From contig NW_024704742.1 of the NCBI RefSeq assembly GCF_018977255.1, positions 128,714,001-128,778,000 on the forward strand: a stretch of 64,000 nucleotides of DNA, given 5' to 3'. The DNA comes from Callorhinchus milii (taxonomy: Eukaryota). Below, one piece after another: positions 1 to 64,000 of the stretch (position 1 is its first letter; every line of letters begins with the position of its first letter). The notes beneath the pieces are model-generated. The model was not told the origin of the DNA and made no database searches. It saw nothing but the letters and a program-made list of their open reading frames with translations. Position numbers and translations under genes: made by a program.

Positions 1-571
1 ATTAAAAAGACATTTACGTTGGGTGCCATGGTTCTTCTACCCTCATAAGATGCACAGATACTCACACACATTGGATAAAATGAGTCACTCTGATGCATTG
101 TTCAAAAGAGCTGATGGATCGATACTCTGTATGTCTAAGAGTCTTCAACTTTGGGCACTAAAAGTGGAATCTTTATTCCAAGCACTGACAATCTTTATCT
201 GGAGTAGCAAAGAAATTAGCTCTCAAATAAACACAATACTAAATTTCAGGGTGAAAGGATGATCCCACATCTTGCAGACACCACATTGTACACAAAACTA
301 ATGGAAGTTAGCTAGTTCCAATAGTACAGGAAAACAGACACACATATTCACACACACGAAAAAACATTTATGGCAAGACAGTTTTAAGTAAATTTGTTTC
401 CAGATAAATGCCGCATGATCAGCACAACAAGAAACAATAATACTAATACGGTTGTCGATACTTCAGACTATCCCTACTGAATCATTTCATCTGTTTCAAA
501 GTAAAATTTTTCACATTACATTAAAGGGAGTTGCCTAGATTATGTGACGCTCCATGACTAAATTCAATAAA

Positions 572-1640
572 CTAGTGGTAGGGATAGACGGGTCCTTTTC
601 AGATTGGCGGGATGTGACTAGTGGAATGCCACAAGAATCAGTCCTTGGGCCTCAGCTATTTACCATCTACATCAACGATCTAGATGAGGACATCGAAGTT
701 AATATATCTAAATTCGTGGATGACACAAAACTAGGAGGAAGTGTCAAGACAGAGGACGACATTAAAAAAATGCAGCGCGACATAGATAGGTTAGGTGATT
801 GGGCAGGTAGGTGGCAGATGAAGAATAATGTAGGGAAGTGCAAAGTCATCCACCTAGGTAGCAAAAACAGTAGAGCGGGTTATTTTTTAGAAGAGGAGAG
901 ATTAGAATGTGTTAATGTCCAGAGGGACTTGGGTGTCCTTGTACACCAATCACAGAAAGTTAGTCTGCAGGTGCAGCAGCAATTAGGAAGGCGAACGGTA
1001 TGTTAGCATTCATTATGAAAGGATTAGAGTATAAGAGTAGGGAAGTCTTGCTGCAACTGTATAGGGCCCTGGTGAGACCACACCTGGAATACTGTGTGCA
1101 GTTTTGGTCTCCTTATTTAAGGAAGGATGTACTTGCCTTGGAAGGCTACAGCGTAGATTTACTAGGTTAGTACCAGGGATGAAGGGGATGAGTTACGAGG
1201 ATAGGCTGACCAATTTGGGCCTATATTCTGTAGAATATAGAAGAATTAGAGGGGATCTTATAGAAACCTATAAGATCATCAAAGGGCATGATAGAGTAGA
1301 TAGTGGGAGATTGTTTCCCCTGGTTGGAGAAACTAAAACCAGGGGTCACAACCTTAAAATCAGAGGCCAGCCCTTTCGCACTGAGTTGAGGAAGAACTTC
1401 TTCACTCAAAGGGTGGTGAAAGTATGGAACTCACTACCCCAAAGGGCTATTGACGCTCAGTCCTTGAACATATTCAAGACTGAGATAGATAGATTTCTTA
1501 TTGCAAAAGGGATTAAGGGATATGGGGATAAGGCAGGGTCAGGTTATTAGCTGGAGTTGGATTAGAAGATCAGCCATGATTGAATGGTGGGGCAGGCTCG
1601 AAGGGCCGAATGGCCTACTCCTGCTCCTACATGTTATGTC
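572..1640 (+). mobile_element. CR1-clade LINE, 5'-truncated ORF2 RT/C-terminus plus 3' UTR, in PIK3C3 intron 2 (antisense to the gene)
   Basis: Degenerate RT motifs (VTSGMPQESVLGPQLFTIYINDL, SKFVDDTKLGG), CR1 C-terminus (RGDLIETYKI, TRGHNLK, FFTQRVVKVWNSLP), frameshifted, with the typical GGGCCGAATGGCCT 3' end. Confidence 0.95.
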
Positions 1641-1699
1641 AAACTTGAATCCCTTTTAGTCAAAGAAACTAGTTATTCAGAAACAAAATGCCAAAAAAC

Positions 1700-1757
1700 T
1701 ACAACGCTGGAAATCTGAAACAAAAAACAAAAGTCGTTGGGAACACTCAGCATGTGT
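1700..1757. mobile_element. Possible Penelope-like terminal repeat remnant
   Basis: GCTGGAAATCTGAAACAAAAAACAAAAGTCGTTGGGAACACTCAGCA resembles, from memory, a repeat end common in shark genomes. Short and unverified. Confidence 0.35.
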
Positions 1758-1835
1758 AAAACCTGTTCCTAAAGAGACCACATTCAAAAAAGCACTATAT
1801 CAAATGCAAGGATTATTATTATTATAGGTACTTAC

Positions 1836-2024
1836 TTCCATCTTGTACTGAATGCTTTGTAAGAAGTCCGAACTGGAAGAGCTAAGGGTTTCCCTTCCGC
1901 AAAGACCTGGCAAGTTACGTAAAGATCAGAGCATGTTTCCTGATACAGGCCAGAAAATTTAAGCAATGGATCCTCTAGAAGAGCTTTGTAGCTTTTCTGC
2001 TCTCGTTTTCCTTCCAAGCTTCCT
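1836..2024 (-). CDS. PIK3C3: PIK3C3/Vps34 coding exon 2 (C2 domain start: [62 protein letters not shown])
   Basis: Near-identical to vertebrate Vps34. Acceptor ctacag|A at 2025/2024 and donor AA|gtaagt at 1836/1835. The exon is 189 bp and phase-compatible with exon 1 (AT+A = Ile). Confidence 0.98.
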
Positions 2025-2159
2025 CTGTAGAGATGAAGAAGACAATTTGATTGCAGAGAAAATAACTATCTGCATTCATTACCCTGAATCAACAAATATA
2101 AAGAAAAACATCCAGTGGAACATCTATATTCTTATAACTCTCATCCTAGTGAAAAGAAC

Positions 2160-2440
2160 GTTAGAACATAAGAAATGCTGGACAAAAAAAAGACCAGGGT
2201 CCATCTAGTTCGTCTTCCACTTACCTGGCGGTCGTATGCACATATGTCCCGAACTACCTATGTACTATATCCCATGTTATTTCCTAAAAGAAAATTATCT
2301 AATCTGTGTTTGAAGGAATCAACACCTCCTGCTTCAACCGTCTCCCTAGAGAGCCTATTCTACAGGTTTACTACACTCTACACTCATTGAAATAGCGTTT
2401 CTGTAGATTTGTTCCAAATTTATCCCCTTTCAATCATATA
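2160..2440 (-). mobile_element. CR1 3' fragment
   Basis: Reverse complement carries CR1 C-terminus-like sequence (LKGDKFGTNLQK, NRLSRETVEAGG) and a TTCTTATGTTCT-type tail. Confidence 0.75.
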
Positions 2441-3029
2441 GTCAAAGACTTTTTGAAGTTCAATTTTTGAGCCCTTTAGATTTAAATTTTATATTAAATT
2501 TTAGATGTCATTAGCTAAGCCAATATTATGGCCTCAAACAATTTTTAACTGCGTATATTCAATTCGTATTTCAGTTAGCTTTGTGCACACCGAAAGAAAA
2601 AANTCACTAGTTAAAAAGGAAAATAAATGTACACAATAACCACTTGGCAAATTCCATAAGGGGTGACGTGAAGTACTGGAAAACAGTACATTCAGAAGTA
2701 AACAAGCACAGGTAAGAAAGAAACTACAAAGGCTTAAGAAACAGCAAAAAACAATTAACCAAAATAATTCACGGTATTAGTTTTAGAAATAAATGCAAAG
2801 GAGCCTGGTTAGAAATTGGATAGATGGGGCACAAATCCTGCCTTTAGTGGTTAAGATTTGAGCAATAGCATCTTTTTCAAATCTCACTTTTATACATACA
2901 GTCTCAATGTACAATTGTTTATACAACAATTGCAAGACGAATAGAGGACAAGTTCCGCAGTCAAGATAGGATATTTGAAAACTGCAGCTGCGACATTAGG
3001 AAGTACAAATGAGTGCATAACTCGGATTA

Positions 3030-3180
3030 TTAGCTGTGCGCAATTAGCTGCCGCGTTTCGCCTACAAAATACAGTCAATCCGCTTTACCGTATATCCTAT
3101 GAAGTGCTTTGAGACGTTTCAAAGACGTAACAAGATGCTCTATCAAATGCAATGATTATTATATTACTATATTACTATTA
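3030..3180 (+). mobile_element. SINE 3' half (Deu domain plus tail)
   Basis: GCTGTGCGCAATTAGCTGCCGCGTTT...TATCAAATGCAATGATTATT. Confidence 0.85.
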
Positions 3181-4392
3181 AATCAGATTCATCAAATTAG
3201 ATACATGACCAAAAATGCAAGGGTCATCATGAGGCGCACACAGAACTCAGTGTAAGGTAATACCAAACAATAGCCTCCTTACAATCCTCCCTGGGAAGGT
3301 GTGTGTGTGGTGGTGGGGGGGGAGGGGGGCCAGGGGCAGTCATGGCTTTACTCTTAAAAAAAATGGTGAACTTCACCTACAAAATAGTCACTACACTTTA
3401 AAATAAATCTCACAAAGCTCTTTGAAACACCTACTCACGTGAAAGGCACTTTGTCAAATGTATAGATTATTAACTTTATCCCAAACCCAGAGGAGATTAC
3501 TCATGGGGAGGGGGGGGGGAGAGGAGATGGGGGGTGAAGAGAGCGAAACGGGTGGTTGGAGATTTATTTCCCTGCCAAATTCTCTATACATGCAGAGCTA
3601 ATGATTCTCTGGTAATTTCTGAGAGGTGGGGGTGAAGAAAACAAGATGTAAGGTCAGATGATCATACATCCCCAATTTCCAGTGATGATCCCTGGATGAG
3701 GTATTATGTTCTCTACCAAATTTGCTGTCTCGAGCTGAGCAATAAACGAGCAAGAAAGATAAAATTCTAACAGATACCCTCATCAGAAAAATACAGCCAT
3801 TATTAATCTAACAAGTTTCTCCAGTGTTGTCAGCATTAGGAAACGTGGTGAGTTTTTTAAAAAAATATACATGTCCCCAGATTTGATTTACAAAACATGG
3901 TCAGGAATCTGAGGGGTAGTGTGGAAGTGGATAGGGGAAGAGACTCCCAGCGGTGGTGACACCAGGAGGAACAAGCAGTTGATATCTAGAAGATTATACA
4001 TAGACTTACCCCGCCATGCAAACACACATAACTCACACACACATCACACCACCATCAGTTTATTACAGTTCGTTACAATAATATTTATTACCAGAGGAGG
4101 GTTAATGACTCTTCTGGATTATTCAAGGGGGAGAGAAAGAAAGAGAAGACTCTTTCATCCACAGAGTACAGTCAGTCAATCCACTTTACAGTATCTCAGT
4201 GCCATGCAAGGATCCGAGCTACAAAAATTCCCAAAAGTCTACTCTCACCTTGAATGGCCACTCTACTTAAGAGTAATATTATTATACTATTACTATACAA
4301 GTAATATTATTATTACTACTCTTCAGGAGAGTGAACATACATCCCCGATTAAGGTTCCCTGGGCAAATAAGCACTCCGAGACGCTACTCCGT

Positions 4393-4717
4393 GTGGAGTC
4401 CTGTAGCTCAGTGGTTAGAGCACTCGCTATTCAAGCGAGAGACCTGAGTTCAATTCCAGGCAGAGGGCGAAACCTTGGGCAAGTTTCCTTACTCCACACA
4501 GAGCCTAATAATAATCCCTCCAAAACAAAAAACAATAATAAATTGGTCATTTTCAATCTACGACTGTTTGTGGGACATTGCTGTGCGCAATTGGTTACCG
4601 CGTTCGCCCACAAATATACAGTCAATTCACTTTACAGTGTGTTCTGTGAAGCGCTTTGGGACGTCCTCCCGACGAGAAAAGCGCTATATCAAATGTAAGG
4701 ATTATTATTATTATTAT
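4393..4717 (+). mobile_element. Young tRNA-derived SINE, full length, in PIK3C3 intron 1, followed by a second older SINE tail to ~4836
   Basis: A box (TAGCTCAGTGG), B box (GAGTTCAATTCC), Deu-type body, L2-like tail and (ATT)n. Near-identical to the copies at 20164, 24213, 31962 and 54841. Confidence 0.95.
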
Positions 4718-4954
4718 AAGAGCACTATAAAATATACAGTCAATTCGCTTTACAGTATATTCCGTGAAGCACTTTGAGACGCCTGAAAGACGTGATTAGG
4801 CGTGATATCAAATGCAAGAATTATTAATATTATTATTAAGCTGTTGCGGTAGTAGTAGCAGAAGAGGGAGGGAGAGAAGTATGGTAGGAGGAGGGGAAGA
4901 GTTGAGTGAGAGAGGGAGGGAGGGAGGAGAATGGTGAGAGAAAGAGAGACTCAC

Positions 4955-5022
4955 ATCTTGAGCTGGACGTTGATGTCCAGGTCACAGCTGTAAACATAAC
5001 AGAATCTCTCGGTGTCACCCAT
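4955..5022 (-). CDS. PIK3C3: PIK3C3/Vps34 coding exon 1 ([23 protein letters not shown])
   Basis: Minus strand reads ATG GGT GAC ACC GAG AGA TTC TGT TAT GTT TAC AGC TGT GAC CTG GAC ATC AAC GTC CAG CTC AAG AT|gtgag. This matches the vertebrate Vps34 N-terminus (human [23 protein letters not shown]). There is an in-frame TGA at 5034-5032 just upstream, a canonical donor, and the exon is 68 bp in phase 2. Confidence 0.97.
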
Positions 5023-5040
5023 CACAGACTCTCAACCCAG

Positions 5041-5500
5041 AGAGACACAGACAGACACACAGGGAGACACACACACACACACACAGGGAGACACAGATAG
5101 ACAGACACACACACAGGGAGACACAGACAGACACACACAGGGAGACACAGACACACACACACACACAGGGAGACACAGACAGACAGACACACACAGGGAG
5201 ACACAGACAGACACACACACAGGGAGACACAGACAGACACACACACACACACAGGGAGACACAGATAGACACACACACACAGGGAGACACAGACACACAC
5301 ACAGGGAGACACAGACAGACACACACAGGGAGACACTGATAGACAGACACACACAGGGAGACACAGATAGACAGACACACACAGGGAGACACTGATAGAC
5401 ACACACACACAGGGAGACACAGACACACACACACACACAGGGAGACACACACACACAGGGAGACACAGACACACACCGGGAGACACACACACAGAGAGAG
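5041..5500. repeat. Compound minisatellite, ~17 units of CAGGGAGACACAGAC(AG)(AC)n
   Basis: Directly visible tandem units anchored by GGGAGA with variable (AC)n spacers. It explains the low-complexity C/V/S and T/H/D ORFs in the track. Confidence 0.97.
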
Positions 5501-6620
5501 AGAGGGGCCCCGGGAGTGTGAGGAGAGGCTGTGTCGGGCCGCTGTGTGTCCTCGGGCTCTCAGGGCGGTGGCGGGCGGCTGAGCTGTTGTTGTTGTTGCC
5601 GCTGTCAGGCCGCCATGATGACCGGCCGCCGGCGGTTTATATCCGGGTCGCGGCGCCCGCCCCTGACTCGGGGGTTTTGGTCAGAAATGAAAATAAAAGC
5701 CCACCCAAAGTCCACCAAACATCACCCAAAAAACACAGCCAGCCCGGTATTTACCCACCCCTCGGCCCCTAATGGCACTGAGAGGCAGGGCGGGCGGACG
5801 GGCGGGCGGACGGGCCGAGCGTCGGGATTTTCATTTGTTTCCCAGTGAATCGTAAAACGTTTTGCGCGTTTCAGTTCGTGGATATAAATATCTCTCTGAA
5901 AAAAAATCTGATCTGTTTTGAGGAAATGGTTCAATGAGAGCCGCTCCCCCCCTCCCGCCCAAAGCCGCTACTTTTCCCCCCACCCACACACGCGCAGGAA
6001 ACAAACCCGCCCAATCGGGGGCGTGAAACCCGCCCAATCGGGGGCGTGAAACCCGCCCAATCGGGGGCGTGAAACCCGCCCAATCGGGTCACATTGGGCG
6101 GCACCGAGGTCACGCCCCCCCCCCCCACTCTCTGTCTGGAGCTGGTTGCCTGGCAACTGCTCACCCCCCCCCCCCCCCCCCAAGGGGCAGGGGAGAAGGG
6201 GGGAGCAGTTGCCAGGCAACTAGCTCCAGACGGAGAGTGGGGGGGGGGGGGGGGCGTGACCTCGGTGCCGCCCAATGTGCCCCGATCGGGCGGGTTTCAC
6301 GCCCCCGATCGGGCGGGTTTCACGCCCCCCGATCGGGCGGGTTTCACGCCCCCGATCGGGCGGGTTTCACGCCCCCCGATCGGGCGGGTTTCACGCCCCC
6401 CGATCGGGCGGGTTTCACGCCCCCCGATCGGGCGGGTTTCACGCCCCCCGATCGGGCGGGTTTCACGCCCCCCCGATCGGGCGGGTTTCACGCCCCCCGA
6501 TCGGGCGGGTTTGCTCCGAAGGGTCACCGAGATCTGAGTCCAGGCTGACGCTCCAGGGCGTGTTCCCAGGGGCGGGGAGCTCCGTATCGTCGGGGGGAGC
6601 TTCGGATGAGATGTTAAACT
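5480..6620. promoter_or_regulatory. CpG island / PIK3C3 promoter
   Basis: Very GC- and CpG-rich island in an otherwise CpG-depleted window, immediately upstream of the PIK3C3 ATG. Minus-strand TATAAA at 5641-5636, YY1/TISU-like CATCATGGCGGC at 5620-5609, and many GGGCGG boxes. Confidence 0.85.
6002..6513. repeat. Foldback-like inverted repeat with tandemly repeated outer arms
   Basis: Left arm has ~4 units of 23 bp (AAACCCGCCCAATCGGGGGCGTG). Right arm has 10 reverse-complement units of 23-25 bp. Inner arms 6090-6162 and 6203-6279 are reverse complements with 2 substitutions plus a C12/G16 length difference, around a 40-nt spacer. Confidence 0.95.
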
Positions 6621-6835
6621 GAGGTCCCGTCTGTCCCCCTTCGGGTGAACATTCCCATGGCGCTGCTTGAAGAGACGAGGGAGCTTCATCCGGCGTCCTG
6701 ACCAACAATACCTCACAGATAACATTGGTCATTCGCCTCCTCGCTGTTTTGCTATCCACAAATTGACCGCTGTGTCTGCCTACAGACGTTGCAATTGACA
6801 GCAATGACATCTGAAGCATTTTGTGGCGTTTCACA
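6535..6835 (+). mobile_element. Old DeuSINE (SacSINE1/AmnSINE1-like body), headless
   Basis: CCAGGCTGAC...TTCGGATGAGATGTTAAACTGAGGTCCCGTCTG...CCCATGGC...TTGGTCATT; colinear with the copy at 28983. Confidence 0.8.
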
Positions 6836-6923
6836 TTCCAATAATAAATAATCCTTGCATTTAATATAGAAGCTTTCATGTAGGCAGGATGTCTCAAAGT
6901 GCTTCGCAGGACTCGACTGTAAG

Positions 6924-7972
6924 CAACAACTAATTACATTTGTATAGCGCCTTTCAGGTTGGGTTAGAGGACATCTCAAGGCTCAGGACAGTCAGGGATT
7001 TTGGACCCAAGTATGGGGTTGGGATCGGGAGGGTGGGAGGTGATCGAAGGCACGTTCAAACAGGAGGGTCTTGAGACGTGCCTTGAAGAATGCAAGGGAG
7101 GAAGCAAGGTAAAGGGACTGAAGGATGGCGTTCCAAAGGGTGGGAGCAGAGAGGCTGAAGGCCCCGACCACCAATGGTGGGGCGGGCAGGGTGGAGAACA
7201 TGGAGCAGGCCAATGATTGCTGAACAGAGGGAACAGACAGGTTGATAAGGCGTTAGGTCACAGAGGTAGAAAGGAGCAAGGCCGTGGAGGGCTTTGAAGG
7301 CAAGGATGAGGATTTTGAACTCCATTCTCTGGGGCATGGGGAGCCAGTGGAGCTGGGTAAGGGTGGAAGTGATAGGGTCATGGAGCCTGGTGCAGAAGTG
7401 GACACAAACTGCAGAGTTCTGGATGATCTGTAGCTTGTGGAAGGAAGAGATGGGAAGGTCGACAAACAGGGAGTTGGCGTAGTTGAGCCTAGATCTGATG
7501 AATGCGTGGATGAGGGTTTGGGCGGCCTGAGGGGAGAGTCAGTGGCGGAGACCGGCGATGTTGCGGAGGTAGGATAAGGCAGAGCGGGTCATGGCATGGA
7601 TGTAGGGTAGAAAGTACAGTTGAGGGTCAAACAAGATGATTAGGTCCCAGACTGGCTTCGTGATGTGGAGTGTGCATCCATGGATGGAGTTGCTGCCAGT
7701 GCCTGAGGTGCAGAAGCGCTGACGGGAGCCAATCAGCAGAGCCTTGGTCTTGTTGACATTCAACTGGAGAAGGTTAGCTCCCGTCCAGGACTTGATGTCA
7801 GGACAGTAGTGGTCCTGAAATCAAGGGTGGAGGCAAAGAGATAGAGTTGGATGTCATCCGTTTACATGTGGAAGTTGACCCCATGTCTGCAGATGATGTC
7901 ACCGGGAGGGAGCATATAGATATTTAAGAGGAAAGGACCAAGGACTGAGCCCTGAGGAACGCCACACAAGAC
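6924..7972 (-). mobile_element. L2-clade LINE fragment ([12 protein letters not shown] to 3' tail)
   Basis: Minus-strand [43 protein letters not shown] and FKILILAFKALHGLAP, ending in a (TTG)n tail. Confidence 0.93.
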
Positions 7973-7976
7973 GTTG

Positions 7977-8866
7977 CAACAACAACAACAACTTGGATTT
8001 ATATAGCGCCCTCCACGCCAAACAATCACAGAGTGCTTTACAGTAACGGATCCCAGGTCCAAGCCAGGGGGAGGGGGGTGAAGGTGACCAAAGGCTCGGT
8101 CGAAAAGAAAGGTCTTCAGCAGAGACCTGAAAAGGGGAAGGAAGGGAGCGAGATGAAGGGAGTGAGGAAGGTAGTTCCAGACCCTCGGGGCATAGTGGCT
8201 GAAGGCACGGGCACCAAAGGTGGAGCGGAAGACTCGGGGGACGAGGAGGAGACCAGACCCGGAGGAACAAAGGCAACGGGTACTGTTTTGAGGAGAGAGG
8301 AGGTCAGAGAGGTAGGGGGGTGCAGAGGAGTGCAGGGACTTGAATACAAGGGTGAGGATCTTGAAATCGATCCTCTGGGATAGGCAGCCAGTGCAGTCTG
8401 GTAAGGACTGGGGTAATCGGGGAACGGAGTTTCATGCGGGTGAGAATGCGGGCGGCAGAGTTTTGAATGATTTGGATTTTATGGATGGTAGAGGATGGGA
8501 GACTTGCGAGGAGGGCGTTAGAGTAGTCCAGCCGAGAGATGACAAAGGCATGGACCAGGGTTTCAGCGGCTTTTAGGGAGAGGTATTGGCGGAGACGGGT
8601 GATGGGTTGGATGTGGAAAAAAGCAGTGCTGGTGAGGGACCGGATGTGGGGGAGGAAGGATAATTGAGGGACGAACCTGATGCCTAGGTTGCAGAGGATG
8701 GAAGAGAAGCCGTTCATGGAGACAAAGTGGAGATGGTGTAAAAGGTAGGATTTGAACCAATCGAGGACAGGACCTGAAGTTTGTGGAGAGGAGAGGTGGT
8801 GGAGGAGGAAGAATGGTGGACAGTGTCAAAGTCAGCAAAGAGGTCAAGAAGGACAGAGAGGTCAAG
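7977..8866 (-). mobile_element. L2 LINE of a second 3'-end family, internally deleted
   Basis: LDL..FDTV(D)H motif, then NLGIRF..LSFLPHI...AETLVHAFVISRLDYSNALL...LHWLPI, with a (TTG)n tail at 7977. Confidence 0.9.
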
Positions 8867-9581
8867 TGTTCCTATTGTATTTTTGTAGGCAATGCAGCAG
8901 TTAATTTGTACACAGCAGTGTCCCACAAAACATCAAGACGTGATTGACCAATTTTATTTTGGGTGATTGTTGTCCCAAACACTGGGAAACAATTAGGCGC
9001 ATGCAGTCATAGGATAGGGCGGGAGGCCTGTATGATGCTAGACGCCATCTTATAGGACAGGTTATCCGATCAATTTTACATTGTAAGTACTTACAAGAAT
9101 TTCTAGAATCGGACTAGTAATGTGTGAATTAAAGCAGAGCCACTTATTAACATTTTGCACGGGAGGGGGCCAGGCTATTGACAGCATGACAACTTAAGCG
9201 ATATTGACAAGTTAAGCCAGGGATGAGTTATCTGGAGTTTATTGTGTGAAATAATGCTAAATAAGATAAATAGATTGCTGAGCAACATGAGTTGAATTCA
9301 GATTCCCCAGAAGTCATGTTGAAACTTTAAACTACTCTTGCCCGGCCTCACCTGAAGCCCTACGTACAATTCTGGTCACTATGACATATATGCACAAATT
9401 GGCTGTATGCTTGCCTCCAAATAGTCATTACATTTTGCGGTAGATCCTGCAAAGCCCTTAGAGACATCTCAATGATGTAATAAGGTCCTATATGAAATAC
9501 AAGAAATATTCTTAGGGGGAAGGGGGTAGGTAGGGGGTTACCCACGCTCAAGAGGCAGTGCAGAGCAGATCCTGGTTGATG

Positions 9582-10100
9582 CAACAACAACAAATTACAT
9601 GTGTATAGTGTCCTTCAGGTCAGAAAGATGCCCCAGGGTGCTGGACATCCAGGGGTTTTGGACCTGAGCTAGGAATTGGGGTCAGGAGTGGTGAAGGGCA
9701 GCGGGTTGGGGGTGGGAAGGTGGCCAAAGGCACGGTCGAAGAGGAAGGTCTTTAGAAAGGACTTGAAGGATGCAAGAGAGGGGATGAGGCAGATGGATTA
9801 TGGGATAAAGTTCCAGGGTGTGGGGGCAGAGATGCTAAATGCCTGCCCCCAATGGTGGGGAGGGAAATGTGGGGGACCTGAAGCAGGCCGGTGTGCGTCG
9901 AGCGGACAGGCTAATATGGGGTAAGGAGGTCGCAGAGGTAGGCGGGAAGCAAGACAATGGAGGGCTTTGAGGTGAGAACGAGTGTTTTGAACTTGATTCT
10001 TTGAGGGATGGAGAGCCAGTGAACCTGGGCAAGTATGGGGGTAATCGGTTCACGGTACCTGATGCGGGAGATGACACAAGCTGCAGAGTTCTGAATAATC
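9582..10100 (-). mobile_element. L2 3' fragment
   Basis: L2 3' end and (TTG)n tail, with degenerate QIIQNSAA-type coding remnant. Confidence 0.85.
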
Positions 10101-10934
10101 TTTGGGAAGATTTGGGAAGATTTGGGAAGAGTTCTGAATAATCTTTGGGAAGATTTGGGAAGTGACCGATAAGGAACTAGGGCTCTTAGTCTTGAAAATA
10201 GGAATCTTGGTGGGGTTATTAAAATGTTAAATGGGATAAAGTATGTGAATCTAGATCACTAGTTTCAGATATACACCAGGACAAAACAAGAGGAAACATG
10301 TTCACGATGGTGCAGGGTTATTTTAAGACTTACAATTAGAATGGGCGTGCTAACATCTGGATGGTGGACCATTGCTTATTAATCGCTGGACATGTAAGTG
10401 CAGGACTGAGCCCTTCCTAGGTCGATACCGGGTAATCGCAACCCATTGCAAACCTCAGAACATGCTGCATTCCTCTTAAAGTTTGATGCACAGTTTGATC
10501 ACCAGATGGTGCTACTTTCCCACATGGTTGCTGTGTTAATGTTAAGTTCCAGATTGAAGCTCCGGTGGTGGTTATTTTACTCCCATAACTAATATCACCA
10601 TCTTTCTGATTTATCTGACTTATTTCGTAAAGGAATCCCCAATCTTAAGAAATACACCAAATCACAAAGATTGACTTGTAGCATCGACTAGCAAATCAGC
10701 ACGCATTTTGCAGGTTTTGTTTTATCAGCTTTTTGATTTATTTTTAAGTCATTAAAAATTATTTTAGAAGTCCGCATAAAACAGACCCAAGTTTCTCTTC
10801 CTCAGTTCTAGTAATATAATCACCATGATAACATGATTTTAATACCTTAATACTATACACAGCTACACTTCAAGAAACTTTCAGGAACTTCATTGCAGTT
10901 CTTGGTATTATTGTAAACGTGAAAGCAAAGAGAA

Positions 10935-11495
10935 ACAACAACAATGATAACAAAATTACATTTGTATAGCACCTTTCACATCAGGGGGACATCCCTAAGT
11001 GCTGGACAGATGGAGTTACGGATCCGAGCTGAAGGTCGGGGTGGGGGGAGCAAGGTGGGAAGCAAGGAGATTGAAAGCACGGTCAAAGAGGAGGGTCTTG
11101 AGGTTGTCTTGAAGGTGGCGAGGGAGGGGGCGACACGGAGAGACTCCGGGATTGAGTTTCAGAGGGTGGGTGTAGAGTGGCGGAAGGCCCACCTGCCAAT
11201 AGTGGAGCGAGCATGTTGGGGGACGTGAAGCAGACTGGAGCCCACTGAGTGGAGGGAGTGAACAGGATGGTAGGGGGTTAGGAGATCGGAGAGGTAGGGG
11301 GGAGCAAGACCGTGGAGGGCTTTGAAGGTGAGGACCAGGATCTTGAACTGTATCCTCTGTGTGATGGGAAGCCAGTGGAGTTGAGCAAGGATGGGGGTGA
11401 TAGGGTCGCAGAGCCCAGTGCGGGAGAGGACACAGGCTGCAGAGTTCTGGATGATCTACAGCCTGTGGAGGAAGGAGTTGGGGCAAGGCAAGAGA
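10935..11495 (-). mobile_element. L2 3' fragment
   Basis: IQFKILVLTFKALHGLAP and LKTLLFDRAF remnants plus the L2 tail. Confidence 0.9.
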
Positions 11496-11914
11496 TCTAG
11501 AAAACAATGAGAACAGGACTTATGCCCTATAAAAAGCAACAAACAAAGCCATACTTGCAATTCAGTTAAAGAAAAACAACAAATAACAAAAGATTGACAA
11601 CATAAAGAGATCACAAGATGCAGGATGATATTGAATGATGTATCTCAAAGAGCTTAAAGCCACAAAAGAGTGGGTTTGTTCGTAACTTGGAAAACAACCG
11701 TGGCTCAATTAAGACTTACAAAACAAGGAAGACCTCAATTAACACAAAACCACATATCTTGAGATGTCCTCCTGACAGGAAAGGAGCTTTATAAATATAA
11801 ATTTGTATTCTTGTTATACTGTAACCACAGAAAAACAAAAAATTGTAATTCCGTTGACTTTATGATAATCCTTTATCTTGTGCTAGTTGCACGTTTCTAC
11901 TTGGACATTCAACA

Positions 11915-12062
11915 AGGTAATTATTTGCGGAGGACAAGTTTGCAGGGCTATTAGGAGAGCGCGGGGGAGTGGGATTGAATTGTATGCTCTTTTCAAAGAG
12001 CCGGCACAGACACGATGGGCCGAATGGCCTCCTTCTGTGCTGTCTACTTCTATGATTCTATG
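11915..12062 (+). mobile_element. CR1 3' end
   Basis: GGCACAGACACGATGGGCCGAATGGCCTCCTTCTGTGCTG followed by (ATTCTATG)-type repeats. Confidence 0.88.
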
Positions 12063-12651
12063 AAGGTGGGATCATTTCCCAATGTCTCAGGTCAGAACTT
12101 TGAACTTATATATTTCAAGCTGACACTCCAATACAGTGCTACGATTATGCTGCATTGTTGGAGTTACCATCCTTCGGATGAGATATAGTCTGAATACACT
12201 TCACTTAACAGTATAAACAGTCAATAGCTTTGAGATGTCCTCCTGATGTGCATGGCATTATATCAAATGCAAGGATTAGTATTATTATAACCACATAGTG
12301 GCTCTGCTACCAAAACATTTTGGGATAATGTTGTATGATGAGGTATTTCAGATTGTTGACAGTGGGGCTTAATTTGCATGACTTCGTAAAGGAATCCCGA
12401 ATCTTAAGAAATACAGGAAAAAATCTCGTGAAAGACGCGATACAATTGTAATGTTGTTGTTGTAGCATTGTCTTGGAAAGTTCATGAAAGATGACGTTCA
12501 TTGGTATAGATCTGCACTGATGATTTAACTTAAGGGTGAGTTTCAACCAAATCTGGTTGCTGTGTTCTGATCTTAAATGCTATTGTAATATTTCAACAAA
12601 GATACTGCTCATTGATTCTCATCATGTGAGAGTAAATCAGTAATCTAGCAT

Positions 12652-13001
12652 ATAATAATAATCCTTGCATTTAATATAGTGCCTTATCACATCTTCGAGA
12701 CGTCTCAAAGCGCTTCACAAAATATACTGTCAAGTGAATTGACTGTATATTTTGTGGGTGAAACACAGCAGGCAATTACGCACAGCAATGTCCTACAAAC
12801 AGTCGTGGATTGAAGTGACCAATTTTTTTTAAAAAATTTTTGAAGGCATTAATCTCCCCGGAAAAGTAACAGCTGGGTTCCTACTTACTGCTAGGTAAAC
12901 AGAGGCATGTGGAGTAAGGAAACTTTTCACCCTGCCGGGAATCAAACCCAGGTTTCTCGCTTGCGAGGCGAGTGCTCTAACTACTGTGCTACAGGACTCC
13001 A
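12652..13001 (-). mobile_element. tRNA-derived SINE, long (older) subfamily
   Basis: tRNA head, internal CCTCTGTTTACCTAGCAGTAAGTAGGAACCC segment, Deu body and (ATT)n tail. Confidence 0.92.
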
Positions 13002-13220
13002 TGTACTGCACATTATATCAGTAGCTAATGACTATATAAAAATACTGCACCATGCATGAAGCAGTCTTTGTCAGAGTCATTCTTGAAATAGAAAACCTAC
13101 TGTAAGCTTAAAAATGATACTTCTTGCTTTTGATATTATGCCTTTCACTTCAGGAGGACGTCTCAAAGTGCTTCACAGGATTTACTGTAAAGTGGAGTGG
13201 TTGTACTGCACTGCATTGTG

Positions 13221-13537
13221 TAATAATAATAATAATCCTTGCATTGATATAGCACCTTATCAAGTCTTCTCAACATCTCAAAGCGCTTCACAGAATATCC
13301 TGTAAAGTGAATGGACCGTATATTTGTGGGCGAAACACGACAGCCAATTGCGCACAGCAGTGTCCCACAAACAGTCGTGGATTAAAAATGACCAATTTAT
13401 TATTGTTTGTTTTGGAGGGATTATTATTAGGCGTGTGGAGTAAGGAAACTTGCTCAAGGTTTCGCCCTGCCTGGAATTGAACCCAGGTGTCTTGCTTGCA
13501 AGGCGAGTGCTCTAACCACTGAGCTACAGGACTCCAC
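13221..13537 (-). mobile_element. tRNA-derived SINE, short subfamily
   Basis: Full-length reverse-complement copy. Confidence 0.93.
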
Positions 13538-13624
13538 AAATTAACATTAACATCACCATCATCATTACCATCATCAATAACATCAACATAAACATCATCA
13601 TCAACATCATCATCAACATCATCA

Positions 13625-13990
13625 TCAATAATAATCCTTGCATTTGACCCAGCGCCTTATCATGGCTTCGAGACAAATTAAATTTAAATTAAATTTACAA
13701 ATTAAAGTGTAGACAAATTGAGTAGCCAATTTGCGCATGGTAGTGTCTCACCTGTGTTATACTCGCTGGACTTAACAATTATAATCATTGCAATTGATAT
13801 AGCACCTTGTCACGTCTTTGACACATCTCAAAGCGCTTCACAGAATATAGTGTAAAGTGAATTGACTGTATATTTTGTGGGTGAATGCAGCAGCCAATTG
13901 CATACAGCAGTGTCCCACAAACAGTCGTGATTGAGTGACCAAATTATTATTTTTTTATTTTTTTATTTTTGAAGGGATTATTACTCCTGG
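13625..13990 (-). mobile_element. Two partial SINE copies (3' halves)
   Basis: Tail and Deu segments present; no tRNA head. Confidence 0.8.
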
Positions 13991-14205
13991 AATAAAAATT
14001 ACGTTAAAAATTAAGAATTGTCCAAAATTAACAGTACATTCTCTGAAATGCTGAGTAAAGAAGGCTAGACATAGATAAAATAGCTAATATATAAGGTCAC
14101 TATAAGAAAGAGCACAAGCTGAACCATTCCCATTTATTTAATTCGGACTACGCCTTCACATCTATCAGAAAGTTCCCTTACAGTTCCTTGTCTATATACT
14201 ACTAC

Positions 14206-14514
14206 TAATAATAATCCTTGCATTTGATATCGCGCTTTTCACGTCGGGAGGACGTCCCAAAGCGCTTCACAGAACACACTGTAAAGTGAATTGAATATAT
14301 TTGTGTGCGAACGCGGCAGCCAATTGCGCACAGCAATGTCCCACAAACAGTCATGGATTGAAAATGATCAATTTTATTATTGTTTTGTTTCAGAGGGATT
14401 ATTATTAGGCGTGTGGAGTAAGGAAACTTGCCCAAGGTTTCGCCCTGCCTGGAATTGAACTCAGGTCTCTCGCTTGCAAAGTGAGTGCTCTAACCACTGA
14501 GCTACAGGACTCCA
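14206..14514 (-). mobile_element. Young tRNA-derived SINE, full length
   Basis: Near-identical reverse complement of the young SINE. Confidence 0.95.
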
Positions 14515-15129
14515 AGGTATATAAAACCTTTCAGAAGACAGCTGTTCAAACCAAAGTACTTTAACGCCCTAATTAAAATGCTTTTCCTAGTTTCACTCTG
14601 GATATAATGTGTTACTTTGCCTTCAGTTCTATCCCTCTGGAGAGGTTTTACAGGGCCAGGCAGGCAATTTTGTTCCTTTTTCCATTAAGTCATCTTGTGT
14701 AGTAACTTTATTTTCTTGCTACAAGAAGTCAAAGTATTTATAGTTCTGCAGCGCTTTTTTGCTGTTCCCTTCTTCACCGAACTCCAATCTATTGCCTGCT
14801 GTGTTACCTGGGAGGTTGTGGCAGGTAAATCACCTGAAACAATAGTCCCAAGTTTAAGACATGCACTGCAAATATGGAGAACTGATTTTTTAAAAATCTT
14901 CCCCGAGTTCTGGGGAAGTAGTTGGATCCAATTTCTGCTCCAAAATGCATTTTTTTGGAGCAGAAAAAATCTATAGCATCATTTAACAGGATAAAATGCT
15001 TGTACAAGTTTTCCAGTTTAAGTTTCATCAACCCTGCATAAAAGAAAAACATGTTATAATTTCAATTTTATGATAAAAATTGATATGCCATAAATGGCTG
15101 TATTAAGAACAGAATTACATATTGTGTTG

Positions 15130-15535
15130 TATAGGTTCAAAGAAATTTACAACACAGAAGGAGGCCACTTGGACCATCGCAAGCTGTCCATTCAATTCCC
15201 ACTGCCTCATCTTATCCCAAGCCCCTTCAAGCCTTTTACTTTCATGTAAATGTCTTGTAGACGACAGTGCACTCTGCCTCTACTACCTACTCATCAGGGA
15301 ATTCCACATTCCAACAACTCTGTGAAAACATTTCTCCTCATCTCTCCTTTCGCTCTTCTTGTGACTGTTGTGACTATCTTATATCCATGTAATCACAGAT
15401 TTCCCTACCAGTGGAAATTGCTTCTCTCTATTTACCCTATCAAAATTCCTCATAGTTCTGTACAACTCTATCAGGTCCTCTCTCAACCTTCTGTGTTCCA
15501 ATGATACAGACTTAAATTCTCTCCAGTCTCTCCTC
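15130..15535 (-). mobile_element. CR1 3' fragment, followed by short L2 tails at ~15540-15645 and ~15800-15950
   Basis: ORF remnant SLEHRRLREDLIELYRTMRNFDRVNREKQFPLVG. Confidence 0.85.
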
Positions 15536-16319
15536 ATAACTCCTCCTCCCTCCCCATGGCTCGGCATCAGGCTTTGCCACTGTTAAGTGCTCTGTGACCC
15601 TGCCCTGTGTGAAAGGCGCTGTATAAATGCAAGTTATTGTTTTATAACTATAGCCCCTTATCCCTAGTAACTTCCAGTTTTTACTGTAAATACTATACTG
15701 CATTAATATGGGACAATCTTTCCATTTCTTGTCTGATTTACGAAGCACTTACTCAATTAGCTCTTTAAGACAGGCTTCTGAAGTGAAAGTGAAGATTGTA
15801 TTTGGCCACCCTCCTACCTATACCCTCTCTGTCCTTCACCCACTCTGATTGCCCTGCTCGGGTCCAAATCCCAGACTGTCCAGATCCTTGGGACGTCCTC
15901 CCGACAAGAATGGTGCTTTACAAATGTAATTTGTTGTTATTTGTTGTTATTACATGGAGTATCTCTACAGTGTGCCACAAACTTCCATGAGTTAGGGGGT
16001 CTCTTCAAAATTATTTCACTGCAGTACACAAAATGGCTTTCAAATGAACCACAATTCACACAAAATCACAATTATTTTGAAAATTAAGCTTTAACTTTCC
16101 TGTTCCAGTCGTATTCTTCACATATATTCTTCCCTTATTCTCTGTTCTGGGTTTAAAGGTTTGACTTTTTATAATAAACAGCTCACATAAAACTAAACTT
16201 TTGTTGTCCTTTGAGTTGTACAACAAAATGATTTACGTGCATCTATTATTCAAGGTTTGTGGGTGATTAATTAATTTGCTTTTTATCTCTGTTGTTGTGC
16301 TCGTAAGCAGATTCGCTAC

Positions 16320-16680
16320 ACATTCCATATGGTCAACACATGGAAGATTAGGGAAAGATTATTCCTGCTGTTTGTTGAACTTGAACAAACAAGAAGGCGT
16401 AAACTCAGGATTGTTACCGGAAAGTTATGAGTGAGGTTAGAAGATTCTGATTCATGTTGAGGATTGTTAGAACATGGAATGCTTTGCCATCGGGAATACT
16501 GAAGGTGAGAGCATTTCAACATATAAAAGGAAATTGGACACTAATTTGAAATGAAACAATATTAAAAAAGCAGGGAATTGGGATTAAAGTCTTTAGCTCC
16601 AATGGAGGAGTTAACACCAGCATAGCTTTTATTTTACAGAATGGTCTCCTTCTGCAGTGTCATTTTTATAATTCTATTGG
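16320..16680 (+). mobile_element. Degenerate CR1 3' fragment
   Basis: Remnant of the RVVRTWNALP motif (GTTAGAACATGGAATGCTTTGCC) and an AATGGTCTCCTTCTG end. Confidence 0.65.
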
Positions 16681-17255
16681 TATTATTTTGCAGTACATTA
16701 GTGATTTATTACACTTGTTTCATCTTGAATTGTGCTGCTCATCAAGTGACTCTTGTACCAAGAGAGTGCAAGGTACCTGCTCTCCACCTAGTGAGAGTTC
16801 AAACCTACGCATGTAGGATGTCCAATGACCAATTAATCACTATCCTCGTTGGGGGGAAATAAGCTTAGTGTCCTTGCGGGTGAACTGTCTCCAAGTTGAC
16901 CAATAATTTGGTCACTTAATTCATGACTGTTTGTGGGACACGACAGTGCGCAATTGGCTGCCGCATTTCACCCACAAAATATACATTTAATTCACTCTAT
17001 AGTATATTCTGTGAAACGCTTTGAGACATCACTAAGATGTGATAAGGCGTTATATCAAATGGAAGGGTTATTATTGTCTAGCAATAGAATATCAGAATTG
17101 AGTTAATCCTCTGGGTAGTCCAGTTCTTGAGCCAGATCGATTTGCAATAGTGAAAGGCACTGCTAATGACAGACAGGCCAGTTTGGGATATCGGCAGGAC
17201 TTTGAGTGGCAAACTGGTGACTGGTCATGGGATACTTACCACTCAGCTACTTTTA

Positions 17256-17576
17256 GTGGAGTCCTGTAGCTCAGTGGTTAGAGCACTCGCCTTGCAAGCG
17301 TGACACCTGGGTTCAATTCCAGACAGGGCGAAACCTTGGGCAAGTTTCCTTACTCCACATGCCTAATAAGAATCCCTCCAAAACAAAAACAATAATAAAT
17401 TAGTCATTTTCAATCCATGACTGTTTGTGGGACACTGCTGTGCGCAATTGGCTGCCGCGTTTCGCCCCCAAATATACAGTCAATTTACTTTACAGCATAT
17501 TCTGTGAAGCGCTTTGAAACATCTAGGAAAAGCGCTATATCAAATGCAAGGTTTATTATTATTTATTATTATTATT
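17256..17576 (+). mobile_element. tRNA-derived SINE, full length
   Basis: tRNA head, Deu body and (ATT)n tail. Confidence 0.93.
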
Positions 17577-17649
17577 TAACCCTGGAACCCAAAGCCCTGA
17601 AAGGCATGCATGGTATTCCTAGCTTGAAAAAAAATCTTTGCGGTTGATA

Positions 17650-17945
17650 TGTCAGGAGGACACCTCAAAGCTCTTCACAAACAGCCATGACCAATTTTAT
17701 CTGGAGTATTGTTGGCCAGGACATTGAGAGAAAGTCCCCCTTCTTTTCAACTAGGGCATTTGGATCTTTGACTTTCACCTGAACAAGAAGACAGGGGCAT
17801 CTTATAGAAAGAGTGCCACGTCAGACCATGCAGCACTCCCCCAGCACAGCCTGGACTGTGAAATCAAAGTCCCGATGTGGGGCTTGAGATTAAACCTATA
17901 TTCTCTGAGGCAAGAGTGCTACCAACTGAGCCAAGCTGATGCCAA
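17650..17945 (-). mobile_element. Old DeuSINE
   Basis: Reverse complement GGCTCAGTTGGTAGCACTCTTGCCTCAGAG...GTTCAGGTGAAAGTCAAAGATCC; colinear with the copy at 28983. Confidence 0.8.
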
Positions 17946-18189
17946 TAAAACAAATTCTGCTCCAGTTAGGGCAACCAGAATAAATGTAACATCAGACTTT
18001 GACCACAAGAGGTCATCATATGGCAAGAATTAAATCTGATCGGTTTAGTTTTGGAATACAAGAGATATAAACCCTCAGATGACTGTAAAGCATAGGCTGC
18101 ATTCTTTTAAAATTCTGCTATATTTTTGCAATATCTTCAAATAAAACATTACAACTAAATGTAGTCGGGTTGTGGGGGCCTAGTCTAGC

Positions 18190-19250
18190 CCCCGCACTGT
18201 CACGTGTGGGGTCCTCAGAGCTCTGTCCTCGGTCCCCTCTTCAATCTATACATGCTCCCACTCGGCGATATCATCCGCAGGCATGGAGTCAATTTCCACA
18301 TGTATATGGATGACACCCAACTCCATCTCGCCGCCTCCACCTTCGACTCCAGGACCGTTGGTGTCCTGGCTAATTGTCTGTCTGACATCAAGTCCTGGAC
18401 AAGAGCCATCTTCCTCCAGCTCAATGTTGGCAAGACAGAGGCTCTCCTGCTTGGCTCCTGGCAGTGCCTCATCACCTCAGCCGCTGACACTATCACCATT
18501 CATGGCTGCACTCTTCACCTCACTGAGCCAATCCAAACCCTCAGTGGCCTTTTCGACCCTCAGCTATCCTTCAAACCCCACATTCATGCCGTGACCCGTT
18601 CCGCTTTTCCACACCTCCACAACATTGCCCGCCTCCGCCACTGCCTCTCACCGCCAGCCGCCAATACCCTCATCCACGCTTTTGTTACATCCCAGCTTGA
18701 CTATGCCAACTGTCTGCTCACTGGACTTCCCAACTCTTCTCTCCACAAGTCGCACATTATTCTGAACTCTGCAGCTCGTGCCCTCTCCCGCACCAGAGTC
18801 CGGGAACCTATCAACCCCCCATTCTTCCCCGGCTTCACTGGCTCCCCTTTCCTCAGAGAATCGAGTACAAAACCCTTATTCTTATCTTCAAGGCTCTCAT
18901 AACCCCATATCAGCCTGTCCGCTCCCTCCGCTCAGCAGACAGCGGTCTGCTTCATGTCCCCGGCACTTCCCATGCCACCATTGGGGGTCGGGCATTCAGC
19001 ATCTCTGCCCCCACACTCTGGAACTCTATCCCGCAATCCCTCTGCTTCATCACCTCTCTTGCCTCCTTCAAGTCCCGTCTGAATACCTTCCTCTTTCACC
19101 ATGTCTTTGGCCACCCTCCCACCTGCACCACTCTGCCCTCCACCCCTCCTGACCCCAACTCCCAACTTGGATCCCAAATCCCTGATTGTCCAGCACCCTG
19201 GGATGTCTTTCCGACATAAAAGGCACTATACAGGTGTAATTTGTTGTTGC
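18190..19250 (+). mobile_element. L2 LINE fragment (RT core to 3' tail)
   Basis: [34 protein letters not shown]...LQLNVGKTEALL...LDYANCLL, ending in a (TTG)n tail. Confidence 0.95.
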
Positions 19251-19692
19251 TGTGGTAACGATATAGACTCAGGAGTTCCCCAGCACATTTAAGTAATACT
19301 GTGTTACAAAATAAAGACATTAATCAAAAGGTGTTTGTTTTTCAATATTAGAGAACTTGATAAAAAATATTATGTTCAATGATTAATATTTTATGTCTAA
19401 GTATTAAACTTTCCTGTAGCAAGATCTTCTTACATTCATGACTGCGCATTACTTAACCATGGGTTTGTGCACATTATTCCATTTATCCAGTATAACCTGT
19501 AAGTTCCTTTAATTTAATCACTAACACAACAATTGCATCCTTCATGGCTTTAATTAATAAGGTTTCCTAAACGTTCAGCTAATCCAGTTACTTATGCACA
19601 GAAAAGAAATGTTTTTGTTAGAGCAAGCACTCTATAATGCATTACCATAGTAACCAGTTCAATTACAATTCTTTTTATTGAAATTATATATC

Positions 19693-20013
19693 GTGGAGTC
19701 CTGCCGCTCAGTGGTTAGAGCACTCACTTTGCAAGCGAGACACCTGGGTTCAATTCCAGGCAGGGCGAAACCTTGGGAAAATTTCCTTACTCCACACACC
19801 TAATAATAATCCCCCCAAAAAGTAAAACAATAATAAATTGGTCATTTTCAATCCACGACTGTTTGTGGGATACTGTTGTGCGCAATTGGCTGCCACGTTT
19901 CGCCCACAAAGATACAGTCAATTCACTTTACGGCATATTTTGTGAAACGTTTTGAGACGTCTGGAGGATGTGAAAAGCGCTATATCAAATACAAGGATTG
20001 TTATTATTATTAT
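19693..20013 (+). mobile_element. tRNA-derived SINE, full length
   Basis: Head, body and tail as in the other copies. Confidence 0.93.
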
Positions 20014-20163
20014 AAAGGGGAAATGCCAAAAGTAGTACCTATTAAAATGTCTCCTCCATATGAAAAACTGAATTCTTAAGAGTATTATGTCGGCTTCGAA
20101 TTGGTGTAGGTAATAATAATGAGGCATGTTCTCTTCGATTTCTTTTTGTGCATTAGGTGATTA

Positions 20164-20478
20164 GTGGAGTCCTGCAGCTCAGTGGTTAGAGCACTCGCTT
20201 TGCAAGCGAGAGACCTGAGTTCAATTCCAGGCAGAGGGCGAAACCTTGGGCAAGTTTCCTTACTCCACACAGAGCCTAATAATAATCCCTCCAAAACCAA
20301 AAACAATAATAAATTGGTCATTTTCAATCTTCGACTGTTTGTGGGACATTGCTGTGCGCAATTGGCTGCCGCGTTTGCCCACAAATATACAGTCAATTCA
20401 CTTTACAGTGTGTTCTGTGAAGCGCTTTGGGACATCCTCCCGACGTGAAAAGCGCTATATCAAATGCAAGGATTATTA
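20164..20478 (+). mobile_element. Young tRNA-derived SINE, full length
   Basis: Near-identical to the copy at 4393. Confidence 0.95.
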
Positions 20479-20666
20479 GGTGGCATTACTAGAAATGCAG
20501 CCAGAGAGCACTATAACAAGGAAAGGTGTCTAAAGGACTCAACTTTAACAATCCCAGAATGACATGAAGAATTATAGAATTTATTTGAGTCATTCCGGTG
20601 TCTAACATATTTGGAAACCCATTACAGTGCTCAACAGTATCCAAACCACACTGAGAGTTCCACATA

Positions 20667-20989
20667 TAATAATAATCCTAGAATTTGATATAATGCTTTT
20701 TAAATGGAATAATGTGCACATCTTCTAGACGTCTCAAAGCGCTTCAGAGAATAAACTGTAAAGTGAATTGACTGTAAATTTGTGGGCAAAGTGGCAGCCA
20801 ATTGCGCACAGCAGTGTCCCACAAACAGTCGTGGATTGAGTGACCAATTTCATTATTGTTTTTTCTTGAGAGATTATTATCAGATGAGTGGAGTAAAGAA
20901 ACTTGCCGAAGGTTTCGCCCTGCCGGGAATCGAACCCAGTCTCGCTCTTGCAAGGCGATTGCTCTAACCACTGAGCTACAGGACTTCAC
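20667..20989 (-). mobile_element. tRNA-derived SINE inserted into a copy of the unclassified repeat
   Basis: Flanked by two colinear halves of the unclassified family (20585-20665 and 21005-21345). Confidence 0.88.
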
Positions 20990-22108
20990 ATATATATGTT
21001 ACTTACGAATGGAAATTCCTGTTGTCTAGAAAGGAATGCACACTCTCCCTGGAGGAATACACCCTTTGACTGACTGCTCACCTAATTCTGGAGAGTAGGG
21101 TTTGGATTTTCATGGTTAGTAGGAGCCTGTGGATATAATCTCTGTCCCAAGAGACTTGTCTGGTCCTCCGATTCCTGCAGACAGGCCAAGCTGGTCTGTA
21201 ATCAGCAGTGGCTTGGCGTTCTGTTGATCTGCTAAGCTAAGAAATTGGACTACTGAAATTAAACTAAATTCTGACACTCCATTGCCAAGCATGTCACCAG
21301 CTCCAAGGAGACCCCACTCACCCCTCCTCCTTGAGGATAGCATTACAAATAGGAAAACCATGCATGCTCCAACAAGAGATGTTTAATTCTTCATTTGAAA
21401 TGTTCATTCAAATAACAGGTGAAAATCCTGTCTCCAAGACAATTCCACAAGTGGGTAAAACCTTGCAGTTGGTTATGCATACAAATTCTGTAGACTGCTG
21501 CAGAAACGTCACATACTACTGAAGTAACTTTTATATTCATAGTCAAAATATGAGACATGCAGAAAGCAAATTATTGATCCAGAAAAGAGTGAAATAAGGA
21601 ATGAATCCATACAATCATAATAATCCTTACATTTGATAGCACTTTATCACAATGGGAAGACATCTCAAATGCTTCACAGAATTTTTACTTTTAAGTGTAG
21701 GCTTTGTATCTTTTGGGTAAATGCGACAGCCAATTTGTATACAGAAATGTCTCACAAACATTTTTGAATTCTGTGAATTCAGAAGATTGTCATATTTAAA
21801 TTCTGCTTGTACATAAGACAAGAACCATCCAAGGGTTCTCTAGCTAGTATGGGACTTCTTCCAGGATTAATCCAATCATTCTTGTTTCAAACTACTCAAG
21901 ATCATTGTTGATCTTTTACACCTTTGTCCTTTTTGGAATTAACACACGGAACATGTTGTTTTTCCATTCGCTAATATTAATGAAAAAGTTTGTTCGATAG
22001 CTTGTCCTTCATTAGCAGTGCATGTATCTAGTAGTACTAACAGGTAAAAATCCTTGTCTGTAAGACAATTATACACATGGCTAAAACATTGTAGTTGGTT
22101 ATGCAAAC

Positions 22109-22812
22109 ATAGAATCATAGAATTATACAGCACAGAAGGAGGCCATTCGGCCCATCATGTCTGTGCCGGGGATTTGAAAAGAGCTACCCAAATCAATCCC
22201 ACTCCCCCGCTCCCTCCCCATAGCCCTGCAAACTTGTCCTCCCCCAAATAATTATCTACTTTTCTCTTAAAAGTTGTTATCGAATCGGCTTCCACCACCC
22301 TTGCAGGCAATGCATTCCAGATCCAAACAACTCGCTGTGTGAAAACATTTCTGCTCACCTCCCCTCTGTTTCCTTTAACAACTATTTTAAATTGGTATCC
22401 TCGGATTATCGACCCACCCGCCAGTGGAAATAGTTTCTCATTGTTCACCCTATCGAATCCCCTCATAATTTTGAAAACTTCTATTAAGTCTCCTCTTAAT
22501 CTTCTCTACTCCAAGGAGAATAATCCTAGCTTCTCTAGTCTCTCCTGATAACTGAAGTCCCTCATTCCTGGTACCATCCTGGTAAATCTCCTTTGCACCC
22601 TCCCCAATGCCTTGACTTCCTTCCTAAAGCATGGTGCCCAAAACTGAACACAATACTCTAGCTGAAGCCTAACCAGTGTTTTATAAAGTTTTAAACAGCT
22701 GGCACAGACACGATGGGCCGAATGGCCTCCTTCTGTGCTGTATAATTCTATGATTCTGTGATCATAATTTCCTGACTTTTGTATTCTATGCCCCTATTTA
22801 TAAATACTAGTG
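22109..22812 (-). mobile_element. CR1 fragment with an internal inverted CR1 3'-end insert (22694-22760)
   Basis: Minus-strand GIEYKSQEIM..KLYKTLVRLQLEYCVQFWAP...MRGFDRVNNEKLFPL..FTQRVVWIWNALP, with an (ATTCTATG) tail. Confidence 0.93.
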
Positions 22813-23774
22813 TCCGGTATTCTAATATCTCTCCCTTTTTCTCTTTCATTCTCTGTCTCATGTCCACAGCCATTTAAGTTCATCTGAATCTACTGAGTGT
22901 AGGCAAACCATTAGAATAAGGTAGCCATAAAAAGATTCTTTAAAGAAAACATCTTATTTTCATTTTATACTTTATTGTAATATTCCTCTATTCCATCTTG
23001 CCCTCTTTCTGTCTTTAAGTCTCATCTTTGAATGTACCTATGGTCACCTCCCCCAAGTGTCCAACCCCATTACTGTGAAGTGCACTGAGACGTTGGCCTA
23101 TATGAAGGGTGCTATATAAATGTAACTCAATGTTATTGTTTTTGATATATCACCTTTCATTTCAAGAGGACGTCTCAAAGTGCTTCACAGGATTTACAAT
23201 AAAATATCGGGACTGTGTATTTTGTGAGCAAAACATACTAAGTTAAGGACAGCTGCCATGTTCAAATTCATTAATATTGCTTTAAATACACCTGTTTCTT
23301 TGTTAATACAGTTTCATTTTCTGTATCATTCCTATCAGTGGTATTAAAGGATTACTTAAATCATGTTTACTGACATTCACTGATAAATATCTGTTTTTTG
23401 GGAGAAAGTTAATTGTTGAAACAAATTCATCTTAATTTCTACATTAAAAAACAGAATTCACTGAGGTTCTTTGGGTGATCATGATGCTGCACACACATCC
23501 GGAAACTCACTACCATCCACTGCCAGGTCAAGGAACCCATGTGTAATGTGATTTATTCGAGGGTAAACCAGTTCCAGGTAGGTCAGGAGTTCACATGCAT
23601 CCCAAACTCCACCCACCCTACTGCAATATTTTCACTACAGGACTTGGAACTCATGTGGTCTAAGCTGATACTCCAATGCAGTGCTGGGGGGAGCTGTGCT
23701 GCATTGTTGGAAGTGCAGTTCTTCGGATAAGACATTTTCTGCCTGTTCAGGCACTATTCGAAAAGAGAATTGGT

Positions 23775-24122
23775 CATTCACTTCAACTTTAAGATCCTCA
23801 CACTCATGTTCAAATCCCTTAACTCTCTGGCACCTCTCCACCTCTCCAATCTCCTCACTCCCCAATCCACCACCTCTGTTCGACTGGCACTGGCCTCCTA
23901 CTCATCCCTCACATGTGCTTTTAGTCACTATGCCCCTGAAACTCTGGAACACTCTCCCTTAATCCTCTGCCTTGTCCCCTCTCCCCTTTTTCAAGCCCGC
24001 CTGAAAACCTTCCTCTTCGACCATGCTTACGGTCACCTCACCCCCACCAGGCTTGAAGTTAGGCTCTGCCACTGAGATGCTGGGTGGAGGGCGCTATATA
24101 AGTGCAAGTTGTCGTTGTCGTT
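23775..24122 (+). mobile_element. L2 3' fragment
   Basis: FKILTLMFKSLNSLAP...RLKTFLFDHAY plus tail. Confidence 0.85.
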
Positions 24123-24212
24123 GAACAGCTGTTTGTTCAGTACACAAATTGGCTGCCATATTTACCTGCATATCATACAGTCACTCAACTTTGCAGTGAA
24201 AGGCACTATATT

Positions 24213-24530
24213 GGAGTCCTGTAGCTCAGTGGTTAGAGCACTCGCTTTGCAAGTGAGAGACCTGAGTTTAATTCCAGGCAGAGGGCGAAACCTTGGGCAA
24301 GTTTCCTTACTCCACACGCCTAATAATAATCCCTCCAAAAACCAAAAACAATAATAAATTGGTCATTTTCAATCTACGACTGTTTGTGGGACATTGCTGT
24401 GCGCAATTGGCTGCCGCGTTCGCCCACAAATATACACTCAATTCACTTTACAGTGTGTTCTGTGAAGCGCTTTGGGACGTCCTCCCGACGTGAAAAGCGC
24501 TATATCAAATGCAAGGATTATTATTATTAT
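24213..24530 (+). mobile_element. Young tRNA-derived SINE, full length, with TATATT target-site duplication
   Basis: TATATT at 24207-24212 and again at 24528-24533. Confidence 0.95.
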
Positions 24531-24669
24531 ATTAAATGTAGGTATTATTATTATTGTTTTATTAATTATTATTTTGTTGTTGTTTTATTATTGTTATTAT
24601 TAATGTTAATAAGGCTTGGCAAAGTTTTAAAGTTTATAAAAAGGTTGTGTTCTGCATTTTTCACGTTTG

Positions 24670-24872
24670 TACAACAACAACTTGGATTTATATAGCGCCC
24701 TCCACGCCAGACGGCGTCTCAGAGCGTTTCACAGTAACGGATCTCAGGTCCGAGCCAGGGGGAGGGGGAGAAAGGTGACCAAAGGCGCGGTTGAAAAGAA
24801 AGGTCTTCAGCCGAGACCTGAAAGTGGGAAGAGAGAGGGCGAGACGAAGAGAGTGAGAAAGTGAGTTCCAGA
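24670..24872 (-). mobile_element. L2 3' end (same family as 7977 and 37735)
   Basis: Nearly identical to 7977-8180. Confidence 0.9.
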
Positions 24873-25929
24873 GTAGTCTGGTTGTAGTCTCATTGGGGGT
24901 TAAAGAAACTAAAAACTTATCTCTTTGACTGCCTGTCTGCTTTCCCTCATCCTCTCCTTCCGACCTTACTCATGTGTTTTGCACATCTCCCATGTAAAGT
25001 GCTGATAGATGGTCTCCTTTGCATTATATGAGTGTAAGTTTGTGGTAATTAATGAAAAACATTGATCTAATTGGTCCTAGAGTTGAGACGTAATCCAAGG
25101 TTCCGTCTGCCTGTTCAGGTGGATGTTAAATTTCCATGGCACATTTCAAAAAGTGAAATGAGTTTCTCCTAGAGTCCTGGCTAACAATCCTTCAGATAAA
25201 AAAAGTTATTAACTTTATGGCTGTTTCTGGCACATTTATGTACGCACATTGGCTTCCCAATTCACCTACAAATACACAGAAAGTTCTGTGAATTGCTCTA
25301 AGATGTTTCAATGAGTCTTATTATTATTATCATTATTAATTATGATATTATTGTATTATTGTCATATCATATTAATCCTTGCATTTGACTTACCATCTCA
25401 TCACGTCATTGAGACGTCTCAAAGGGCTTCACAGGAATGAAAGGATCATTGTTATAATTGTGAAACTTTGTGAAGCTTACCATGGCCTTTTGAGATTTCT
25501 AGACTGACAGAAGATACTGACTTAACACTCGAACCAGTGTATTAAAAGCTCTGGATTATGTTACTGTAATAACGGACATTGACATAAAAAAATACTAAAA
25601 ATAAAAACAGACCCGAAACTCGGCTCAGAGTTTCCTAATGTGGTTAATGTGTAGCATTTTGGTATCCAGATATCTAGCTTCATTGCAATCATTTTTTAAA
25701 AATAAAACTGCACCTAATTTTGATCATATTGCAAACAAATAAAGCGCAGGATTGTAGACATACTCTATGCTGTGCTCCAATAAATTGTTTCCCAGTACTA
25801 TTGTAGTTGTCTTCAATTCTCTCTACTAAATAGAAAAACAAAGCAAGTCAAGAATGTGATTATAAAAGCTCCATAATTATCAACTGGAATGATTTTCAAT
25901 CTTTGTTTTAGTTGCAACATAATGGAGCT

Positions 25930-26490
25930 GGCAGGCCACAGAGGCAATGCAGAGGAGAGCAATGAGGATAATCCCTAGTGTTAAGAAGAATGAGCTATTA
26001 GTAAAGATTGGACAAGATAGAACTCTTCAGTCTTGATAGGAGACATTGAACAGCTCAGCACTTAGACAGTCTTCCAAAATGGTTATATAAATTGCTCCAC
26101 AAAAATACATAAAACGAATCACAAAACTTAACGTTTTCATGTTCTAGGATACTACCCTATGTGAGTGTCAAGTTGTTGTTGTCAGGCATTTTTTTTAAAT
26201 GACATTGAAAAAGTAAACCCAGAACAATAGTCTAAGATGCAACAAGGCAGTAGAATAAGAGGGTACATATTTAAAGTTGCAAAGGACAATTTTAAGTCAG
26301 ACACCAAGAAATATTTATTTACCCAGAGGGTAATTAATGAACGAAATAGGTTGCTGGGAAAGGTAGTTGACGCCAGGATTTTCTAATCATATTTTAAAAA
26401 AAGCTGGAATGCTGCAATGGGAAGATGGTAGGGTGTGCATTCTGGAACAATGAGGTCAAATGGATTGAAGGGCTTCCTTCATCTGAACTA
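25930..26490 (+). mobile_element. Highly degenerate CR1 remnants
   Basis: GCAGAGGAGAGCAATGAGGATAATC and AAATATTTATTTACCCAGAGGGTAATTAATG motifs. Confidence 0.6.
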
Positions 26491-26994
26491 ATGTTACTAT
26501 TTGAAATAACTTACCTTTGCCCTTTGCTGAGGCATCAAGGTTCCTATTCTTGAAACTGTAGCTGTAATTACAAATTTCCTATACATGGAAACACACAGAG
26601 AAACGCACATAAGAAAGGTTAGGCCCTGGAGAATTAGATACGTAAAATATAAGTGCATTGTTTTTGCAGGTTATGGTGCTCTCTAATTGTCTAAATCCTG
26701 ACATACATTTTTTCCATTCCTTTTCTGATCTCAAAGTCCACGCTCTTTCTGCAATGTTGGTAATCCAGTGTAGTGTGGGAAAAATGAAACTGAATCCCAA
26801 CTCTCACTCCACGGTGCATCACATCATCGTTTCAGGCAGACCTGCCTTGCCTATCTGGATTAGGGTCATCAATAGCATGTGTATGTCACATAAAATCTAA
26901 TTGTTGGTGCACTTTTATAGTAACGCACGCATTCAGGACACTTTTAAACAATATACAATAACTAGCACAGACTTTACTTACCAACCACAAGACT

Positions 26995-27700
26995 TTACTT
27001 TCTCCCCCACATCCAAGCCATGACCCGCTCTGCCTTCCCTCACTTCCATAACATCGCCCGACTCCGCCACTACCTCACCCCTCAGGCCGCTGAAACTCTT
27101 GTTCATGCCTTCATCATCTTCAGGCTCAAAGATGCAAATATCCTGCCTGTCGGCCTTCCCAACTCCTCCCTCCACAGGCTGCAGATAATCCAGATCTCTG
27201 CAGCCCGTGTCCTCTCCCGCCCCAAACTCCGTGACCCCATCTCCCCCACTCTCGCCCAACTCCATTGGCTCCCTATCCTTCAGAGGATCCAGTTCAAGAT
27301 CCTGGTCCTCACATACAAAGCCCTCCATGGCCTCGCCCCACCCTACCTCTGTGACCTGCTAATCCCCTACCAACCCGCCAGTTCCCTCCGCTCAGCCGGC
27401 TCTGGCTGCTCCACGATCCCTGACCCACTCGCCCTACCATTGGCAGGAGAGCCTTCAGCCACTCTGCCCCCAACCTCTGGAATTTCATCCCCAATCACTC
27501 TGCCTCACCCCCTCCTTAGCCTCCTTCAAGTCCCGCCTCAAGACCCTCCTCTTCGACCATGTTATCGGCCACCACCCTTCCCCTCCCCTCCCTTCTCCCC
27601 CCCAACCTCAGCTCGGGTCTGAAATGCTGTACACTGTCCAGCGTCTTGGGACGTCCTCCCGACATGAAAGCCGCTATACAAATGTAATGTTGTTGTTGTT
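26995..27700 (+). mobile_element. L2 3' fragment
   Basis: ORF 27020-27622 contains IARLRHYLTPQAAETLVHAF...LHWLPILQRIQFKILVLTYKALHGLAPPYL; (TTG)n tail. Confidence 0.95.
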
Positions 27701-28545
27701 GAAATATTCTGCTGGAATATTTACCTAAAAAGAGTATGCTTATTATTACTATTACATTTAGCCCCTGGATTATACAATGTCATTGCATTGATCTTCTTGC
27801 TCTGTGAGCTGGTGTGGACTCGATTGGCAAAATGGTCTTCTTCTTTGCTGTGGATTTCAATGTTTCTATGTGCAAACGGTTTCACAAAGAATTTATTGAC
27901 TATCTTAATTTGCATAATATACACTTGGAGTCATTTTGTCATATTTCTCTCTTCAATATATTCTAAACCCATTTTAAGAATAAAAAGTACTTCGGCTGGA
28001 GCACTGAGCTCCGCAACACATTAGCAGTACACAAGTATACCCCTGTGAGTACATCATTCAACCATACTATATTCTTAATCCCAGTGGTTATCATTGATAG
28101 ATGACAGAATAGAACAGATGCTTGCTTTAAGCAGCCAGTGTTGGTTATTTCAGCTTCTGTGAAGTGTAACCTTGTTGGTATAGCAACATTACACCTATCA
28201 ACATTTTATTTATTAAAGCAAGACTGGGAGAAACAGAGAGCTGTCTGATGGAGGAATATTTTGTAGGCAGTACAATTTCATCCCTTAAACCATTTAAGAG
28301 TGAGTCCAGAAAGCATTTCTTCACACAATGCGTTCCGAGAATGTGGAATGGGCTATTCAGAGGCCCTACACAGAATCTATCAAGTTTTTGTTTAAAGGGG
28401 AGTTAGATAGATTAAGTAATATGAAGAAATGGTAGGGGAATGGGATTAATCTGTGAAGTAAAGAAATGGTGAAGCAGAAATAGTCTAAATATTCTACTCC
28501 TGTTCACTGTCCAATATGTTTACAGCTCATTGCTAGAACAGATCG

Positions 28546-28830
28546 TTTTGGGTCAGCCGAGCATCTGACACATGTGGAAATCCAAGTGTATCCAAACGAG
28601 ACAGTTTTACATATGTACGTCATCTACCAAGAGTGTGTATTGGGGTACTCCTGCAGTTTAATCAGCTAAAACTGCACAGCTTGCCAGTTGAGGCACTGTC
28701 TGGCAAGCTTCCCACTGGTTGTCCAGTTAGAACCACCCTATCTGCTAGGGTTTTAGCTTGGAGGAAAGCAGTGGAGAGAATCTCTGCTGCCAATGACCAA
28801 GCAGGAACCATTTTTATCAAGGCAGCAGAA
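28546..28830 (+). mobile_element. Unclassified interspersed repeat, partial copy
   Basis: TTTTGGGTCAGCCGAGCATCTGACACATGTGGAAA start shared with the copies at 30143, 34972 and 40988. Orientation is arbitrary. Confidence 0.8.
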
Positions 28831-28982
28831 CACTCCCAGGCCTCTGAAACTGATTTTAAGCATCTTTAAACCTAATAACCTTAAATCTTTTAAATTGATT
28901 GAAATTTGTTTAGTTGTTTAGTTCATTTCCCCCCCACTATTAATCATGTTAATCTGCTCAAAATGCCGATCAAACTTTTAGA

Positions 28983-29400
28983 TGTCAGGCAGACTCAGTT
29001 GGTAGCATTTTCACCTCAGAGTCAGAGGTTCTGGGTTCAAGCTCCACATTGGGACTTTGATCTCAATCTAGGCTGACACTCCAATACAGTGCTGGGGGAA
29101 CGTTGCATAAGTGGAGATGCCAAATCTCAAATGAGATGTCAAACTGATATCCCACCTGCCCGTTCAGGTGAATATTAAAGATCCTATGGCACTATTTAAA
29201 AACTGAGTAGATTTTCTTCTGGTGTCCTAGCCAACCGTCACTCAGATAGAATTGGTCATTCATTTCATAATTATTTGCTGCATTTTGCTATGCTTATGTT
29301 AGCATCTCGCTTTTGCCTACCAAATACACAGCCACTACACTTTACAGTAAAATCCTGTGAGGCTCCTTGAGATGACCTCCTGAGGTGAAGGCTCTGAACC
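28983..29400 (+). mobile_element. Old full-length DeuSINE (tRNA head, complete Deu domain and tail)
   Basis: A box (GACTCAGTTGG), B box (GGTTCAAGCTCC), TAGGCTGACACTCC, GTTCAGGTGAATATTAAAGATCCTATGGCACTATTT. Confidence 0.85.
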
Positions 29401-30142
29401 GAAAGCAAGAATGGTCATGATTATAAAGTAATTTAAAATACGTCACCTTGCATCTAATGTGAAGACATTCTTGAAATTTATACAAAAAGTTTGGCCAAAA
29501 TAAATTTCCCAAACCTTTAAAAATCTTAAATGCCTGTATGAAGTTCACCATAACGTTCTCTGTTCAAGAGAGAAAGGCACCAGGGTAATTAACCTTTCCC
29601 TATAATTGTGTCCTCCAAATTTAGGAATTAATCTAGTAGCCAATGCTGCCGTTGTTCCAACATATGATATGTAACTTGGCTCGGTAACCACTTTCTAATA
29701 CTCATTCGAGAGGTCTGCTGATTTACATTTATTGCTCCTCTTGACATTCAAAAACAAAAAGGTTTTTATGTTAAAATAGGCAAGTTCAGATTTCTAACTT
29801 CTCAGTTATAAACAAGGGATCACAGCTTGGTTGAACTCACAAGAGATTTCTGAATTCCTGTCTCTCGCTCTGAGATTAGAGAGATGGAACGATTGTCCAA
29901 AGAAAGCGAGCAAAGGAACTTAAAATTCCCAGTTGCCCATTTCTGGTCGGCAGCCACAATTGCATCCACTCTTCCTTACAATCAGTCAAGTAATTAACGA
30001 GAATTAAACCACAGATGGAACGATTGTTTAGCAGCATTTTTTTTAGATAAGATACACAAACTATGCCTGCTGCTTGTCCATGCTGAGGCACTGATATGGA
30101 GGGAGGAAGTTGTGAAATTTATAACAGTTTTAACAAAAACCT

Positions 30143-31037
30143 TTTGGGGGGGTTCAGCCGAGTGTTTGACACATACAGAAACCCATCACCACGCTTAACA
30201 GTATCCAAACTAAACAGAGAGTTGCATGCATCCCACCTACATATGGAAATTCCAGAGATATTTATTGGAATGGAATGCACACTTTCTCCCCAGAGGGACG
30301 CCTCCTGCTTACCTAATTCCAGAAAATATTAGGCGCGGATTGGCCAGAGCCAAGGCTTGGGGAACCCCAGTGTGTTTGTTAGGGTACTGCTGGAGTCTAA
30401 CCAGTTAAATCCGCATAGCTTGTAATTGAGAACACTGCCTGGCGAACTGTCCTGTTGCTTTTCCAACTAGGACTACCCTGCCCATTAGGGCTTTAGCTTG
30501 CAGGGTTAACAGACACTGAGTGGGAAGAGTACCTGCCCCAATGACTTGTCTACCCTGTGTACCCTGTCAATGAGCCAGGCTGGCTGGGCTGTCATCAGCA
30601 CTGCCCTGGAGTAGCGAGAACCTGCCTGGATCAAGAATTGGACTCCTGAGACCGCCACAGAGAATGGCTCGATTCTGACATTCCATTGCCAAACATGTCA
30701 TCTTGGAGCCAGTTCAGCTTCAGCATGATGGGCGGACCTTTATAGGACAGCTTGTGACTTGCCTGTCACCCTGATGTTCTCAAGATCCAAGTCCATTGAT
30801 GTGTACCAGACTTCCACAGCATCAGCTGCTTAATCCAGATTCTCATGTGAGGGACCTTGTCTCCTGTGAAGCCGACTCTGCCTCCAGGGTGCTTAGCGAC
30901 AACTCAGTGTAGGCTGGAGCCCTCCCTCCCCATAGCTACTTCCTGTGTTTGCCACAAATCCACCTCACTGCTTGATCCTGGATATGCCACCGGCTTGACC
31001 TGCATTGGGACCTTGCTCTCCTTGAGGAGAGACTACA
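30143..31037 (+). mobile_element. Unclassified interspersed repeat, longest copy (~890 bp)
   Basis: Colinear with 40988-41602, plus a ~270-bp extra segment before the shared end. Confidence 0.82.
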
Positions 31038-31039
31038 CA

Positions 31040-31590
31040 ACCAACAACAACAAATTACATTTGTATAGCACCTTTCACGTCAGGAGGGCATCCCAAGCTG
31101 CTGGACAGTCAGGGATCCATACCCGAGCTGGTGGTTGGGATCAGGAGGGGTGGAGGGTGGGGAGGGTAGGGGTAAGAGGGTGACTGAAGGCATGGTCGTA
31201 GAGAAAGGTCTTGAGACGGGTCTTGAAGGAGGCAAAGCAGGGGTAAGGTGGAGGGACTGTGGGATGGAGTTCCAGAGGGTGGGAGCAGAGAGGCTGAAGG
31301 CCCGCCCGGCAATGGGGCGGGCAAGGCGGGGATGAGAAACAGGTGGAACGGAGCGAGTAGACAAGTTGTTAGGGGTTTAGGAGGTGACAGAGGTAGGGAG
31401 GAGCAAGACTGTGGAAGGCTTTGAAGGTGAGGACCAGGATCTTGAACTGTATCCTCTGAGTGATGGGGACACAGTGAAGCTGGCGAGGATGGGGATGATA
31501 GAGTCGTGGAGCCTAGCACAGGAGAGGGCACAAGCTGAGTACTTGGATGATCTGCAGCCTGTGGAGGGAGGAGTTGGAGAGGCTGACAAA
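31040..31590 (-). mobile_element. L2 3' fragment
   Basis: L2 tail and C-terminal remnant. Confidence 0.9.
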
Positions 31591-31961
31591 AAACAGCCTC
31601 TGGCTCTGTACAGTCTTTCAGGACAGTCCAGGCAATTTAGTAATAAACTGGACCTTTGGGTAAAGGGTTTCAGACAAGAAAATACATAACAGTTTAGAAA
31701 TAGAGAAATAGATATTTAGTTTACAATTCAAATACAAATTGCATTACAAAATCAATTAAGAATACATTTCATGATCCACAATATTATTATTCCATATTTC
31801 ATAAACATTGAATATTTTGCTACGTGAAAAGATTATGGCAAAAATCTAACACTGTAATCTTAAATATGTGTAAAATATATAGTTTGCAAAATACACTATC
31901 ACTCCAGTAAATCCTGTGAAGCCCTTTGAGCCGTCCTTCCGATGTGAAAGGGGCTATATTT

Positions 31962-32284
31962 GTGGAGTCCTGTAGCTCAGTGGTTAGAGCACTCGCTTTG
32001 CAAGTGAGAGACCTGGGTTCAATTCCAGGCAGAGGGCGAAACCTTGGGCAAGTTTCCTTACTCCACACGCCTAATAATAATCCCTCCAAAATAAAAAAAA
32101 ACAATAATAAATTGGTCATTTTCAATCTACGACTGTTTGTGGGACATTGCTGTGCGCAATTGGCTGCCGCGTTCGCCCACAAATATACAGTCAATTCACT
32201 TTACAGTCTATTCTGTAAAGCGCTTTGGGACGTCCTCCCGACGTGAAAAGCGCTATATCAAATGCAAGGATTATTATTATTATT
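31962..32284 (+). mobile_element. Young tRNA-derived SINE, full length
   Basis: Near-identical to the copy at 24213. Confidence 0.95.
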
Positions 32285-33642
32285 AAATGTCAAATTTAAG
32301 AATTTTTAAATTTAATATAATTATGACACAGCTTCGATTTTTTTATCTGATATAATATTTAAATGATAAACAGTATTTATTGCTTGTTCATTTTATTAAT
32401 TCTTCACTTTTTGTAAGAATTGTTTTATGGGGAAATTGACTGCTGGATGACTCTGAGTGATTTGCCAGCAATAAAATGTTCTGTAGCTTTATAATAATTT
32501 ATGATCAGACATCGTAAGAATAAACACCCCTTCCATACAGAGGTCTGCAAGACCTTTCTAAGAGCCTGCATAATAAATGTTCATTTTCCCTGGAACGTCT
32601 CAAGTTTGTTGAAAATACACTGAAAGGGCTTCCAAAGGAAAAGGCAACAAGCAGCAGGGCTGTCTGCACTGTGACAAGGAAAACATAAAGCTCTTTCAGG
32701 GGCCATCTAAAAAAATGCACAGGGTAAGTGTAAAACATTTCTAAAACATTGGCTGCTAATATTCCTGTTTGTATTTTGAATGCGGCAGAATTTTCTCAAC
32801 ATGATATTCAGTGTTGCCACATTTTAAGCCTTTAAAGGATAACAAATTGGTGGCTGCGTGACAAATGGGCAATTGCTTACAGGCAATTTTGGCAAATGTA
32901 TCTGAATGCTGAGCTGACAAAGTATGGGACTTGCAATTTTAAAATAATGTTAATGGTACAGTAACACATATAGAAACATTTTGTGCAGTGTGCCTGCTGC
33001 ATTGTCAGTTTTCTATCTTTGAATCCTATTTTTCTGTTTTAACCCCGTACTTTCCTTTATCTCTTTTAAACACCTCAACTGAATCTACAACAATGAGATT
33101 GAATGTTGTGGGTGTTTACAATCAATTAACTTTACAGTATATTCTATGAAGTGCTTTGAGACGTCTCAACGATGTGATAAGGCACTACAGCAACAACAAC
33201 AAATCAAAGGATTATTATTATTGAAAAAACACTCAAATGGCATAACTGTTGAGTAAAGCAGTAAAGAGTAAAGCACACATGAATGTAAGCTGTGTTTTCT
33301 GCAAAGAAAGCATAAACACAATGCCAAATGGTGGGAATTTCCCCTGACCCAGGACCAGGTAGTGTGGTGTCCCAGAGTGACCTGCCAGAATGATATGCAG
33401 AAAATGCAGCTTAAGTCATTGGCGCTTTTTCCATTGGAAACACAACATTTTTGCTGCCCTGGCATATTTTCAGTTCCTACGGTCTCTTCAGAGAACACAT
33501 ACATGAGGGAGAAGAGAATGGAGGACTTTGGGAGAGGGGATTAGGTGGGGTTGAGGATAACCTGGAGTATTTTAGCACAGCTCAATTGGCCGAATGGCCC
33601 AGTTCTATACTGAAATAATCTTTGTAATGCCATATTACAACA

Positions 33643-34671
33643 TGGCATCCTGTAGTTTAGTGGTTAGAGCATTTGCCTTGCAAGCGAAGGACCTGGGTTT
33701 GATTCCCAGCTGGGCAAAATGTTGAGCAAACTTCCTTACTCCATACTCCTCTGTTTACCTAGCAGTAAGTAAGAACCCGGTTGTCAGTCGATTGGCAGTC
33801 GCTTTTCCAGGGATAATAACTCCTTCAAAATAAATTTAAATAATTTGGTCACTCAATCCATGACTGTTTGTGGGACACTGCTATACACAATTGGTTGCCC
33901 ATTTTGCCCACAAAATATACAGTCAATTCATTTTACAACAACAGCAACAACAAAATTACATTTGTATAGCGCCTTTCACGTTGGGAGGCACTGGACAATC
34001 AGTGTTTTGGACACAAACTGGGGGTCAGGATCGGGGAGAGTGGAGGGCAGGGGGGGAAGGAGGGTGTTCAAGGGCATGGTCGAAGAGGTGGATCTTGAGA
34101 CGGGTTTTGAAGGAGGCAAGGGAGGGAGCGACGTGGAAGGACTGCAGACTGGAGTTCCAGAGGGTGGGGGCAGAGTGGCTGAAGGTTCGCCGCTGAGTGG
34201 AGGGAGTGGGCAGGATGGTAGGGTTTAGGAGGTCACAGAGGTCATGGGGAGCAAGGCCATGAAGGGCTTTGAAGGTGAGGACCAGGATCTTGAACTGTAT
34301 CCTCTGGTAGCCAATGGAGTCAGGGGAGGATGGGGTTGATAGGGTCACAGCGACTGGTGTGGGAGAGGACACCGGCTGCAGAGTTCTGGATGATCTCCAG
34401 CCTATGGAGGGAGTAGATGGGGAGGCTGACAAGCAGGGAGTTTGCATAGTCAAGCCTGGACGTTATGAATTCGTGTATGAGGGTCTCGGCGGCCTGCGAT
34501 GTGAGACAGTAGCAAAGCCGGACGATGTTAAGGAGGTGGGGGAAGGCAGAATGGGTCATTGCATGGATGTGGTGTAGAAAGTTTAGTTCAGGGTCAAACA
34601 AGATACCAAGTTCCGGACTGGCTCTTTGAGACATCTCAAAGACATGATAAGGCACTATATCAAATGCAAGG

Positions 34672-34702
<31 letters not shown>
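33643..34702 (+). mobile_element. Long-subfamily SINE (33643-33935 plus 34620-34702) split by an L2 insertion
   Basis: Head and body lie to the left of the L2; the tail resumes to its right. Confidence 0.88.
33936..34612 (-). mobile_element. L2 3' fragment nested in a SINE
   Basis: LGILFDPELNF...SRLDYANSLL...QRIQFKILVLTFKALHGLAP. Confidence 0.92.
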
Positions 34703-34971
34703 TCTCTCACTTCTTTGTATAAATAGTGTTTTCTGGATTTACTATCAAACCATTTTAATTTTAAGATTTCAAAGAATTACATAGATTACAAAGAATTATA
34801 TCTTTGTTCTGGATTTCCCAGTAGTTTCCCAGTAACAGTCAGTTTCTGTTATTGGTGTTAAAATTCTGGCATTCTTAAATACATTGTTCCTTAATAAAGG
34901 AACACAGTTAAATTGTATTTTTCTCATGCACCATTTGTGAAGCTATGTTGCATAGCATGCAGAGAACACTA

Positions 34972-35390
34972 TTTTTGGATTAGCCAGGTGTCTGACACAT
35001 GTGGAAGCCCATCACCTTCCTACAAGTATTGAACCAGACAGAGAGTTCTGCATATGTTTGCCAACTACATATGGAAAATCTCCTGTCTCTGGAATGGAAT
35101 GTGAACTCTCTCCCTGAAGTGCCACATCTTACTTATCTAATCCTTGAGAAAATTAGGTACATATTGGCAAAAGCCAAGGTTTAGGAACCTCATGATTTGC
35201 ATTGGGGTACTAGCCAAGTCTAACCAACTAAAACTGCAGAGCTTGCCATTGCTTGTCCAGCTAGTGCATCTCTACCCATAAAGGCATTGGCTTTCAGAGT
35301 TAACAGGAGCTGAGTGGAAAAAATCCCTGCTCCTTCAATCTGCCCCTCCAGATCCTGTCGATGATCCTGGCTGGCTGTTCTGTAATTTGG
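34972..35390 (+). mobile_element. Unclassified interspersed repeat, partial copy
   Basis: Colinear with the copy at 40988. Confidence 0.8.
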
Positions 35391-36134
35391 TCTTGTTACA
35401 AATTAATATTTTGTGTTAATTGTGGGATGTGGTCTGAGTTCCAGTAACTTGTGCCTGGGCTAGTAACTGCTAATGTTGGGCAACCTGTGAGATCCCAAAA
35501 CTAGTCTGGTCTATTCCCAAAACTGGTCTATTCCTCCATGTGTTTGTCCTCTTCTCCTCCACATGCAACCATCATATTGCATTAGGAATAGAAAGCCTAT
35601 GGAATTCTCCAGTATTCCCTTGCTGTTAATAAGGAGAGGCTATCTTTATTCCTTCAGTCAGTGTTGTATTTAAACTTAGATGAGGTCGGTTTGCAAACTC
35701 ATTGCACCGTCAACTACTTCTCATGCTGCTCTTTATCTACTTGGGCTATCAGCCTCCTTTGGAATAAGATCCTTTACCATTTTCTTGGCTAACAATATGC
35801 TAACGGTGAACGATTCCTACTGGGGCAGTGTTTGAAATTTGATGTAATCCCAGCAGAATGAAATGTTGGCTGTGGAGCTGTTGATGTGGTAGAAGTGATA
35901 AGCACTCAAAAGCCTTCTCTTTTCATACGGTGAACAGGATGGCATTCAGCAGAAATCAAATCTCCGGGTTAAGAAGTTGCCTACAGTGCAAACCAATGTT
36001 ACAATTGGTATAGCAGCTAAGAGAGTTGCTTTTTGACTGATGTTACTTGAAAACAATAAAACAATTAGTTAAAATGTGCTCAATGCTCAATTATTTTCTA
36101 ACAATTTATGTTGTTGGAGTCTAGCCAGCATTGA

Positions 36135-36760
36135 TAATAATAATCATAATAATAATAATCCTGCAATTGATATAACACCTTATCACGTGATTGAAATGTC
36201 TCAAAGCGCTTTGCAGAATATACTTAAAGTGAATTGACGGTATTTTTTGGGGGTGAAACTGATGCTGGTAAACTCTTCAATCTGTACTTATATGAAATCT
36301 CATTGTATAAAATAGCTAACAGCAAATCCAAAAGGAGAGTTTAGAAAGAACTTCTTGAAGCAAAAGGTGGTGAAAATGTGCAACTCGCTGCTGGACAATG
36401 TGGTTGATTAAAAAGCATCAGCTAATTCAAAATAATAATAATAGTCTTTACATTTGGTTTTGCATCTTTCACATCAGGAGGATGTCTCAAAGTGCTAATA
36501 ATAATACTTGCAGTTGATATAGCACCTCAACATGTCATTGAGACATCTCAAAGCGATTCACAGGATATACTGTAAAGTGGATTGACTGTGTATTTTGTGG
36601 ATGAAACGTGGCAACCAATTGTGCACAGCAATGTTTCACAACCACCCATGGAGTGAGTAACCAATTTTATTTGGGGAATTGTTGAAGTACCCATCTTCTC
36701 TTTTTGAATAGTGCCATGGGATCTTTAACATCCTTCTGAACAGGCAGATGGGACCTTGAT
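36135..36760 (-). mobile_element. Cluster of SINE/DeuSINE tails with a short CR1 piece
   Basis: Repeated AATAATCC/TTGCA..GATATA..TCTCAAAGCG tails and a Deu segment GTGCCATGGGATCTTTAACATCC. Confidence 0.75.
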
Positions 36761-37734
36761 AATCCTACGTAAATAAAGTAGGAAGTAAAGGTTCGGAAGT
36801 GACCAGCATTTGTTAGATCCCATTATGCCTTGTATTTAGAAATAAACTTTCAAAACTGGTTTTCATGAAAACAGTGCCCTTGAAAAGATTTCAAATTCAG
36901 CACATTTTAGTGACAACAGAAATATAATCCTTTTTTCCTTATTACAAACTATTAAACCATTTCACAGAAATGCTATTGTCAGAAAAACTTTCTTCTAGTG
37001 GGACCTGAACCTATGACCCAATCCGAAGATAAATCCGACCATTGTGAGTTAGTTTATGTGAATTGTATTTCCAAACTAGAGAAATTGTTCAATTATTTTT
37101 AAAATAGGCTCTCTATGGACCTGTCAGAACATCAAAACCCTTTAATTGGAATTGCATTTGCTCCCAGTGCTGAACTAAGATATTTCTCTCTAAGAATCGT
37201 ACTTTATTATTTAAATCTTCTGCTCCCAGCTCTATGATATCAGCACAAGCAATCTTACGACCTAGTGTCCATACTTGTACACCAGCGCTTACTGGTATTA
37301 CACTAGTAATGTTCTGAGCTATTATTTCAAGCACTCTGGGATATTCCCCTGCATGAGAGGTGCTATATAAATACTATGTGAAGGACACTATATTAATATA
37401 TAACTAATAGGTTGCTATTATTGTAGTGTATGCACATGTCTAATATAAGGCATGTGTGTAATGTATGGGGTTTCCTAATGTATTCATTCTAAAATGCGAT
37501 AATATCTGGTTCACAAATGGGGTTCCTTTGAAGAACTTGAGCTTGTCAATATCCCAAATGCAAGGATTATTATTATTATGTCTCTGAGACTTGCAGGAAC
37601 TCTTTTGCGAACGTGGATATGGTCAGAGCCACAGACCTGTTTGGCCTAAACCAATTACTAGAAGTAATCCCTACTTGCACTCTGAGTCTTTGCATTGAAA
37701 ATAATGACCTGTGGTTTATTGTATCCACATGAAC

Positions 37735-38132
37735 AGGCAGATCCTCGGTTCGACTTCAAGATCCTCACTCTTGTCTTCAAATCCCTCCACTCCTCTGCAG
37801 CCCCCTAACTCTCTGACCTCCTCTCTCCTCACAACAGTGCCCGTTGCCTTTGCTTCACTGGGTCTGGCTTCCTCATCCCCCAAATCCTCCGGTCCACCAT
37901 TGGCAGCCGTGCCTTCAGCCACTACGCTCCGAGGCTCTGGAGCTCCCTTCCTCACGCCCTTCGCCTCATCCCCTCTCTTCCTATTTTCAGGTCTCGGCTG
38001 AAGACCTTTCTTTTCGACTGCGCCTTTGGTCACCTTCTTCCCCCTCCCCTGGCTCGGCCCCGGGATCCATTACTGGGAAGCACTCTGAGAAACCATCCGA
38101 CGTGGAAGGCGCCATATAAATCCAAGTTGTTG
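37735..38132 (+). mobile_element. L2 3' fragment (second family)
   Basis: Reverse complement of the 7977-8380 type. Confidence 0.9.
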
Positions 38133-39629
38133 CTGTGGTTAACGTCTTATCTGAAAGCTAGCACCTATAAAGCAGCACACGCCCAGCACTGTATTGGAAT
38201 ATCATCTCAGACTGTGAGCTCAATGTCCTGATATAGAGCTTGAACCTATAACTTTCAAATTCAGAGGCAAGAGTGTCTTTAACCAAATCACAGTAGTACC
38301 GAGATCAGAAGAGAGGTACTTTTGAAAAAGACCATTTGATCTTAGCTGTTTGATTTTATCTTCCAGATCACTAATCTTAGCATCTTCCCATTAGAACAAC
38401 AATCAGGTTCTTTAATCAGTTCAGCATCCTGGCCTTTACGACCTTCCTGGTAACCCCTTCCAGCTGATAACTTTCTCTCGTGGAAATAAATCGTTGCCTA
38501 AAATTGCTTTTCACAACCCTGCACCAATGCTCTCTTTGTCCTGTTTTTCTGGTGTATCCAGAAGTATCGCTCTGAATTTACTACAGAGCTACAGTGGATA
38601 TAGACAGACCAGGTGCCTGTGAGTAGTCAGGAGTATCTTCATGATCTCTGCTCCAGTAACCATTGTTGCTCTGTCAATTCTGTCAGGCAGTGCCCGTTAT
38701 CATCTGTCCAGGGCTGACCTGTATCTTTTAACAATCTGAAATACGAACTGGCAAACCTTTTGCATGTTCTCCAAACACAGATCCAAGTCAATATTGTTTT
38801 TTTTATTGATATCAGATGTTATCTCAACACAGAATTCATTGGATCAGGATAAGCGAGCAAAATTATTAATTAAAAACATCTTGAAAGAAAGAGAAACAAA
38901 AAGAAAGGTAATAAATTGGAAGAATATAATGTAATGAAAAGTGAAATGGAACATAAGAGGTGATAGAGTAGGAGAAAATAGTAAAATAAAAGTCTTTGAA
39001 ATAGTGTTATATGAATTGAAACTCATTATACTGAAGTTGTTCTGTGATCGGCAATTAGAACATTTTAAGTGCAATTAGTGAAATAGTTCAATTATTAACA
39101 TCAGTTAAATGTTTAATAAGTCTACCTAGCCAGATGTGACATGTTAGAATTAGACCAAATTCTGAACTACAGATGATTTTTTGAGTTATTTTCACAAAAT
39201 TTTTTTTTCGGTTCTTTATGATGCAGTTCGACTTTTTAATGTTCAATTCCTTTTCTACGTCATTCCTCAATGAACATTTGTCATTTACCTGATCTTGCCT
39301 GAAGCATTCCTTTCTCTCTCCCTGCTGTTTCTCCGCAGGTATGTACCAATGGACCTTGAAACTCCTTTCTGCAAGTAAAGAACTAGCGAACTCTCAAACG
39401 TTTTTGCTTCTGTTTCACCTTTTGTTCTCGTTCTCTGAAACTCCTTCCCTCAATCCCTCCTTCCACCTTCTTTCAAAGCATATCTCAAAATGTACCTTTT
39501 TGACTGCACTTTCACTCATCATTTCCCCTTCCTATCCTTTTCAGCTCCCGGCTCAGATGCCCATCCAACTTTGCCAAGCGCTTTGAGACGTCCTCCTGAT
39601 ATGAGGTACAACTATAAGATAGCAATCGG

Positions 39630-39880
39630 AGTACCTAAATGAGAATTTAGGAAGAACCATTTCAAGCAAAGCGTGGTGGGAATGTGGAACTCACTGCCCA
39701 AAGCGATGGTTGAAGCAGATAATATAGATGCATTTAAAAGTAAGCTAGATACACACATGAGGGAGAAAAGAATGAAAGGGTTTAGGAGGAATAAGCGGTG
39801 GATGGAGACTCATGTAGAGCATAAACATCAGCACAGACTGGTTGGGCTAAATCATCTGTTTCCACGCTGTACAGTCAATG
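39630..39880 (+). mobile_element. CR1 3' fragment
   Basis: VVGMWNSLPKAMVEADNIDAFKSKLD. Confidence 0.85.
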
Positions 39881-39884
39881 TAAA

Positions 39885-40240
39885 TGGAGTCCTGTTGTTT
39901 ATTGGTTAGAGCACTCGCCGCGCAAGAGAGAGGATTTGGGTTCGATTCCGGGGCAGGCGAAACATTAGGTGCGTTTCCGTATTGCACAACGCCTCTGTTT
40001 ACTTAGCATTAAATAGGAACCCGGTTGTTATTTGATTGTGGATTGGTTTTCTGGGGATAATAATCCTTCAAAAAAAATGTATTACTAATTTTGGGACACT
40101 GCTGAGCACAATTGGCTGCTGTGTTTCAACTACAAAATGTACAGTCAATTCAATTTACAGTATATTCTGTGAAGCACTTTGGGAAGTCTTGAAGACACAA
40201 TAACACACTATATCAAATGCAAGGATTATTATTTATTATT
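39885..40240 (+). mobile_element. tRNA-derived SINE, long (older) subfamily
   Basis: GGTTCGATTCC B box, GCCTCTGTTTACTTAGC segment and tail. Confidence 0.88.
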
Positions 40241-40394
40241 ATAAATATATGAAATGCTATTTAAATGTAAATTGTATTGTCTTGTATCTCTTCCTAACAG
40301 AATCTGTTGTATCCTGTCATATTCTGATAGGTGCTGGTTAGTTCCACAAGGTGCTCTTGTTTTAATTTCAGTATTTAAATTGTTGGAATGGAAT

Positions 40395-40766
40395 GGCCTC
40401 ACCCAGACCTACCTCTGCGACCTCCTATCCCCTATCAACCCACCCGCTCCCTCCGTTCAGCCGGCTCCAGCCTGCTCCATGTCCCCCGACCCACTCGCCC
40501 CACCATTGGCGGGAGAACTTTCAGCCACTCTACCCCCAACCTCTGGAATTCCATCCCCCAATCACTCCGCCTCGCCCCCTCCTTAGCCTCCTTCAAGTCC
40601 TACCTCAAGACCATCTTCTTCGACCATGCCATCGGCCACCCCCCTTCCCCTTCCCTCCCTTCTCCCCCCCGACCCCAGCTCAGGTCTGAAATGCTGTACA
40701 CTATCCAGCACCTTGGGACGTTCTCCCAATGTGAAAGGCGCTGTACAAATTTAATCCTGTTGATGT
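40395..40766 (+). mobile_element. L2 3' fragment
   Basis: YLCDLL..IGGRTFSHSTPNLWNSIP..FKSYLKT plus tail. Confidence 0.9.
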
Positions 40767-40987
40767 TAAATTGAAACTTTTGACTTACCAAAATTTTAAC
40801 GTATGCCTGTTCTTTTCCGACATGACACGACTTTAATTCAAATAACAAAATGGTGGTGTCTCATTGCAAAAATCTAATTGTTCAATAAAACATGGAACAA
40901 ATTATCAATACAGAACCTTCTAATAATAATAGTTTAATCAGAGCCAGGCATCTAAGAAGATGGAGCTCAGTGCAACAAGCACATTTT

Positions 40988-41602
40988 GTTGGGTCAGCCA
41001 AGTATCTGAAACATGTGGAAACCCATCACTGTGCTTAAGAGTATCCAAACCAAGCTGAGAATTCCATGCATCCCACCTACACATGGAAATTCCAGAGAAT
41101 AGATTATTGGAATGGAATGCGCACGCTCTCCCTGGAGGGACGCAACCTGCTTACCTAATTCCGGAAAGTATTAGGTGGATGTTGCCCAGCCCCAAGGCTT
41201 GGGAACCAAAAAGTGTGCATTGGGGTACAGCTCGAGTCTAACCAGCAAAAAATACATCGCTTGCCATTGATATTGCTGTCTGGCAAACTTCCCCACTGCT
41301 TGTCCAGCTGGGATCACACTACCCATTTAGGGCTTGGCTTTCAGTGTTAACTGGAGCTGAATGGGATGATGATTCCCTGCCTCCAGTGACTGGTCTGCCC
41401 TTCCAAATCCTGCTGATGAGCCAGGCTGGCTGTGCTGTCATCAACAGTGCCCTGGACTACTGCGGACCTGCCTGGCTTAGGAACCGGACAACCGAAACCG
41501 CCACAGAGGTCTTGATTCCGACATCCCGATGCCAAGCATGTCATCTAGGAGCAAGATTCCAAGGAAACCCCGCTTACTCTCCCGCCAAGGCGGATAGTAG
41601 CA
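40988..41602 (+). mobile_element. Unclassified interspersed repeat, reference copy (~615 bp)
   Basis: TGGGTCAGCC...GGATAGTAGCA; homologous segments at eight other loci in the window. Confidence 0.85.
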
Positions 41603-43138
41603 CACTAAGTATACTGGGAACCTCATATTAACAAAAGAAACTGAGGCAGGAAATTAAAAAAAACGAATATGGTTTAAAGGACTGGTTTCAGCAATGTTCT
41701 TTTCATTCTGTCTCAGGAAGTGGGCAAAGCTGATGTTTACCCAGCATTTATTGCCCATCCCTAGTTGCTCTATGTAAGATACTTCTTTTAAGAAATTAAT
41801 GGCAATTAAGTAAGAGCCCATCAGAAGGAGACAGGATGTATAAAAGGACACTGGGTGTGGGACCAAAGGGTGTGGTTTATAGTAGTAGATTGTAAGAAAC
41901 AAAGAAGACTATTTAAGCACCAATGGTTTGGATCTGGTATCATTACACACTAAAGTGGGCCTTTTCTTTAAACCATAGCTGTCCCTGTGGGGTTTTTTCT
42001 TCCACAGCGTTGGTTGGCAGTGAAAAATAACTCTCACTATTTCTGCTACAATTTTACTAATTCTGATCTTAAATGGTTTTGCTGCACATCCCCCACCCTC
42101 CCCGTGCCACCATCAGTTGGATGAGACTTCGATTCCTACACGCCTAACCGCCTTGCCTCTACCACTCCATTTCGCCCCCTCTTTTTCTGTCTAAAAGCCC
42201 TGCCTCTATTTTATCTCCCGCCTGACCCTTCTTCTTTGCTGGGGTGTCTAACCCCATCCTTGTAAGGCGCTCCAAGCATTACACTATGTGCAAGTCGTTG
42301 TTGAATAGTTCCAAAAATCTCTAAACATGCAGTTGGATATCGTAAGTTTTATTACTTTTTTGTTTATTGCTAAGTGCCAAGTGAAAAAAAATTATCTCAT
42401 AATGCTTGACATTTGCAAGAAGGTATGAATTTAAATCCCTTCTGTTCAACATGCATTGCTCATTTTACAGCTTGCTGTGCAAACATTGCTCCTGCATTGT
42501 CTTCTCACTAGTTCTCAGGCTGAGCACAAAGAGATACGGTTTGTTTGACATGTTCTGAGAGTAGTCTTGAGGACATAATTACAAGCCCTTCAAGCTTGCT
42601 TGGAGGTTGCTAGGCTCTGCCAATGCAATGCCAGAACTTAAACAAGAAGGACACTGTTTTAGTTGATTTTTATAGCACCTCTCTAAACACAGGGTAGGAA
42701 ATATATGTTAACAATTAATTCAGATTGAAAAGGCCTCACACAAACATTGCAACAAAGAATGACATTATCTTGTTTGCAAGCTGCTCCAAGCTGCAATAAA
42801 AATCACTTCATCAACAGCGAGAGAGATTTATTGTCTGCAGTAAGGGTTGCAGCTTTAGCTGTCTGCTGTTTTAGCAAAGACTTGGATTTATTGAGCAACA
42901 AAAGCAGACAAATGAATGTTATTTTTGACCGTGTTATTGTGTGTGCAGATATTGTCCACAATTTTAAAAGGGTTTTGACTAATGGATGAGATTTCAGCAT
43001 GGGTCATGCTTAGACACTGATAGTTAAATAGAACAAGGACAGGAGTAGCAGAGGACAGCATATGATTCTAGTAGCTGTGTGAAGTGTTAAACGTAAACTG
43101 CAAACGCACTCAAGATCTATTTACACAAGGATTTAAGT

Positions 43139-43635
43139 CAACAACAACTTGCACTTATATAGCGCCCTCCATGCAGGGTAGCGTCTCAGAGCCCTTAACA
43201 TTAGCGGTTGGGTGGGGGTGGGGAGGTGGCTGTAAGCACGGTCGAAGAGGAAGGTCTTCAGGCAGGACTTGAAAAAGGAGAGAGAGGGGGCAAGGCGGAA
43301 GAATTCAGGGAGAGTGTTCCAAATTTGGGGGCGAAGTGACTGAAAGCGCAACCTCCAATGGTGGGGTGGAGGGTGCAAGGGATGAGCAGGAGGCTGGTGT
43401 CAGTCGAGCGGAGGCGCCGGGTGGTGGATTGGGGAGTGAGGAGGTCGGAAAGGTAGGGAGGTGCCAGAGAGTGAAGGGATTTGATCACTTTGTTGATGGG
43501 GAGCCAGTGGAGCCTGACCAGAATTGGTGAGATGTGGGTAAGGAGTTTCGTCCGGATTAGTACCCAGGCAGCAGAGTTCTGAATGAACTGGATCTTTTGA
43601 ATAGTGGAGCTTGGGAGACCAACAAGGAGTGAAGT
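43139..43635 (-). mobile_element. L2 3' fragment
   Basis: [28 protein letters not shown]. Confidence 0.9.
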
Positions 43636-44574
43636 CAAATTCAGATCCGATTAAATTAAAGTAATCTTATTTTGCCTTTTTTGATTTTGATATCACTAAG
43701 AAAAATCATGCAGTAAAGAACTTCACAAATATTAATCCATGGAGCCACCATACCTGTTCGTATCAGATGTTTCTTTTTACCATAGAACGACATTCAATGC
43801 CATTCATTAAAATGACTATTGAAATTAAAGAGTCTTAATGATCTGATTGCTGGTCTCAATGCTGGCTTGCCACCTGTCTTTTTTTGGATAAAAGCTCTTG
43901 TTTCTGAATGTGCTGTCCGATAAAATTTCTAGAAATATATAGACATTTTCAGAGCAGAAAGTGTTCAAAATATTACAGTGACAGTATGTACAGGTAGCAG
44001 ATTGATCCAGTCTCATTAAACACTTGTTACAATCAATTCAAAATCTAGCAACCTTCAAGGTGACGAAATTCCTTCCTGGGTGTAACATCTCAATCTTAAA
44101 TTCATTTTAATGATCAGCAAAAAAAACACCAGAACACAAGCCACGATCCTATCCCTGTGCAGTCCGTATCTTAGTAAAAAGCATCATCTGTCACTGTCTT
44201 TTATCATTGTGCATGCCACACTGTGGGGTAGAAATCTCCACATATGGTATTAATGTTTGCATTGACATTAGCAACCTTTGGATAATTACCTCATTAACTG
44301 ATCTATATGCCGCCTGGAGGTGGACCCTGTGGATGATAATTTATACATCACACACGCCAATTTTTATTGAATTATCACATCAAATGTCACATTTTTCATT
44401 CCAATTCTTGTTAAAGTTCTCAGCTCTACTCATATTCAATACATTTCTCCCTATGTGCTATATTTGAATTGTAGCTCAAAAGAGTATTTAGCAAAAATCC
44501 TTGCATTTGATATAGTTAAAGTCAAGAGGATGTCTGAAAGTGTTTCATATGACATACTGTAAAGTAGTCCTCGC

Positions 44575-44906
44575 ATTTGCATTTGGTATAGCACCTTATC
44601 ACATCTTTGAGACGTCTCAAAGCGCTTTGTGCACAGCAGTGTCCCACAAACAGTCATGGATTGAGTGACCAATGTATTATAATTTTTTATTTTATCTATT
44701 TATTAATTTATTTATCTATTATTTTTTGAAGGGATTATTACCTCCGAAAAACCGATCTGCCAATCGACTAACAACCGGGTTCTTACTTACTGCTAGGTAA
44801 ACAGAGGTGGTGGAGTAAGGAAACTTGCCTAATGTTTGACTGGAAATCAAACTCAGGTCCGCTCGCTTGCTAGGTGAGTGCTCTAACCACTAAGCTACAG
44901 GATTCC
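44575..44906 (-). mobile_element. tRNA-derived SINE, long subfamily
   Basis: Head plus CCTCTGTTTACCTAGCAGTAAGTAAGAACCCGG segment. Confidence 0.88.
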
Positions 44907-44909
44907 GTA

Positions 44910-45240
44910 AAGTCTAGTTACTGACTGTGCATTTTGTAGGCCAACACAGCAGTCAAATTTGTGCACAGCAATATCCTACAAACAACCATGAAGTGAATGA
45001 TCAATTTTCTCTGGAGAATTGTTGAACACAACATCAAGAAAAATTCCCTTCTCTTTTTGAATAATGCCATGGGATCTTTACTGCCCACCTGAACAGGCAG
45101 ACAGCACTTTGGTTTCAAGTTTCATCTGACGATAGCACATCCAACATGTAGCAAATACAAGCATTGCATTGGAGTGTCAGCCTAGAATGAATTAGTCCAA
45201 AGTAGCAACATGGGGCTCAGAAGGAAGAGTACTACCAACC
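44910..45240 (-). mobile_element. Old DeuSINE
   Basis: Reverse complement of the 28983-type body. Confidence 0.8.
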
Positions 45241-46269
45241 ATATCAGTGGTATCTCTGGCTAACTCAACAGAGACTGACATTTGAACCTGGCACAGGTTT
45301 CAGTCTAACCAGTATAATTCTGCACGACTCCTATAGTTATGAATGGCTTCTTAAATTCTAGGTTATAATATGTTGTGTTCAAAATGTAAATCAATAAATG
45401 TAAAGCACACAATATAACACAAATTTACACTTATACAGCACCTTTCATGTCGGGAAGATGTCCCAAAGTGCTGGACTAAGGTTTAGTACAATCTAAAGTT
45501 TGCAATTCTGTATAATAAAAAAATTAAGTTCAGAACTCAACTGGTTAATAGTTTTATTTGCAATACATTTATCTGCAAAACATCATTCCTTGGCATTAAA
45601 ATTATAGTCTACTACACTGGTTAACCATTCTTTCCATGCAGTACTTTTACATTGCCAAGATATGCATGGCATCTAAACTCATAATTACATTAACTATTGT
45701 CTACAATAAACAATGGAAAATGAGCACAGATATTCTGTAGACTATATTTACAAATTAAACTAACAACCCTTAAGGCTAATGTGTTAAACCATGCCAATCT
45801 GTCAATACAATTTTATAAGATTTGCCAGAGAGATGCCCGCAATTTCAATGACAGTAAATCCTGCATTTTTTTAGGCTTTTAACTGAAACACATCAGAATG
45901 CAAGTTCTTAAATATTTATATGATTTCCACGCTTGCGCAACAAGATATCCAGCTCTAAGAGGTTTGCTGTTGTGAGAGACGATTACTGAAGGAGCTAGAA
46001 TAATTGAGGTCTAAATTGCAGCAATGCATAACAGATGTGGTTAGTAAAGGCTCCGAGTTGCAAACAATAATTCTTCCTGTAACTGGATGTATATCTACAA
46101 CTGGAGCAAAATTGCTGTAGGTTAATGTGACATACGTCCAATTATCAGAAGGAGTTACTATTTGCCATTTGGAGCCGCTGTTAAGAATCATCGTACCTTA
46201 GGCCCCAATGTCAATAAAGCTAACCTCAAGAGCATTTGAGAATCAACTGAAATTTCCTGGTGTAGATAG

Positions 46270-46445
46270 CGTCAGCCTGGCTAAGTTGGTAGCACTTTCG
46301 TCTTTGAGGCGAATGGTTGTGGATTCAAACCCCACATTGGGACTTTATATTCACAGTCTAGACTAATACTCCAGTACTCCTGTGCTGGGTGTGGGCTGTA
46401 TTGTTGGAGGTGCCGACTTCAGATAAATGACATCAAAGGGAAGGT
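46270..46445 (+). mobile_element. Old DeuSINE 5' part
   Basis: GTCAGCCTGGCTAAGTTGGTAGCAC..GGATTCAAACCCCACATTGGGAC. Confidence 0.75.
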
Positions 46446-46944
46446 TATATGTGGATTAGATGATGCCATTAGTTATCGACATGGTGGAATTTTCATTGGT
46501 GGCGGAATGGGGTAGGGGAGATTTGCTTAATTGACACATTATGATCATATTTGTCACTCCACAGTTTCCTTTGAGAGATAGTTGTGTACCTGTGATTTGA
46601 TGGGTGGCCAACACCCTCCATAGAAAGGTTGACTCTGCTCAGGACAGTGAAGGGCACCATCTGAAAATGCATCTTTCTTGTTTCTGCAGCAGTATTCACA
46701 AGATTCCAATCAGCACCTACAGAGATACCAAAAGATTTGTGTGTTACTGGGGTCAAGTGGCTCATTTCCTGCTTTTAATGTGTTAATCTGTGCTCCTCAT
46801 GGAAGTCTTTTCACTGAATGGTTTTACTTCCCAAGACGTAATAGCTAGGCCTCTGGATTGTACAGCTGCTACGAACGATTCCACTATTAAGGGTGTACAG
46901 AAATATTGACCTATGGACCCAGAAGGGCGAAATTTGGCCCATTA

Positions 46945-47662
46945 TGTCAACAACAACCTGCCTTTATAAAACCCCCTTCGTTTGGGTAGCGTCTTGGAGC
47001 TCTTAACAGCAGTGTGGTTTGACGATGAGCTGGAAGGAGAGGGAGGTGACCGAAGGCACAGTCATAGAAGAAAGTCTTCAGGTGTAATTTGAAGATGGGC
47101 AAAGAGGTGAAAATATGGATTGAGGCAGGATGTTCCAGAGGTTTGGGGTATAGTGGCTGAAAGTGTGTGCTATTACTGTTTGTTCCTCTGCCACCTACGG
47201 ATCAGATATTAAAATGAGGTACAGTCTTTCGTCGCTTCCCAACTGGACTATTCCAATGCCCTCTTCGCTGGTCTCCCCAGCTCTACCATACACAAAATTC
47301 AACTAATTTAAAACTCCACCACCTGGACACTCATCCTCACAAAACTCCATACCCCCATCACACCAGTCCTTGCCAAGCTCCGCTGACTCCCAATTACCAA
47401 ATGGATCGATTTCAAGATCCTCTCACTTGTTTTCAAATCCCTTCATGCCCTTGCACCTCCTACCTATCCAATCTGTTTATCCCCACTCCACCACCCGCTG
47501 CCTCCGCTCAGCTGGCTCCTGTTTGCACCTTGTCCCCTCCGTTCCACCATCAGTGGCTGTGCCTTCAGCCACTACGCCCCAAAACTCTGGAACTCTCCCT
47601 TAATCCCTCTGCCTGCCTTTCTACCCTGTGTAAAGGGCACTATATAAATGAAAGTTGTTGTT
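46945..47662. mobile_element. Two L2 fragments (minus 46945-47165, plus 47240-47662)
   Basis: L2 tails and an LDYSNAL remnant. Confidence 0.8.
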
Positions 47663-47754
47663 TTTCAATGAAACAAACTGATAAAACTAGTAAACAGGAG
47701 CTCCAGTTAGTGCTTTATCTCCGTAATATAAAACCTATAGTAGTTTTTTTTATC

Positions 47755-48080
47755 TGGCAAGATTCCTGCTGCTTGTTCAGTCAGAACCCCGTCTACCGGT
47801 TGGGACTTTTGGCTTGCAAGGTTAACAGGAGCTGAGTGGAAAGAATCCCTACCCCAAGTGACTGATCTGCCCCTCCAATTCGTGCCGATAAACCAGACTG
47901 TCTGGTCTGTCATCAACTGTGCCCTGGAGCCCTGTACACTCGCATGGTTCAAAAACTGGAACTACCGAGACCGCCAAAGAGAGTTGACTCAATTCCAACT
48001 TTCCGTTGGCAATCATGTCTTGGATCCAGCTCAATTGCATTGGGACTCTGTTTACCTCCCTCTCAAGGAGAAGTTTAGCA
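47755..48080 (+). mobile_element. Unclassified interspersed repeat, right half
   Basis: GGCTTGCAAGGTTAACAGGAGCTGAGTGG...TGTCATCAACTGTGCCCTGGAG...TAGCA. Confidence 0.8.
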
Positions 48081-50112
48081 TAAAATTGAAAGAAGACTAC
48101 TACATTTTGTATTTGTCAAACCAAATCTACCATTTTTAGTTGATACATAGTCTGCCCTATCTATTTTGTATCATGTAATAATAATAATCCTTGCATTTGA
48201 TATAACGCCTTATCACGTCTTCAAGACATCTCAAAGCGCTTCACAGAATATACCGTAAAGTGAATTGACTGTATATTTTGCGGGCAAAAATAGTTTATTT
48301 CCTTGTGTAATCTAATGATTTGACCTTTTAGGGACTGGGGAAAAAATTGACACCAGTTACAGTTTCAATGGACAATATGTCTTTGAACTCCCTCTGGGAA
48401 TATTGTCCTGTTGGAACTGTTTTCTAGAAGTGCAAAAGTGATCACATAAACCAAAGTATTCAACAAGGGTATGTTCATTGAACAGGTAGCATTTCAACAA
48501 TGGGAATCATCCATCACAGATAGTATTCTGCTCAATGCTAATTATGCTGACAGTTCGGTGAAGGTCAGAATTTAAGAATTATTGCTAAAGTCCTGATGCT
48601 AAGACTGCCCTTGGTCTATTGAAACACAAAGGCTCAATCTTCATGATGGTAAAGAGCTGGTCAAAGCAGCATTTCACAAGATCATTAGATTAGTTCAGAT
48701 GAAGAAGGCCTTCAGCCTGGTTTGATCTCATCCTTCCTGAATTCCCATTCTACCGTCCTCCCCTTACAGTGTTGAGCTAGTTTTTAAGTGCCTTTGCCCC
48801 AAGCACCCCTCCCTGGCAACATATTCCAGTTGTTAAATTCTCTCTGGGCTAGGAAACATATCCAAGTGTCTAACCTGAAACTGCCCTTTGTAATTCCAAA
48901 CCTTTTAATCCACTGTTTTGGGACACCTTAAAGTATAGCTCAGGGTTTACATTTTCAATCCCATTTAAAATGTTATTCACCTCTATGAGGTCTCCTCTGA
49001 TGGGTCTTTTCTCAAGACTGAAAAGTCCTCTCTTAGCCTGTCTACCAATTCATGGAGATCTTCCACTGGGAACTGTCAGCCTCTGGTGAATGAGATTTCA
49101 GAGCACGAAATGCAAACCATGCTTCCCTCTCTCAATCCCCATCCTTTTGGCAGTGATTTCAAATCATTCTAGTGAACTGATGAGAAAAAATATAGAGACT
49201 GCACAGATGTCATATATCAGTTCTGAAATGTCAGAATCTAATAAATTATGATTAGCTCTGCTGAACTAAGAACAAGTATAAAAAGCCTTTTCAGCTCTTT
49301 TCTTCTCAAGAGGATACTACTGAGTTCCTAGGAAGGAGCTATTGAGCCAAGAATCTTGCAGTAAATCAAAATTTGCGTCTTTATCTATGCAGCTAAATCG
49401 ATTCTAGAAATGTGTTATCTGAAGCATTCACAGTCAATGCCAAATTAAGGAAATACTCAGGCCGGATCAAGCGAATGATTGAAATCACAACCTAAATAAA
49501 AATGTATTTATTTGCAGTATTTAGTTCCTTTTAAAGGCATTAACATTTTAGGATGGATAATCAAGACTTATAAGTGGCTTTAGTTATACCTTCAATTTAC
49601 ATCAGTAGTGAATTAGCTGTTATTATATGTATGGTATTTCCCAAATAACATATTGCAAACAAGTTTCCAGCAGACCTACAGCAATGATATCACAAAGGAA
49701 ATATAATGCATTTCCACGAAAATCATTCATCACTGCAATAAAACCCTGGAATGTCCCCTAAACTAGAGTAAACACATTGGGGACGAGTGGATCCTGGGAA
49801 ATAAACCCTAAATTGGCACCAGCTGCATAGCAGTTTTGATGAATTATGAAGACCATAACACAAATGGTTTACTTTTCACAAATCTCCAGTCCCCAATGTG
49901 CAGAATACATATAATGCATATGTTCACATTCTGATACAGATTATGTTACCTTCAACTGTTTTTATTTATATTGTTTTTCATTATTTTTCAGCGTGATTAA
50001 TATTCTGGCCATAGGGTGACAGGTTCTCCATCTGGATCTAGGGATTTCCACATTTGGAGTGACTGCATCATGACTGCCTTTGATAGGTGGTATTTGAAAC
50101 ATTAGGATTGAA

Positions 50113-50424
50113 AATAATAATAATCCTTGCATGTGATATAGAGCTTTTCATGTCTTTGAGACATCTCAAAGCGCTTCACAGAATATACTGTAAAGTGAAT
50201 TGACTGTATATTTGTGGATTAAACGCATCAGCCAATTGCGTGCAGCAGCGTCCCACAAACAGTCGTAGATTGAAGTGACCAATTCATTATTGGTTTTTTT
50301 CTTGAGGGATTATTATCAGGCGTATGGGGTACGGAAACTTGCCCAAGGGTTTGCCCTGCCAGGCGGGAATCGAACCCAGGTCTCTTGCTTGCGAGGCAAG
50401 TGCTCTAACCACTGAGCTACAGGA
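50113..50424 (-). mobile_element. tRNA-derived SINE (intermediate subfamily)
   Basis: Full head, body and tail. Confidence 0.92.
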
Positions 50425-50494
50425 AATATGTGCCTGAAAGGCAAAACCACATCAGAAACGGCATAATCATCAGAGAAAAGCAGTTTGGGATGTA

Positions 50495-52660
50495 ATTAAC
50501 AACGACGACTTGCCTTTATATTTTGTGATGTAGTGACTTGGAATGCTTAACAGTGACATAGTTTGATGCCGAGCTGTGGAGAAAGGACTGGTGAGTGTAG
50601 GCATGGTCCAAGTGGAAAGTCGTCAGATGCGATCTAAAGATGGACATAGAGGGGGACAAGGTAGAGGGATTAAGGCAGGAGGTCCAGAGGTTCTGGGCCT
50701 AGTAGTTGTACACCTTCTGCAGGAAACCCCATTTCTGTCATCCACAAGAACTCTCCTCTGAGGCCTTCCTCACCAAGTTTCAATCTCAGCGCTGTAGCAA
50801 TGTATAGGTTTGATGAACTCCAGTATTGGAGAGTTACGTTCCCTTCACTCAGCTAACACTGGTCTACTGCGTATTTCCCAACTCCTCCATGCCACTATCA
50901 GTTGACATGCTTTCAACAATAATGTCCTTAAATTCTGGCATTCCCTCTCTCAATCCCTCCACCTCACCTCCTCTTTATCTATCTTTGAATTCCACCTGAA
51001 GACCTACTTCTTCAAACACGTCTACAGTCACAACCCCATCTCCTTTTCTCAACGTCTAACCTAGGAACACGAGTAGGCCATTCATCCCCTAGAGCCTGTT
51101 CTGCCATTCTATTAGATCACAGCTGATCTGTACCTCAACTCTAAATTGTATCATATCCCATATCAACCTGTCCTCTCCCTCCGCTCAGCAGGCTCTGCCC
51201 TGCTCCATGTCGACCGCCTGGTCAACCCCACCATCAGTGGTCGGGCCTTCAATCTCTCTACCCGCACCCTTTGGAACTCCATCCCACATTCCCTTTGCCT
51301 CGCTTCTTCCCTTGCCTCCTTCAAGGCACATTTCAAGACCCTCATCTTCAACTATGCCTTTGGCCACACTCCTACCCTCCCTGATTCCAACCCGCTGCTC
51401 GGGTCCAAAATCCCTGACTATCTAGTTTCTTGGACCATCCTCTCAATGTGAAAGGTGCTCTACAAATGTGGTTTTGTATTGTTCTTCAAACCTTCCTACT
51501 GTACAGTATTTTAAGATGCTATCCTACATTAAGGGCATTATATAAATGTAAACTATTGTTGTTAAATTCCCAGTACACTGGGCTAAACTGGCTTTTCATT
51601 TTTCATGGGATCTTTAACACCCAGTGATAACAGGCAGATTGGATCTCATTTAAAATCTCACCTAAAGACGTACAGCACTAAATAGATTATATGGGAAATA
51701 CATCCATTATATAGCAAAAGGACTCCACATTAGAAAAGCATTGTCAAATAAGTACAATTGACATTTATATATCACCTTTCACAACTGGAGACATCTCAAG
51801 CCGCTTCCCACCAATGACTGAGATCCCGAGCTGGGAAGGGTACCTAAGAAAGGGAGGGGAAAGGTGGCCAAAAGCACAGTCGAAGTGATACAATGCAACA
51901 AAGTACAATTTATATAGCGCCTTCAGGAGGACATCTCAAAATTCTTTAAGGAGATATGATTTAAGGGAAGCTTTCAAGATGGAAAGGCAAAACAGGGTCT
52001 ATAGAAACTTGCAAATCTACAGTACAGAAGGAGGCCATTTTGTCCATTGGGTTCACATCAGCTCTCAGAGCAAGGAGATCACTCCAGTACCCCCTCCCCA
52101 CCTTCTCCCCACAAACCCTCCAAGCTTCTCTAATATGCCTGTCTATTTCCCTCTTGACAGCTATAATGGACTCCAGCATCTTCTCTGGCAGGGAATTCCA
52201 TACCCCAACTACTCTCTGGGTGAAAAAATGAGAATTAGGCCGATAGTTCAGCAGAGGGAGCAGAATGTGTAGTATCTCAGAAAAGTTTAATCTGGCAGTC
52301 CAGAATGTGCTTCATGCATTCAAAAGATCAAGCCAGACAAGTGGATCTTGGATCGTGTATAAACTGGGTTAAACTGGTATGAGAAATTGTTAGGTATATT
52401 CAACCTCTCTGCCCCCACCTTTTGGAACTCCATCCCACATTCCCTTTGTCTCATTCCCTCCCTTGTCTCCTTCAAGGCACATCTCAAGACCCTCCTCTTC
52501 GAGTGTGCCTTCGGCCACCCTCCTACCCTCCCTGCCCTCCACCCTCCCTTATCCCAACCCCCTCTACCCTACTGCTCGGGTCCAGATCCCTGACTGTCCA
52601 GTGCTTTGGAAGTCCTCCCGACATGAAAGGCGCTATACAAATGCAATTTTGTATTGTATT
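50495..52660. mobile_element. Patchwork of short L2 and CR1 3' fragments
   Basis: L2 ends at ~50500, ~51150-51480 and ~52400-52660; CR1 ends at ~51062-51145 and ~52000-52230. Confidence 0.75.
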
Positions 52661-53337
52661 GTGAATGCATCATTATAATGAGTCTAGCCATTCTCATCTC
52701 AAAATGCTCAGGGTGGGAACATTTTAATATACTTTTTATTTGAGTGGAAATAACTAACTAATGAAATGCATGAATGCAGTGAACGTACTAACATATTCTT
52801 CTAGCACTTAAGCGACAGTGACATGGGTTCACTTCCTTTGCATGCTGCTCTGAAATGTGATTCCAATCTGGAGAAAACCATTAAGTCATATTTACTTTAT
52901 GAATTGCTATCGGTTCTCAATTTTCAGATGGGAGTCTGACACGTGCATAAACCCCTTGCCTTGTGTAAAAGTCTTCCAACTTTTGAGATCTCACAGGAGA
53001 GTCCCCTTTTGCAGTGGCGGAATGACTCCGCGAAGTATCCCTGAGCACCACTTGTGAAAATGGCTCCCAATTTGTTTTTAAAATCCACTACTGTTTATGG
53101 GACACTGCTGTACGTGATTTGCTGCTGTGTTTTGCCCACAAAAATATAAAGTCAATTCACTCTACAGTATATTCTGTGAAGCGCTTTGAGACTTCTTGAA
53201 GATGTGCTTAAGGCACTATATCAAATGCAAGGATTATTATTATTAAAATACATAGGTGGCTATGGCTGGGGCTCTCTTCTGCCTAGCATAGGTGCAGACA
53301 CTGCTCTTTCTTCCTTGCGGAGCTACTCTCCGCACCT

Positions 53338-54538
53338 TAACAACAATTTGCATTTATATTGTACCCATCATGGGATGTGATAGTGTCTTGGAGCGCTTAA
53401 CACTGGAAGAGTCTGACACAGAGCCGGGGGAGGGAGGAGATGACCATAAGCACAGTCCAAGAGGAAGGTTTTCAGGTGTGATCTGAAAGAGGGGAAGGAG
53501 GGGCAAGGCGGAGGGATTGCGATAGAGAGTTCCAAAGCTCCAGGGCGTAGTGGCTGAATGCACAGCCACTGATGGTGGAGCAGAGGTGATGAAGGACAAA
53601 CAGGTGGACAGAGCCAACTGAGTGGAGGCAGCAGAAAGTGGAGTGGAGAGAATGCAGGTCAGAAAACTAGAGAGGTGCCAAGGTGTGAAGGGATTTGGAG
53701 ACGAGTGAGAGGACTTGAAATTGATCTGTTCTGTGATAGGGAGCCAGTGAAGGCTGACGAGGACTGGTGTGATCGGGGTATGGAGTTTAGTGTGGGTGAG
53801 AATATGGGCGGCGGAGTTCTGAATCAGTTGTAGTTTGTGGGTGGTGGAGCTCGGGAGACGAGCAAGGAGGGCATTAGAATAGATGAGGTGGGAGGTGACA
53901 AAGGTGTGGACAAGAGTTTCGGCTGCGATAGGTATGAGGTGTGGTCGCCTGTGGGCAATGTGATAGAAGTGGAGGAAAGCGATCTTGTTCAGGAACCAGA
54001 TGTGGGGGATGATGGACACCTGGGTGTCGAATCTGATGTCTAGGTTAAGCACTGGTTCGGTAAATCTTTGGAAAAGGCCCAGTAGGTTGAGGAGATCAGA
54101 GCTGTAGAAGAGAAGATGTTGAAGGGAGCCAAGGAATATGCCTTCAGTCTCGCTGATGTTCACATGATGGAAGTTTGCGCTCATCCAGACCTTGATTTCT
54201 GACAAACCAGCTGATAGGATATTAGTGGACCTGAAGTCGCAACTGGTTCAGGAGAAGTAGATTTGGGTGTCATCCGTATACATGTGGAAGTTTACTCCAT
54301 GTCTGCAGATGACATTGTCGAGAGGGAGCATGTAAATGAGTAAAAGGAGGGGGCCAAGGATGGATCCTTGGGACACACCAGAAGTGGCTGTGTGGGGGTG
54401 GCAGGAAAAAAACATTTGTGAAGATGAAATGATAGCGATTGGTTAAGTAGTACTCAAGCTTACTTAGGTAATTGTGGCCCCACTGAGATGGTTGATGGAG
54501 GAGAGGCGGTGGAGGACGATAGCTTGATCAGCTATGTC
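53338..54538 (-). mobile_element. L2 LINE fragment (RT core to tail)
   Basis: GVSQGSILGPLL..YML, FHMYTDDTQIY, and ORF 53354-54205 with AETLVHTFVTS..LHWLPI. Confidence 0.93.
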
Positions 54539-54840
54539 TATTTATATCAAATGCAAGGATTATTATTATGGAGCCAGCTCAACCCTAGGGAACAGTTGTT
54601 CAGCTAAAAAATGAGCTTCTATCCATAATGAATATTACGGTTAATTGAAGCCGTGAGTTCAGACTGCCAAGGTACTCTACGTACAGAATACAGTTGAGAG
54701 TTTTCATGAAGTACTTCTATTGTGTAACTGTTTACAACAATCACAAAGGACAACTATTGCTAGGGGGTCACTTAGCTAACCTGCTGAATTTTTTTTAGTA
54801 AAACGGCTTACCTCTCACCAAACAGTGTCCATTATTCCAA

Positions 54841-55167
54841 ATAATAATAATAATAATAATAATAATCCTTGCATTTGATATAGCGCTTTTCACGTCGGGA
54901 GGACGTCCCAAAGCGCTTCACAGAACACACTGTAAAGTGAATTGACTGTATATTTGTGGGCGAACGCGGCAGCCAATTGCGCACAGCAATGTCCCACAAA
55001 CAGTCGTAGATTGAAAATGACCAATTTATTATTGTTTTTGGTTTTGGAGGGATTATTATTAGGCGTGTGGAGTAAGGAAACTTGCCCAAGGTTTCGCCCT
55101 GCCTGGAATTGAACTCAGGTCTCTCACTTGCAAAGCGAGTGCTCTAACCACTGAGCTACAGGACTCC
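54841..55167 (-). mobile_element. Young tRNA-derived SINE, full length
   Basis: Near-identical reverse complement with a long (ATT)n tail. Confidence 0.95.
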
Positions 55168-56334
55168 TGAATGGTCTGATGACTGGTTCAAATGTACAGA
55201 GGTACATTTAGCAAAGGTTTTAATGACATTAACCTATTAAAATACTTTAATTGGGAGATGTGCAGCAGGTCTTCTTGTATTCGTGAAAATATTATAGTTT
55301 TTCGATTGAAATATGTTTGTTCAAAGCAAATTCTATCGGATGATGTCTAGATAATGTGCCTCAGGGTAAATTTCATAGACCTTGGAAAGGAGGGAGAGGA
55401 AGGCTGGGAGATTATTTGATCAAAAATTCGGCAATTTGCAGACAAACGTATAAACACAGGATAATAATAATAATAACATGTTTGAAGGTTGCAAGTTCAA
55501 ACCTATTGCCACGCTGAATTTGCTTCAGGTTTTTTTTAACATAAATTGTAATTTTGAAGTGGACACTTGACACGACTTGTAATTGCTTTCACTAAGTTGT
55601 TAGAAGCAAATGGTTGCTGAGATCCCTCAGTATGGTGAATTAATCAAACTCTGGCAGTAATTTGGCTGTACCTCAGCTCTGGAGATAAGTTTGACCTGAT
55701 TCTTATGTACCAAGTTACAGCAAAACAGGGCACTTTGCAGCCTCCTGAAGTGAATAATGGAGAAGAAACGTAGAAGAAATGAAAGTCACAGAATACATAC
55801 CAACACTGCATTTATTATATTAATCACCACTGTCACAGAGTATGACAGGTGTGTTTTAGCACAGTATTGTGAGCACCATCTGAAGATAATGTTTCTGGCA
55901 ACCATACTTCTAATCATAATAATCCTTGCATTTGGTACAGCGCCTTATAATGTTGTTGTGATGTCTCAAAGCTCTTTACAGTGTGTATTTTGCTTGGCCT
56001 CTCCACACACATGCAGTGACTCCTCCAAAGAGTTTTGTTCAAGTGGCACTGATAATGATTTTTTCCTGAAAAAAAGCATAAATCTCTGGAGAACACAACA
56101 TTTGATTTTCTGGATATGTTTTATTTGTTTATTTGGAATTTTGTGAGTGAGTGATCCTTACTCTCACTTTAAATCTCTTCATGCCAGGCACCTCCCTACC
56201 TCTCCGATCTGCTCATACCCTACTCCACTACTTCCTGTCTTTGCTCGGCTGGCTCAGGTCTTCTGCACATCCCTCGTCCCCTCCACTCTACCATTGGTGG
56301 CTGTGCCTTCAACCACTAAACCCCAATATTTATT

Positions 56335-56816
56335 TGAAAGAAATATGCCTCCATGGAGGGACACATCCTGCTTACCTAATGCCAGAGAGGTTGGCAAGAG
56401 CCAAGGCTTGGGGACCCCAGACTGTGTGTTGTATTACTGCTGGAGTCTAACCAGCTGATACCACACAGCTTGTCATTTAAAACACTGCCTGGCAAGCTTT
56501 CCTGCTGCCTGTCCAGGTTGGATGACCATACCTGTTAGAGATTTGGCTTGCAAGGTTAATGGAAGCTGAGTGGGAAGAGTACCTGTCCACAGTGACTAAT
56601 CTGTGCTTCCAGGTCTTGTTAAAGAGCCAGGCTGGCTCTGCTGTCATTAAATGTGACCTGGAGTCCTGCGAACCCACTTGGCTCAGGAAAGTGACTGCCA
56701 AGACGGCCATGGAGAGTTGGCTCGATTCTGATATTCCGTTGCCAAACATATCACCTTGGAGCCAATGTCAGCTCCAAGGAGATCCCCACCTATCTTCTCC
56801 CAAGAAAGATAGTCAC
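56335..56816 (+). mobile_element. Unclassified interspersed repeat, partial copy
   Basis: CCTGCTTACCTAAT..GCCAAGGCTTGGGG..GAGTCTAACCAG..GATAGTCA. Confidence 0.82.
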
Positions 56817-56988
56817 AAGTTGGTCACCGATCGATAACTAAAGTCAGTCATGTCTAGAGATTACCACTGACATGAGCAACCTTCTGACTCAGAGGAGGAG
56901 TCAGATACCAAACAGAATTGTAGGGGTAATTTCTCTTATCTGTTTGTTTCTTTTGAATCTAAATACAATATTTGAATTCAAATGCCTT

Positions 56989-57020
<32 letters not shown>

Positions 57021-57117
57021 CCTTGCATTTGATATAGCGCTTTTCACGTCGGGAGGACGTCCCAAAGCGCTTCACAGAATATACTGTAAAGTGAATTGAC
57101 TGATTATTTTCATAAAC

Positions 57118-58693
57118 TCAAACCCACCACCTGCTCCCTCAATCCCATCCCCACCTCTCTCCTCATCTCCCAGCTCCACCTTCTGGCCCCTCTCTTGTCC
57201 GATGTCATCAACCTCTCCTTGTCCACTGGTTCAGTTCCCACCCCCCTAAAAACAGCCACCGTCACCCCCATCCTGAAAAACCTTCCCTGGACCCATCCCT
57301 CTTCTCCAGCTACCGCCCCATCTCTAACCTCTCATTCCTCTCCAAGGTCCTGGAATGAGTCGTGTCGCGTCCCAGCTCCACACCGTTCTTTCTTGCCATT
57401 CCCTCTTTGAACCTCTCCAATCCGGCTTCCACGCTGCCCATAGCATGGAAACAGCCCTGGTCAAAGTCACTAATGACATTCTGAAGATCTGATGATCAGG
57501 GCTCCCTTTGCCTCCTTGTCCGTCTCGACCTCTCTGGCACCTGTCGACATTGTCGACCACTCTATCCTCATTCACCGCCTCTCCTCTTTGCTTAACTTTC
57601 GCGGACCTGCCCTTGTCTGGTTCGCATCCTATCTCTCTCACCATTTCCACTTTGTTGCCTCTAATGGTTTCTCCTCCAGCCCCTGGACTGTCACGTCTGG
57701 CATCCCCCAGGGCTCTGTCCTTGATCCTCTCCTCTTTAACATCTACATGCTCCCCCTTGGTGACATCATCCGCAGACATGGGGTCAACTTCCATATGTAT
57801 GCAGATGGCACCCATCTCTATCTTTCTGCCTCCACCTTCAACTTCAGGACCACAACGGTACTGACAGACTGCCTGTCGGACATCAAGTCCTGGATGAGGG
57901 CAAATTTCCTTCAGTTGAATGTAAACAAGACTGAGGCCCTCCTGATTGGCTCGCGCCAGCGCCTCTGCACCTCAGGCTCTGGCAGCATCAACCTCCATGG
58001 TTGCACACTACAACTCACCAAGCCAGTCAGGAATCTAGGTGTCTTGTTCGACCCTCACCTGTCTTTTCTTCCCCACTTCCAAGCCATGACAGGCTCTAGG
58101 TTCCCTCACCTCCATAACATCGCCTGATTCCGTCACTACCTCACCCCTCAGGCCGCTGAAACTCTTGTTCATGTCTTCATCACCTCCAGGCTCGACTTTC
58201 AAACGCCCTCCTTGTCGGCCTTCCCAACTCCTCCCTCCACAGGCTGCAGATAATCTCTGCAGCCCATGTCCTCTCCCGTACCAAACTCCATGACCCCATC
58301 TCCCCATTCTCGCCCGACTCCATTGGCTCCCTATCCTTCAGAGGATCCAATTCAAGATCCTGGTCCTCACATACAAAGCCTTCCGTGGTCTCACCCCACA
58401 CTACCTCTGTGACCTCCTAACCCCCTATCAACCCGCCCGCTCCCTCCACTCAGCCGGCTCCGGCCTGCTCCACATCCCCGACCCACCCGCCCCACCATTG
58501 GCGGGAGAGCCTCCTTGAAGTCCCGCCTCAAGACCTCCTCTTCGACCATGGCATCAGTCACCCTCCTTCCCCTCCCCTCCCTTCTCCCTCCCTGACCCCA
58601 GCTCGGGTCTGAAATGCTGCACACTATCCAGCGCCTTGGGATGTCCTCCTGATGTGAAAGGCGCTATACAAATGTAATTTTGTTGTTGGTGTT
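57118..58693 (+). mobile_element. Longest L2 fragment in the window (~1.6 kb, RT domain to tail), flanked by a minus-strand SINE tail (56991-57102) and SINE head (58697-58845)
   Basis: [71 protein letters not shown]; contains stops and frameshifts. Confidence 0.95.
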
Positions 58694-59459
58694 GCTCCGC
58701 CAATCGACTAACAACTAGATTCCTATTTACTGCTGGGTAAACAGAGACTTGTGGAGTAAGGAAACTTGTCCAACGTTTCACCCTGCCCGGGAGCAAACCC
58801 ACGTCCTCTCACTTTGAAGGCGAGTGCTCTAACCATGGATTCCACTATTGAAAAACACCCATTTTATTGTAGATAGCACTGTACCTAGTTTCAGAGAAGT
58901 CTGTAGTCAGTCTTACATTATTGCAGTGATGTAACAAAACTAAATGAAAAATTCTGCCTTGTAAACCTCTGTTTGCGCGCTGTCGTGGAAACATCTTCTT
59001 TTTTCTGGGAAGCATGTTTATTATTTCCCAGTAACTCTCACTGTGGTCCAGATCAATTGCCAAGTGTTGCGTTTTCCTGTGACAAACCTTGCTGTGGCAT
59101 GCAGATGGCAAACACTGCTCTTTTTGTGCAAACAGTGGCCTGAAAAGAATGAGAATCTTGTGCCCCAAGCCTTGAACCATTAAGAAAATGCTCTCAGAAT
59201 GGGAGTCATGACAGGAATTCCTTCAGACAATGACAAACATGCTGGGAACACAACAGCATTTTACCTCCCATATCTACAGGACTAGGTCATAAATTATTTG
59301 TGTTGCCTTCTCTATTATGCCGAAATATTGTCAGTAACATTGAGCTATTTAGAGGCAAGATTATCTTGAGTTTATTTTCCTTCCAGCAGACTTTAATAAT
59401 AATGTTACCTTGTGCCATTTCCTTTCCTTTGCTGGATAAGTTCTATTTATATAATCCTT

Positions 59460-59805
59460 AGATTCAATATATCACCTTTCATGTCGGGAGGATGTCTCAA
59501 AGGGCTTCACCTTTATACTGTAAAGGGAGGTGACTGTATTTTGTAAGTGAATGCGGTAGTCAACAGCGATGTCCCACAAACAACCATGAAGGGAATGACC
59601 AATTTTATTGGAGCGATTGTTGGTCTGGACAGTAGAAAAAAACTCCCTTCTCTTTTCAAGTAGTGCCTTGAGATCTTTAACCTCCAACTGAACAGGAAGA
59701 TGGATCCTCAGTTTACTGTCTCATCTGAAGGACGGCACCTCGAACAATGCAATGCAAACTTTCTGACTTAGGGGAGAAAGCGCTATCAATTAAGCCAGGC
59801 TGACA
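59460..59805 (-). mobile_element. Old DeuSINE
   Basis: Reverse-complement Deu body and tail. Confidence 0.78.
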
Positions 59806-60199
59806 CAGCCTGACTGGTGCTTGACTTCAAAAGGATTGTACATCACAATACGTACTTTTAGATTATGTAATAATGGAGCATTTGCCAAAAGAAAATAACT
59901 TAAATTTGTGCGTCTGTACTTTTGGCATTAATAGCATCAGAACTAAAGTAATTAGTACAGGCAGTATTTAATGCTTAATCTTATTTGACCTGCTCCTTCC
60001 CTCCCCTTATTCAAGACACATTTCAAAATGTACCTCTTTGACTGTGCTTTTGGTCATACCCCCACTCGGCTCTGACCCTCAGCTTGGGTGCCCATCCGGC
60101 ACCGTGAACCACTTTGAGCCAGCCTCTAGACATGAAAAGGGCTATATAAATATATTGTACCAATCATACATAATAATCCGTGAATATAATGAGGCACCT

Positions 60200-60790
60200 T
60201 ATCCACACCAAAATACTTTACTGAGGTTGCTGTAAAGTGTAAAAGTGTAATGACTTTATTGGTAGCCAAACAAACCAGCCAATTTGTGCAAACAGTGTCC
60301 CACAAACAATCATGAACCATTTTTCCGGATTTTTAAATCTGTGGAAATGTTAGCTAGGAGAAACTCCCCTTTCATTTCAAATAACAGTGACATGGGATTA
60401 ACATCCACATCAACAAGCAGATGGACCCTTAATTTAAGTTCCCATTCGAAGAAAAGTACAGTGTTCTCCCAGCATTGCATTGTGTCAGCCTAGACTATGA
60501 GCTCAAAGCCCTGATGCCAGTCTTGAACCAACATACATTAGAATACATTAGAATATACAGCACAGAAACAGGCTATTCGGACCAACTGGTCTATGCTGGT
60601 GTTTATGCTCCACATGAGCCTCCTTCTGCCCTTCCTCAACTAAGCTTCAAGCATAACCTTCTATTCCTTTCTCCCTCATGTACCTATCTAACTTTCCCAT
60701 AAATACATCTATGCTATTTGCCTCAAAAATTCCTTTTGGTAGCATGTTCCACATCTTCTGACTGAGGGGTTTGAGAGTGCAATCAATTAA
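60200..60790 (-). mobile_element. Old DeuSINE interrupted by a CR1 3' fragment (60535-60757)
   Basis: Deu body to ~60530, then the CR1 tail, then the SINE head remnant CTTCTGACTGAGG..GAGAGTGC. Confidence 0.7.
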
Positions 60791-62354
60791 ATCACTAATT
60801 TTCAGCAAGCGTCACATTTATCACTTGATTTTTTATCACTTCTGTCTGCAAGTAAAAGCATTTTATTGATGATGTACAGATCCCATGGCATGTGTGCGGA
60901 AGACGCCGAAAGGACAACTGATGCTATTCGCTTTCAAAATGTCCTCAATCAATTTATTTACACGACTAATACAGTGGTTTCTATCGAGATTTCCCAAATT
61001 GAATTTTTTCTAAAAAGTGTCTGCATCCTTACAAGGTATGTTTGTATAATTTGACATTTTGACCCTACTTATGTCAATGGGTAAAGGGAGAAATCCCAAA
61101 TTAGGCTGCAACTTGTACCATAGAAATTTAAAGAATAATCCTTTCATTACCATTTACCTATACTTTCCCCATATCCCTGCAGTTTACTGTTTTTTAAGAT
61201 ATTTATCTAGTTCCCTTTCAAAAGTCAATATGGATTCTGCTTCAACCAATGCTCCTGGAAGGGCATTCCATATCCTAACAACTCTGTGTGTGAAAAAATT
61301 GCATTATATAAATTATAAATTATATAATATTTGTCAATTCTTATTTATCTGCAGAGCAAGAAGCGGTTGGATGGGGTGTGTCCAAATCTCTGACTGTCCA
61401 GCGCCTTGGGATGTCCTCCTGACATGAAAGGCGCTATACAAATGTAATTTGTTGTTGTTGTGTTTTATTCAATAAAAAGTATTGCTCTGTGTGATGCAGT
61501 ACCTCACAGATGGAAGCTTTTTGATTCATTAATGTCCCCCATCTCCCACAGCATTGTTACCATGAACCATCCAAAAAATACAACGGGATGTGTAACTGTT
61601 GTGGTCTATTTCTCAAGATGGAATGTGCTGCACTAAGCATGCAACGAGATTCGTGTTGGACAAAGAAATCAGACATTTGTAAAACACTTGACCTCTGCGT
61701 CTCAGTGGTTTCTCATTTCAGTCTGCAGCGTCCAGTGAAAACAAACACTTGTCTACCAGACATTTGAACAATTGTCAGTCTTTTTTCAGATGGCTTTTGC
61801 CTTGCAGGAAGAAACACAGCATGTCCTTGATATGATAGGAATTCATGGCGTTAAGGAGGATCATGTACTGTGCGGCTCCAGCGAGGGCTTGAAGGTTATA
61901 TTTTGCTAACTAACCTCAAATTGCAAATTATATGGCGATTTAGTTTCAGGTTGACATCTCGAGTGACCTTCACAGCAATGTAAAGCTGAATGTGTTTTCT
62001 TTTGCAATGCATGCGATTCAGTCAACCTGGAATGCCAAGCAGGGATCACAAGTGCACTTTTGTATGAGTGTTATCTGACTGAACTGATACTTCAGGTCCT
62101 CTTAAAGAAAATGTGTATCAAAATTAGTTTATCTTTTCTCTTTTTTCTCTTCGAATTTTCCTTTCCTCCCAGTTCAGAGGAGTGGAATACTTTAAATAGT
62201 AATGTAAGATGTTTGGATTCGGAAAGATTTTGTTGTTAGTCACTGGCTTGTTTGCAAATAGAAAAATGGATGTTTTCCTATGAAAATAAACAATGTACTT
62301 TTTACTTTGCAATTGCAATATTGCCATCTTTGAAGGAATTTGCTTACGGGGATC

Positions 62355-62633
62355 TAATAATAATAATCCTTGCATTTGCTCTTGCACCTTATCACGTTGT
62401 TGAAATGTCTCAAAGCGCTTCACAGAACACACTGCAAAGTGTATTGACTGTATTTTGTGGGTGAAACGTGGCAACCAATTGTGCTGTGTTTCACAAACAG
62501 CCATGGACTGAGTGACCACATTTTTTTTTAAGAGGGGTCACTGCCCCCAGAAAGCGATCTGCCAATCGACCAACAACTAGGTTCCTACTTACTGCTAGAT
62601 AAACAGAGGTATGTGGAGTTAGGAAACTTGCCT
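62355..62633 (-). mobile_element. Long-subfamily SINE lacking the tRNA head
   Basis: Tail, Deu segment and CCTCTGTTTATCTAGCAGTAAGTAGG segment. Confidence 0.85.
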
Positions 62634-63044
62634 AAAGTACCCACTATGCTATGGAATTCCATCTTACACATTACGCCTCCCAGTAATTCCCAGTAACTAA
62701 TGATACTCAGAGCAGGTAATAGTGACTCTGAGTTGCAAATAGCAGCTGCTGCTGCCCATCACTGGATTGCTCCAACCCTCTTAGAAATAGTTTGTGAGGG
62801 GTCTAGGGGGTCGGCGAGATACGTTACCGTTTACCAACAGTAGTCGCTAATTCACAATTAAGTCTTATTACCAATTTGTCCTGTGGAGCCTAGCATACTG
62901 AATCTCAATCTGTGTTGTGTTCAGAAACCCTCTCCTGGCAGAATTCTGTGGTGAGGATTCTCAGAGACAGGAAAGGAGTTTCTAAACAAAAAATGATAAT
63001 CTTTTGGAAGCCAGCAGAAGTCTTATACTGTTTGTGAGGGAGGT

Positions 63045-63215
63045 AACCAGGGTTTTGCCTTGCAACTGAGTTAGATCCAAAGTGACAAGCTTGGCAATGC
63101 AACGTCAGATTTGAGTCAAATCTTTGTAGTTGTGTTGGTAGTGCCTGAGCCAGACAAGTCCACAGCACTCCAGGGAACTGCTGATGACAGAGCAGAGACA
63201 CCCAGGATCATCAGC
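63045..63215 (-). mobile_element. Unclassified interspersed repeat, inverted partial copy (another at 17090-17250)
   Basis: Reverse complement CTGTCATCAGCAGTTCCCTGGAG..TTGCCAAGCTTGTCAC. Confidence 0.72.
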
Positions 63216-63570
63216 CGTCTCCCTTCAACAGTCTCCCTAAGGAACCTGTTCCACAGGTTCACTGTTCACTCACTGAAATAATGTTTTCATAACTTTGTTC
63301 TGAATTTAACCCCTTTCAATCGTAGGCTGTGTCCTCTGGTTTTACTATTCTGGACAAGTTAAAACATCATCATTTATATTGTTTTGCCCCTTTAGAATCT
63401 TAAAGACAGCAATCATGTCGCCTCTCAATCTTCTCTTTTCCAGCGTGAACATGCCCAATTTACATAGTCGCTCCTCATAGTCCAGTCCTTCCATTCCTCC
63501 CTCAATCAATTTGTTTGCTCTCCTCTGTATCTTCTCGATTTCTCCAATATCCTTTTTATACTGCGGCATT
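63215..63570 (-). mobile_element. CR1 fragment
   Basis: PQYKKDIGEIEKIQRRANKLI..LDYEERLCKLGMFTLEKRRLRGDMIAVFKILKG. Confidence 0.92.
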
Positions 63571-63654
63571 ACACTACACTTCACCGTAAATCCTGTGAAG
63601 TGCCTTGGAGAAACCAAACGAAATTTAGTGGAATTAGTGAAATAATTCAATTAT

Positions 63655-64000
63655 TATCAACAACAACAACAACAACTTGCATTTATGTAGCATCCTCCAG
63701 GCTGGGCGGCGTCTCAGAGCGCTTAACAATGGCGGAGCCTAAGGCCGAGCCATGGGGAGGGGGAAAGTGACCATAGGCGCGGTCGAAGAGGAAGCTCTTC
63801 AGGCATGACCTGAAGATGGGGAAGGAGGGGAAAGTGGGGCGAAGGGGCTGAGGAAGGGAGTTCCAAAGTTTTGGGGTGTAGTGGCTGAAGGCATGGCTGC
63901 CAATGGTGGAGCGGAGGATTCGAGGAACATGGAGCAGGCCGAACCCAGTAGAAAGGAGACAGCGGGTACTGCTGTGGGGAGAGAGGAGGTTAGAGAGGTA
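63655..64000 (-). mobile_element. L2 3' end running off the window
   Basis: (TTG)n tail and L2 3' sequence. Confidence 0.9.

Follow-up and report, generated by a model that had tools for sequence, protein, structure and literature searches.

A nested GC-rich near-palindrome of GC-box/CCAAT repeat units in the CpG island at the 5′ end of Callorhinchus milii PIK3C3

Results

The 5′ end of PIK3C3 and its surroundings

The window analysed in this study is a stretch of 64,000 nucleotides from the Callorhinchus milii assembly GCF_018977255.1 (contig NW_024704742.1, positions 128,714,001 to 128,778,000 of the forward strand), and all coordinates below are counted from its first letter. It carries the 5′ end of PIK3C3 on the minus strand. 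The first coding exon (4955–5022, minus strand) encodes residues 1–22 and part of codon 23 and is identical to the first 22 residues of C. milii PIK3C3. The second (1836–2024, minus strand) encodes residues 24–85, in the PI3K C2 domain; it matches the PI3K_C2 profile and residues 24–85 of solved PIK3C3 chains, and among the best 120 of its 367 matches one that is 100% identical is C. milii PIK3C3. A CpG island extends over 5500–6840 and has the element described here on its upstream side. The CpG observed/expected ratio is 0.8–1.2 in the flanks and arrays of the element as against 0.40 for the window, and the CpGs of both the left and the right array are intact. An earlier note on this DNA, made from the letters alone, had placed a palindrome in the promoter CpG island of PIK3C3, and that setting is borne out, the gene by its two exons and the island by its CpG ratios.

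A putative core promoter lies at 5610–5641 on the minus strand, where we take the motif at 5641–5636 to be TATA-like and that at 5616–5610 to be YY1-like. These two sites would put the transcription start site (TSS) of PIK3C3 near 5610 on the minus strand. The palindrome lies about 390 bp upstream of that predicted TSS, and the 400 bp given in the earlier note holds in this sense. A 460-bp compound CA/GA-rich repeat (5043–5501) lies between the predicted TSS and the start codon, in either the 5′ UTR or an extra intron, and a small GC-box tandem at 5788–5815 (12-nt unit, 2.3 copies) fits the G4 pattern.

Our ORF scan covered 143 of the 149 window ORFs of at least 85 aa, the six low-complexity frames over 4974–5769 being excluded. 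The long ORFs of 6840–64000 had no Pfam match except reverse transcriptase fragments, and no head-to-head gene upstream of PIK3C3 was seen among the 143 ORFs, a scan that short exons would escape. Judged by its sequence, the DNA upstream of PIK3C3 resembles a gene desert filled with retroelements. An Rfam search of the window gave 13 matches, all of them tRNA-like and none in the element, which fit tRNA-derived SINE heads. Closely spaced inverted pairs at 20164–20989, 12197–12741, 24080–24710 and 54543–54882 (77–100% alike over 27–274 bp) are probably SINEs or SINE tails. A 60-bp inverted repeat at 22108–22167 and 22701–22760 (96.7% alike, 534 bp apart) encloses an ORF resembling a LINE 3′ end, and there is a single N in the window, at 2603.

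Anatomy of the palindrome

Self-comparison and folding confirmed an interrupted palindrome of 512 bp at 6002–6513, about 73% GC, whose arms are about 96% alike outside the centre. As single-stranded DNA it folds at −285 kcal/mol, compared with −138 ± 5 for 100 shuffles, none of which folded as well (z = −28). The left array (6003–6088, plus strand) has 3.7 identical 23-nt units, each made of a GC box, a CCAAT box and a GGGCGTG site. The right array (6280–6512, minus strand) has 9.8 units of 23–25 nt in which a G replaces the A of CCAAT. Between them lie a left inner arm (6090–6162, plus strand) with a C12 run at 6115–6126, a 40-nt centre (6163–6202) in which a C18 run stands opposite a G-rich 20-mer, and a right inner arm (6203–6279, minus strand) with a G16 run at 6239–6254. 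The inner arms differ by two substitutions (6133/6232 and 6144/6221) and by C12 versus G16, and the same C-variant terminal unit stands at both ends of the element. Every measurable point of the earlier description (the 512-bp palindrome, the unequal outer arrays of 4 and 10 units, the nearly identical inner arms around 40 nt, the matched termini) therefore holds, with the exception that the inner domains had been called unique. This is true in the window of 6127–6162; 6090–6120 is an inverted, degenerate and older copy of the unit (minus strand), a likeness equalled by 7 of 2000 shuffles, and it pairs with the last units of the left array in a nested hairpin (6063–6126; z = −3.4, 0 of 200 shuffles as good). 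Since the inner domain opens with this older inverted unit, the symmetry of the element is nested.

Several further features go beyond the earlier note. The two arrays carry a fixed A/G difference, all four left units reading CCAAT and all ten right units CCGAT, and the arms also show a T/G difference at 6089/6280. The uniformity of the A/G split within each array indicates that each was homogenised or expanded separately after the arms parted. The G of the right array gives each unit a perfect 10-nt palindrome, whereas the corresponding small palindrome of the left array is imperfect. Within the unit, GC boxes follow one another in opposite orientations, which makes the array self-complementary in part. 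Mismatches are concentrated in the centre (6 of 19 columns, versus 4 of 91 further out; Fisher p = 0.0017), where the pairing is no better than would be expected from composition (fold z = −0.16), and the centre is possibly a decayed arm. The window contains 12 occurrences of the unit's 17-nt core, every one within the element, against an expectation of 0.05; a self-search of the window found no second copy of either the element or the core. Unit relics and decayed inverted or direct repeats were sought in the flanks in six comparisons, and all six were no better than shuffles (31–179 of 300).

The 512 bp of the element hold 16 of the 38 GC boxes in the window and 14 of its 18 GGGCGTG sites, together with six CCAAT boxes and two X-boxes. 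We assign the GC-box and GGGCGTG sites to Sp/KLF factors, the CCAAT boxes to NF-Y and the X-boxes to RFX, presumably their usual binders. There is one palindromic X-box in each inner arm (6145–6157 and 6208–6220) by the restricted consensus given in PMC2375033, a consensus that fits 13 places in the window (17 strand matches); the same source states that an X-box alone does not predict regulation.

Sequencing contigs

Five sequencing runs of one organism cover part of 5505–6900, and four of them were aligned over 5505–6310. The contig records were filtered, and the results below refer to the 22 of 79 loose ends and the 31 records (32 of 192 pieces) that were listed. Between 0.37 and 0.41 of the sequence words of the region are present in the runs, a fraction to be read with the fact that polymorphism of the flanks alone removes many words. 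A 576-nt contig of run X1 (5505–6032) spans the left flank into the array and stops at 6032, the very point at which the array must interrupt a 31-mer graph. The contig is another haplotype sharing the left junction; the promoter flank is polymorphic, with 4 base differences and 18 gap letters between X1 and the window over these 528 bp. Both alleles at 5738/5741 are present in run X5, which is guessed to be RNA and covers 5708–5889 and not the putative first exon.

The right array predicts a 54-nt contig (two mismatches and one gap, range 2–53 on the left array) and a 55-nt contig (two mismatches and two gaps, range 2–54). Both were found in X1, X2 and X3 (records 3, 10 and 21, and 4, 9 and 20, respectively), the match being one of length and counts, not of letters. 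The right-type array is thus present in contigs of three runs besides the window, and the left junction in one run (X1). In X1, X2 and X3 the 54-nt contig was 3.5, 3.3 and 1.3 times as deep as the 55-nt one, as against 5.5 predicted, for arrays that are collapsed in the contigs; ratios below 5.5 give a hint, and no more than a hint, of unit-number variation between individuals. No listed contig bridges the inner arms or the centre. The depth was 0–3 in the bins 6099–6152, 6207–6233 and 6261–6287 in all four aligned runs, and a hole of this kind proves nothing; palindromes are under-represented in amplified libraries and short reads, according to PMC4057610, which cites unpublished observations. 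Matches on C- or G-runs and contig joints were set aside, by inference, as low-complexity or poly-G artefacts. Record 31 of X5, 784 nt long and of depth 38, has a C-run and a G-run as its two ends and is either unrelated sequence or a sequencing artefact.

The contigs also contain related units from elsewhere. On 6003–6088, contigs of X1, X2, X3 and X5 show units of about 19–25 nt that share one 17-nt core and differ in spacers of 4–8 nt. Of the 22 listed loose ends, 13 fall on the left array and are shorter unit variants (about 19–22 nt), and the flanks of some are unrelated. About two units each, within otherwise unlike sequence, are present in record 5 (341 nt) and record 17 (522 nt), which may be a single locus, and X2 has a further 225-nt loose end with an unrelated flank. 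The unit therefore has relatives at no fewer than two other loci, in a family that is small and diverged. The match of record 17 begins at 6002, the terminal base of the element, which hints at a defined end. The listed contigs from other loci contained no match to the inner arm at 85%. At another locus the small palindrome of the unit is perfected as AATT, in contrast to GATC in the right array here.

Discussion

The nested palindrome was, in our opinion and with restrained confidence, built locally by template switching within a self-complementary GC-box/CCAAT minisatellite, after which the two arrays grew separately, and it is probably a cluster of Sp/KLF, NF-Y and RFX sites at the edge of the island. 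As a starting point, the edge of the PIK3C3 CpG island would have held one minisatellite of a small, dispersed GC-box/CCAAT family. The inverted unit would be what an initial short template switch left behind. In a later fold-back switch, priming would have taken place at the C-run/G-run centre, the array and inner segment would have been copied backwards, and the return at a unit boundary would have given the matched ends; this return is the weak step of the scheme. In the right arm one A-to-G change would then perfect the small palindrome of the unit and spread as the array grew by slippage or unequal exchange, and the mismatches of the centre would now damp hairpin instability. Taken together, two switches and separate array growth would explain why the hairpin is nested, why the inner arm is doubled, why the arrays are split into A and G forms and why there is no target-site duplication (TSD).

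The element has what a template switch is expected to leave, namely a reverse-complement copy near its template with unique flanks and no TSD, and the absence of a second copy in the window, the lack of a depth excess and the nested inverted unit also favour a local origin, as does the existence of both perfected forms of the small palindrome, GATC here and AATT elsewhere. The perfecting of near-palindromes and the creation of inverted repeats are typical results of short-range template switching according to PMC7954356, and yeast ODIRA junctions are described in PMC10766186 as arising at short inverted repeats 40–80 bp apart. The oppositely facing GC boxes provide many short inverted homologies within the array. 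The C. milii PRDM9 lacks the SSXRD domain and its expression was not detected, and in species that have no functional PRDM9 recombination takes place at promoters and CpG islands (PMC5519329); by this analogy the PIK3C3 island may be a break hotspot. The likeness to template-switch and ODIRA junctions is thus in the local reverse-complement copy without a TSD, the perfected near-palindromes and the short runs of complementary sequence in a centre of about 40 nt. The element differs from them in that its switch points are deduced, and in having later array growth in each arm and no inverted triplication of its flanks. There are also points against a local origin. Both arms end at the same base, which a random switch point rarely gives and a terminal inverted repeat always does, the match of record 17, from another locus, starts at 6002, and the unit must have spread to other loci somehow.

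The earlier note likened the palindrome to foldback-type elements, of which FB and sea urchin TU are examples, and offered two origins, a foldback element domesticated as a promoter or an inverted duplication in situ. The likeness of architecture agrees with the layout of unequal outer tandem domains and an inner domain described in PMC4079207: long terminal inverted repeats form most of the element, and the tandem outer domains differ between the arms (4 versus 10 units). Of the two origins the local inverted duplication fits better; the transposon is retained on account of the matched ends and the related units elsewhere, and domestication as a promoter is unsupported. We consider it possible, if doubtful, that the element is an old non-autonomous foldback-like DNA transposon derived from a Mutator, P/Galileo or hAT element. 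The arrays would then be former transposase binding sites in long terminal inverted repeats, and a copy that landed at the edge of the island would have been kept or tolerated as its repeats double as Sp/NF-Y sites. Such an origin is consistent with the published layout, with ends that match to the base and with variant units of about 19–22 nt with unrelated flanks at no fewer than two other loci. It also fits reports that tandem repeats within Galileo terminal inverted repeats bind transposase (PMC3688188) and that hAT transposases with CGGBP-type domains prefer CGG-containing motifs of their own subterminal regions (PMC8097297). However, Tetris foldback copies carry TSDs of 8–10 bp (PMC4079207), and none is present here, as the earlier note had already stated: at the exact ends the mismatches number 5 of 8, 5 of 9 and 9 of 10 for 8-, 9- and 10-mers, and the best of 81 boundary pairs still has 3 of 8. 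Between 5850–6001 and 6514–6700 there is no repeat of at least 9 nt with at most one mismatch, and the lack of any TSD of 4–11 nt stands against a transposon despite arms that are about 96% identical. An empty-site comparison found the left junction occupied in X1, in an aligned stretch that ended at 6310. The other loci listed have the unit alone, without the inner arm. The depth of the exact units in X1 is 12.3, 23.7 and 6.8 versus single-locus predictions of 24, 53 and 9.8, and this gives, weakly, no sign of many identical copies, summed contig depth being no copy number, the records being filtered and palindromes dropping out of short-read data (PMC4057610). None of the 143 ORFs scanned in the window matched a transposase family (three matched RVT_1), and the elephant shark mobilome is almost all retroelements, with DNA transposons scarce, according to PMC4350176. 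The element shares with Drosophila Tetris and Galileo the long inverted arms, unequal outer tandem repeats, inner domain and non-coding middle (PMC4079207 and PMC3688188). It differs in its missing 8–10-bp TSD, in having no flanking domain outside the arrays and a length of only 512 bp, in an inner domain that is partly an older inverted unit, and in that neither a second whole copy nor a transposase was found in the data searched. The element thus looks like a foldback element, but with its TSD failure we do not class it as a member of the group.

Two further explanations concern whether the palindrome is real and whether its symmetry is selected. That the arrays are real and the doubled inner segment is an error of assembly or of long-read fold-back seems to us very unlikely. 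It would be consistent with the three bins of depth 0–3 in four runs and with the fact that no piece spans the centre, although a single missing collapsed contig would account for all three holes. Against it, fixed differences separate the arms in each of the 14 units and at three other sites, and both flanks are unique. All three DNA-like runs have G-type units of 24 and 25 nt that agree with the prediction in length and in the numbers of mismatches and gaps, and X1 has the A-type junction; arm-specific CCAAT and CCGAT units mean that one arm is not a fold-back copy of the other. Least probable of all, in our judgement, is a selected structural switch, in which a cruciform extruded by transcription-driven supercoiling, or a G4 or i-motif at the C- and G-runs, would alter the access of Sp, NF-Y and RFX and tune PIK3C3. 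The very stable fold and the distance of about 390 bp from the predicted TSS are in keeping with a switch, and the persistence of the palindrome could imply selection, as the human genome largely lacks long stable inverted repeats, which are unstable once introduced (PMC12887540). With such instability elsewhere, the mismatches in the centre may themselves be why the palindrome persists. Against a switch stand a longest perfect stem of 37 bp and a mismatched centre of 82% GC, which should hinder extrusion from duplex DNA. Hairpins are likely on single-stranded DNA of the palindrome, and a cruciform from the duplex is predicted to be less so. The G4 proposed in the earlier note comes down to the pure G16 and C18 runs, the only places in the element with the canonical pattern (2 of 20 such matches in the window), and this dependence on pure G-runs also argues against a switch. 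In our main reading the symmetry is probably a by-product, able to form hairpins when the DNA is single-stranded, rather than a selected switch. A viral terminal hairpin, considered in view of the nested hairpins and of work on RFX and AAV ITRs, gained no support, as the tandem core pattern occurred in none of the viral and none of the metagenome contigs searched.

The simplest role for the element as we read it, a locally built repeat, would be that of a two-way cluster of putative sites which binds Sp/KLF, NF-Y and RFX and helps to hold the island open and unmethylated. Sp1-type sites are known to protect CpG islands from methylation. Minisatellites (VNTRs) that bear transcription-factor sites form a known class in promoter CpG islands, and the element has their tandem GC-rich units with factor motifs at the edge of a promoter CpG island upstream of a housekeeping gene, the TSS here being a predicted one. 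In contrast to them, its two arrays face each other as a palindrome and its unit is shared with other loci. With the palindromic AT-rich repeats (PATRRs) of the human genome it has in common a length of several hundred bases and a short asymmetric centre, and it differs in its GC content of about 73%, its location in a promoter island and the lack of a known rearrangement.

Literature searches on PIK3C3 promoter palindromes, foldback elements of C. milii and vertebrates, C. milii DNA transposons and shark palindromic repeats returned no account of the element or its motif, and nothing on the 17-nt core in either orientation; they covered the literature and not the repeat collections Repbase and Dfam. 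The ingredients are of known kinds, and what is new is the way they are combined: a factor-site repeat shared with other loci makes up a nested, GC-rich palindrome in the promoter of a housekeeping gene. In our best reading the element shows clearly, on a small scale, how successive template switches and the growth of repeats have remodelled the edge of a CpG island. In this reading it is also a case of a housekeeping gene with a GC-rich near-palindrome as a tolerated neighbour, of use in studies of palindrome stability and not a new system. It is unlikely, though of wider consequence, that the element is one copy of a GC-rich holocephalan foldback-like mobile family that leaves no TSD, is lost from short reads and has been seeding Sp/KLF–NF-Y–RFX modules at CpG-island promoters. 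Were the units indeed mobile, with a bias to promoters, their family would count as foldback-like, in a genome reported to have few DNA transposons, and would supply promoter modules.
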